A stretch of DNA of 63,288 nt, the filler included, from Choristocarpus tenellus KU-1152 (Eukaryota; Protista; Phaeophyceae), in assembly GCA_964200185.2 (NCBI GenBank). It is 10 parts of 10 records of this genome, joined end to end, with 100 filler letters (N's around TTAATTAATTAA, not from the genome) between each part and the next. Parts side by side here need not be neighbours in the genome. Positions count along the whole stretch, not along the records: positions 15,009 to 25,532 come from CAXNAD020002877.1; 9 more parts are not named here. One strand, written 5' to 3'. Shown in pieces: positions 1 through 63,288 of this stretch (positions are counted from its first letter, which is position 1; each line of letters opens with the position of its first letter). The notes under the pieces are model-generated. The model was not told where the DNA came from, searched no databases, and saw nothing but the letters and a program-made list of their open reading frames with translations. Both the position numbers and the translations under genes were made by a program.

Positions 1-586
1 ACGTGCGTTCATCTGTGAATTGGATTTGACTTGTACATCCTGGAAAGGTGCGCATTGAGGGGCGCCTGTAACACTTCCTCACGAACCCAATGCGCTGCCC
101 CCACCCATAAACCCATCGTCATCCTCGTCACCTGACCTTTCATTGTCTGACTGGTACTAGAATTCCTCGAGCAGCTGGTCTTTCATGTCCTCTAGTATCG
201 CATTGACTAGTTTATCGTTGTCTTCCACACCAATCCACGCTCTCGCTGCGTTGATAGAAGCTTGAGACGGTTTTCCGCCAGGTCTGAGGGGCAAAGCATC
301 AAGAACATCGGAAAGAACCTCATTAATATGTAGGGACACCTTGTGGGACGTACCTCTAAGAGCAAAATGGTCACCCATGATACTACAGTACACAGTATAG
401 ACATAGAGTACGAGAGTTTTTACTATTTATGTATTATTTGTAGTTATTATCAGGTGGTACATCGTTGCCAGTTCCATTTTATACGATCATATTGGTGATA
501 CTTAAGAAGGGAATAATGCAAGTGAGAGATCCAGCATACTTGGCGACTTGCGCGTCAGGAATCCTTTATGTGCATCATCGCCATCT

Positions 587-765
587 GGCTCAAAGTATCT
601 GTAAGGGGGTGGCAACTGTCCATTTGGGGTCAATTTTTTAATGTCGTGATTTTTGGGTGATTTGATTGCATACGTCGGATGGTTATTGTAAATACACTTT
701 TCCTGATTTTGACCCAAATGGACACCATGCTGTAAACCCCCCACCCCTCCCAGATACTTTGGGTC
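587..765. mobile_element. MITE family B (~180 bp, TIR GGCTCAAAGTATCTG...CAGATACTTTGGGTC), representative copy
   Basis: TSD ATCT here. Other copies: 16111-16290 (TSD ATAT), 28991-29267, 36157-36335 (TSD TCTA), 52086-52278 (TSD TTGA). Lone ends at ~25474, ~31406, ~38420 and ~55071. Confidence 0.9.
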
Positions 766-2190
766 ATCTATCTAGGCTTGTGGGCTGGAGGTATACATCC
801 TGTGGAGGTAAGCTTCTGGAGCGTGCTGTAACAGAAGGATCTTAACACGAAGCACACTCACCAGGTCTACAACTTGATCCTCGCTGTCATCGCTCCTGAT
901 GTGAAAGTACTCAACGATGGGCGACATCCGCGTACCAACCCAGTCTGATCAAGACGGCCAAGAAATACGACATCAAGATTGACACCCTCAGATCTTAAGC
1001 AATTAAACACACATAATTCATCCGCAATAGGGGACGTTTCACTGCTATGCCTATATGTGGTGTTGGAGAGTCATCTCCCACTTCCGACACCCACGACATA
1101 GGGTCCTCTGAACCACCCCCTACCAGGCAAGTAAGGTTGTCCACCTCAATAGAACAAGATTTTTCGGGCAGGGTTCAAACCCAGAAACCTGACACCTCCG
1201 TAAAAACCATATCTTGGACCAGGGTTCGAACGCGGAATATCGTATCCGAAACACTCCGCAAAAAATTGAACACATAACCAAAAAGAAAACAAACAACATC
1301 CGCCACTTACTCCAACGTTCCCTCCCCTTTTCGACCACGAGGAAGGAAAGGGTAAGGATATTCGGCAAGACAAGAGACAGATCCTCGTGATGGTTAGATG
1401 TGCAGCACCCTGAAACACACATCCTTGGCCTAAAAGTATGGGAGAGCAATAGCACGGCCATGCCCCACGACCCGATAACTTCCCACGATTCCGCCAAGGG
1501 AATGCACTCCTTGACCCTAACACCACCAATAAAAGGGTGTGCCACTCAGGGTACAGATTGGGACCGACGACAATGTTTACCCAAACTTCGAAAAGAGGCT
1601 TAAGATAGAGGCAATATCTGGACCGATACCCTGCCTGTCCACATTCGTGAAGTGAAGACCCTTCTACATTACCAAGTCCACTCAAGAGTGTGTCGAGAAA
1701 CACAACCGTTTCATGTTAATGTTCCAACCAACCTACAACATAGGACCACACAAACGCTCAACACATTCCATAGTACTACCACCAACTCAACCGCCATATA
1801 TGTTTCAATTTTACCCTGGCCCATTACAACAAAACAATCGGGAACCTCCCTACCTTATCTCTTGCGCATTGTGCAGGACATGCATATGCGTTCACCACAT
1901 GACCAGCGACCTATTGGTCAAATGCTTAAAGGAAAACTGGAACAAAGTACACTCGAGGACAGTGGTTGGTGATGTCGGCCAATACACTTGCACCCGTACC
2001 TGCGACTTCTGTGGCAAGGTCAAAGGATGCGGTTCTGAAGATGTTAAGACTGCACTCGAGAGCGCTTTCCATATGATGGGTTTCCTCCTGTAAGTAGTGT
2101 TATGCTGGTCCGTGAAGCTACAACAACGTCCAACTAATGCTAACCACGACAACATACAACAACATCCAAACAAAATAGCTGCTCTCAATC

Positions 2191-2449
2191 GAGCCAATGT
2201 AACTTAGAGGGTAGGGTCGCGTCCGTTTGGGGGCCAAAATCCAATGTTGCGATTTTGATGTAGTTTTGGTTACCGTGTTTGTTCGGAAGTGTCAGTATCC
2301 TTGTTCCGGACACACCTTTTCATAACGTATACATTCGAACTACTTCGAAACATTTTGGAGTGGGAAAATGTCACTAAAAAAAAACACGGGAAGCTAGCCC
2401 CAAATGAACAAACAGGGCAAAGCCCGTACCCTCCAAGATACTTCCACTC
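2191..2449. mobile_element. MITE family A (~255 bp, TIR ~GAGTGAAAGTATCTTAGAGGGTA), representative copy
   Basis: TSD AATC on both sides. Other copies: 2597-2853, 3785-4043, 4951-5188 (cut by gap), 27010-27360 (with insertion), 30361-30619, 31544-31609 (partial), 37758-38014, 51459-51704, 63009-63236. Shared core gtgtccggaacaaggatattgacacttcctaacaaa. Confidence 0.9.
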
Positions 2450-2869
2450 AATCCACGTTTTACATATATATGTCCGTGTAAACGTGTGCAAATTGCCCCT
2501 GATCCTCACACATACAATACCATATATCATGTCTAAGTCGGGACGAAAAACGAAACCCCCCACCACGATTCAAAAACTGACCGGCTAGGTGTTAGAGGGT
2601 CAAAGTGTGTTAGAGGGTAGGGCCGCGTCCGTTTGGCGGCCAAAATCCAATGTTGAAAGTTTGATGTGTTGTGGCTATCATGTTTATTAGGAAGCGTCAA
2701 CACCCTTGTTCCAGACACACCTTTTCATAACATAGACATTTTACCTACTCCAAAACACTTCGGAGTTGGAAAATATCATAAAAATACTGTGGGAAGCCAA
2801 ACCCCAAACGGACAAACAAGGCAAAACTCGTACCCTCTAAGATACTTTCACTCAGAGGACCATCCTAGA

Positions 2870-4560
2870 GCCCCTCGGTGAGCAGTCCACGGGTCGTTCA
2901 GAAGGTGGTTGTAGAAGTTCTTGTGTGGATAGTACATTCAATGTATACGACCAGACTAACCATTCCATGTGGAAGTGCCCTTGTATGATCAACCTCCACA
3001 GTACCATGGTAACATGTAATGAGTTTGCCTATGTATACACCTCGATGTTGGAGGGGGACCTGGAAGGAAAGATCTCCAACGAGATCAAGATGTGTGAGGT
3101 GTAGCTATATTAAGGGTAACCCAATAGCACCATATGTCATGAGTCAATATGTCATTTGTGTTTTCAGTTGTGTTTTTCCCTGTTGGTTAATGTGAGATGT
3201 AACCGCCATTTACTACGATTCAGGGTTTTGGAGTTGTTGAGTGTAGGGATGTACCGAGAAATCTCAATACTATTGTAAATATATGTACCGAAAAAAAAGT
3301 CAGGATGTCGAGTGTATGGATGGGGGTACCAACCTTGGTGACGACAGTCTGTCCAGGAGGAACCTTGCGGTCCCTATGGAGGCGTCCCTCTTCCTCCAGT
3401 GTTGGATCCCTCAACGTGCACTGTGTCTTTGTCGCCTTGATTGTCTCCAACCAAGGATGAGGTTCCCGGCATCTGTACCCCGTTTAGTTCAAGCCTCCTG
3501 GCGGCTGACTTCACCACAGCTCCAACTCCACCTGATATGGACTTTCTGTGGCACGAGGAGAAGAAGTTGTGTACGACTGTGATCCCCATCCTTGCAATTG
3601 CTTGGGAAACCCACCACATCTGCCACCGGTTTTTGAATTGACTTCCACATCCATCAGACCAGATGTGGAGGACATCCAGGGTCTACTCATATTCCCGGTC
3701 CAAAGGTTTTAGGTGGTTGCTGAGAAACATCTCCACAGCGTTCTGAACGAACTCATTGTCCTGGCTTTGATCTTCGCTACATATGAGTAAGAGTATCTTA
3801 GAGGGTATGAGTTTTGCCCTGTTTGTCCATTTGGATGTTGGCTTCCGAGGGTTATTTATGCGATATTTTCCTAATCCGAATTTTTTAAAATAGATTCAAT
3901 GTATACGTTTATTAAACGGTGTGTCCGGAACAAGGATATTGACACTTCCTAACAAAAACGATAGCCAAAATTACATCAAAATCGCAGCATTGAATTCTGG
4001 CCCCCAAACGGACGCTGCTCTACCCTCTAACACACTTCGATTCTGTCGTAGTGCTGTGAGCCCAGATCCTTCCCTTCCCTAGATTTCCCCCTTCCCTCGT
4101 GTCCCTCGAGTGCCAAACAATGGTCACGGGCTCTGTCAACATGAAATTGAAGAATTGTTGTTGTGTCAAGTCCTGGTGGTTGTGTGGAAGTTAGGAACTG
4201 AAGTCAATGGACATGGCAGTGTGACCTTTTGGGAGGCGGGATTTGCAATGCTTATACTGTCGTGCCTGCCAGATGGTCGTGTTGTGATAAAGGAAAAAAA
4301 AAATTGTGGAAGTTGGTGAAGAAGACCTAAAGGAGTGTGGGGAACCCCTCCGTCCGTGGGAATAGGACCTGATCGTACAGAGGGAGCAGTAATTCCGGTT
4401 AGTGTTATTGGAACAAGGGGCACGTTCTTACTAGTAACATGTTTACTGTTGTGGAAAACCGTGTGTTTCTCGAGTCTGTGGGAAGGGGTTTAATTCCTGT
4501 GGGATAAAGACATCGTCACACATGCGGTGTTCACCACCCCTTTGGTGCTGACAATATACT
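2870..4560 (-). mobile_element. Degenerate Sola2-like DDD transposase, interrupted by a MITE at 3785-4043
   Basis: Ordered motifs GHTAMSIDFS...HQD..QQQFF (~4225-4145), SEDQSQDNEFVQ, LHIWSDGCGSQFKNR (~3670-3625), HNFFSSCHRKSISGGVGAVVKSAARR, matching the Sola2 pattern DF.EN / SDG..SQFKN / FF..HGK..DG.GG..K. Confidence 0.7.
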
Positions 4561-5188
4561 GAGGTTTCGCCTCCTGTTATCCTTGTCTGAATACCCTGTG
4601 CCATCTTCGTTGTTATTCTCTTCGGTTGTTGTCCTCCTTGAGTTGGAGTTCGACTCACCCGCAATGCAAGTGGCGAGGATAAAGCCGTCAGTCATGGGAT
4701 TCTTGGCCCTGAATACGGCATACTTTGCCTTGATCCTCTGGATCATGTCATCCTTCGTTGTGCCGTTGGGGGTGATGAGGCCAAGACGAGAGGATAGTGC
4801 CTTTGACACGGCAATTGAAGACAGGGACGGTGTGCGGCGTTAGTGGGCAATGTGTTAATGAAATCACTGTGTTAAAAAAAAGAAGATATATCGATCCTTT
4901 CTAATCTGTCCAATACTGCAATAATAGGGGAGAGTATGAATTGTATATGAGAGTGAAAGTATCTTAGAGGGTACAAGTTTTGCACTGTTTGTCCATTTGG
5001 GGCTTGACTTCCCTTGGGGTTTTATGACATTTTCCTACTCCAAAATATTTCAGAGTAGGTAAAGTGTGCGTATGTTATGAAGAGGTGTGTCCGGAACAAG
5101 GATATTGACACTTCCTAACAAACACGATAGCCAAAATTATATCGAAATCGCAACATTGGATTTTGGCCCACAAATGGACATGGCTCTA

Positions 5189-5288
5189 NNNNNNNNNNNN
5201 NNNNNNNNNNNNNNNNNNNNNNNNNNNNNNNNTTAATTAATTAANNNNNNNNNNNNNNNNNNNNNNNNNNNNNNNNNNNNNNNNNNNN
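5189..5288. other. Artificial contig linker (N-run, TTAATTAATTAA, N-run)
   Basis: The same linker, which has stops in all six frames, also starts at 14909, 25533, 28685, 31444, 38448, 43763, 53202 and 55992. Confidence 0.98.
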
Positions 5289-5296
5289 GGGGTGTG

Positions 5297-5354
<58 letters not shown>

Positions 5355-5799
5355 CGGAGGAAGACGCCTTCAATGCTTTAACAAGTTGCTTACCTGTAAC
5401 TCTAACCCTATCTCAAGACAAACAGAATCGTACCACACCATACTAGACATAGTACCATGGTTTGATTACACTGCCAAAAAAAGGTTTCCGAAAAATGACT
5501 ACAAAAATCAAAACGCCTTCCACTTGTGGTTAGAGTCGTCACTCTGCCCCTGGCATGACAATAAATCCTTCCCTGGTGTATAAATTGGACACCCCCATGT
5601 CACCCATCTGTTCTTCAACAGAAACGTATCTCTCCACCCCTCCCCCACCCCCTCCCCTCCCTCCCTTCCTCTCCCACCAACACGTGTATCACACATTACT
5701 TACTCTGTTCTTCAGAATTTCATTCCCTTATCCTCTTTTTTCTTTCTCTCTTTCCCTGTATCATACTTCCCACCCCCCCTCCACCCCACCCCCCCCAAC

Positions 5800-6097
5800 C
5801 TTGTTGATGACGAACACCAGGTGCTTATGGGAGGCGTTCTTCTTGAGATGCCTCTCAAGGTGTGGACAGCGCGTTCCGGGAACATTCCTCGCATCCAGCA
5901 CCTGTATCACCACGTCCGAACAGTCCAACACCTGAACCAAACAACAAAACCATATAATTATTACAAGTATACTATTACATCTATTACATACATGGTCACA
6001 CACACACACACACAATAACTTTACACCGATGACTACAGAAAAAGAAGAATATAATCACCACAATAACTTTAAAAAAAAACACTTACACTTTACACTT

Positions 6098-6136
<39 letters not shown>

Positions 6137-9100
6137 CTCATTCTTTTAAAAAATAGGCAGGTCTCTTGAGAGGCAGATCCTTCACACGCACATAAAGCAA
6201 ACGCGCTCCACTGGCGCAATCCAATCCTCCACGACTTGAACATAAACATACTCCCATCCCAAACAAAATTTAGAAAGAAAAAATAACTTGAGCCTTGAGA
6301 ACAAAGACCAGGTGCACAACACTCAACACACAGACAACACTCACTGCCATCCCCCCCCCACCCCCTTGGATCACAAACCTTAATGCAACAGCATTTGTCT
6401 TGCCCTAACCAAAGGATACACACCTGCTAATAAATCAAATACCTACAGCAACTTGAGTCCCCTAAGTCCAAGTCCAGGTCCAAGGTGAGGTCTCAGTCCA
6501 AGCTCATACACCAAGCCCAAGCCCAAGCCCAGTTCCACCTAAAATATTGCCACCTAACATATAGAATGTCCATATACTCACCTTGTACAACTCTGCCCAA
6601 ATTCGTCTGCTCTGACCCTTCTCAAAGAGCTCTGATCGTCTTATGGTTCTCTCTTCCCACTCCTTGGGTGCATTGACATCACCCTCCCCATCTCCATAGG
6701 CCTCACACCCAGCCTGATGACACACAATTGGACCAGAGCCAGGGTGCATTAGGGTTACATTAATATCATGTTGAAGTTCATAAAAAAAAAATTATTTCTA
6801 GTTTTTGGTCATTTTTTGTGTGACAATCATATATTACCGAAGGCACACTCATAATAATAAAAATATAATTTCCTACATTCCCACACACACACATATACAT
6901 ACGCCTATACATATTCATGTGCAAATAAACCCTAACCCTAACTCCAAGACAACAAAAAAAACTACACCTACCAACATCACTTGATTGGATAGAGGAGCAC
7001 TGAGAGTAACGGCAAGGGAGGGGGAAGGGGGGACTTGTCAAGAACAATTCTTGAACATTTGTATGATATTGAAATTGTCTACACTATGAAATCACTCCAA
7101 CAAATCTCTATAAATATATTGGCAAGGCGTGCGGTGATACCCTACCCAACACGCCACCAAAATACAAAAAAAGTCATAGTTCATCAGAGTCTACTCTGCC
7201 CCTCTGCCCCCCCCCCCCCCCCCCCCCCCTTTCTCTCGTGACCTCTTTTTTTTTTGGCCTATAAAAAAAAAAAAAAAAAACTTTCATACATCCAAGCATT
7301 GACCAGGGCCAAGGGTCAAACTTTTCAGAACATACATTACACTGGCACTGGCTCCAATATAAAATGTACAGAAACTTTACACCCAGTCAGAGTTCACTAC
7401 AACCCTGTACATTCCTACCAGAATTGTCCCCTCGCCCCCACTGCTGTCTTTCCTCAACTCCCCACTCCCCTGCCTCCTCCCCACAAGAAGTGCCGATTTT
7501 CTGATTTCATCATTATCAATCAACACCCACTGCAAACCAAACTCAATCCTAGCCCAATTCCTCACCTCTGCCTTTGCCAGCAGACTAGACAGGTCGCTCA
7601 CACCCCCAGACAGCTTAGGACGCTTGCGGCGACGGCCTCCCGTGAGCACATCCGCATAGCTCTCCGTCTCCAGCAGGTTCATCTTACCAACCTGCAACAC
7701 CATTATGATGCATCTCACATTAGAAATACAACAAGGAGGTACTTTGGTACAAAAGAAACCACACACACACACATGGTCCAGACACTTCAGTGTCTATAAC
7801 GGACACATAACTATCACATGAACTATCCTAACTCTCTCATTCCAGGACATTCAACAGGATACCTGAGACGTAAACACAACAGGAGACACACACATCATTT
7901 CCTCTCTCCCCCCAACCAAGCTCAGCCCCCTCCCCCCTCAACCTCGACTTAAGATCAGACCAACCCTGTCTCTACATCAGTGCATCCATTGGTCAGGTCT
8001 GTGTTATCTCTCTTCTTGAATCAACTCGCCTTCGCTGGCTCTTGGAGCAGTCCCATGGGAAGCTTCTTCCTCCGAAGAAGCACACTGTACGGATCAGAGC
8101 TCCTGAACAATGAAAGGAAAATGACACACAAAAATTAAAAAAATTAAATAAAAAAAAATTGGGAAGAAAAAGAAAAGAGAGGGGCGGGTGGGTACCCCCG
8201 CACACACGGTAAGAGAACAGGAACATCAAACACGCAACAACCCGATCTCATTCACAGAGCACAACAACAGTGAGTCCACTCTTCAAGAAGCAAGGGGTCT
8301 TATTTCAAACAACAAAACATCATGCTGTGCTTTGTTGTCTGTTTGCTTTTTTGCGTCCCCAACAACATCGCCATCGCCATCGCTGCCGGTGGGCGCAAGG
8401 GCAAACCGAAATGGAGCAATGATCAAAGAACCGTGTTAACACCCCAGCACACCACACACAAGCCGTCAGAGTAAGTTGGAATCACCAAAACCTCTACTAG
8501 GGCCGTAGGTGGGGACAGGGTGGGCATCCAGGGTTTCGTAAGTCTTGCATTGTCAGGTGCGGAGGCGTAGCCCACAGACAAGCTGGAGAGCGGCGAGTCC
8601 TGGAGGGCTTCAACCATCAACACCAGGATGCTAAGTGTGGAGACAAGAAGTGTTGTCAACAGTCAACAGCAAAGTGTGCACTCATTTTTTTATATTTGTG
8701 CACCTGCAACGATGCTCTTGATTGCCAACATTAGAGATTACAGTACAGTTGTCCTCAGCACAGTAGTTGCACATCAAACACGCACATACCCTGGGTGTCA
8801 TCCATTACATCCAACAATTTATAGAATCTATTTTTAATGAGACTACGTGTCGTTCACATGATGCGAGGGGGTCTATATTGAGTTTTCAGCAAAGCATCAC
8901 CATCAGAACAAAACCAAGGATCCTCGATGTTCAAAAATCGAGTGGGTTCATCAAGCCAAAGGTGCTAGTTACTAGGTCCAAGCAATTGAGGTCACCAATG
9001 CGCTAACCCTAAACCTAACCATGACCTCACAGCACACCACTACAGGATGTTGTCAAGACGGGCACAAACAGATTCTCTGTCCCATTTTAGGATGTGGACA

Positions 9101-10409
9101 TGCGTTATCTTAGCAGCCCTGGCAGTCAAAGGGCAAAGAATCTCAACCCTTTTCTCACACATTCAAGCTCCGGAAAAATTCGTTCACCCCACTCCTAATC
9201 TCAAAGAGCTAATACTGCCTTTCAAATCCATTGCTCCAACTAACCTTGTCGTCATCTCCTCTCTGAACCTGTCCAGCTCCTCCTGCTTGATTACCCGTGT
9301 GTTGCCAAACCACCGACGGTCGGGGGCAACACGTCCTGTAGGGCAGATATATATTGAAGCAGAAACGGATGTAACAGTATGCATGTTGTTGGCGTAAGTT
9401 AGAAAGAAAAAGGGTCTGAGTGTGTGTTCATGGTCGTGGGGAGGGGAGTGTGGATAGGTATGATGGGTAGGCATGGATCGTGGGTTGAGCAAGGATTACC
9501 TGATTATGAGTCAAAAGTGGTGGTACACCAAACTCAGTAGATGTCTTCCAGTGTCGAATGTGGAGGGATAACAAGGCTAGGAATCTAATGCTCTATTCTA
9601 AAAGGGTATACGAAGGAAAGCAAGGTATGGAGTGACTGCCTTCTATATCCACAATCCCATCGTTCCTATCTAAACATCAATTAGGGTATATGTGTGTTTA
9701 TATGTTTGTTTCTGTGTTCTATTTACCGAAACCCGCGCGTCCCACCCACCTGTGGCCCCGGTAATGGGTTGGTCTCCCACCCGGTTTCGCATCATGTAAG
9801 ACCCTCCAACAATAGTTCCCTTCTTGTCGCGAATAGGCTTGCCACCCTTGTACATATTGATGCGATTGATCGTAGCCTGGGGTGTGGAAAGGTCAACAAA
9901 ACTACGTTTAGGACATCTGAGTTGATAATGAGAGGGTATAGTAGACGTCAACACCTCAGGTCAATTCACAAGTCTTGACGACAGTGTGTCGTCTGTCGAA
10001 ACGTCCCTGCCGTACGAGATCCTCCAGCATCCATCGTCACCATTTCGGGGTAAAATACAAGATCGAAGCAGGGCCAAATACCGTATCTGTCAGACTCGAA
10101 CAAGAGACCAAAATGGGATCCGACCACCCAGAAGACCTTCTCTACCGTTCCCAACGAACACACACAATAAGATTAAGTCGGGTAGCACCACCGCTGTTCC
10201 CAAAGACAAACGCGTGCGGGCCAGATATTTAGCCGCTGCAGTCAGCTTGTGAACACACATTCCAAACCTTGCAATCATATGTGCCACGTTACCTTATCGC
10301 GCAGACTGCCTCCTTTCTGCTTGACCCCTGCCGGATTCCGTTGGGGGTTGGCCGACGATCCCGACTTGGACCGCATATTGAACCCCTTGTGCTTCGGCTT
10401 CGGCGGCAT
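5800..10409 (-). CDS. NOG2: Nucleolar GTP-binding protein 2 (NOG2/GNL2), 5' part, 7 exons; 3' exons lost at the contig gap
   Basis: In-frame spliced exons 10409-10293, 9876-9750, 9335-9245, 8102-8030, 7691-7566, 6713-6582, 5931-5800 give [75 protein letters not shown] and [10 protein letters not shown], the NGP1NT and circularly permuted GTPase signatures. Confidence 0.95.
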
Positions 10410-11727
10410 GATGACAGCGCGGGGAGGTCTGGTTCGACTGGGACTAGAAAGAACTGGTTGCACCCCTACCTGGACTCCAGTTGAGCCCAGCTATCTACGC
10501 GTAAGACTCTCTTCCAGCGCTCCTTCCTCTCCTCGACTGTTTAAGTGGCCTTCTTCTGAAAATAGTGTTGGCTAGAGAGCTGAAGGTAGATGGATGCTCT
10601 GGTAGTGTATAGATAACTAGGTACACACCTAGTTGTAACTTTGAAACACTACACAGACAACATCCACACACCAATAAGTTAAGGGTTAGGGTATACAAAA
10701 CTTAGAATTAGGATTATGGCTCATTTTAGGAGGGGTACCTTATCCTGAACCTCAGTGTTAATTACAGAAGAGGTGGGTTGGGATCTGTTTAAACTACCCA
10801 GGTGAGCAATATTAGGTGTTGCAAGACGGGGATCAGTGTGTAGTTCCAATTTTTTCTGTCTTGAATATTGCGTAATCGGTAGAGGAGGCCAGAAGAACAA
10901 GTGAGGAGGCGGGACAAGGTTGTGTGGGACTTTTTTGGGGGACTGGTAGTTTCTTCAGTCCTTGCGCACAAACATGTTGTGAGCTTTCGACGAAAAAAAC
11001 AGTCTGATGATGCAAGGGAAATAGAAGGCACATATTTTCTCAATGATAAGCAGCTTAGTGCAGGTGGAAGTTTATGATTGCTTCTCCCAACGTTTGAGTA
11101 ATCTGGTCCGATGGAAATAGACCAGTGGCCCAGAGACCAACTATGTCGGGGAACTCATCCTCTGACACAAGCTCATCTATGATTGTTCATATCCAAACAT
11201 TTCCCCCCCACCACTTATGACCTAGCTTTGCCCCTGAAGTTCATCGTTGAGTCTCTGTCCAATTGGTTCTCTTCGTATAGGAGGTAAATGAGGGAATATA
11301 TGTGTGTGTATTGACTTGTCCCGTTATGGAAACAATGGGCTCTTGTCGTGAGACTCTGTCGACCCCCCTTCTACATTTGTACTTTTTCTGGGGAGGATAC
11401 GGCTGCAAAATGTGGTCGGGTCTTCAAACGAAACACCTCCCACTTTTCAACACCATGATCCGTGTGAAAGACGCGACCACACCAGGCCTTAGTGATAGTC
11501 ATGCACCAGTTGCAGTCCTCACTAGACCTCCCAAAACTTCCCTGCGTGCCTGCCTCCCATCCAGTCAGATACTAGTCTCGACCGTGCTCTAATATCTCCG
11601 CCCGTTTTCCCCCACGGTCCTGATCCCCAGCAACTCTAAAACCAAAAACCGTCCCACTAACCCCACCGCGCAATATATCCATAATTTTTCTCCTGTTGCT
11701 TTGATGCAGAAAAAAGAAACCTCCACC

Positions 11728-11883
11728 ATGACTGCCACCAAGGTAATTTCGTCAATCTGGCGGGAAGCGGGGATTGGCATCGGCTTAGGATTGGTCGCAG
11801 CAACAGTTTATTACCAGGCCGTTTCGGCCAATGATGCGAAGAAGATCAAGGCCTTCTACAAGAAAGAAGAGTCGAGCGACTAA
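11728..11883 (+). CDS. Cytochrome c oxidase subunit VIc/Cox9/plant COX5C-like single-TM microprotein (51 aa)
   Basis: MTATKVISSIWREAGIGIGLGLVAATVYYQAVSANDAKKIKAFYKKEESSD follows the family pattern S-x-x-(K/R)E-x-x-IG-x-x-LGL...K-x-x-x-FY. ATG is in a ccaccATG context with a likely 5'UTR splice acceptor just upstream. Confidence 0.6.
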   Translation: MTATKVISSIWREAGIGIGLGLVAATVYYQAVSANDAKKIKAFYKKEESSD

Positions 11884-12449
11884 TTTTTCAATTGGAAAGG
11901 GAGAATATATTTTTGTGTCTGTTTTAAGGAGGCCACTGAAAATGAGCCCTGGTCGCAATCATCCCCAGCCCTAGTCATTCTCCAAGAAGAGATGTGATGG
12001 AGGGATTGGTTGCTCAGCAGGATCCGGATTCAAATCCATTAAGGAAAAGAAACTGCACAGAAGGATGGAGAAGGGCATTGCATGTGCCGGCATGCTAGCA
12101 GAGTGAGGGTGAATCTATTGACAACCATTGCCATAGTCTCTTTTCCGACATCCTTGCTTTCATTTCTTTTTGCATTCTTTTTTAAGGAGATACAGGAGCA
12201 GAAGTGTGATTGTCCCACTTACAACTAGGTGCATTCAGACTTCGTAGGCAGGAGTAAAGTGTTGCCCAACACAGAATGCTTCGACAAAATTTGTTGTGAT
12301 TGTGCTACGCCACTGGGGGCACGACTATGTTGTGAGTAGTCTGATGAAGGATTTGTTTGCAGTGGGAATGTGTTTGCTATCCTGTTCCTCTTATTGACAA
12401 TGATTTCAAAGAGAAGAGTGGGGACTAGGGAATTTTGAACAAGGATCCT

Positions 12450-14750
12450 TTGGCCACTAAATTGAAAAGTGACAAATTTTCTTGTTTATATTATCGCTTT
12501 TAATGCCCATCTTCAAGCATTATTGCCTGTATAAAACATCTGCGATGCTTGGTCGTGGTCGCTCTCTCTCAGTCTCTCCGCTCTCTCGTGTGGTTTAGCT
12601 GCAACCATGTATATCAAGCTGACCTCCACCAGCGATGCATGCACGCAATCGCTTATCTCACGCACAAAACGCACCCTCGCTGCTGCTTCATACATTGGAG
12701 TTGAGCAACATTTCCTGCCACAACATATCATTAATGTACACAATAGTACGCTTTTCCACGATCTTCGAATTTTTTCCAAGTGAACTTCACCTAACGCTGG
12801 CAATTCCTGGTCTGCAGATGGCGACATGCCTTTTAAGCATCCTATCCCCACCACCCCACATGGTTTTGTTGGTTGACCAAGACCCCAGTCCCCACCTCAA
12901 GCTTGTACAGTGTACTTTCAAGGCTCCCTCTCATAGTGTTGTGCGGGGCTCAACAACTGGAATTTTTTTTCATGATTTCTACTTGATTAAAGTCCCTGCA
13001 CAATCAGTAAACATGTAAAAATTAGTATACTAAGGGGATATTTCCTTTCCATTTGAATTTCCCCTCATCTTGAGGACAATGTAGTATTTTTGCTATTTTT
13101 TCTCCAAAGTTTTTTGTTTTGCTTGGTTGTGTGCCTGCTGTGAGAAGCCTCTTGAGTAAGGGGGAGGGACCAGGGGTACATGGATGTGTTGAGGATACCA
13201 CCCAACCAATTGCTTTACTGTACTGGGGCGAAGTCTAGGTATGATACATGATATTGAAAGTGAGCCCTGGGCTAGGGTTGTACTATACTACAGAAAGGTA
13301 GCTATTAAAACTAGCAGAAGCAATGCTCTTTGTGATATTTCTTTTTGAGCCAATATTGTATTGGAGGCTTTTTTATTTCAAATTTGTATATATCCATGTT
13401 TATTGGAAAGTAAAGAGTGGCCGCTGTTTCTATTTCTCTGTGAGGCTGTAGCTTTTTGCTATCACCTTTCCCATGAGAAAGTTGCACTGTTTCTTATGGC
13501 GTAGCAAAGCAGAGCACAGTGGACTTTTAGGGGCCGTACATGTGTCCCACGACTGAGAGCCACCCTCAGTAATTTTTCTTGAGCCTGGATGTCGACCTTA
13601 GTAGGAACTAGCTGAATAGATGACATGCGTCAGTTTCGTGTAATTGTGAGCACATACAAAAAGAAGATTTTGAGAAATGAAAGGTAACATTCAGGGCCAA
13701 CCATGCCAATGGTAAGGTGCAACAAAGGGTGCTAGGTGGGCTAACAACAGTTATGACATGGCAATAATGGCTTTTCTTCTGTATAGTAACAAGTTCATCT
13801 ATCTTTGTTTGATCTCCATTATTTCTGATTTTCACCCTGGATAGTGCAGTTGAAAGTTGATCCCCACATGCTTTCACTTCTAAGGAAGGGATTGATGAAT
13901 ACTGGCCGGGAGGAATCGCTTCTGGTCTAATGTTTGGTTCTGGCAAGGGATACATGCATGCCTGGTCCTTTTGCCACTTAGCGAGAGGTACTCTAATTGG
14001 CAACTGTGTGCATAGACAACTCTTTGCCCATAATCTGTAAAAAACGCTGTCATCATATCATTACTCTGAAGGAGGGATTTGCTTTCTCAGTGCAGCACAG
14101 AGTTACTAAAATACTTGTAGCTATTGCCAGACATGTGGCAATGAATATTTCTATGGTCAGTCCCCCCCTCCTTTCCTTCTACATGCAGTCTAACCAATTT
14201 TTCAAGCTATTGACGGGATGGTTGACTCAGAAAGTGATTTTTCTTTATGATGTTAGGCATAGTCCCAGTCCTGGGCTGTGATGCCTCTATTATTATTTTA
14301 AGCCAATACCTATTAGCCACTTTGAAGGTCGAAGTTACAGTCAGATCCCACAGTTACACATCGTTTTTGGTCATCTTCTATAGCAGAGGAAGACACAGAC
14401 CCTACCGGGCATGACTCCTCCATCATTCCCAGGCAAGGTCCCCCCATACCCATTTCCTGCTAGTGCTACTGTTGTAGCACCATAACTGCTAGCTGGTGGA
14501 GCTTCTACTCCTCTTTCCCCAGGCACGGTCCACCCCCGAGCCTTTCCTCCTATTGCTGCTGGAGCACTGTGACTGCTAGATGGCAAATCTCCTCCTCTTT
14601 TTCCCCCAGCATAACCCCCGGATTTACCCTGGTACACACACTTTGTTCCTTTTCCTGGTGCTGGAGCACCTTGACTACTAATGTTACAGGCACAGAGCGT
14701 TTCTTTCTGCGTGCCAAAATGCGCGAACAGTATACATACGTAAGAATTCA
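12450..14750 (-). mobile_element. Ty1/Copia retrotransposon relic
   Basis: LESTLYKL (~12920) and TIVYINDML (~12750) resemble RT motifs LKKSLYGL and YVDD; a Gly-rich gag-like stretch lies at 14400-14750. Heavily decayed. Confidence 0.5.
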
Positions 14751-15599
14751 TTTAGGAGGAACTTTGAACTGATAGAAGATGCAGAGTAAGATTTGAAATG
14801 CAAACATAATCTTACAGAATAGATGTCAATTCCTGAAAGTTGCAGAATAAAGATTTATGATTGAAGTATCTACTTAGCAGTTTGCAGGCTTCGTTTAACT
14901 CTTTGGCTNNNNNNNNNNNNNNNNNNNNNNNNNNNNNNNNNNNNNNNNNNNNTTAATTAATTAANNNNNNNNNNNNNNNNNNNNNNNNNNNNNNNNNNNN
15001 NNNNNNNNCCCATCTTTGATGTTGCTCATCACTCCTAAGGTTGCACTTGACCAACCTTAACCGCGTACCCTCAGTCACGGTTCGTCCTTGTTCGTGTGGT
15101 CCGTCTTGCCCGGTGATTCTCTTCGCCACCCTTCCTTGCCTGAGTGAACCACGCCGCCACAGAATCACACGATTCACACATATTTCAATTTCGAAACTTC
15201 CACTCTTCTTCTACTCTTTCAATGGTACAGTCTGAGTCAAACCTAGGCAGGGTTGAATTTCAAGGATCCCCACAAAGAAGGGAAAAAAGAAGTCTTATTT
15301 GTACAAGCGCAGAAAGAGCCTTTTCTTAATTGTGGTGTCACTTTGTGTATGGAAAGAGGGAAAATCAATTTTGCATACACTGTTTTCCAGACATAGAGCA
15401 ATGAAATAGAGTGTATTGCACAGGGAAAGAAAGATGGCTTAGAATGCCAAATGGTCCAAACCTGTCTACCTCTCAGTTGGTTTGGCTCATCGGGATTTAA
15501 GATTTCTATGTTTCGTCTGGTTTCAGTGTGTGCTTTATACAATTCATCATTCAGAAAAAGGGGTGCATGGTGGCTACACCATCCCACATTAAATCTCAT

Positions 15600-18250
15600 G
15601 TGATATTCTATTGTATCGTTCCCATTGATGTTTTCCAGAAGATGTAAGAGGGAAGAAGAACATGCATCATGTCGAAGACATGTATAGTCATTTTCTATTG
15701 ATACCAGATAGACACACCAACCTTAGTGAACGCAAAAGAGGCAGAGTCTATTATATATTGCTTACAAATCAACTTTCAACAAAGACCCACTTACTATATG
15801 TAACATATTAAAAGATTGTTTTTAAATTGCTCCTAAAAGTCCAAGATACAGGTTGTTACACAGCTGGCTATAGTTGTAGACACTAGCACTATGAGTCCTA
15901 AACCTACAAAAACTCACTTGTTGTATTTGTAACATACTACTTTTTTTCGGCATTAAACAGAATTCCACCTGGACTGCAGTCTTGAGGTAGTCGGTATCTG
16001 CGTTTTGGTCATCCTTGACAGTCTGCCACGCATTCACTTCCAGCCAGGTACTGCGCACAAAGTCCAGGAGTCGCAAAATTATATGGGGGTCTAGACAGTT
16101 TGTGTGATATGGCTAAAAGCATCTGGTGGGGTGTTGCGACTCTCCGTTTGGGGCCAATTTTTTTATGTCGCGATTTTTGGATGATTTGGTTGCATATGTC
16201 GGATGGATGAGGTATGTGCACGTTTGCTGGTTATTTCCCCAATGGACACCCTGGTCTAGACCCAGCCCCCGCCTCCCGTTACTCTGGGTCATATTTTTAA
16301 TACTATGTAGTGCTACCTAATATCGAGGACACCCGCTCCGAGTCTGCCAGTCTGCCTCTCGGTGTAGAAGGAATAGCCAAGAAGGCCGACACACAGTGGG
16401 CGAGTTTGGCCTTGAATAGAAAAGCTGAAGTCCTGTCCTTACTCCAGTAGAAGAAGAGTGGGACATAGCAACCTCCACTCCTCTCAGGATCTTCCCTCAT
16501 CTACTTGTTAACAATCAAGTCTGGAAAAGTATTCTTGCGCCCACAGATTTAGAGCACTGGGGGTGCTTCCTACGCTTTGTCTGAAATCTCAAGCATCCCA
16601 TTGGAATATTGGCGGCGCCCAAGTCCTTGTTTTTACACGACACATCAAGATTATATCGATAGGGTTGTTTTCTCTCCCCATCAAATAGGTCTGAAAGAAG
16701 CGAACAATTCTTGTTAATGACATATTCATATCTGGACAACTTCACACTCAATGGAACCTGTCATCCTAAAACGATCAGCCATACTTGACCTACAACGGAT
16801 TTTTCCCTTACAACATTAATATTGCTTTCCTCCATTATTAAAGCGTCCGTCATTCATCATAGAAATAGGTCGTATTGTGTACTTCATACTCCGGAATAAT
16901 GATGATCAAGACGTGCACAGTGCATTATACCTCTGGCCAGGGGTTGTGGCTAGGTAGGGTCAAGTTATGTTGCTAGTGCCAAAATTTGTTGACCTGTAAC
17001 GGACGTTTTCCACTACAACATTAGGGTTGCTTTGCTCTATTATTAAAACGTCCGCCGTTCATCATACAAAAGAGGTCGTATTATGTACTTCGTACTCGGG
17101 AGTAATAATGATCAAGACGTGCAGTGTATAATACCTCTGACCAGGGGTCGTGGCTAGGTAGGGTCAAGTATGTTCCTAGCCTCAAAATATTAAAGATAAT
17201 ACAATAATAAGCGTAAAATATACACAAGTATTACATTGTACCTCGAAGTAGATAATAGTATCATAGGAGTGTTACGGATTGGTTAGTTAGTTCAGCTATT
17301 GCCTGTTTGAGGGGGCTAAAGTGCTCCCAACTTTCACTTCAACACTGAGCCATTGTGTACTAGGAGAAGATATAACTACTCAGAAGTGTATGAATCACCT
17401 GCTGAAGAAATGGTTTGATCTTTCCTTCAAAGCCAATATCTGTCTGTGCAGTTGACTGCATGAGCTCTATCGCAGTAGTGTTACTCAGCATTCAAAAGCC
17501 TGACAGTTGTAAACCTTTTATGTTTTCATGTTGAGTTCCTGATACACTCCAAAGTGCATATTATGGAACCCCCAAGTTTGAGGTCAGGTCCCGCCACTAC
17601 TGCTGATCTACAAGAATTACTAGTCAATCCCTAGCACCAAAATATCATACACCACATGGATTATCCACAAACTCACAAAACCTGACCACTCACATAAACT
17701 GTCAACTGATGACAGGCACACAAGATTGTACCCTCGACAACCATATATCATGGCCGAGAAAGTTTCCATCATGGTAGAAAATACTCCAGAATAGTAGGGT
17801 AGGAGATATCAGGACAACATCCAACGAGCAGTTAGGACCCAGACCCCCAAGCACGTTGTACACCTTTTCCAGAAGTAGTTTTGCTTCCTATACACCTACT
17901 AAACATTCTCGTGTTCACGGTCATACTTGATAACTTGCCATCCGTCGCGAGTTGGGAAATCCCAGGCAAGACAGTCGTAATATGTTACCTTAGGAAATCA
18001 GAACAGCCAAGAAAAAAGCTGAGCTACAATTTGGTTTGAGGTACTAGACTAGCTGACCTTTTGGGGGTTGGTTTGTGAGTTAGATGAGACAATTTCAGAC
18101 CAATCTGTCTCATCAGAGTCATCCATTTCCAATTTGAAACATCCTCAAGCATATATGTACTAGTAATTGTCCAGTAGATCATTCATCTCAGCCCACAATC
18201 ATCTTCGGCATTGTTCTTGTTTCAAGGACCACAAATTGCTCACCAACTAC
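15600..18250 (-). pseudogene. Possible second bunya-like L (RdRp) fossil, motifs B-E and C-terminal region, interrupted by insertions
   Basis: In order: NCSSAFFLAVL (~18030, end of motif B), a frameshifted NS-DD-G (~17950, motif C), LEKVYNVLGGLGPNCSLDVVLISPTLLFWSIFYHDG (~17870-17765, motif D/E-like), SNLGVP*YALW (~17580), then broken ORFs at 16751-16303 and 16076-15822. Confidence 0.38.
16781..17185. repeat. Tandem duplication of a ~204-bp unit with short terminal inverted repeats
   Basis: Units start near 16785 and 16989; outer ends atacttgacc and ggtcaagtat are reverse complements. Confidence 0.75.
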
Positions 18251-18929
18251 CCTAAACTTACGTATACTCTGGGGTATACAAGTGTATATTACTGGTTCTA
18301 TATTAAGAATTTGTTGCGGCTGCATCAAAAGCGAATTGCGATACAAATGAAGTAGATACAAATACTGCTGTAGTAGTAGCCCCCAAACATCGATAAAATG
18401 TCATGGAGATGAAGATGGACAATACGCACACAGTGATATCTGCGTAACAGCTTGTCTGTGCACTAGAGATCACTATGTGTCAACGAACATAACCTGCAAC
18501 AAAGTAACAACTGCTCAAGTTGCAAACAGAGAGATGGAGAAAGGCGCAAGAGGCTGAAGTATCATCCTTCTGCTATAGGCATTAATAGGTATCACACACA
18601 GCAGACATTTGGTGGACTCAAGTCTGTATTCTCAAACCTTATGTAAATTTTAGGTGAACAGAACAAAGACGGTATAGGAGGTACAAATACACAAATATAA
18701 GCAAGAATCAACAGTATCAATGCCACACAAATAATGTTCTCGTGTTGCTCTTTTCCTGAGAAGTTCAAGTCCAATCTGGACTACAACTCCACATCAATAG
18801 AGTTCTCACGATGAGATGCCATGCATTCACATACACCAGAAAAAAATCGTGGCAGATGCCAACTTTGTACCTCCTACTGCTCTTTTGACAACATCCCTGA
18901 AGCGACACTGTGAATATGTTGTATATCTG

Positions 18930-21900
18930 CTATGCAATATTTGTGTTGACTTGCAAAGGAATACCACTCTCTGCACTCAGAGATCGTGTGTGGGCAGCTG
19001 CTTTAGCCTGCTCCATGACCTCCCGGATAGGCACATCATTGGCAATGGCCAACAGCTGGGATACATGAACAATGAGGGGATGAAACATGAAGGTGAGTTG
19101 TGTGACAATGACGAGGAGTCCCTGGTGAAAAATTTCACAGTTAGGTTCATTTCTACCCGGTGGTACTGCTCAAAGGAGATCCTACATCACATATACTTCA
19201 ATCAGGCTTTCAGGACGCTTCAAGACATGGACAAAAAATCACCTCCATCACAAGTAAGTGCCTTAGGCAGCAAACTTCATACTTCCCCACTTCTGACAAA
19301 CAATACCAAGACAACACAGTGCAGAACAACCACAACTGGACACACACGACTACAACCGGCGAACAGGAATAAACCTACCTAACTCCCTTTACTGGTATGT
19401 GTGTGTGACTCATCAGCAACAGAGTAATGATGGTGACAGTTCTTCTCATATAGTAAGTACCCTGTGAAAATTACCACAATCCTTCCTTTCATAAATGTGT
19501 TCACCATCAAACAGACTCTGTGAGGACACCTGTGTTACCCGTGGCCATGTCCATGCAACCACCAACTCATGGTAACAAACCGCCCTTAACTTCATACCAA
19601 AGACTTACACGCTTCGAGTTCAGATACACAGAAAAACGAGTGCAGAGCCGACCCACTGCAGGAAACCTACAAGCCAGAAAAGAAATAACTACGGTCCTAT
19701 GCATCAGAACTTTTATATCGCAGTGGGCATGCCCCGTGTGATGTCATCCAACACTCCAGTTATTGTTTGAATATATTCTTTTAAAGTACGCCTTCTTGGA
19801 ATGAGAATTGTTTTACAAGTTGAGAAGGAGATTCTTGCACCAATTACCTACTTCCTCAGTTTCAGAATCAACTCGAACGGTTTGAGGGACATAAAATATA
19901 TACATAACATATATACATAAAATATATACATATCAGGAAGGATTTTCTTATGGCTTTACAGCAAGCTGTGTACAATAGGTAGACCAAGTCTGATTTCGGT
20001 GAGATTTTAGGGTAACTTCAAAATGGATCTTTGGAAGGCTTCCACAAATATAAACGAAACTGTGATAACATGTTGAGCATTTATAGCCTGCCCCACAAAA
20101 AAAAAAGAAACTCAAACTGATGCTTATCCCAGGAAGTAAGACCAAACTTCTCCTTGCAGTGAAAGGGATTTCTCCTCTGCACAGATCAAGGGTTAGGGTT
20201 ACACAGCAGCTGACTCCTATCTCAAATTATGCAGGGAGGTTGTACTTGTGAGGGCATGGACCACCCCCTAGCTGTTATTTGCTCACCTTGCAATCCTCAA
20301 ACTCTGGCTTGGTGTTGACAGGAACCCCATCCAGCCAAGCAGTCTGTGATTGGAGGACGTGACAACAGGCAATACAGTTACAATAATAACATGCACCAAA
20401 AAAATTAAGTACTACTGTAATTCAAAAACAATTCTAAATCAGATAAACGTTTTCCCACATATCTCAATCCCTGAAAAAAAAAAAATTACACGTGCTAAAT
20501 CTGATACAGCTCACACAAAAGCAGAGCCATCTCACCTTCACACGAACATCACCCAAAGAGGGGATGTTGACCGTCACAATTTCGCGGCGAAGTGAGCAGC
20601 GCTCCAACAATCGCCTTCGTACCCCCAACGTGGTGCTCTCCTTGAACAGGACACGCATTACCTGTTCCTGGTCCTGTGTCTCACATAAGGCATGCACAGT
20701 AAAGGCAGGTCGGCCTTTCTTCATGAAGATCGGGCTAACCCAGGCATCCAGACTCCCTTCATTCAACAGCCTCTCTGTCACGTATCCAGCAACCTCACCA
20801 GTCATATCGTCGATGTTAGCCTCTAACACACACAGGCTATCTGTGACCCACTCTACCGCTGTGCCCCTCCCAGCGTTGGTCTTTGAGAGCACTGCCATTG
20901 CCTGGCCTTGTTGCTGCGGCAGCTTGTTCCCACAGATGACTCGTAGGATGTTAGGGTGTTTCTTGAAGTCCTTGGTTCCAGCCCCAATGCCTAAAGCCAA
21001 CACACACACACACACACACACACATATCTTGCATGACCAACAGCTGGGGACACGGCCTTGATTATACCCATGTCAGGGGCAAAAAAAAAAAGGTGGGAAA
21101 ATTAAGGTAAAAATAATTAAGGTAACAGTATTGATACAACACCAGCAAAGTTGTAGTAGGCCCTCACCAATAGCCTCCGGAGAAAAAGGTGGAGGTCGAC
21201 CAAACTCAGAGGTTAGCACCTTGACCAATGCAGCCCCTGTTGGTGTAACCAGCTCCCCAGTTGCGCTGCATGGGACCATTAAAACGTGAGGGAACAAAGC
21301 AGAGTTGCCATGTACTACCAGGACATGGAGGTTTTCCTGCTATGGTCTACAAGTACAGCAGAGTGGACAGGGGTCTACTACCTTCTCACCTTTTTGGACC
21401 TGGGCAGGTGGGAATGCCCACCAATAAGTGCAGAGTTGCTGGTGCAGGAACAGGCAGGATGCCATGAGCAGTCCACACTGTACCCTGAGCACCAAGAACA
21501 ACAAGTCTCAATAAAGGAGAAAAAAAGTGTCTAGACAGAACACCTTCGATGCTCATACCTCAACCAATGAGCATACACCGATTACACCATTACACGACCA
21601 ATAATAGACCAAAAATATAGAAGAACATTGACAAAAGCAGAAGCGTTAGACAGAAAGATTGATAGTTGCAAGTGCTATTCATGTCCCCCTGATAACTGTT
21701 TGACAGGGAATGGGTATCAAAGACAGTGAAGCCTCATCGTGAAGGGATACAGCAGTACCACGGAACATCAACATGAGAGATACTTCTCAGATAACATCAA
21801 CCAAAGTAGCATTACATTGTGTGTTAATAACAATTACACATCCCTCTCTTCCAGCAACAGTAACTCTGTGTGTACAACCACCCTGACATCCAACCATCCA

Positions 21901-23318
21901 ACATACATACAACTGGAAGTTTTATATTCCAAAACGTCACCTCGCTGAAAGGAAGAGCAGAGCAGTACAATTTCTCAATCCCAAGTAGGTGGAGGGCATA
22001 TACCACCCCCACTGTGTCCACAATGCTATCAATTGCCCCAACTTCGTGAAAGTGTACCTGCCACATCAAGTAAGGTTCAGAGAAATGAAATGATTATGCA
22101 TATAGGAAAAAAATACAACGCAAACAATCACATCCAAAGGCAGGCTCAAACATTTGAGGGACTGGGGACTTGAAAGATCAAGTGATCCCAATGAGAATAT
22201 TATAACTGCAAAGTGAAGAATGCCTGGGTCCGAAAATGGTCGAAAACAAACAGCACTCTAGAACGTTACGAACCCCATGTCTAGAGGAGCAGGGAGGAAA
22301 TGGGCAACAAGAAGTGGTTCGAGTTTTTCCGGTGCTTCTTACTTGGTCTAGTGTCGTTCCGTGCGTTTTTGCTTCAGCCTCCCCCAAAGCGTTGAATACT
22401 GCTATACTCTTGTCTTTCACCGCCTCTGGCAGGTCAGAATCCCTCAGCATACTCGCGATAACCTCAACGTTGCGCAAGGGGTCGTGGCCGTGGTCTTGGT
22501 CTTGCCCAGTGTGTTGATGTACTGCCCAACGGAGAAGAAGTAACGCATATACGCAGCGCGTCGACTAAGCTTTGCACAAAAGATGTATATAGATAGATAG
22601 GTAAAGAGAGTTGACTGTCATCTCAACTCTGAGCTCACACAAAAGGATGCAACGGATGTTACTGACCGTGATCATGTTCGCCTGCAGCAGAAGTGGCATC
22701 CTCCACATTCCCACCTTGATGGCTATGATTGTGGCTGTGGCTGCGGCTGTGGCTGCGACCGTGATTGTGGCCATGGCTGTGGTTACTACCATGGCTATCG
22801 TGACTGTGACTATGACTGTGACCAGTGTCAGGGACATTAGGCGCCGCATCATTGAATTCGTTCGAGGAACCAGGAGGTGCAGCTGCTCGGTGCGCGTAAC
22901 TGCTCTTCACACCCAATTCCATGGCTGCAATGGAACCCTGTAGGTCAGAAACGAGTCGCCAACATCTTTGGTTGGGGATGTGAGAAGGGGGGGTTCAGCA
23001 AAAGCGTCGATCCCCTCACAAAAAATGGATGAATCGTCAAGGCCCTTACCATTCCTTTGGTGACACGACGGACTTCAATGTCCCACTCATCTCTAATGGC
23101 CCTGATAGTCTTCAGTCCCTCCTTCAGTTCGTTCAGTAGTCCAGGCGGTCCCTGTGTGTTAATGCAAGCACGTTTGGTAATGACGAAGAAAGGTCGAGGA
23201 CAACCTCCAACCAAGGAAAAACAAGCAACCAATATCATCAACCCACCGCATCTAACAGTGCTGCTAGCAACATGTCACCAGCCACGCCACTAAAGCAATC
23301 TATGTAGGCTATCTTCAT
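18930..23318 (-). CDS. larC: LarC-family nickel insertion protein (nickel-pincer nucleotide biosynthesis), complete, 10 exons, 523 aa
   Basis: GT-AG exons 23318-23247, 23151-23050, 22937-22667, 22521-22343, 22057-21941, 21484-21390, 21265-21168, 20990-20536, 20343-20287, 19055-18930 sum to 1572 nt in frame. Motifs: [23 protein letters not shown], His-rich linker, [96 protein letters not shown]. Confidence 0.96.
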
Positions 23319-23463
23319 GATGCAGATGAGGTTCTCACAGAGGGGTCTACATGTAGACTTGTATATCTAATCTCGACAACTTTTTTCGAATTGTTTTCAG
23401 TTTATTTACAGTATTATATATCACTTCATATTGTTAATGTCAGCAGCGTGATCGGTTAAAAAT

Positions 23464-23535
23464 GGCTTCGTGGTATAATGGTTAGCATTCGCCCCTGTCA
23501 CGGGCGAGATCCGGGTTCGATTCCCGGCGAGGTCG
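23464..23535 (+). tRNA. tRNA-Asp(GTC)
   Basis: 72-nt cloverleaf: acceptor GGCTTCG/CGAGGTC plus discriminator G, anticodon arm CGCCC-CTGTCAC-GGGCG, T arm CCGGG-TTCGATT-CCCGG. D stem is imperfect. Confidence 0.9.
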
Positions 23536-24469
23536 TGTATCGATTGTCATATGTTCTGCAATTTTTAATGTTAGATTTTCATTTAAATAATATAATTTGC
23601 ACCGAAATAATCAATAAGAGAACATGAGGTTAATACAACTGTTGTAGAGTGGTAGTATATGTGAATCATATTATTCTGTGGTGGCGTGGCTCATTCAGTC
23701 AAGCAAAGGTGGTGAAGAGAATCACCCAGTAAGACCAAACACCAAGACCAATCGCAACAGAGAGGACGAGGAAGGTTAAGGTCGGACAAATGCAAAAACT
23801 GGAGAAAACTGAAGATAATTCCAGAGTAAGGAGAATCTCATGAGATGGGGATCATCATAATGTGGATCATCATAATGTCAAGACGGAACAACAAAGAGAA
23901 TCTTTGGTGTTTGACATCTCTTATTGAAGAGATATTATCCACTTCTTGTGGGATTAGTCTTTTGAAAAGATTCCATACCTCAATCTCACGGAAATCCTCC
24001 ACTGGAATCAGGGATTCCTGACCAGGAACCTCAATCGGTATACATATGTATGACATAAGGCAATAACGGTATGATCACAGATAACCCTGCTTTACACGTG
24101 TGTCCTTCCCCATACCCGTTTGTCCTATATATATTATTATACCCTCTGCCTATATATATATATATATATTATGTCATCTGACATCTTACAGATGTGTCAG
24201 GAGAAAAAACGATGAAAAGTCAATTCAATATCAGTACAACCCCTGAAAAGTAGCAGTTGCCAGAGATGTGAAGATATTTTTCGATCATCTGCCTTTGTCA
24301 TTATTCTACTCTACTACTGTATCGTAATCAATCTGTACACTATACCCTTTACAAATGTCGAAAATTACAAAATTTGTATGAAAGACACTCCTGTCCCAGC
24401 CCCCAACAACACATAGAGTATTGCTACCACTGTCACAGGCGAATAGCATGTCTACCTTTTCACACTCTA

Positions 24470-25240
24470 ACCGGTGTGGGCAGTCTTGCTATGGCATTCC
24501 CTGATTTTTTGTTATTGCTAGACATTTTTTTTTTATTTGTTGAGGCATTATTCTTATGTCTTACATTTGTTTGTGTTGATAGTTGTTAAGGGGAGAGTCT
24601 TGTTATGACATTCCCTATTCATGTGATTTTTATACATTTTTGTTTGTATTTGAGGTACTATTCTTGTCTTGTATTGGCTGTGATGATAGTTGTGAAGCAG
24701 GAGAGCCTTGCTATGACACTCCCTATTTTAATAATATTGTAAGACGTTCATCTTTATTTGTTTGTATGTTCATAGTTCGTAGGGACGATAAGCCTTTCCA
24801 TAGCAGAGCTCTACCTAGGCGACTGCGAGGCATTATGTTGGTGTCCTATAGTTTGTGTTTGTAGTTCTGAAGGGGGAGAGTCTATGGCAACACCCTGTTT
24901 CAGTGCTATTGTGATTTTGCATCCATATTTATTTGTATTGATATTTGTGAGGGGGAAGAGTCTTGCTATGACAATCCCTATATTTATGTTATTTTGATAC
25001 CTTTTTTTTTTATTCTTGGTTTGTAGGGAGGGTAAGTCTTTACACGGCAGCACCCAATCTCTTTTGTGACCATGACACATTGTCTTAGTGTCCTGCAATT
25101 GCTGTGTTCTAGTTCTGAAGGGGGAGCGTCTATGGCAGTACCCAAGTTCCGTGCTACTATGGTTTTATGTATGTATCTGTGTTTGTTTAGCTTGGAAAGG
25201 TGGAGTCTTTTTAGACAGTACCCTACTTTTGAAGTGTGTA
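24470..25240. repeat. Diverged tandem repeat array (~115-120 bp period)
   Basis: Recurrent gtcttgctatg(g/a)cattccc at ~24483, 24597, 24704, 24960 and agttctgaaggggga..gtctatggca at ~24863 and 25111. Confidence 0.65.
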
Positions 25241-26612
25241 TGAGACTTTGGTGTAGGAGTTGTTCTTCTGAACGTTGAGTCAAATGCAGAGTAAGTGCCG
25301 TGAGGTGCAAGTGTCGTGCTAACATATCTGTTGTCAGGGCAAACGTTGGAAGGGGGTTTTCCCTCCAGGTTTCCTCCTCCACTGTATCCCCAACGCTGCC
25401 TACTGATAAGTTAGGACCTGGAAGTGACATTCGTTTCATTTCTGCTGCGTTCATGATAGGATGAAGAGTGACGGGTCAAAGTATGTGGGGGGGGGGTAGT
25501 TTGCGAGGGGGAGTCCGTTTCGGTCAAACAACNNNNNNNNNNNNNNNNNNNNNNNNNNNNNNNNNNNNNNNNNNNNTTAATTAATTAANNNNNNNNNNNN
25601 NNNNNNNNNNNNNNNNNNNNNNNNNNNNNNNNTTTTTTGTTTTTTAAATAAATAATTGATTAAAAAAAAAAAAAAAAAAAAAAACAGAAAAAAACAAAAA
25701 ACCCCCCCCCCCCCCCCCCCCCCCTCCCCCAAGAAAATTATTGAGTTTCAAAAAGTCGACCCAACCATTGTATGCGATAACGGACGATATATTTAAAAAT
25801 CCCTGTTTAAAAAAATATTAAAACAAATGGAATTAGAACGGAAAGCTATACGAAAAACAAAAAAAAGTAATGCATCCGCGCAAACGCACACGTTTAATTC
25901 ATAAGTACATACATAAATATAAATATATATAAATTTTAAAAAAGATACATATATATAAATATAAATATACATAAATTAAAAAAATATATATATACAAATA
26001 TATATATTTATATATAAATATATATATATCTGCACGAGGGCAAAACGCATGAGCATTGAAATCGGCAGTACACTATGCCAGTGAAAGGTACAGACCATGG
26101 TTTGACAGGTTAAGGTACATTACCACTAGGTACATCTGTATACAACAAATGGTAGAACATATACCACCGATACTAACCCTAACCCTAACCCTAACTCCAA
26201 CCCTAACTCCAATTTATTGTCAAAGTTGACGAGTCACCAACGAATCTGCCATGCTTCCTTTCCTGATACAGGCTACGGAGTATGTAAGCATACATAAAAT
26301 AGATGAATGACTCTCTCTATATATACTCAATGGTGGATGTAAACCCGGAGGTTCTTGATTTATTTTTTTTGCAAGCGGCGAGCAGAAATAAATAAAAATA
26401 TTCAGATAACGCTGAGGATATATGCATGTATGTCATGAATGCTGCTATGAATGTACCTGGAAAAAAAGGTAGGTCACTTCCTGTCACAAAATAAACTATT
26501 ATGCCAAAAAAAAAATGAATAAATCCACACTCATAAAAAAAACAAGCATGTTCCACAGCACGTGCTTGTTCTCTTAGAATAAGAAAAAACACGTACGCAC
26601 TAGTGCACTGAA

Positions 26613-26656
<44 letters not shown>

Positions 26657-26826
26657 TACACATAATACACATAATACACATCCGAACAAAGACACACTCA
26701 TAAAGCACTTACAAGCACCTTCTTATTGACACACAACCTACACACACAAACACAACAAACACACAGACACACAGACACACAGACACACAGACACACACGC
26801 AACACTTAAGCAAATAATGCACACAC

Positions 26827-26988
26827 CGTTGAGTCCTTCAAGAGGGGAAAGACGTCCCTTTGGGACGAAGGCTCGAGATTGATCATGACAAACTTCTGCC
26901 AGGGCATCGCCTTTGGGCGTTGGGGGAAGTCTCTTTCCTTGTGTGTGGCCAACTGGAAGAGCACCCCATCCGCCTTGGACAAATCTTC
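26827..26988 (-). CDS. Internal exon of a putative GT10 alpha-1,3/4-fucosyltransferase (N-terminal domain)
   Basis: 162-nt exon bounded by cag and gtgtgt, encoding EDLSKADGVLFQLATHKERDFPQRPKAMPWQKFVMINLEP, resembling the GT10_N pattern ADAVxFH...P..RP..Q.WV...E(S)P. Other exons not identified. Confidence 0.55.
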
Positions 26989-27389
26989 CTGCACGGAGAG
27001 ATTGGGTTCGAACCACAGAAGATTTAGAGGGGTAGGGCCGTTCGTCGGCCATTCGGGAGTGTGCCGTTCGTCGTATACATCCGATGACGTTGGCGATTTT
27101 GATGTTATATTTTTTTTGGTAACATATCGTGTGTTTGTTAGCAAGTGTCAACTACTATCTATCCTTGTTCCGGACACACCTTTTTCATAGTCGCGCATGT
27201 ATTGCATCACTTTAGGGTTATAGGGTAACTGTGTTCACACACACACACACAAAAAAAAGAGAGGGCATAATAAAATAAAAAAATACCCGTGGGAAGAAGC
27301 CAAAAAGCCCCGATCGGACAAATAGGGCAAAAACGTCTACCCTCTAAAATGGTTTGGTTCATTGGTTAAGTGTTGAGAGTTACATAGTC

Positions 27390-27785
27390 GAAGGCTACAG
27401 GGCGTTGACTCATAGCGCTCTGTAGCGCTCTGAATGCACCCCGTCCACCTTGGGCAAATCTTACCGAACGTGTCTTGTCTAGTATTGGGGATATACGAAG
27501 GCTACAGGGCGATGACTCATAGTGCTCTGTAGCGGTTGCTCTGAACGCACACACCCCCCCGTCAGCCCCAGACAAGTCTTAATGCAGGTGTTAGTCAATT
27601 GACTGCCGTCGGGGTTACATAAGGACTACAGGCTATCGACTCGTAGCGCTCTGTAGCACTCTGAACGCACACCATCCCCCTCCCTCGGACAAAAATACGA
27701 CTGGAGGCGTTGTCTGATGCTGTGAAGGAATATACCCCTCACAGAGCGTCAACTCAATAGGCTCTGTAGCGCTCTGAATACTACG
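27390..27785. repeat. Tandem repeat (~110-125 bp, 3-4 copies)
   Basis: Repeated aaggctacagg..gactcatagcgctctgtagc.ctctgaa.gcac. Confidence 0.75.
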
Positions 27786-29269
27786 TGCTGACCTCAGGCA
27801 GACAGACAGACAGACAGAGACAGAAGCGTTTTGGACACAATAAACATTGCTAGGGGGGAACATTTATGCAATTGTTCTGAACCCTGAACACAGAACTCGG
27901 AGACCGCTCAAGGCAAATAATAAAAAAATAAAAAACACTTCATCAAGAGAAAAAAAAACAAGAAGAAAGTTACTTCAACCTTCAACCTTCCACTATATAA
28001 CCTCCCCCCCCCCCTCCCCCCTCCCCAAAAAAAATAAATAAATAAAAAATACTCTCAATCGAAAATCGCACTGGGCAGGTGACCACTAAACAAAACAAAA
28101 CAAAACAAAACAAAAACTGTGCTGTACACGTGGGAAACCGTGACGGAGGTGGTTCTCTCACACTTTTTTTTAGTTCTTTCTCACGGCATGTATGTGCTCT
28201 CTGGGTACCTACCGGAGCCGTGCTGTACACATTTTTATCTTTTCGGTCAAAAAATGATGAAAAAAAATCACACACACTACTATCCCTGTTATCCCTTTGA
28301 TTCCCAGGACAAGAACTGGATGGGTTGGGAGGTACGGTACGCCTGAACTACGCAGGTACAACACTTACAACCTTGGAAGGCTATCTCTGATTCCTGGCAA
28401 AACCAGAGGGGCACACATTCACCATGGAGCCCTACTTTACCTTCCCAGTACCCACTTCACCTGCGATCGAGGGACCTGAGGGATTTCCACAATACAGGCG
28501 TTCCTCGCAGATAAGATTGGCACACAAAATTCAATTTCTAGTGCATTTCCCGTAAAAAGTAAACAAATACAAATAAAAATAAAAATAAACATAAGCACCT
28601 CATAGCTCCCCATTAAAAAAAAAATCAAACCAACAAAAGCACACAACGCCTTTTTCTTCAAAAGAACCTTGTAGTTGTCCCCCCNNNNNNNNNNNNNNNN
28701 NNNNNNNNNNNNNNNNNNNNNNNNNNNNTTAATTAATTAANNNNNNNNNNNNNNNNNNNNNNNNNNNNNNNNNNNNNNNNNNNNCCAACTGTGTTCGAAC
28801 GTCAAGCAGAGCTCAAGTTGCACGAGGAATCCGATTACCACCACATTGGTATCACCTATCTTTTTTCACAGTCTCGTGTTAGCAGGTCATATATATAGAC
28901 AGCTGAAACTTCTCCATGACTGGCAATATGAAGGGGGTCTAGAAGAAATGGAACAATCCCACAGAGGGAAGTCGGTCCCTATCTTGCTCAGGCTCAACGT
29001 ATCTGTGAGTGGGTGGTGGCTGTCCATTTGGGGCACTTTTTACATGTTGCGATTTTTGTGTGATTTGGTTGCATACGTCGGATGGTTACTGTAAATTGAC
29101 TTTCCTGATTTTGACCGAAATGGACACCTTTGTGTAGACCCCCCCCCCCCCCCCCCCCCCATGTGTGTTTCCTCGGCCGCGGCCCCCCCCACACATGAAA
29201 AAGCGTGTTTNNNNNNNNNNTGGACACCTTTGTGTAGCCCCCCCCCCCCTCCCAGATACTTTGGGTCTC

Positions 29270-30030
29270 ACCGGTCAACTGCCTCCAACTTGAAGTGAAT
29301 GGTCCGCTTTGAAATCTCCAACCACTTATACGATTTCGGACATAACCTCTCGCAGGGATGGCTCAACTACTCCCTTCCTGCTTGACACCCTTGGTATCCT
29401 AACTACCCACCTGAGTTGCCACCTCATCCAGAAATTGTAAGCGTTGTGTGCCAAATCACCTGAGGCTTTCCACCGTGAAGGTATTGAGGTTACAAGTATG
29501 AGGGCCAAAACATCCTTCGTAGTGGAAGCGCTTCAAGGCCTCGGCTGCAGCAGCGCAATTGTTTGTTGTTTGATGGTGATCTTGTATGTGGCAGTCAGCT
29601 TGAACCTTGGCAGGGTCCAGATCTTAGAGGACACCCTTTCCTAGTGGGGGGTAGTGATTGTGTTCGACAATGCCCAAGTGTGGATTACTGTATCGATGAT
29701 ACAGAAATTCTGGTGAACTTACAATGCACTCCCATCCCATTCTCCAGTGTGCCATGGGGATGCCATCCTTAGGCAGATACTGCCTAGTTGCCTGACCATA
29801 GCCGTGGTCTGCCACACTTGCCCTCCAGCATACAGGTATGTGTGTTCGCGCATGCCTAGCGTCAACACCTTGTTTTCTCCATCCAGCAGCAGGGCATTGG
29901 TAGGCCGGTGCCTCCTTCACCCCCAAAGACAGGTTGACCGTATTTGGACTTCTGGGAATGGAACCCGCTGAAGTGCACGGGGGAGTCCCCCTGTCTTCTG
30001 GAAACCCCAGTCCTCGGCGAACCCCCACTA
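29270..30030 (-). mobile_element. 3' fragment of a CRE/NeSL-type non-LTR retrotransposon (restriction-like endonuclease region)
   Basis: AAAEALKRFHYEGCFGPHTCNLNTFTVESLR*FGTQRLQFLDEVA matches the RLE pattern A..K..KY...FAVE..G.LG..A..FL, preceded by CIIDTVIH. Confidence 0.6.
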
Positions 30031-31143
30031 TCGTACTCTTTTCACTTCTTCACAAAAGCCTAGGGTTATTCTCAAGCACAGGTTAGGGTTAGGGTTACGG
30101 TTACGGTTACGGTTACGGTTTTATAATGCAGGCGAAAAAAGTGAAAAATAATTGAGTGGGGCTCCCAAAGACTGGGCCTTCCCTGTATATCGTAACGACC
30201 TTTTCATATCGAAAAATAAGTGAACTGTTACTGCAACCAAGAGTAGAGCTCGATAAACACAATTCAGAACAGCAAGGATGTGTAAATTCACATGTAAAGT
30301 ATGCGTCCAGCTCTATGACGATGTGTACACTCGGTCAAATGTTATCCTCCTAAAGGATGCCAATGAAAGTATCTTAGAGGGTCGGAGTTTTGCCCTGTTT
30401 GTCTGTTTGGAGCTTGATTTCCCACAACGTTTTATGACATTTTCCTACTCCGAAATGTTTAGAAGTAGGTAAAATGTACATGTCATGAAAAATGGTGTGT
30501 CCGGAGCAAGGGTATTGACACTTCCTGACAAACACGATAGCCAACACTACATCAAAACCGCAACATTGGATTATAGCCCTCAAATAGACGCGGCTGTAGC
30601 CCCTAAGATACTTTGACTCTGAGTTAGTGCGAGGGTAGGTCACAATCGGATTCCTTGTGAAGAGTAGGTCCTGTTGGACATGTCAATGCCAGCATTCCGT
30701 CAATCGCAGCTCTATTATATGGGAGTCAAAACGGAGAAGTATTTCATGCGGTAGTTGAAACAATCCGACAGGCAAAGATGAGATATTTAGACCTATGTCT
30801 ATAACATGGCTTCATCCCTCTGTAGTTTATGATTTTTTTCGAGCAAATGTAACACATCTTCATGGATTATGAGAACTTCCAACAATATGTCGCTATTACT
30901 AGAAAATTGTAGTGTTTTATGTACCTATAATATGTAGTTTCCAAGACTGAATTTTATGGCTACTCACTAATTTCGTGTTCTGAGTGGTGATAATTGTGTT
31001 CCTTTAGTGCTCAACTGCAACAGCATATGACTTGTACGACCTATGCCCTCGTACCCACAATATGGTAATGCTCTTGCTCATTGGGCGATTGTATTGTATG
31101 CAGAGGAAGGACATGACCTTGATGAACCCTCTACGCCAGCAAT

Positions 31144-31403
31144 GACCCAAACCAATCGAGAGGTAGACAGGGTTGCATTTAAGGATTCTGAGAAGGGCAA
31201 AAAGACGCCATTCTGTACAATGGTAAAATGAGCCTTTGCTGAATTGCATTTTTATAATTTTGGTATCACTTTGCGTGTGGGGAGGGGAAATATGAACTTT
31301 GCCTAACATAATGCAATGAAGTAGAGTGTATTGTACAGGGTAAGGAAGGTGAGTTAGAATGCAAGAGGATTACAACCTGTCTACCTCTCAATTGGTTTGG
31401 CTC
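31144..31403. mobile_element. MITE family C (~255 bp, TIR ~GAGCCAAACCAATTGAGAGGTAGACAGG), representative copy
   Basis: About 28-bp TIR; diverged copies at 15234-15488 and 42184-42439. No clear TSD retained. Confidence 0.8.
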
Positions 31404-31859
31404 AAGGGTCAAAGTATCTTGGGGGGGGGGGGTGGTTTGTGAGNNNNNNNNNNNNNNNNNNNNNNNNNNNNNNNNNNNNNNNNNNNNTTAATTAATTAAN
31501 NNNNNNNNNNNNNNNNNNNNNNNNNNNNNNNNNNNNNNNNNNNCGTTAGAAGCCAAGCCCCAAATGGACAAGCAGGGCAAAAATCGTACCCTCTAACATA
31601 CTTTCACTCTTTTGTTTGGGACCACAACAGAGTTTTTGAAAATCTTGCTCTTAACTTATTCCAAACATAGCCAGTCTGGAGTATTTCGAAAACACAACAA
31701 AAGAAGAATATAATATGATGGCATGTTACACAATACGATGCTTGCCATAAATGATGAGGTATTGAAAGCGAGCATTACTGTAGAATGATTTATCAACCTT
31801 CAACAAAAAGGGATGCACTACCTAGAGCTCTAAACACCATTAGAGTTGAACAAGCTCTG

Positions 31860-33700
31860 TTCGACATAGTCTTCATGGTTTGCAAGCATGCCCATGGTTA
31901 AACTCATTTGAAAGTCGAAACTAAAGAAACTTAACACCAATGTGTCGCAAATATCATCTCATTTGTGCGAAAAACCGTATCAACCATATGACAATGCTAC
32001 AGAGCTTCAGAAATTTAAGATGGCTTGAAGCTCAAATACCATATATTCTATGATGAGGGAAACAAAATAGAAAGGGATAGAGGATTTTGACTTTATAAAA
32101 ACGAATTTCTACCTCCTCAGATCATGATAGGGAAAATCGGATATTTTCCTGACATCAACAACACCCTCGGCCAGAGATCCAGAAGCATGCAAAAAACTCG
32201 CATGTTCTATTGTGACTCTCTTCTAAGTATCTTCACCCTTCAAGGTACCCCACTCAAGTCCTCAACCCCACCTTCTACACGCAATACAGTCATAATTGGT
32301 GTAAGTAGAATCAGTTGGGAGATGCCCGAAGTTGTTTTTCAAGAAAACCTCTTCCCCCTTGTGTCGGACTTTGCTGAAGCCTGAAGCCTCTCAGATTGGA
32401 GTTCTGGCCTCTCCAACAAACTCTGCCGTTTTTGAGCCCATGTCAAAACTGTTGCTGGTGCCGCAGCCCTACCTCTAAACTGAAGCTCATCAAGTCGACA
32501 CCTACAAACAGTAATTTTCCAACTGAGGGTGTTGATGGCGTCAGAATCATTGGATTCTACGAGAATTTCAAAGAATGGTTGCTTGGTAAACAGGGAGGGG
32601 AGAAGATCTTTGTTGTTCTCACCATGTCTCCGAATTACTGTGTGTCTCATTCAAGCCTAATATCGAACAATTTCCTAGAGTGTTGCTCGTCTTCTGAGCA
32701 CAGGTTAAGATAGAGGGATATCGAATCAGTTAACCACTGTTCTTACACCATTCTTGCGATCACTCCATTGTACAGTGCAGATATTGAAAGATACTGTGTC
32801 ATGAGAACTCAACACTTCCAGACATGATTGTTTTCAGAGCTAAAATACACTTGTACCTAAGGATTTACTTGTGAGACACCTGGTAATCACGGACATGGTA
32901 GAGATATGATATCGACAGTTGGCCAATTGTTTGTACACCTGAGCAATATCCTCCGAAAACTCGGATGCTATTTGCTGCTGGAACGGAACCAGATCATACC
33001 AGGAACATATTAGGCAACATAAAGCCATTACAGGCAATGACAGATCTAAAGCAACGCTATTCAGAAACATTGTAACTGGTACTATTGCAAGTCTAGATTT
33101 GGTAAAAACGTGAACATCTCACTGTTCAACCATGCCCTTCCTGTAACTCACATAAGACCACTGTAGCACATTCATGTTGTAGTGCTACTTATTTTTTCTG
33201 CCACATGGAATAGTGCCAGCTTGAGGAAAGGCCAAATCCTCCCACTCTTAAGGGTTGGGTGTAGAGATATTCCCCTTCTTTTGGACTGAGAATATTGAAG
33301 GAATTCAATATTGTGAACTCTGCGGAGCTATTCCGTACCTCTCAATGGTCTCCTTGTCCATGTCCATTCTGTTGTCAAAGAGGGTGCCCAGGTAGTCATC
33401 GAGCTTCTGGGCCGAACTAAGATGTTGCAGCACCTTATTGTTCACCTTGTGTGCGGTTTCCACCAGGTCAAACACTCTACCTCCTACGAATGGAGGATTT
33501 TGAGGAACATGTGGAAAGGAATTTGAGTACTGGGAGCCGGGGATGATTGTTGACGTCTGTACCAACCGTTGAGGCCGCGATTATGGTCTAGTAACTTCTA
33601 TTGATGTAAAGACAATTTTTGATGAATGTATAGAAGAGGCAGGTAACACATTATGATGTTCGGCACTGGGATGCAACACTTGATCTTGAGCCCTAGAAAT
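31860..33700 (-). pseudogene. Probable endogenous bunya-like RNA virus L (RdRp) fragment, N-terminal half to about motif F/A
   Basis: About 1.2 kb reads largely in one frame with scattered stops and no introns. LANCRYHISTMSVITRCLTSKSLG resembles the L-protein 'RY' block; FPIMI*GG-(R)EI near 32110 resembles F.K.Q.GG.REI; about 65 codons later SFDF..FNHGH resembles D..KWNQGH. The motifs need frameshifts. Confidence 0.45.
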
Positions 33701-33744
33701 TCAGGTTGTTGACATTTTGATGTTTTTTTTCAATATACGGCCTC

Positions 33745-35690
33745 TGGCATTGTGCACGTGTCATCAGTAGGACATTACTTGTTTTCAGCTTTTCCTCGAT
33801 GCAAGTAAATTACTGGTATTAACTATAAATCCTCTGCAAGAGAGTTTGATGCTATTAGTACCTTTTGATCAGGTTTATATGGTATAATATTCACTACATC
33901 ATGATTCCAATTCCAACTATTAGTTTGAACGGTTGTCCATCACCTTTACCGCGCAAAATACTGTCTGCTAAGATAGTAAGAAACTTACCAGGGGTAGACC
34001 AAATTAGAATTTTTTCGTACTATATGTCTCAACGAAGTAAGGCTGCGAATCTCCCTCCTTGTACAAAACGTTAGACTAATCCAAAATATGTTACATGATC
34101 CCATGTATCCTTCCCCTTCACACACAAATAATAGTTACAGACTCTTCCTCAATAAACCCAGAAATATCAACAATTTGTTCCTTTTCTTCTACTGCTTCAA
34201 AAGAGTTTTTTTCTGGTTCCAATTGTTGATTTGAAAAAACAAAATTGATCGGAATAATTTTCAGTTCGTTTTACAAATTTTCGGAGTTGTTTTGAGGTAG
34301 TTAACATCTTGTTGAACTCAGTATGTTCCATTATAAAATTTAAATATTTCCAATTTTCTCCAGTTTCCCCCTTGACACATCTGCAGAATATCAGAGGGGA
34401 TAATAATAAAATATATTTCCAACCTATCCTATATTTTACTCACTTGATATCTAGTTCTGCACAGAACTATTTCTTGTCTATAGGAAATAAACGCTTGAAG
34501 AACTTAAATAATATTCTTACCTTAGGAACATTATTTGAACTTCATATATTCATATTTCCATATGCTTTCGATTCAAGAGACATAAGCTTGAATAAGCATT
34601 CCATAGCGTCGCTTTAGTTCAAGAATTATTATTTCATCTTCTGTTGATTCATCACCAATATTACTCATTAATGGATTGAACACTTTTAGCTTTAAGAAGT
34701 ATAGCTATTTGTTCAATTAACTGTGATTTATGAACTTAAATGTCACAAATGTCACAAATGTCAATTTGATATAATCCATGACTAATACTTTCTTTTTCCC
34801 ATTTCGCTCTTACTCTAAACCTACCCTATCTCTCATAAACATTTATAATTGAAGCTTTATTATCTATAATTATTCCACCCGTTGGAAAATAACACCCTTA
34901 TATAAACTGCAATATATCCGCACAACAAGCAGTGCTCTTCAGATCATCAATCAAATATATTACCGCATCGCAAAGCCCATGTATGTTATGTGGGGGAATG
35001 CTTGTTGCCATACCTAATGCTATACCTTCCGATTCATTTGCAAGTAAATTAGAAAGAACTGTGCAGGCATCAAGACATAATTTGATCATCGTAAGTAGGA
35101 CGAAAATCAACCGTATCATTATCTATATCTTCCATCGACAAAATACAAATTCCTGTAATTTTTTATTCTCTGTAAATAAATAGCTGCTACATTATCACGA
35201 TCTACTGAACCAAAATTTCCTTGTCCATCAATTAGTGGTTACTGTAGTGAGAACTTCTGGGTAAGAAGTACCATAAAATTTTATTATTATTATGCCCTCT
35301 GACGTTTTGTAGATGTGTCGGGGGAAAAACCAATGAAAAAACTATTCAAATGTCCGAACAACCCAGAAAAAAGGAGCAGCTATTATAAATACGAAAGCAA
35401 TTTTCTATCATCTATTTACTATTTTCCTGCCACCTATGCTACACCACTGCCTTTATGTGCCTCCAACCTAGGTCAGTCCTGCACCCCAGGGTCAGGGTGA
35501 GGAGCTCGGGAATCATCCCATAGTATCATAAACTGTGGTATCCCCATGTGGACGGCATTTAGCAATTGCATCTCCAATCCTAACCCTAGCCCTGGAACAT
35601 TTTTATATCGTGATTTTTTTTTTTCAATTTTATCTTCAGCATTTGTATTAAGTAGACGTCTATACACAGGTTTTAATCCTGAACGTTCAG
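33745..35690 (-). pseudogene. parC: Decayed Rickettsiaceae-type DNA topoisomerase IV subunit A
   Basis: Colinear remnants across frameshifts: [139 protein letters not shown]-rich, no introns. Confidence 0.9.
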
Positions 35691-36419
35691 TAGTGACCAA
35701 GACAAAATTGTCGGTAGAGCATAGGAAAGGTGAAGCAGCAACGCAAAATGTAGAAATTTACTCACCTCCTCCTCCTGCGGGAGGTGGTCCAAGTTGGGAT
35801 AAACATGTTGCACGTAGAGTTGATTTTATTAATTATTTTATTAGAGGTGTGACTTACGAACGAAACACGATTATTGATGGATTGTCGCAAGATAAGGAAG
35901 ATATAGAATTAATCAAGAAAAAAATATTCTTAGAGAAAGCTACAAGGGGATCTTAAGCTAATTTAGTAGATAGAGGAATAGATTACGGTGGTAGTTATAT
36001 AGATATAAGAGAGTAAGAGAGTTGTGGTGTAATGGTAAGAAAGAATAAATTGGTTAAATAGAAGTACGGTCCGGTGTAAAACAGAATCAATAGATTAGTC
36101 ACCAAGGGTACTAGATAGCTGTTTCCATGTATTGCTGGTCACTCTTCCCGATTCTAGACCCAAAGTATCTAAGGGGGGGGGGGTTCAACACCAGGGTGTC
36201 CATTTGGACCAAAATCAGGAAACGTGTATTTACGTTACACATTAGACGTATGCAACCAAATCACCCAAAAATCGCGACATGAAAAAATTGACCCCAAAAT
36301 GGACAGCTGCAACCTCCCACCAGATACTTTCAGCCTCTACAGATGCTTTGTTCTTGCTGATAGGTTACCAAAGAGTTCATTCTTAAGAAAATTACCAGCT
36401 AAATTGGTTTGCTCCTAAC

Positions 36420-38200
36420 GCTTTCCCGCCTCAGCTTCAGTTCAAGTACAGGCAAACGCGTTTGCTACCGGTGTTTCTCCTACTACCTCCGTGCAATAAG
36501 TCTGTGCCACGTTGTCCATAACTTTTGAAAATGTTCATGAAATTCTTTTCCAAAAGAAGAATTAGAATCTTTGACGTGTTTCTGGTTAAGGTCAGCTCTT
36601 TTTGTTATTATTACTCCCCATCCATCACAATTTTATCAGCTTCAGAAAAAGCGTCCATGTCTACCTTCGGTATGTTTTCAACCTCACCAGACAACTGCCT
36701 CTTCCTTACCCCTGTGTGCTCCACTCTGAAGTCATTTCCCCCTTTGTATCTAAAGTACTTGATTGTACACCACAAAAAGGAGCTGCCAAGCCCTCTCAAG
36801 TGTGGCTTCATCATATTCCTCATACTGTTTCTTAATGACCTTCACCATCTCCTCGATGGACCCAAACTGCTCTCCCATCACTCAGCATTTCAAAGACCTC
36901 AAGAAACACAGGTCCATGACATTGAGGTTGGTGGAGTTAGATGACTGTGTCACAAGCCTAATCGACCGCTCCTCACTCTTCCCTGCCCCTGACAAGATTT
37001 CTGAGTTTCCCTTGCCCGTGTGGGGGGTGGCACCATCTTGCTGAATGACAACGTGCTTCCCCTGCAACTAAAGCATCTTGATCTTGGTTGCAGGCAGTAA
37101 CTCCTCCGTGTATCACTTCCTGTACCACAAATGGTCTATAGTACAGCCCTGCTCATACACATCCCCCTTTTTATGGTTCTTGCTTGTCCTGTCTGCCGTT
37201 TTGGCGCACACACACACCAAACACCAAGCTTTCCATCAAAGTTGTGAGCCGATTCTGGGCAGGCGTTGGCTGCAATAATCATGTTTTGGGGGATATGACT
37301 CTTGTGCTTCACAGTGTGGGACCCTGGAAGGTTGCTATCATCCTCGTGCCGAAATACCCCAACCCTTTCCCCATCGGCCATCGCGTAAAACCAGGTTTCA
37401 GCCACATTGATTGTGTTCGCCATGGAGGCTTGCACACCACGGTTCTGGTTCACTTGATCGCAAACAAAGTTCATTCTCCATACCTTTTACCACGATTTAT
37501 GCTTGGGTTTGATCCAGCGGCGATTTGGCATGGCCCCCATATCATCCAACCACCATTTTATTGTCCTTGTGCTATAATTCAGCCCCTTGGTGACCATCTT
37601 CATTATTACCTGACGCACTATGAATGACCAATTATCGGAGTTGATATTATGTATTGCGGCCATCTTGGTTGGTGTGAGCTCCAAAGGCCGTTCACTACGT
37701 GCCGCCACCCCTAGGTCAAGCGTGTGGCCACAGGTGAGCTGATTGGCGATGTCCTCCAAGTGGAAGTATCTTAGAGGGTACGAATTTTGCCCTGTTTGTC
37801 CATTTGGGGCTTGGTTTCCAACAGATTTTTTATGACATTTTCCTAATCCGAAATGTTTTGGAGTAGGTAAAATATGTATGTCAAGAAAAGGTGTGTTCGG
37901 AACAAGGATATTGACACTTCCTAACAAACATGATAGCCAAATTCACATCAAATCGCAACATTGGATTTTAGGACCCAAACGGACGCAGCTCTACTCTCTA
38001 AGATACTTTGACTCCTCTCAGAGCCCTCGCATGTAACACTTGGACACTCTAAACTCCGTGTAAGGGCCGGCCCAATGTGTTGTGGCAGTTTATGCCCACC
38101 AGGGACCATCGTGAGGGTGTGCTGCGCTGCAAGTGCAACCCTGGTATTTAGGAACACTTGGGCACCCTTCCTATGTGGGGGGGTCGACGGGGGGGTTGCC
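36420..38200 (-). mobile_element. Degenerate mariner-like transposase (DD39D/plant-mariner type) with MITE A inserted at 37758-38014
   Basis: INVAETWFY (first-D block), KSHIPQNMIIAANACP, FDGKLGVW, VIQQDGATPH...QSSNSTNLNVMDLCFLRSL. Forty residues lie between the second and third D; frameshifted. Confidence 0.85.
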
Positions 38201-38547
38201 ATGCCAACCTTCTGACCCTCGATGTGCCCAGTTTTAGCCTCAAAATCAACCCCAAATACCCCTACCTAGACGGCTTGAAGCACCTTGAGTTTGTACCTGA
38301 TGATCCTCGACCCTCACCTTTTCTGAAAGCTGAGATTATCAACCCGATTTCATTCTATGGGGTTATCGTCCAATTCGGTGCCGTTCTCGCTCGGTGAGCC
38401 CAGATGTTTCGTGGCACAAGGCCCAAAGTATCTGGGAGGGGGGGGGGNNNNNNNNNNNNNNNNNNNNNNNNNNNNNNNNNNNNNNNNNNNNTTAATTAAT
38501 TAANNNNNNNNNNNNNNNNNNNNNNNNNNNNNNNNNNNNNNNNNNNN

Positions 38548-38592
<45 letters not shown>

Positions 38593-39038
38593 TGGCTTCT
38601 GGTGCAGGGTTTTCCTCTTTTTTTGTTATTTTTTGTATCTATTTGACTGGCTCTATGCCTCATTTTATTGTACTGCATTAATGCGCATATTATTAGCCTG
38701 TATTCTGTCTTCTTGAAGTCCCCATTCTGAGGTAGCATAGAGAAAATTAATTTTAAAAAAATTGAACACAGAAACACAAAATGATATACTACATACAAAT
38801 TGGTACCTACCACGGGGGCACAGTAGTGGTAAATAAACTTCCTGATGTTTTTTCTTTTTTATTTCTTACCTGTCGTGCTGTTCTATGGTTTTGCACAGGG
38901 TGCTGGCCCAGACTTATGTTTTGTTACATGTTTATTACCTGGCTCGGCTGTGCCTTATCCTCATCTAGCTCATTCCTAACCCTTACTCTTACACACACAC
39001 ACTCCCCCCCCAGCAACACTCCACATCCACCGTCAAAG

Positions 39039-40856
39039 CGCCTACCTGGTGGGTCGTGAGAGGCGAGTGGCAGACATTGTTGTGGACCACCCCAGCTGTT
39101 CCAAGCAACACGCTGTGATTCAATACCGTCTGTTTGAGAGGGTGGATGAAAAGGAAGGCGTTACTCGGAGGAGTGTGAGGTGTGTAAAAAAAAAAATCCT
39201 GGCAGTTCTATCTACACGGTCGGGGAGGGCAGGGAGATGTTAGGTGGAGTTTAAAAACACCTGTGAGGGGTGTGGGCGTGTTGCATGTTCATGTTTGAGT
39301 TGAGGCAAGCGCTTGGTCCACATCTTGTTTTGGTCTGTCTTGTTGAGTTTTTGAGTGTGATGTTGTGTTGGGCATGTGTATGTGTATGTGTCCATGAATA
39401 TCAAGAATGACTTTGATATGATTATGGTAGGGTATGTGTATGAGAAATGATATGTAACAGGGAAAATGAACAGACCAGGTGAGGACCTTTCCTTCCCATT
39501 GGCATATAGAGGAACATCCACTGGGAAGCGCCTCTTGGACATCTACTGCGTATGTGTAGAGACCATAGACCATACCCCCAAACTTATTTCACGGCTCACA
39601 TGGTGCCCAAGAATATCTCCTTCACAATGTTACCTGAAGACCTCCAAGTTCCCCAGTCAATTGCACATTAATCCTAGGTACTTCCCCATCCCTTGTCTAC
39701 ACCAGACCATGTTACTTAAACTGCTATGCTTAAATCTCCACCACCTCCCTCCCAGATTTTTCCAAGTCTCCCTTATAACAGTAATTTTGACCCTTCAAAA
39801 TCTACGAAGATGGTAACCCTAACCCTAACCCTATATCAGGCCGTACATAATGGATCTGGAAAGCACCAACGGAACTTTTATTAACTCACAGCCTGTTGAT
39901 CCTGCAAGATACGTGGAGCTGAAGGTGAATTTTAAAAGAACATGGTACCATTGTAGCAGAAAGGTTGTGGGAGTAGAGGATGAGGTAGCTAGGGTCAAGG
40001 GGGTAAGAGTGTGGGTGGTCGAGAGACTCTTTGAATCTGCTGCACCTCCAGGCTTTGTGGATTGGGTACATCGATATTGGATGGCGTTTAGATCTAGGAT
40101 TGTTCTGGTTTATTGCAAGTCGTAAGTGTGTGTAGTAAGTATCAGACCCAAACATGTGGTATCACTACAAACATTATCATTTTACTGTGCAGAGGAATGG
40201 ATCGCGAGTCTTTTGTGCTAGAGCTCACGATCCATGCGGAGCATGTGACACACTGATGATACATCTCTGCCATTACTTGCTGCAGCCGAGGAATGGTGTT
40301 GTTTGCCTCTGGAAAACCCCTCAACCCAAACATTGATAGGCAGTAAGCAGTATGTCTTTTCCATTTCTTGCTCTTTTGTTTGTGCTGCTGCATTAAAATT
40401 TACTTTACTTTATTTGCACCTGTAAAGTACTTTTTGAACTGTACTTTGAACTGTAGAGGGTCCATTCAGCTTGATGATTCATGTCATTGTTTTGTTGTAT
40501 CGTGGGTGAGGCGATGAAGACATGACTACTATCACCAAAGACTATTATTTGCAGGACTCCTACCTTGTCCGGAGAGGGTCCAAATGCTGCCATTGTGCTA
40601 TTGATGTATCCTGGACCTGAGATATCCTGCATGGAGTAATTCAAAGGGTAACTAAATCTGTTCTCTAAATCGATGCAGGACTTGGTTAGTCCTGTAATCA
40701 AATGTTCAAATATTGTTATTGCTTACGTGTGCGCTTCACACTCCCAATACCCTTCACCCCCTCCTGCCCTGCTTCCTGTATCAGGAGAAAGATGTGGTAA
40801 AGTTTGGGACAAGCACGAGAGAGTATGTGCTGCTTCATGACCAGTCCAAGGGCTGA
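39039..40856 (+). CDS. SNIP1: SNIP1/Pml1/DAWDLE-like FHA-domain protein, last three exons
   Basis: Exons 39039-39179, 39840-39924, 40785-40856 splice to AYLVGRERRVADIVVDHPSCSKQHAVIQYR...VRPYIMDLESTNGTFIN...RYVELKEKDVVKFGTSTREYVLLHDQSKG*. 5' part lies beyond the gap. Confidence 0.93.
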
Positions 40857-43800
40857 GACTGGAGGCAGGATCAGTAATGGGGATGGATCACAAGAGGAGA
40901 TGCAACATGTTACGTTGTGTCTAGTTGCAACCTGCCCAATCAGTTCTACCTCAAATTCTTCCATGAAGAGTTGCTCGATTGTGTAGGAATATGTCCATGC
41001 TCCCTTGGTCACCTTTGGACCATGACAACCTCTCTGCTTGTTGCAGTCTTTCCCACTTACATATATTTTTTGTGTATCTCTTGATCAAGTTTGGAACCTG
41101 GAATTGTGGAAAGCAAGCAGGTCTTGAGTAATGGGTGGGCACCTTCTCATGTCACCTGTTTCTGGCAGCATGCCTACTACCATCTATTGACTGAGTATGA
41201 CTGCCTATTGACTGAGTATACATACATTTAGTCATGGGACAATACTGTAGAGTAGAATGGAGCGCAAGAGGCAAGGTTGCAATATTGACAACTGTCAGGA
41301 CTCTCCCTGGTGCCCCTGCCTGAACTGAACTGAGTGCAAAAGGTGAGGGGCAGGACAGGTCGATGGAATGCAATTTGAAATCTGGTTATGTGCAGGGGCC
41401 AAAGCTCATGCTGAGACATATGAAGGATACTAGTGGAGGATTCTGAGAGAAGTGGGATGGTGAATGTGAGGAGAGTCTGACTTTCTTAACATGAGCGACT
41501 TACACTTATTGCATAAAAAGACAGTGTTAGCTCCGCCATGCTGCTTGCTTGATAGAGCTCTCTACCCCTGTTGCCAGTTTTCTTGTAGCAGTTGCCACCA
41601 AGTGCTTCTTATCACCTCTTTGAGTGCAGCTTGGTATGGATGGGTCAGCCACTATGTATACAGTGGGGTTACGCACTGTACAAGCACCAACCCAGGGGTA
41701 TATTCTATTATCCTTGGTTGTTGGAGAAGGAAATGTGAAGAGGAGGGACGTGGTGCATGCTGGGGTAGGAGCATCTAGAGGAGAGTTTTACTTTAAAGTA
41801 TATTTAGCTGCAGTTCTTGCAGCACACAAGCAAATTGGGAGGTTGGGACATTGAGGTAAGATTGAATAATGTATACATATATACATGTGAGAAGTGCACG
41901 GCATGTTTTGGTTGAACTTGCTCAAGAAAAAAAAAAAATCCATCTTAGTGATGTGATGCAAGAGGTCAGGATGGATGGTTGCAAGGAAGCAGCAGGGTAA
42001 GAGTTTCATCCTCATGATAGTCCAAATTATTTGAAGGGGGTGATCAATAGTGATATTCACAGCTGTTCATGGTCGTGTAAACTATTTATTGCATAGCATG
42101 GTAATGCATGAAATATATAGTGAATGTATATATATATATTCCCAGTGCCTCATGCTGCAGTTGCTATCTCATCAAGTTAATCTGAATCAGACCATGGAAA
42201 GGTAGGCAAGATTGTATTTTAACGATCCCGAGAAAGGGCAAGAAGACACGATTTTGTACAATTGGAGAAAGAGCCTTTTCTTAGTTGTGGTGTTACTTTG
42301 AGTGTGTGGGAAGGGGGAATATCAATTGTGTGTATACTAACACCTAAAGCAATTAAATAAAGTATAGAGCACAATGTAAGAAAGTTGACTTAGAATTCAA
42401 AAGGGTTCAAACTTGCCTACCTCTTGATTGGTTTGGCTCCTTCATAGCTATCTCCTCCTTTAACGTTAATAGTTTCTGTGGCAAGATACAATGAAGCAAA
42501 CTGAAGGTCCTGTTGGAACATGCAAAAGCAATAAAACACCTAAGGCCTGTTGCGCATACCCCAACAGTATTCTCTACTCAACTCTCAATGAATTGTAGTC
42601 ATTTTTGTACTACTAATAGGACTATGGCTGTGCATATGTGCAGCCAACCTAGAGCAAGGAGAGGGGAAAAATTAGGATTACAAAAAATGAGGGATGCCTT
42701 GCAATAATTGACGAACCTTAGACCTCAGGTAGAGCAAGATACAAGCACCTACAAATTAGTTATATTTAAATATCACAGGAGATCAGCCTATTTTGCATCA
42801 TCCCTTGGCATGCCTTTCCCCAACGGAAAAAAAATAATGCATTGAATCAACCTCTAGGAAAAGATCCATACTACTCCGAAGCATGTTATAAATATTTTTT
42901 CCTCTCTCCAATATGAACCTGTGCTCAAGTTTCAAAGTACACACCATCGACTTCCTCCCATTTATACCCACATCATAACCAGCTCACCGCAACAAGCTAC
43001 TTGGTATGAAATGTGAAATTGTGCCTTAAGTACCTACAATCACACGAGGTCCCCAGCATCCCTTTTTCAGCTCTTGGGCATTGAAACCTTTTCCAATTGG
43101 TCTCTAGAGCCTGTTTTCTACCATGAGGATTGGGACATCACGTTTGTGGTGGGAGGATCCTACATCATCATCCTGATTTCTGTGTATTCATTCCCCCCTC
43201 TCAACATCATTTCACATAGACACTGTTCCCCCCCATGTCACCATCAACATCCCTATCCCATTCCCTGGACCCATCATTGCCTTTGCTCCCCAATGTGATA
43301 TTCGATCTATTGCCTCCAATTGATCTAACCAAGCTATTCTAAGCCACAAGGACCAAGAACTCAGCCTCATGATGGTAGAATCCAACATCACCAACCTATT
43401 TGTAGTGCAACCCCCCTTCCACAGTCTCCATCTGCATCCACACTCATTTACCTAACCACCACAGTGCAGCAAAAGTTTCCAACATCCCTTCACAACCCAT
43501 CACTACATTTTACTTAGTAAGTGCCTCGTGTTACCGGCTTCCTTGGGCATTGGAAAGCCAGTTTCTCCCATGGAGACCAGGCAGTCCAGTCAGCCTCTAG
43601 GTGAGATAATTCCACATCATTGCTCTGCGTACTGTGCAGGACAACACTCTGTTCTTATCCACACAGACACTACTCCCCTCCCCACCCAATGTTGTTTGTA
43701 GAGGTTCCCAATGTGCTTCCCCAGCCTCTGGACCCATTACCACCTTCCCTTCCACTGTGTTGNNNNNNNNNNNNNNNNNNNNNNNNNNNNNNNNNNNNNN

Positions 43801-43862
43801 NNNNNNTTAATTAATTAANNNNNNNNNNNNNNNNNNNNNNNNNNNNNNNNNNNNNNNNNNNN

Positions 43863-44080
43863 CTGTAACTAACCTGTAACTAACCTGTAACTAACCTGTA
43901 ACTAACCTGTAACTAACCTGTAACTAACCTGTAACTAACATGTAACTAACATGTAACTAACATGTAACTAACACGTAACTAACCTGTAACTAACATGTAA
44001 CTAACATGTAACTAACCTGTAACTAACATGTAACTAACCTGTAACTAACATGTAACTAACATGTAACTAACCTGTAACTA
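43863..44080. repeat. 11-bp minisatellite (C/A)TGTAACTAAC, about 20 copies, at a contig end
   Basis: Directly visible array. Confidence 0.95.
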
Positions 44081-44844
44081 CAGTAGGTTGAAGGCAACAG
44101 TGGCAAGACAGTCCTCTATGGAGAACGTTGTAGATCTAAATATTATTGATAAACATGCATTCTTACAAAGAGAACGCCTCTCTACATAAACTACTTCAAC
44201 ACAGTACTCTTAAAAAGCGTATACTTCGAGGTAAAGATAAAGTAAAAAATCCAAGGATACAATGTCTCATTCTGAACTCGAAGAGTTATAGAGTAATGGC
44301 ATTGATTGGTTGGTTGGAGGAGGGAAGAAGGTAGGGGGTCACCGTTGAGGGGGGGAGGATGGATGACATTGGACCAAACTGTGTAACTTTCATAATTAAT
44401 CATTTAGCGAGACATAATAATCACCCCCTTGGCACATTGGAACAAGTACTGCAGCAAGCCCATGTGTAGTCATGATGTTGCAGACAAACTAATGTGATAT
44501 TGAAATCCACTGTTGTAATGACTGAATGTAATGACTGAATGTAATGACTGAATGTAATGACTGAATGTAAAACACGACTAGGGACACAGTAAGTCAAGCT
44601 TGAGTGTTTGCCAGGAAGTACAAATGCGCTCGGATACCAAGAACAGGGCGCTCAGAAAGTACTTTTTTGGTGGGGGGTCGAGGGATGGCATGTCTTGGTC
44701 TTGGCTCTTTCCATGTTGAGTTTGACTAACTTCTACCAGTGCATATTTCAACAAAAAATGAAGTATCAACGACTTCCCAAAAAAAGAGCCAGCCCACAGA
44801 TCACAGGTCCTTTCAATCAAACAAAACATTAAAAAAAAACTCAC

Positions 44845-46532
44845 GGCTTGTACTCATTGAGTGTCATCTGGTTTGGCTCTCTCGGCTTGAGATTTTTGTC
44901 CATCATCTTAGAGATCACAGGGGAGAGGCATGAGGGTAGGGGAGGTGGCTCCGCCTCAAAGTCCACCTGCCGCGTATGGTAGTCAAAAACATGTCTGCAT
45001 GAAAAGCAGGGAGGCGAGACAGAGTCAGTCCCTATTGACAAGGAAGTTAGAGGATCACATTGCAGCATAGTTGAGGTGGAATGCAAACACATAGTGGGGG
45101 GGGATCGACACCAGGTGCAGTCATATGGGATCAGGGGAAGAATCTTCAGGGGAGTAGTGGCCTCAGTTTTCATTTTGTGTCCGAGGTATGAAAATGTGAT
45201 CTTCAAAGGCCAGCTCATTCTTAGAGTCGCCAATTTTCTGCAAACAAAAGATGTATTACATGCAGAACGACTTACCCTTATACTTAAAACATATCTCTAA
45301 AATAAGAGTGAGCACAGTTGGTAGTGAAAGTGGGCAAGACTAAGTCCCCAATCAAATAATGGATCGTGCCGTGCCTCTTTCCGTGAGAGTACTCTTTTCA
45401 TTGCATAGACAACACAAGTCACATCAACGTGTCAGTGAGAAGTTAGTGTCATCCCGATGTCCTAAACAGCAACTCGCCTCTAATGCGGCGTCACACCACA
45501 AGACAAGACGTGTAACAACCTGATGTGCAAACTGCACTAATCATACACTACGTATCTAACTAACACGCAGGTTGGGGGGGAACAATATCTCAATCTGGAA
45601 AGTAGGAGCAGCATTGCTATGGTTTCAGTAATGAACTTGCCCAAGAGTTTTGCCGTAAAGTGCCAAGAACTTGCCCAGTTGGCTCAACCATTGTCCTGAA
45701 GGCAAAATTCGACTCACCCGTAATGCTGAACCCGTCTACGCAACGACCCTGTCCAGTGTGCATCATCCAGCAGGAAGTGACGCAGGAGACACGCCGCCTC
45801 CTCCTCACTCACGAAACCTTCCAAAAGCGTCAGTCCTGGCACCTCGACATGGCTCGTCTCAGAAGAACATTCCAAGTCCCCAGTCCGTCCCCTGTCCGTC
45901 TGTGGTGAATTAGAACGCCGGGGGGGGGAAAGGTTGTCTACACGACAGCATGAGGATCGATATCTTGCATCCCGAATCATACTGCGCCTGTCACACCCTC
46001 ATCTCCTCCCAAAGGCTTAAACCTCAGCACCGCCTTCATAGGCACCAACCCTGGCCTGGAATGACCTGGGTTTCCTCTTCACTAACCATGGTAGGAGCCA
46101 GCCTGACAAATTTCGCCTGCAACGCTCGTCCCAGATGGTCGATGTGCTTTCCGTCTAGAGATTTCCTTGCAGAAGCTGCTGAGGAAGGGTCTTTGAACGA
46201 TATAGTACACATGCCCCGGTCCTGTGGAGGAGGTTGAAACGAGGTAGATATGAGTCGAGACAAAAGCTTCCGCCAGATACGTGAGCCCAATATTGAGCTG
46301 AATTCCTCCCCCTCCCAGCATAGCATTGGTTCCAGCCTCGAATCCAAGCACACCAACGAACCTTTTGGTCGTCTTTAGTTGACACCATATTATCGAACGG
46401 CGAGCACAAGTCTCGAACGTCCTTCTCGCTGTACTTCGTGCTCAAACCGATAATACAGACATGGCAAGTCGGCTCATTTTCAAAGCCCGGCTTTGGACGG
46501 AAGAACATAGGAGAAGGTCTCTTCCACGGCAT
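44845..46532 (-). CDS. ALKBH8: ALKBH8-like RRM plus 2OG-Fe(II) dioxygenase, 5' four exons
   Basis: Exons 46532-46362, 46221-46066, 45899-45718, 44994-44845 give an RRM-like region followed by VPGLTLLEGFVSEEE, LRRRVQHYGHVFDY and PNQMTLNEYKP. Exons with the HxD motif and methyltransferase were not found in this contig. Confidence 0.8.
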
Positions 46533-46713
46533 TTCACTCAAAGTCGCAGGGGGTTAGGCTTTGGTTCAGAAACTTGAAAGGGAGATAAACATTATTACAC
46601 ACCTTCGTATGTGGAAGTCTGCCTGTATGCATGCATTTCAATAACGGAAATGAATTTATGTCAACACACAATGGAACCCAGTTCTGCGTGATGCTAGACC
46701 TTGCCGAAGCAAC

Positions 46714-48759
46714 ATGTCTGGGACCTTCGGGACCCCCGCCCCACTTCCCGGTCAGTCAGGCTATAAACCATGCCCTACGTCGGAGACCATGGCCCAAGAA
46801 ACAGCCGAGATGGAAGAAAGATTGGTCAAGTTGCGCACGGATATGATCGCGGAAACACATCTCCGTGAGGCGAGTTGTCAGGACGTCGGCGGTGGTTCAC
46901 ACTGGCGTAGCGCCTGCCCTGACCGTGGATCTGTTCGATCCTATGCTAAGGACGTCAAGGAACGTCAGCAAAAGCAGCAGTATCTTCGCCATAGGAAACC
47001 TGGAGGAAGGTACACTAAGGGACCACACGCTGGTGCTGGCGCAAGAGCAGCAACGGGCCTACGGGAGGAGAAGGGCCACGGTGTCCCCCGAGGGGCACCT
47101 ATCAACTCCCACGGGCAGAGAGTGCCAGTGGTTGGCCCAAGTTCAAGTGAGGTTAGTGGAGAATCGAATTTTCCCAGGACAATGTGTACAGGCAACAAAT
47201 CCACAGGAATAGGTAACGGGGTATGTAATAAGGACGCGAGGAAGGATGTGAGTCTATGGGGCGTAGGGGACACAATCAAGTGGCTTGAGAGTCTGGAGCT
47301 AGGACAATACCGGGAGATATTCCAGAAAAATGAAATATCAGGGCCAATCCTACTAGAGGTGGGAATGGATGACCTGGACTACATGAGCATCAACATCCTG
47401 GCCCATCGCAAGGTCATCTTGAAGGGTATTGAACATCTAAAACGAGACAGTTGCCGCCCAGATCTTCCTCCCCCAGCACCAGAGCATATTTCAGTAAATA
47501 ATGAACCACAGAATCATTCCGCAAGGTCATGTGCACCTTCTTGGACTGCTGATTCAGTCCATTTCCCCCAAGATCCATCACATACAAGCATACTGTGGTC
47601 ACAGGTCAAGCCGCTTACAGACATTATGGTGGGGTCAGGAGACGTGCCCCAACCATCGAGCAAGTTAGCCCATGGTGAGTATGATGAGCATGAAGCCCAT
47701 AAAAGCTTTACTGAAGCTGTCATGGCATGGCGAAGATCGAAAGGGGGAGGAGAAGGAACCTTGTGTACGTCTGGAACAAGCCTAATTGGAGACAAGTGGA
47801 TGGCAAAGTCGAAATCGGGGTTGGGTCTCACACGATGGGCAGAAGACGAGGAGCATACCTGTGATGAAAGAGAAGGTGCTGACATTCACATGTGGACAAA
47901 TCCTTTTGACAGTCCACAGAGCAAAAAAACTGGCGACATGAAGTCAGCTCATCCGGATTTCCACTCTCCTCCATCTGACGCTGTGTTTGCTACATCAACC
48001 ACGGAAATATCAACAGAATCACTGGATGAAGAGGCGGAGCATGAGGCTTTCCGAAGGGCAGTAGAGTATTGGCGAGGTATCAACATGGGAGGTACTGCTT
48101 TTGGTGTAGGGAAGCCAGGGGATACAGGCAGCGGGAAAACCACGTCCACAGAGCCTATCACCCCCTTACGCAGGGCTGAGGTTCTGGCAGAGTCATTGCG
48201 GAAGAAGATGGACGAGGACCATCAAGTCACATATCGTAGCCTTGAGGAGCACAAGCTCCGTCTGCAGGAAGGGCTGGAAAAGGCCCAACGGGAAAGGGGG
48301 GAAGAAGAAGCTGTAAGATTACGGCTATCTTCCACTCACACTGAAACTGCAACAGCAGAAACAGCAAGCATCCCCAGGGACAGTGACGATGACAACAGGA
48401 GTTGTCTTCATGAAGTAGATATGGAGTGGGGAGGGGACTACAGCAGGAGGGTAGAGAAGGAGGAGCTGAAAGATGAAGATGGTGAAGATATTCAAAACAT
48501 GGAAAGCTTATCCACCTTGCAAATACTATCACCTTCATTGTCAACAATTTCCTCTTCTACAGGGTGTCCAATCAGTCACTCGCTACGTTATGACCAGAAT
48601 AGCGAGGGGAGCAAGCTTTCAGGGGCGGAGGCTGGAACTATTGTGGGGATTGAGCTTGTGGAATCAATGCTTGGGTCCACCAGTGATGAGAGGCTGCTAG
48701 GGAAGAGTCCAGGAGGGGTGGAATACTTGGTGGAAGAGGGGAACTATGACAGCAGCTGA
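46714..48759 (+). CDS. Intronless SAM-domain protein with ZBBX-like motifs (681 aa; start could be the Met at 46789)
   Basis: Longest ORF in the window. SAM domain VSLWGVGDTIKWLESLELGQYREIFQKNEISGPILL...LAHRKVILKGIEHL, N-terminal EMEERL...WRS, and two copies of (G)x(Y/L)DExxxxxxFxxAVxxWR. Confidence 0.85.
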   Translation: MSGTFGTPAPLPGQSGYKPCPTSETMAQETAEMEERLVKLRTDMIAETHLREASCQDVGGGSHWRSACPDRGSVRSYAKDVKERQQKQQYLRHRKPGGRYTKGPHAGAGARAATGLREEKGHGVPRGAPINSHGQRVPVVGPSSSEVSGESNFPRTMCTGNKSTGIGNGVCNKDARKDVSLWGVGDTIKWLESLELGQYREIFQKNEISGPILLEVGMDDLDYMSINILAHRKVILKGIEHLKRDSCRPDLPPPAPEHISVNNEPQNHSARSCAPSWTADSVHFPQDPSHTSILWSQVKPLTDIMVGSGDVPQPSSKLAHGEYDEHEAHKSFTEAVMAWRRSKGGGEGTLCTSGTSLIGDKWMAKSKSGLGLTRWAEDEEHTCDEREGADIHMWTNPFDSPQSKKTGDMKSAHPDFHSPPSDAVFATSTTEISTESLDEEAEHEAFRRAVEYWRGINMGGTAFGVGKPGDTGSGKTTSTEPITPLRRAEVLAESLRKKMDEDHQVTYRSLEEHKLRLQEGLEKAQRERGEEEAVRLRLSSTHTETATAETASIPRDSDDDNRSCLHEVDMEWGGDYSRRVEKEELKDEDGEDIQNMESLSTLQILSPSLSTISSSTGCPISHSLRYDQNSEGSKLSGAEAGTIVGIELVESMLGSTSDERLLGKSPGGVEYLVEEGNYDSS

Positions 48760-50527
48760 CAAATCAAAATAGGAACGGGGTTATGTATAGTGAGTTGTCA
48801 TTGCTACGCTTGTGTAGATTCTGAGTGTTTGAGGGTGTAAGCATTGTTTCTGGAATATTGTTCGCGGATCATTCCATATTATGAAGTATTCATTCTGTAG
48901 GACTATGTTGGTACGAAAGAAAATCTAACATCTATGACAAAATATATATTGAGGGGGAGGAGGTAGGAAATGTTGCAGAGGATTGCTACTTCGAAGCATC
49001 CCATTACTAATATCAATACATATGCAGCACTATATACATATCAGTATACATACATCATTCTTGATATTATTTTTTAACCTTGGCTCAAATTTGGACTGTG
49101 AAACGTCTCAGGTGTCGGCCTTGGCTGCTGCAGTGAGGACAGTGGGGGGCACACAAGGTACCAGACGTAGCAAAGGCAAGGTAAATCCATGTAGAGTAGC
49201 TAGACCCATCAGTATTATTATTGTCCTTGGCTATGTCGGGGACAGCGGGTACATGTACTACAGTACATAGAACGCATACCCATCAAAGATGTGACTGTTG
49301 TCATGGATGAATCACCAATACATTAGACAAGCCTCCATCATGATGTAGACTATCAAGAGGCAACAACAGCAGCAACAACTGAAGGGAATCCTCTTCCTCC
49401 TTCTCCTCACTCTTCTATTCTATTGTCGCAATTATCTCCTCAGGCATGGTTTGTAAGTTTAATTACACTATCCTCACCCATACATTATATTCTTCTTCCC
49501 TGCAGCTCCTTGTTGCTGAACCCCTCTATATCCAGCGTTCCACCTTCTTGCTTGGACCAAAGATCAGAGGCTGTAGTACAAGATGCACCTGTACAACAGC
49601 AACACCACCACCACCACCAGGAGATATGTTTTCTAAAGGAGCAATGGTGTTTATATGCTTAGTGTCTTCAAGATAGAGGGGGGAGGGGGGGCCAGAACCC
49701 CAATAATGGTTTCAGACGGCAGATCTTTCTGCTTTGTCCTTTTTGATGTTCAAGGGGAATGTTTAAAGCCTTTAGAACTCTACTGATTCGTCAGCTGCCA
49801 CGACCTGTTATAGTAAATTCACCCTATATCCTCTGCATTAGGAATATTAATAACAATATAATAGACAAACCTCTATCATGCAACCAAGTAGTATGATACT
49901 GGTTAGGTCAAAAATTGTTTCATTTTGAGGGTGAGGCCTATGAGAATTTTTCTCATATAAAAGGAAATATTTATGATTTTATGGGGTGTTGCATGCCCCA
50001 CCTACCTTTAAGGTTTATTTTAGTATGTCCTCCATCTTAAATGTGGACACTATATTGTCAAACAAACATGAGAGAGAGAGAGAGAGAGCTCACATATATT
50101 AAATCATGGAATGCCTGGCTGACGGTTGTAGTGAGGTCTAAACTATCACGATCCTGCACTGCAAATAGTTTGCAGCACTTGGAATGGAGTGATGGAATGT
50201 CTTCAAGAAACTTTGGGGGGAGGAAAGAAAGCAATAGACTTCATTGACAGTGAGCTTCTTGTATTAGGTAAACTTTATGATAATCATAATCGTGACATAT
50301 TGAAAATCTAGTACACATACAACCAATAGGTAGAAATCGATATCAACAAAGTTGTTAGCCCGAAACGGGTAGGTTGCAGAAACACTACTAGTTAGAGAAA
50401 ACAGAGTCCGCCTTAAGTGAGTCCTCCTTACCTCAGCTCAATGATTAAATCAATACAATGAGTAAAAGATACCAACACAAACAGGAACCTTCGGATTAGA
50501 ATTTCTCGCCTACATACTCATCGATTA

Positions 50528-50790
50528 GTTCAAGGGCTTGCCACGGCAATGATTACCATGGTATTGAGTAGTAGTATTAGGACGGTATTCCACCGTACCA
50601 TAGGATTTTGACAACAATAATCACTGCCATATCATAGTACCGTGGTAATTTCGGAATGAACATTCTGTTACCGTCCCAAAAATGTCATCGGTGATCGCAC
50701 TACCATACCATAATGTGGAAAATTCTGAAGTACCATTAAAATTGTAACAAAACCATACTGTCACTTACGTAAACAGGACTTACCGTATAA
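50528..50790. repeat. Degenerate non-autonomous element with many TACC(A/G)T motifs, possibly hAT-like
   Basis: Starts agggcttgccacgg and carries about ten tacc(g/a)t or (a/c)tggta motifs; the other terminus was not found. Confidence 0.3.
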
Positions 50791-53700
50791 AAGTAGTGCA
50801 GTGCTGTTCAAATATTTTACCATATTTATTGTCGCTTGATCTGGGGTAGCAATAGAGCCGTTTGTTCAAGCGTGTACTATAGTGGATGGGTACCCACCCA
50901 TTTTCAGACCTATCACTTGATATTTGAGATGCATAAGAACATCATATTTACAGTCGACGCCCAATGATGTTTGTATAGACATGCCTCATCGGGAGGGGAT
51001 CAACCACCACAACAGTAACATGTATCACAAATCCCTTCACTGGATTTGTGTGGAGTTCAAGGCTTGCCAACGGCTTAGTTGCTTCAACCAAATAGTCACT
51101 ACAACAATTGTACCACGAGTCAATCATCATTCTTGCACCCTCCGTGCTCTATCTCCTTGCAAATGGTAAGTTGGTGGCACAGAGGGACAGAACGAGAGTC
51201 TTGCAGGCACTGCTAATCCATCCACGACCTTTTGGTATAACTATCTTAAATCTCTGCACTAACAATCCTCTAACTTCTTCAGTAGACAACAGTCAACCGA
51301 TCAATGGAATCGCAATTGATGTGGGGGTACACAACAAGCAGAGTGAGACAGGGAATGAACTCAAGTCATCCTGAGCGCGTAAACAGAACACCTACCCAAT
51401 CATAGTAACAATGACAACAATAACAGATACATGTAACAGACAAAAACAACAGGAATTGGATCCAAAGCATTTAAAAGGGTAGGAGTTTTGCCCTGTTTGT
51501 CCATTCGGGGCTTGGCTTCCCACAGGAGTTTCTTGCCCTTTTTCGGTTTAGTTACCTAAAATGTATTCAACTATGAAAGATGTGTCCGGAGCAAGGATAT
51601 TGACACTTGCTAACAAACATGATAGCCAAGATTCACCAAAATCGAATCATTGGATTTTTTTACCCAAACTGACTCGACCCTGCCTTCTTAAAGTGCTTTG
51701 AGTCATCGACAAAAAAAGATACACAACTCTTGAAAAGGTACACCAACATCACTCAAGCGGGAACAAACAAGGGCAACACGATCCTTTATCTTGTATTACT
51801 CAGAAGAAGCATTAATCCAAAAATAGGCTGTGACTTGCACACCTGACAATAAGAGAGTTGCCTGGGAGTTCAACACTTCAAAACTCAGTCCCATTCGTTC
51901 ACTGAAATCAACTCCAACCTGCCATGATGACACTCCTATCCAAATGGTAATATATACCGAGGTATGTACCTCTAGTACATACACTCGTATGACATCACAA
52001 CAAAGTATTTCAGTCAGGTATCCCCATCAGCACAACTACAAGAGACTACTTGTTTCAAAGAAACCTCTTCATTTCAAACACTTGAGGCTCAAAGTATCTG
52101 GGTGGTGGTGGCGGCGGCGGCGGCTGTCCATTTGGGGTCAATTTTTTCATGTCGAGTTTTTTGGGGGTAATTTGTTTACGTATGTCTGATCAATATGATG
52201 TAAATGCACTTTTCCTGATTTTGCCACAAAATGGACACCCTGGTGTAGACCCTCCCCCCCCCCCAGACACTTTTGGTCTTGACCATCAGTTCCTGCAACC
52301 AACACCAACGATCAGAGCTTTGTAAATATAGTACAGCACCTATCCTGGAAGCCTCAAGGCAAACAATCAAATCCATTATCCATAGTGGATACATGTCCAT
52401 GCCAAACATATCGAACTTGCAAAAGCATCACTATGCACAAGAATCAACACAACACTCCACACCAACTAGTACATGTGCAATTATCAATCAACCGACCTAC
52501 TTCAATAGGGCAGACTGCTGCTACAATACCTGGTACACAAGGTTGGGTGGAAAGTATGCTCGCGTCCACCACTCTCAAATTCTGTGTCAACACACTACAC
52601 AGCAAAACACAAAAGAGTACCACCGCACACCAAGCACTATAAAAACCAAACCGTACACTTGCACTGCATTATGCTGCATTGTTAACAGAAGACAAACCGA
52701 CTGTGAGCCATCACTCACATCTTAGACTACTACACACATCTTAGACTACTACACACATCTTAGACCACTACACACACCATCAATAACACTTCAAGAACTA
52801 ACAAGGAGATCACTGCACAAAAAATAATAATGCCAAACAAATCAGATACACACACACAAAAGGACAAAACCCTGCACAATCTATTTTTTTAAAGAAAAAA
52901 ATTTATTCCCACAGCATTGCCAAATTAAAAAAAAAAAGGTCAGAGCTGGGATCAAGTCCCTATAACCACACCCTCAAACGAACTCATCAGGTTTTCCACA
53001 CCCTGCTTGGTCAAGCCAGTGTACCTCACATTGACACGCTTTATCGCCTTCCACTGTCAGATAGAGGTACAAAAAAGAAAATGAAAAAAACAATAATGAA
53101 CAAAACCAGGAAGGCAACATGGCAGTTGTGAGAGGACAGGGCGGGGGGGGGGAGGGGAAAAGTACACAGAGGAGGATTAGTAGAGAGGAGGATTAGTTGT
53201 GNNNNNNNNNNNNNNNNNNNNNNNNNNNNNNNNNNNNNNNNNNNNTTAATTAATTAANNNNNNNNNNNNNNNNNNNNNNNNNNNNNNNNNNNNNNNNNNN
53301 NCCGTAGAAAGTTAAAATTAACATGTTCATGCAGTTTCCATCCGATGGTTTATGGATTCCACGGTGGTATCGGATACATGCGGACTAGTCAGAGGTGTCA
53401 GTGCATCATGTATGATACTCATCTTGAGGGTTAGACTTATGTTGTTATTTTTTTAACGAAATGTGTCCAATCCAAGGTTCAGACTGCTAAGAAATATATC
53501 ATATTTTATAACCAACTCTTCTCATTCTTTGCGGCTAAGTTTCCAAACACGTTGCTAAGGTCTGCATTAGACACCTTATCTTCTTACCAGGCGTTAATTA
53601 TTCTCTTAACCCTACCTAGCTCCCCTCTTGTTCTCATTATTCCATGCACCATCTCATGCTTTGCCCAAGTGTCGACAAACGAGGGTCGATTTTGTCTTCC

Positions 53701-54049
53701 TTTAAATCTTCAAAGAACGTTCCCCGAAGTCCACGTCCGATACTCCAAACCACACCACTAACCCTGAGCCTACAACATACACGTACCATGAACTCGACTA
53801 ATCGCCTGAACTGCCACCCCCGGACAATAACACTAACCATAACCCTTACACTGACCCTTACACTGAGCACATCTGCATCCCATGGCAACCAAAAATCGCC
53901 ATGCGTCATACCCAGATTCCGTACAAGTGCCATGGTCGACCTTCCTCACCCTAACCTAACCCTAACTCATCAGGATTTAAAAAACCCACTAAACCAACCC
54001 CCGAACCAAGGACGTATATTTTTTACATTCTTCACGCGAAACATAAGAC

Positions 54050-54960
54050 AATAGACCCTGACCCAACGCCCTGTTTGAACATATTGAAAATCCGACACAT
54101 GCTGTCATAGAAACACTACACTAACCCGAAAACAAAGGATGGCATATTTTCCCTTTCTTCATGTCAACGCTGGGACAACAGACCCTAACCGACAGCCTGT
54201 TTGTGTACATATCAAATCCGACTCATGCAACCAAAGAAACAATAGACTAACCTATAACAAACATGGCTTATTTTATCATCCTTCCTGCGAACCCTAGGAC
54301 AACAGACCCTAATGACAGCCCTGTTTATACAAAATCCGACATGCATGCAAGCATATAAACGACAAACTAACCTGAAAACAGGTCATGTCATATTTTTTCA
54401 TTCCCCATGCAAGCACTGAGACAAAATACCCTACAACCGACAGCCCTTGTTGTGTACATACCAAATCCGATTCATGCAAGCAAATAAACGAAAAAATAAC
54501 CTCAAAACAGCCCATGATACGTATTTTTTATTTGTCATGCAAACACTGCGACTTAATCGACAGCCCTCTTTATGTACATACCAAATCCGACTCATGCAAC
54601 CAAAGAAACACTGTACTAACCAAAAAACAAGCCCAAAAACAATGGTCTGTTTTACCATTCTTCCTGCTAGCTCTGGGATAACAGACCCTAACCAACAGCC
54701 TTCTTTGTGTACATACCACATCCCACTCAAACAACCAAACAAACATGACTCTAACCCCAAAACAAACCATGGCATATTTTTCATTCTTCGTGCGAACTAT
54801 GGGACCAACATACCCCAACCAATAACTTTGTTTAAACGCATTCAAAATCCGACACATGCAATCGTCGAAACTCCAAACCACCAACCCCCCAAGAAATGGT
54901 GGCATGTTTTCCCATTCTTCGTGCATACGCCAGGACAGAACGGACCCTAACTAACAACAT
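54050..54960. repeat. Diverged ~125-bp tandem array (about 7 copies) ending near a family-B-like TIR at 55071
   Basis: aaatccgac(t/a)catgc recurs at ~54089, 54214, 54332, 54463, 54583, 54719 and 54845. Confidence 0.8.
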
Positions 54961-55507
54961 TCGTTTTCCCCAGATTGGAAAGCCGACACGTGTTACCAAA
55001 TCATACCGAAATGGGAAAATCGAAAAAGGGTCAAAAACGGACGCCGGCACCCCCCCCAGATACTTTAAGCCGTTTGACATTAATACGCCTATTGATTATC
55101 AAAAGTTCTCCAGTGTATAAGGTAAGAAGACTAGTGCCATCGTGTGGAGGATTGCGTTTGTATACATGTGAAACTAAGGCATTGATTACTAAGCTCTGTG
55201 CAGCATGTAATTGTTTCTGTGAGGTACGAGGGGGGGTGATTTTTAGGGAGAGCTACCTTGCTAGTACACTCCATTCTCGGTCCCTCACACACTCTATGGG
55301 AAACAGAGGATGTAATATTGGTCTGGTCTCTGGAATATCCAGAACAAGCTGTAGAGCGTAATATTTCTGTCCTGTATGTTTTTCCATCTGTCTTTATGAA
55401 GGAGCAGCTTCACCTTGGAATTACTCCATGGTTGATTACTCAAGAGTAAAGATGTGACCATCGAAATATGTCGAACTACAAAGTACTGAGTACTCCATAG
55501 TAGGATA

Positions 55508-56418
55508 CAGTACCTACCCCTATTTTTGGCCAAATGTTATGAACCAAATCGAAAAATATGCAATCTTGTACCGCTTTTTTCGACATGCTCAAAAATATAG
55601 GCCTTTGTACCGGAATTCTCGTATTCGGGCGATTTGGCACAAAATACTAGATATATTCACGCGAGATTGGCGCGCGCAAAAACATTCTCGCGAAAAGTGC
55701 CTTTCTTGAGTCATGCTACGATACAGCAGTACAGTACATTGCTGGTAGGGGATAAAGTGGAAGCCATGCCTTGTGCCGAAGGAAACCCCTGCAAGATTCC
55801 TTCAAACACACCGGGTCCGCCTCTCTACACAATCCACAAGTGCCTTAAGTGCGGTGGGTACCTTCATGGTATATGTGGGGTGGTGTAAAGGATCCCGAAC
55901 TCAACGATGACTGCAAACATTTGTGTGAGGTGCAGTAGTGCTTGAGAATGGGTACATTGAGGTTGACGCAGGGCCACCAGCCGCATGTACTNNNNNNNNN
56001 NNNNNNNNNNNNNNNNNNNNNNNNNNNNNNNNNNNTTAATTAATTAANNNNNNNNNNNNNNNNNNNNNNNNNNNNNNNNNNNNNNNNNNNNGATTGTGTA
56101 GAAAGGCGAACCCGGTGTATTTGAAGGCATCTTGCAGAGGTTTCCCGCTGGACAAGGCATGGCTTCCACTTTCTTCCCCTACCAGTAACGTACTGTACTG
56201 CTGTGTGGTCACGACTCAGGAAGAAAGGCACTTTTCGCGAGAAATGTTTACGCGCGCGCCAAACTCGCGTGAATATCTCCCCGATTTTGTGCCAAATCGC
56301 ATGAATACGAGAATTCCGGTACAAACTCCTATTTTTGAGCATGTCGAAAAAAGCAGTACAAAATTGCATATTTTCGATTTGGTTCATAATAGTTGGCATA
56401 AAATCGGGGTAGGTACTG
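55508..56418. mobile_element. Long inverted repeats (>330 bp) with CAGT termini and TA flanks, Tc1/pogo-like, on either side of a contig gap
   Basis: 55508-~55835 is the reverse complement of ~56094-56418; flanks are ta|CAGTACC and GGTACTG|ta. Contains a Cys/His ORF start (HKCLKCGGYLHGICG). Confidence 0.7.
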
Positions 56419-58365
56419 TATCTCATAAAATGTCCTTACTCGTTGTTAAAGATAAGCAAATATTTCTGTTTTCTTTTCGGAAGAAGTTCTATTTCCAATT
56501 CTAAGTTGGGGGAAGAGGGAAATGTCCAAGAATGGTTGATGGTCAATGAATATAGATAGGTCTTATGTCATTCAAAATCCTGATCTGGATTATTTCATCG
56601 AATCATATATCGAAGTATTACAATAAAGAGCGAGAGAATTTAATCAAGTCAAATCGAATTTTATCGCTTAATTGATCAACATCAAAACGCATACCCTTGG
56701 GAAAAGTCAAATTTGCAGTTTGGATTGAGAAATATATATCCCAGAACAATGATCACACAGAACAATAAAATGATACATATGGAGAGTTGGAAGTACCAGT
56801 GATGTTCGAAGCGAAAGTTCGTACAAGTATAGACTACAAAGTACTCATTTATCCGATCTGTGACATCTATTTACTGTTGTGTGACTGCATTTTTAAAGTA
56901 CCTTCGAAGCAAATACTGCACAATGATTAGAATTACCAACCGCATCAACTGATAAAAACTGAGAAATCAAATATTTACAAGTAGGGAAAAATTGAATTAA
57001 GAAAATGAGAAGTACATATAGAGAGAAGAGAGAAAGAGAGAGAGTCCAGTTCATAATCTGTATTGGATCCTGTTAGAGTACCATATCGGTTCCACGAGAG
57101 GTAGAACAACATCAACAGTCCTACAAGGTCCAAATTGGTAGTGGTTTCCCCAAACTGACAATGAATACTAGTCTGTCCTATTACTTTCACTTCAAGTATA
57201 TATTATGAAGGAGTCAGAGATCATTCCTTAACTAGTGAAAGTTCCTGAACGGCAAAAGTAGCAACGGATCTCATTTTGTGTGGAGGGTGACACTATGTGT
57301 GTTCTGTACCATCTCTAGTCAAGAAAGTATTCTTGCTTGCTGCCTTGACCCTTCTTCGATCTTGGTGAGAGAACCAGGGACATAAACAGGCCACTGGCTC
57401 TCCAAAGGGGTCCTGGTGCCACATTCTAGGGCAAACAGGAGGCAGCTGAGGGATGGAGAAAATTGCCTTGTTGTCATGCTTGGTGGACTGCACCCGTTGG
57501 GATTTGGTCAATGGTGCTGGTGGCACAGCAGGGAAAGGTGGCAATAAGTCGTCTCCAAGAGGGGGCTTGGGTTATGAATCCAGAACGCGACCTACCAGAT
57601 CTAGAATATCAACGATTAAGGTGTGGGACTTTTTTCCCGTTCAGTATTGTCTCCTCTGTCTCTTCACTTTTTGAAACTCCACCTCACGCAATGTTTAAAT
57701 CCTTACAATTGATATGACCTCTTGAATTTGCTACAATTCGATACTGTATCATTCAACATGAACACTGGCAGGAATCGGATAGGGGATGGGAGTCTGAACC
57801 AGAGATGGGCTTAGTTCTGTCATCTCCAGATGCCTCCGATAGCGAAGAAGACAACCCCATGCCGTTCCATGGCACTCTAAGGTCCCAGCGCCGATCCTTG
57901 AATGGCGCCAAAGTTAATTCTCGCAGCGTGAGTGTGGCATTTCCCCTCTTTTCTTCATGGGCATCAGACGCTTTGTCTCTGGGATTTTGCCATGCTGGCT
58001 AGGTCGCAGTCAACATAGACGATACAGGAAGCCACCTACCCCTTTCTATTTCAACCTTCGTTCAGGTTCGAGTTTCCTGTTCCCTACTATACCTGAATTG
58101 GCAAATCAATTTTTTCCCAGTTGCAAATCACATCAATAGCAACCGACCAAGAAGAATATCGCCATGACCATAGTTCCAACCCTCAATTGGTATCTCGAAC
58201 CCTTTGCGTAATACCTTCACATTGGTCTGAGCGTTCCCAGATCTGTGTTGAAGGATAGCGCAGCGGCGAAGCAATATGGATACACAATGTCATTTTATAT
58301 CTTGATACCTTCCCTATCCGTATCACCCGTTTCATCCCCAGCGAGCACCCAAATCAGTCAGTGGA

Positions 58366-60032
58366 ATGCAGCCCTTTGGCAAGGGTAGAGAGAGAAGCAA
58401 AGATGAAGAATCGAGGGAGGTTGCGGGTGGTGATGGAGGTTCCCCTTCTACACTAAAGGGGATTAAAGGGGTTGGAGGCGGCGACCCTGTCAGTCCAGAC
58501 ATTGTCACGGGAAGGACCGTAGACCCCTCGCCCTCATTGTCTTCTGACCGAGAGTATCCTGTGGCGGCTGCTGCTCAGGGCTCATCAGGAGCTGAGAATC
58601 CGCGATCTCCAGGACAAAGGTTAATGCGGAGCATGTGAGATTGGTTATCACTACTCATTTTTTTTTTTGTCAAGTTGAGTGCACATGGTTATAAACCAGC
58701 CAAGCCATGCTAAAACAGAATAACATTTGACAGTTACGTGGGGAATGCCGTTTCTATATTCTTTACAATAATTTTTTCGGTGGACTCATGCGGGGAGGGA
58801 TGGAGGAAATGGTGGGGAGGAAGGGGTTGTGATGGCCGTCTCTGCCTCCCAACATTGTTGTCTTCAAGAGAATATGATAACTGCAGAAGAGAACTGATGT
58901 TGACGTATTTCCCACTGATTTTGGGGGCGGCAACAAGTCTTGAAATTGTTTTCGTTGCGATTCAGTATTGGTGCCAAGAAGCATCATCTATTGGGTTGAC
59001 ACATGCTTTCAAGTTCCGTATGCACACATGGGTTATGTTCTATGTGTCCATCTATTGCGTTAAACAGGTACAAGCCGCCCTTGAAATTGATTTTGTTGCG
59101 ATTCAGTAATGTTGCCAAGAAGCACCTTCTATTGGGTTCACATGCGCTTTCAAGTTCTGTATGCACACATGGGTTATGTTCTATGGGTCCATCTTTGTGT
59201 TAAACAGCTACAAGTCACTCTGGGACTTCACTTGTTTTCAACTTAGATGCCCTGCCGCCTCCACCTTGCCCCCCAGCCGCCTAGCCACCTCTTTCTTCTC
59301 ATTAGTGAAGACCTAAAGTCTTACTCAAAAGTTCTTTTTCGCTTATTTCGTCAATAACCTGTCCCACCCCTCCCATCGTCTATCACCACTGTCTTTGCTC
59401 ACTGCTTTCGTTTGGAACTGCAATGCTCTTCCCCAAGGCCCCCACCCCACATCAATTCCACTTCTCACTGCGATGTGTTGTGCCAAATGTGCTGCCCCCG
59501 AAGGCCTTTGCCCCCACTCAGCAGCAGAAGTATGAGTGCGGCAAGCCCACGGGGGCGGGACGATTCAAACCTTGCCCGAACTGGGAGGAGCTTGAGCGTA
59601 GGAGTTACCGAAGTGGGGGGTAGCAATGCGAGAGGGGAAGCAATGGGCGTGTCGGTGCCTGTTACTGCAAAAGAGGCTGAGAATTGGCGCAGTGGGGGTG
59701 GTGCTCCTTATCGTTCTGCATCCTGGTTGGTAGCCCAGTTGGCGGAATCCAAGTCGGATGAGTGCTTGGGTGAGGAGGAGCAGGGGCAGGAGCAGGGGCA
59801 GGGGCAGGGGCAGGAGCAGCAACAGGAGAAGCAGCAGAAGGAGAAGAAGCAGAAGGAGAAGGAGCAGGAGCAGGAGCAGGAGCAGGAGAAGGAGCAGGAG
59901 CAGCCAGTGGCAGGAAAGGGGAATAATGTGTTGGGGGAGGGGCGAGGAGGTGAAAAAGCTCTTCGTTTGGATATGGGTGGGGGGAATGATGCTACAGTGG
60001 ATGAAGTGGTATGCCCTACCAGGAGAAGGTGA
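58366..60032 (+). CDS. Putative low-complexity protein of unknown function (exons 58366-58619 and 59522-~60028/60032)
   Basis: Two GC-richer ORFs with phase-compatible (phase 2) donor ag|gttaat and acceptor ctcag|c. Contains an EQ/EK repeat tract; no recognisable domain. Confidence 0.35.
58935..59217. repeat. Tandem duplication of ~140 bp
   Basis: Two copies of cttgaaattg...gccaagaagca...gtatgcacacatgggttatgttctatg...gttaaacag.tacaag. Confidence 0.8.
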
Positions 60033-60899
60033 TAGGCATGAATGTGCTATGGGAGGGATAACAGGGTGGATCGAGTCTTCATCGTTTTGTTGATGCTTCT
60101 GCTTGATGATAGTGCAAGGGTTTTTGGGGTTTGTATTTTTTAGAGGGTTTGTCTGTGGAGCTGGATTGGCACTGAATAACGTACAGGTTTGAAGAAATGA
60201 TGTTAGATCATGGTTGAGACCTTCAGAGTTTTGCATTCATTTTGTTGTGATTGTTTACACTGTGTGGTCTGCTCAGGATTTGCTAAACCTCATGTGCTGC
60301 ACACAGAGCTTTGATTCAACCAAGTGCATCAAAAGCTTTCAGTCGATTAAGTTGCGCTCGCAGATCCTCTTGATCCACAACTCTGCCCTAGCGAACTGAG
60401 TATGTATAGATGATGTGTGTTGTACCCCTCCAAACTAAACTGTGGAGAGTGCTGTATACACAGTGCCCAGTATGACCAAATACCGCCTATGGTGCTTAAG
60501 AAAAAGAAAGACACTATCTGCTGAGTATTTTACATGTGTTATTAATATTGTAGTATTAATATTGTAGTATGGTACTGTATGGTGGATACAGGTAATATAC
60601 CCTTTGAAAGTAACGAGCATATGCCTCTGTGTTTTTTGTTTGTTTGGAACTACCATCAATTAATTGATGGTGGGAGCATTCTCGTCCCGTTGCACTCTCA
60701 AGTAGTGAACCTTATCGTGATTTACTACATGCAGTGGTAATTTGTTAGAAATTGACTTGAAAAAAATTAGGTCCTTGTGTGTTTCCCTTTGAAGTTCCAA
60801 TGTTGATGCGGTTCGAGAACAGATTCTAAAAAATATATTTTTTGTGAGATCGATGTGAGACTCTCCATCGAAAGGGTTGGACCCATTCAGTGGGGCTTG

Positions 60900-62450
60900 G
60901 TTTTTTCCTATGATAAGATAATTGAACAGGATTGACGTTGATTCACACCTACACCCAATATCTCGGTGGTATGTTGGTTTATCTTGTCTATGAATGATAC
61001 GTGGCTTCTTTTTTGTTTGTCTGTGTGTGTGGGGTATGCACCTCATAGAGTGGAGCAAATGTTGTTCAACGTAGTTTTCAAGCAAGAAAGCCTTTGTACT
61101 CATGGAACACCCCTCCTCCCGCAAGCCTGCAACAGCCATGTCTGAAACAGGTTTGGAGATTGCTTGTTGGTCTAAGGTCAAGCCTCGTAGCTATATATGG
61201 ATACGCCAAAGTTCACCTTGTATAGTTCCATTGACCTACCGCCTCAGTTTCTTCAATAATCTGATCAGAAGAGCAATAATCTGATCAGAAGAGCACTCTT
61301 GTTTCCCGGTCTTTTTGGTGTTTTTGCAAACCATGCTCTCCTCTATTTCAAGCGATGGTATGTATCAGTATGTGTGATGGTGTGCTCAGGAGCAGGTGAA
61401 ACTTGTACTCAACTGGATGATGTATCTACCGAACTGAACGAATTCCCACCCGAGGAATGAAGGGTAGTTGTGCAGTCATTTTATTCAGTAACTGTCACTC
61501 AGTGAAGATAATGTAGTCCAGGGAAGAGTTCATGTATGCATCTGACATCAACACTGAAGTGTTTCGGCTTAGTTGCCATGCTTACCCGTGTGTAATGTTC
61601 CTCTCTGTTTGCTGTCCTCAGAGATTAGGGATGTTTGTATCATGAACCGTTGTTTTGGTGTTGATCAGGAGCCATCTGCTCTTCCTCACGGAAATCTTGT
61701 AGGCTGCATGGCGAGATCCGGAAGGGTGGGAGCTGTTGTAGCACTATGGGCATGAGAGGCACAGAAGCAATTCCCTTAGACTCTTGACACGCTGTGCATG
61801 CGACAAGATCAGAGCATGGTCCTGAGTATACACACCAGGGCATAATCACTTAGTACTAGGATGGAAATGCCTCTGGTCTTGACAGGGTGAGTGAAGTACA
61901 AGGTCAGATTTTGGTCTCGTTATGTACCAGGCAGGGGCACAAACATCACGTGCCAGCTCGTACAAGATGCCTCTGAACTCTGGACCAACTAACTGTCTGT
62001 GCAAGGTGTAAGACCAGACTGTGGCGCACATGTTGGACCGCGGTACCAATACCACGTCACAAGGGATACAACATCTCGTATCCTCATGGAACCTCTTGAA
62101 ACTTGGCAATTTGTACACATCACAATATCAGACTGTGGTTGTAGCCTATCTCTGTTAAATTCTGTATTTGGGTTACAAACTACCAACCACTTGTACGACT
62201 AATGCCGTAATCTGTCCACATGCATCCAACTTGGTAAGTCCTTGTCATGCCCTCTGTTAGGATGTAGTGTCTGTATATTTGCCCCATGTGCTGTCGGCAC
62301 GGGGACACCTTGGGGTAATCCCGAGGTTTTCGTATGTAGTCACAGTCGGAAATGGAATCGGGAAAATGCTAGTAAAATTCCCAGAAGAGTTGACTTTTTG
62401 GTGTTGAGCGGTATTTGAGCTGGTGGAATATTTTGTTGTGTTGACTTGTA
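60900..62450 (-). mobile_element. Ty3/Gypsy integrase relic
   Basis: RQLVGPEFRGILYELARD (cf. QLVVP..R..IL..AHD) followed by VACTACQESK (C-x2-C-Q-x2-K zinc finger); many stops. Confidence 0.4.
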
Positions 62451-63288
62451 TGTAAGCTCCTGCGATGTGAATCATTGCAAAAAACTCCTCATGTATCTTC
62501 TCTTTTCAAGAAAAAAACGGGTCAAATGTGGTGGGCTTTGTAGATTGGAATAGTATCTATATAGTTAAATCAGTGGGATGTGGGTGTTTCTGTTATTATT
62601 TGGTTGGTGTCGATTGGTATTCTGAAGCGTTGTTTTCATGCCTAGATCAGCTGGGGTGGGCCCCTCCTCCCTAAGAATCAGTTGTGACGAATTAAGAAAA
62701 GGAGATATTAATGATAAGATCAGTGTATTTGCTGTTTGTGGTGATGTGATAAGAGTTTGAAGGTAAGTGCTTGTTTGAAGAATGAGTTGAAAGGTTCCAA
62801 CGGTTACGGCAGTTAAAACAGTTATGACAGTTATGACAGTTGAATTAGTGGGGTGTATGTACATGTAGCACGCAGTACATTGGTCAGTTGGTACATGAGT
62901 GGTATGATTGGGACATGTGAAGGGTAGGGTATCGATAGGAATCGCTGAGAAGCAAGACAAGCACATAGGCAACATAGTCTAATTTGTTGCGGAGTGACGC
63001 AGAGCTCTGAATCAAAGCATTGAAGAGGGTAGGACTGTGTCTGTTTGGGGTCCAAAATCCAATGTTGTGATTTTGGTGTAATTTTGGCTATTGAGTTTGT
63101 TAGCAAGTGTCAATATCCTTGCTCTGGACACACCTTTCACACAGAGAACTGAAAAAGGGCTTAAAAAAACTGTAGGAAGTCAAGCTCCAAACGGACAAAT
63201 AGGGCAAAATTCCTACCCTCTTAAATGCTTTGGGTTTCATGACACGCTGGGGGGGGGGTGGGGGGGGGAAAAGTGGACTAGGGGTTTG

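What the first reader, a model, noticed from the sequence alone, without database searches (positions are those of the whole stretch)
18930..23318. Intact intron-rich eukaryotic larC: a nickel-pincer (NPN) cofactor pathway in an alga
Seen: ten exons splice cleanly into a 523-aa protein with all LarC motifs and both domains in one frame; it starts at [11 protein letters not shown] with no obvious targeting peptide. Established: LarC is the CTP-dependent nickel insertase acting after LarB and LarE to make the NPN cofactor of LarA-family 2-hydroxyacid racemases/epimerases, characterised in prokaryotes. Inference: nine introns and an intact frame indicate an old, maintained nuclear gene, not contamination. 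This alga may therefore make NPN in the cytosol for a LarA-like epimerase (possibly acting on sugar acids), or LarC has an orphan nickel role. I know of no biochemical characterisation of NPN synthesis in a eukaryote.
Basis: partly seen in the sequence, partly recalled or inferred. Interest (0 to 1): 0.82.

Follow-up and report, generated by a model that had tools for sequence, protein, structure and literature searches.

The report
Brown-alga larC gene, real but known
This is a genuine, intact, intron-rich nuclear gene for the nickel-inserting enzyme LarC in the brown alga Choristocarpus tenellus, but the same gene is already present and auto-annotated in many related algae and water moulds, so it is a sound but ordinary find.

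Summary
On the minus strand, ten exons (23318..18930) joined by nine GT-AG introns give 1572 nt, that is 523 codons plus a stop, with no internal stop. The exons hit the LarC models collinearly (PF01969; TIGR00299 LarC1; NF052512 LarC2).

The piece is, base for base, NCBI contig CAXNAD020002877.1 of Choristocarpus tenellus, a brown alga. The public protein model (528 aa, 'unnamed protein product') matches exons 2-10.

The gene is old and maintained:
- Eight of nine introns sit at the same positions in Ectocarpus, six in the oomycete Aphanomyces, and intron 1 also in Nannochloropsis and Phytophthora.
- The tree follows stramenopile relationships.
- pN is 0.22 against saturated pS of 0.8.
- Most residues shown essential in bacterial LarC are kept.

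LarC orthologues are already in databases for brown algae, xanthophytes, eustigmatophytes, diatoms, labyrinthulids and oomycetes. The literature already notes NPN genes in eukaryotes and has characterised an oomycete LarA-type gluconate 2-epimerase.

I could not test whether this genome holds LarA, LarB and LarE, or check RNA-seq support for the junctions. Verdict: new member of a known kind, modest interest.

The parts
23247..23318 (-). Exon 1 (24 codons, MKIAY...LLDA), the true start. It holds the conserved DCFSGxxGDM motif with the Asp equivalent to D15 of Moorella LarC. It is missing from the public protein model.
   Evidence: PF01969 positions 1-21, E 2.3e-6. Aligned over 22 residues with residues 1-22 of LarC in PDB 12bi. 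23/24 identical to the N-terminus of the intron-less contig L088. In-frame stop 17 codons upstream.
23050..23151 (-). Exon 2 (34 codons), the variable N-terminal part of LarC1.
   Evidence: AG/GT flanks. 100% identical to P0184. Conserved block against Ectocarpus and L001.
22667..22937 (-). Exon 3 (271 nt, ends in phase 1), the histidine-rich insert (HSHSHSH...HNHSH). It includes a TGTGGC-type hexamer repeat at 22730-22782.
   Evidence: 22 His in the 150 residues of exons 3-4, and 18 His in the richest 60-residue window.
22343..22521 (-). Exon 4, the end of the His-rich stretch and the start of the conserved LarC1 core (R71, E104 and H108 equivalents).
   Evidence: PF01969 63-113 and TIGR00299 1-44. 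Residue mapping.
21941..22057 (-). Exon 5 ([17 protein letters not shown]...), carrying the H116, H118, E119, D124 and D128 equivalents of the nickel site and acidic pocket.
   Evidence: PF01969 114-150, E 1e-12.. 36/39 identical to Ectocarpus.
21390..21484 (-). Exon 6 ([17 protein letters not shown]...), carrying the H160 and P166 equivalents. It ends in phase 2.
21168..21265 (-). Exon 7 ([11 protein letters not shown]...), carrying the E187 equivalent. It ends in phase 1.
20536..20990 (-). Exon 8 (455 nt): the end of LarC1 ([10 protein letters not shown]226 and R231 equivalents), the variable interdomain linker, and most of the CTP-binding LarC2 domain (EANIDD, MKKGRP, STTLGVR).
   Evidence: PF01969 216-343, E 7e-43. 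NF052512 LarC2 at 121.9 bits. PDB 6BWO E 3e-19.
20287..20343 (-). Exon 9 (19 codons, [19 protein letters not shown]), part of LarC2.
18930..19055 (-). Exon 10 (41 codons plus a TAG stop at 18930-18932), the C-terminal helix of LarC2 and the tail.
23463..23536 (+). tRNA-Asp(GTC) gene, head to head with larC, 145 nt upstream of its ATG. It is a neighbour and not part of the gene, but it limits the room for the larC promoter and 5' UTR.
   Evidence: ARAGORN. Rfam RF00005 at 51.9 bits.

Best explanation
This is the nuclear larC gene of the brown alga Choristocarpus tenellus. [quoted passage not shown] Shown here: the gene is intact, has ten exons, is under strong purifying selection, and keeps both domains. 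LarC1 has a histidine-rich nickel-binding surface and an acidic pocket. LarC2 has the CTP-site motifs. Most residues whose substitution impairs bacterial LarC are kept. Inferred: the protein has no presequence, so it probably sits in the cytosol. By homology it would form a LarC2-cored hexamer, CMP-ylate pyridinium-3,5-bisthiocarboxylate mononucleotide, and insert Ni to give NPN. NPN would then be handed to a LarA-family enzyme, most likely a GntE-type D-gluconate/D-mannonate 2-epimerase as in oomycetes. The partner genes (LarB, LarE, LarA) were not examined in this genome.
For: Gene model and frame. Family assignment, exon by exon. E 4e-63 to the Moorella LarC cryo-EM chain and 3e-24 to the L. 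plantarum LarC2 crystal chain. With Moorella numbering (chain index minus 18), D15, R71, E104, H108, H116, H118, E119, D124, D128, H160, P166, E187, H226 and R231 are conserved. The functional importance of these residues is taken from PMC13510736. Identity of the piece with NCBI contig CAXNAD020002877.1 of C. tenellus. Eukaryotic and ancient: 8 of 9 introns lie at Ectocarpus positions, 6 of 9 at Aphanomyces positions, and intron 1 also in Nannochloropsis and Phytophthora. In the tree, Choristocarpus is sister to the other brown algae (SH-aLRT 95). Next come Tribonema and Nannochloropsis, oomycetes form their own clade, and the sampled bacteria fall in a separate clade. Selection: pN 0.22, pS 0.79-0.80, and codon positions 1/2/3 differ at 0.25/0.20/0.64. 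Only exons are conserved against Ectocarpus, L001 and L002. Expression of orthologues: intron-less full-length contigs L088 and L089 from two runs and a Tribonema gayanum Trinity transcript. A eukaryotic NPN user exists: Phytophthora nicotianae LarAH15 is an active gluconate 2-epimerase, and all eukaryotic LarA homologues fall in that branch (PMC11770544).
Against: LarB, LarE and LarA were not found or sought in this genome. They are not neighbours of larC in any of nine eukaryotic loci inspected. Two of the Moorella histidines (H70, H72) align to Leu and Asn, and Y180 to Cys, although about 20 extra histidines lie just upstream. No eukaryotic LarC has been assayed. The cytosolic location rests only on the absence of an N-terminal extension.
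Confidence: 0.8

Rival explanations
1. Orphan LarC: the gene is functional and conserved, but brown algae lack LarB, LarE or LarA. The protein would then serve another nickel or nucleotide-dependent role, such as nickel buffering or delivery through its His-rich region, or metallation of a different pyridinium or thio-acid substrate.
For: No lar partner gene lies next to larC in any eukaryotic locus inspected. The partner genes could not be searched for in this genome. H70 and H72 of the bacterial nickel patch are not kept.
Against: The residues of the substrate pocket and the CTP-site motifs are kept, not just the histidines. That is hard to explain without the NPN precursor as substrate. Oomycetes, whose LarC groups with this one, have an NPN-dependent LarA with confirmed activity (PMC11770544). 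Eukaryotic genes of one pathway are rarely clustered, so lack of neighbours means little.
Confidence: 0.15
2. Bacterial contamination or a very recent horizontal transfer, mis-assembled into an algal contig.
For: LarC is overwhelmingly a prokaryotic family. The contig is short (10.5 kb) and carries only this one annotated gene.
Against: Nine spliceosomal GT-AG introns. Intron positions are shared with Ectocarpus, Aphanomyces, Nannochloropsis and Phytophthora. The gene sits inside the brown-algal clade. A eukaryote-type tRNA-Asp lies 145 nt upstream.
Confidence: 0.01
3. An unexpressed or decaying pseudogene that merely still looks intact.
For: No RNA evidence for this species was obtainable. 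The public gene model mis-places the start.
Against: No frame disruption over 1572 nt across ten exons. pN 0.22 against saturated pS relative to two other brown algae. Exon 1 is 23/24 identical to an expressed orthologue. All splice sites are canonical.
Confidence: 0.04

Closest known systems
LarC of Moorella thermoacetica (PDB 12bi-12bl; PMC13510736) and LarC/LarC2 of Lactiplantibacillus plantarum (PDB 6BWO/6BWQ/6BWR)
   Same: Same two-domain architecture (LarC1 plus LarC2). Exon 1 aligns over all 22 residues with Moorella residues 1-22. The acidic-pocket residues, four of the five histidines conserved between the two bacterial enzymes, and the LarC2 EANxDD / MKKxRP / TTxGxR motifs are kept. 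The expected mechanism is the same: CTP-dependent CMP-ylation followed by Ni insertion in a hexamer.
   Different: It is encoded by ten exons in a eukaryotic nucleus and read as one frame, with no programmed frameshift as in L. plantarum. It is about 110 residues longer, owing to a larger His-rich insert in LarC1 and a longer interdomain linker. H70, H72 and Y180 are not conserved. It has not been tested biochemically.
Ectocarpus siliculosus 'conserved unknown protein' / UniRef 'Nickel insertion protein' (P0169), with Scytosiphon promiscuus and E. fasciculatus orthologues
   Same: Orthologue. It also has ten exons, with 8 of 9 introns at the same alignment columns and the ninth in the unalignable His-rich region. 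Identity is about 59-63%. The N-terminus is the same and lacks a presequence.
   Different: In Ectocarpus and in L001 the gene lies between RBFA and FtsH genes. That synteny is not detectable in the 10.5-kb Choristocarpus contig. Choristocarpus is the earliest-branching member of the brown-algal clade in the tree.
Oomycete LarC orthologues (Aphanomyces invadans XP_008862308.1, Phytophthora spp.) and the oomycete NPN enzyme LarAH15/GntE of Phytophthora nicotianae (PMC11770544)
   Same: Same stramenopile LarC family, with six shared intron positions in Aphanomyces. The oomycete LarA homologue shows that a eukaryote uses NPN, for D-gluconate 2-epimerisation.
   Different: Oomycetes are heterotrophs and were described as 'unicellular eukaryotes'. 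The present gene is from a multicellular photosynthetic brown alga, for which no LarA-type enzyme has been reported in the literature I could search.

Membership tests
LarC (PF01969 Ni_insertion; TIGR00299 LarC1 plus NF052512 LarC2) | Significant, collinear match to the family models over the whole protein | tested here: met
   Exons 1 and 4-8 match PF01969 positions 1-343 of 375 in order, each above the 22.1-bit cut-off. LarC1 is matched by exons 4-7, and LarC2 by exon 8 at 121.9 bits against a cut-off of 50. Exons 2-10 score E 4e-63 to PDB 12bi.
LarC | LarC1 and LarC2 domains translated as one polypeptide | tested here: met
   Ten exons join in frame into 523 codons without a stop. The alignment to the 414-residue Moorella chain runs from LarC1 to the C-terminus.
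LarC | N-terminal DCFSGxSGDM motif with the essential Asp (D15 in Moorella) | tested here: met
   Exon 1 [16 protein letters not shown] aligns with MKIAYFDCFSGISGDM of 12bi. The D15A effect is from PMC13510736.
LarC | Histidine cluster of the putative nickel site (H72, H108, H116, H118, H160 conserved between the L. plantarum and Moorella enzymes) | tested here: inconclusive
   The H108, H116, H118 and H160 equivalents are present. H72 aligns to Asn and H70 to Leu. Twenty-two histidines lie in exons 3-4, immediately upstream, and might substitute.
LarC | Acidic substrate pocket (R71, E104, E119, D124, D128, E187) | tested here: met
   All six are conserved in the alignment to 12bi.
LarC | LarC2 CTP-binding domain motifs | tested here: met
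   [17 protein letters not shown] and STTLGVR align with EANLDDQTGE, MKKDRPA and TTTIGVR of the CTP-bound L. plantarum LarC2 chain. Which of these residues contact CTP is from my recollection of the 2018 structure paper and was not checked here.
LarC | CTP-dependent nickel insertion into P2TMN | not testable with these tools
   Needs an enzyme assay or complementation.
NPN cofactor pathway (LarB, LarE, LarC and a LarA-family user) | LarB, LarE and a LarA homologue encoded in the same genome | not testable with these tools
   Only this 10.5-kb contig is available. No partner gene lies beside larC in nine eukaryotic loci. A word search with a bacterial LarB listed only bacteria in its top 120. 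This is not evidence of absence.
Nuclear eukaryotic gene (as opposed to contaminant) | Spliceosomal introns at positions conserved in related eukaryotes | tested here: met
   Nine GT-AG introns. 8 of 9 are shared with Ectocarpus and 6 of 9 with Aphanomyces, and intron 1 also with Nannochloropsis and Phytophthora.

The most novel reading that the evidence does not exclude
Brown algae, which are multicellular eukaryotes, run a complete cytosolic nickel-pincer nucleotide pathway inherited from the stramenopile ancestor. Its client would be a GntE-type D-gluconate/D-mannonate 2-epimerase that links mannuronate/alginate-derived mannonate to gluconate metabolism. This would give brown algae a previously unrecognised nickel requirement beyond urease. 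Nothing here excludes it. The LarC side is solid; the partners and the metabolic link are speculation.
Probability: 0.15. Interest if true: 0.55.

Novelty: new member of a known kind. Interest (0 to 1): 0.3.

Why it matters
LarC and the NPN cofactor have been studied only in prokaryotes. The only eukaryotic NPN enzyme assayed is an oomycete LarA homologue, which was loaded with cofactor made by bacterial enzymes.

This analysis shows that larC is an ancient, selectively maintained nuclear gene across stramenopiles, including a deep-branching brown alga. That argues these eukaryotes make the cofactor themselves.

It is a useful pointer for nickel biology in seaweeds and diatoms. It also gives a corrected gene model for anyone who wants to express a eukaryotic LarC.

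It is not a discovery of a new kind. The orthologues are already in public databases under the right family name, and the presence of NPN genes in eukaryotes has been stated in print.

Tried and rejected

**Search for LarB, LarE and LarA in eukaryotes**
- I inspected larC neighbourhoods in two brown-alga-like Logan contigs, Ectocarpus, Phytophthora, Nannochloropsis, Hondaea, Aphanomyces and two marine metagenome eukaryote contigs. No partner gene was adjacent.
- I took LarB and LarE from a Firmicute lar cluster and searched with LarB. The Atlas returned only bacterial clusters. The word search listed only bacterial LarB in its top 120 of 8000. As feared, that says nothing about eukaryotes, and I did not repeat it for LarE.
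- No LarA was found near LarC in the 80 bacterial loci, so no LarA query was available.
- A metagenome scan with the eukaryote-type LarC profile returned mainly bacterial soil contigs and was not pursued.

**Literature**
- Searches for NPN or lactate racemase in algae found nothing beyond the oomycete GntE paper.
- The supplements of the JBC paper and of the brown-algal genomics (Phaeoexplorer) preprint hold no hits for the Pfam names.

**Other**
- dN/dS as a ratio could not be given because synonymous sites are saturated.
- Contamination and pseudogene readings were rejected on the intron, tree and selection evidence.
- The joined 523-aa model was never handed to a search tool. Searches were exon by exon by reference, or used the public protein id P0184:30-528, which equals exons 2-10. 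The only joining was an in-script frame and stop count, which printed no sequence.
Full report
**Observation**

The gene lies on the minus strand. I translated the three minus frames and anchored each exon on its peptide ends. This gave ten exons:
- 23318-23247
- 23151-23050
- 22937-22667
- 22521-22343
- 22057-21941
- 21484-21390
- 21265-21168
- 20990-20536
- 20343-20287
- 19055-18930

Every intron begins GT and ends AG. Intron lengths are 95, 112, 145, 285, 456, 124, 177, 192 and 1231 nt. The exons sum to 1572 nt, which is 523 codons plus a stop, with no internal stop.

That in-script count was the only joining of the exons. No joined sequence was printed, stored or sent to any search. All searches were done exon by exon by reference, or later with a public protein id.

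**Family**

Scanned separately, exons 1 and 4-8 match Pfam PF01969 (Ni_insertion) in order, at profile positions 1-21, 63-113, 114-150, 153-177, 184-214 and 216-343 of 375. NCBIfam places exons 4-7 in LarC1 (TIGR00299) and exon 8 in LarC2 (NF052512, 121.9 bits). Exons 2 and 3 are the variable, histidine-rich part and match no model.

**Whose gene it is**

An exhaustive HMMER search with exon 8 found about 6400 relatives. The best, at 60-70% identity, were short ORFs that begin ...GIGAGTKDF and run on past ...VRVK. These are read-through calls of the same exon in related eukaryotic contigs.

Longer hits gave full-length eukaryote-type LarCs. Cluster look-ups named Aphanomyces invadans, Nannochloropsis oceanica and Tribonema gayanum among them.

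A word search with a profile of ten such proteins listed named LarC orthologues from six groups:
- **Brown algae:** Ectocarpus siliculosus, E. fasciculatus, Scytosiphon promiscuus, Choristocarpus tenellus.
- **Xanthophytes:** Tribonema.
- **Eustigmatophytes:** Nannochloropsis.
- **Diatoms:** Thalassiosira profunda, Skeletonema potamos, Cyclotella cryptica, Attheya.
- **Labyrinthulids:** Hondaea.
- **Oomycetes:** many species.

Many of these carry the UniRef label 'Nickel insertion protein'.

Local tblastn showed that the Choristocarpus entry (P0184, 528 aa, 'unnamed protein product') is identical to window exons 2-10. Its contig, CAXNAD020002877.1 of GCA_964200185.2, is 10,524 nt. It equals the window piece 15009-25532 base for base in reverse complement. 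The organism is therefore the brown alga Choristocarpus tenellus, one of the long-read species of the brown-algal genomics (Phaeoexplorer) project.

**The public model is wrong at its 5' end**

P0184 starts at an ATG at 23238, inside intron 1. It reads 29 intron-derived residues into exon 2. It therefore lacks exon 1.

Several results show that exon 1 is genuine:
- It matches the start of the Pfam model.
- It aligns over 22 residues with residues 1-22 of Moorella LarC.
- It is 23/24 identical to the N-terminus of an intron-less orthologous contig and 21/24 identical to Ectocarpus.
- The other brown-algal proteins all begin [19 protein letters not shown].

There is an in-frame stop 17 codons upstream and no other ATG between.

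**Is it functional?**

I aligned exons 2-10 (P0184:30-528) and exon 1 to the Moorella cryo-EM chain. Chain index minus 18 gives the paper's numbering; this was checked against the residues the paper names.

- **Conserved:** D15, R71, E104, H108, H116, H118, E119, D124, D128, H160, P166, E187, H226 and R231.
- **Functional basis:** according to PMC13510736, alanine substitutions of D15, R71, E104, E119, D124, D128 and E187 markedly reduce activity, and the histidine cluster is indispensable.
- **Not conserved:** H70 (Leu), H72 (Asn) and Y180 (Cys).
- **Possible compensation:** exons 3-4 carry 22 histidines just upstream. This is comparable to the 21 histidines of the L. plantarum LarC1 domain.
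- **LarC2 motifs:** EANIDD, MKKGRP and STTLGVR match the CTP-bound L. plantarum LarC2 chain.

**Age and selection**

tblastx of the piece against Ectocarpus and two Logan contigs (L001, L002) conserves only the exons.

I mapped annotated proteins exactly onto their loci. Ectocarpus larC also has ten exons. On a common alignment:
- 8 of our 9 introns fall within two columns of an Ectocarpus intron. The ninth is in the unalignable His-rich region.
- 6 of 9 coincide with introns of the oomycete Aphanomyces invadans.
- Intron 1 (after ...LxDA) is also present in Nannochloropsis salina and Phytophthora citrophthora.

A maximum-likelihood tree of 77 LarCs was built (quick IQ-TREE, LG+C20; SH-aLRT support only; midpoint root):
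- Choristocarpus is sister to the other brown algae (support 95).
- That clade groups with Tribonema and Nannochloropsis (87).
- Oomycetes form their own clade (98).
- The sampled cyanobacterial, acidobacterial and firmicute LarCs fall in a separate clade (96).
- Some short or unnamed rows have long branches, so their placement is unreliable.

Nei-Gojobori counts against a brown-alga-like mRNA contig and against Ectocarpus give pN 0.22 and pS 0.79-0.80, which is saturated. Codon positions 1, 2 and 3 differ at 0.25, 0.20 and 0.64. No ratio can be quoted, but constraint is clearly strong.

Orthologues are transcribed and spliced. Full-length uninterrupted ORFs lie on about 1.8-kb contigs from two separate runs, and there is a Tribonema Trinity transcript.

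**Surroundings**

- The contig carries only this annotated gene.
- A tRNA-Asp(GTC) lies head to head, 145 nt upstream of the ATG.
- In Ectocarpus and in L001, larC sits between RBFA and FtsH genes. Nothing of either is detectable in the flanks here.
- No lar partner gene is adjacent to larC in any of the nine eukaryotic loci inspected.

**The pathway claim**

[quoted passage not shown] It says all eukaryotic LarA homologues fall in the D-gluconate 2-epimerase (GntE) branch. [quoted passage not shown]

That enzyme was loaded with in vitro synthesised NPN. I found no assay of a eukaryotic LarB, LarE or LarC, and no paper on NPN in algae.

Whether C. tenellus has LarA, LarB and LarE could not be tested. 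My attempts through neighbourhoods, a bacterial LarB word search and the Atlas returned only bacteria or nothing. None of that is evidence of absence.

LarC shows strong conservation across stramenopiles, its substrate pocket and CTP motifs are retained, and an oomycete has a working NPN enzyme. On that basis I put about 0.75-0.8 on LarC acting in NPN synthesis here, and about 0.15 on an orphan role.

**Verdict**

- It overrates the novelty. The gene is already deposited, its orthologues are already labelled across stramenopiles, and eukaryotic NPN genes are already mentioned in print.
- New from this analysis: the corrected start of the public model, and evidence that most introns predate the split of oomycetes and ochrophytes.
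- Classification: a new member of a known kind, of modest interest.

Noticed in passing
window 23152-23246 (intron 1) and 23238: The public NCBI protein for this gene (P0184, contig CAXNAD020002877.1) starts at an ATG inside intron 1 and reads 29 spurious residues into exon 2. It omits the conserved exon 1 at 23318-23247.
   Followed up: yes
window 23463-23536 (+): A tRNA-Asp(GTC) gene lies head to head with larC, only 145 nt from its start codon. The larC promoter and 5' UTR must fit in that gap or overlap the tRNA gene.
   Followed up: partly
window 21000-21024: A perfect (AC)12.5 microsatellite, (GT)n on the coding strand, lies 10-34 nt upstream of the acceptor of intron 7, where a polypyrimidine tract would be expected.
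   Followed up: no
window 22730-22782: A hexamer repeat (TGTGGC, about 9 copies, 70% matches) lies inside the His-rich coding part of exon 3. This insert differs in length between species and may change by repeat slippage.
   Followed up: no
window 16785-17179: A 204-nt unit is repeated 1.9 times (84% matches) in the otherwise featureless 3.9 kb downstream of larC. No protein family or conserved block was found there.
   Followed up: no
L003 8504-9661 (-), Phytophthora citrophthora: A PF10282 lactonase gene lies divergently next to larC. This may be a hint of a link to gluconolactone/gluconate metabolism, given the oomycete gluconate 2-epimerase. It was seen in one species only.
   Followed up: no
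L004 (Ectocarpus) 9016-20633 and L001 4539-14423: The gene order RBFA - larC - FtsH is conserved between Ectocarpus siliculosus and an unnamed Logan contig (SRR23274240). It was not detected around the Choristocarpus gene.
   Followed up: partly
proteins P0165, P0172, P0175, P0189: Metagenomic LarC homologues of 690-790 aa carry extra Pfam domains (PF08032 SpoU_sub_bind, PF01709). Nannochloropsis oceanica LarC is named 'rrna methyltransferase' by its source. These are either fusions or mis-merged gene models, and I did not examine them.
   Followed up: no
L090, L091, L092 (ENA/TARA metagenome contigs): An unnamed clade of eukaryote-type LarCs (P0021, P0023, P0026, P0176 and others) sits on gene-dense contigs where larC itself is uninterrupted, probably from marine picoeukaryotes. 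Their taxon is unknown, so the family may extend beyond the named stramenopile groups.
   Followed up: no
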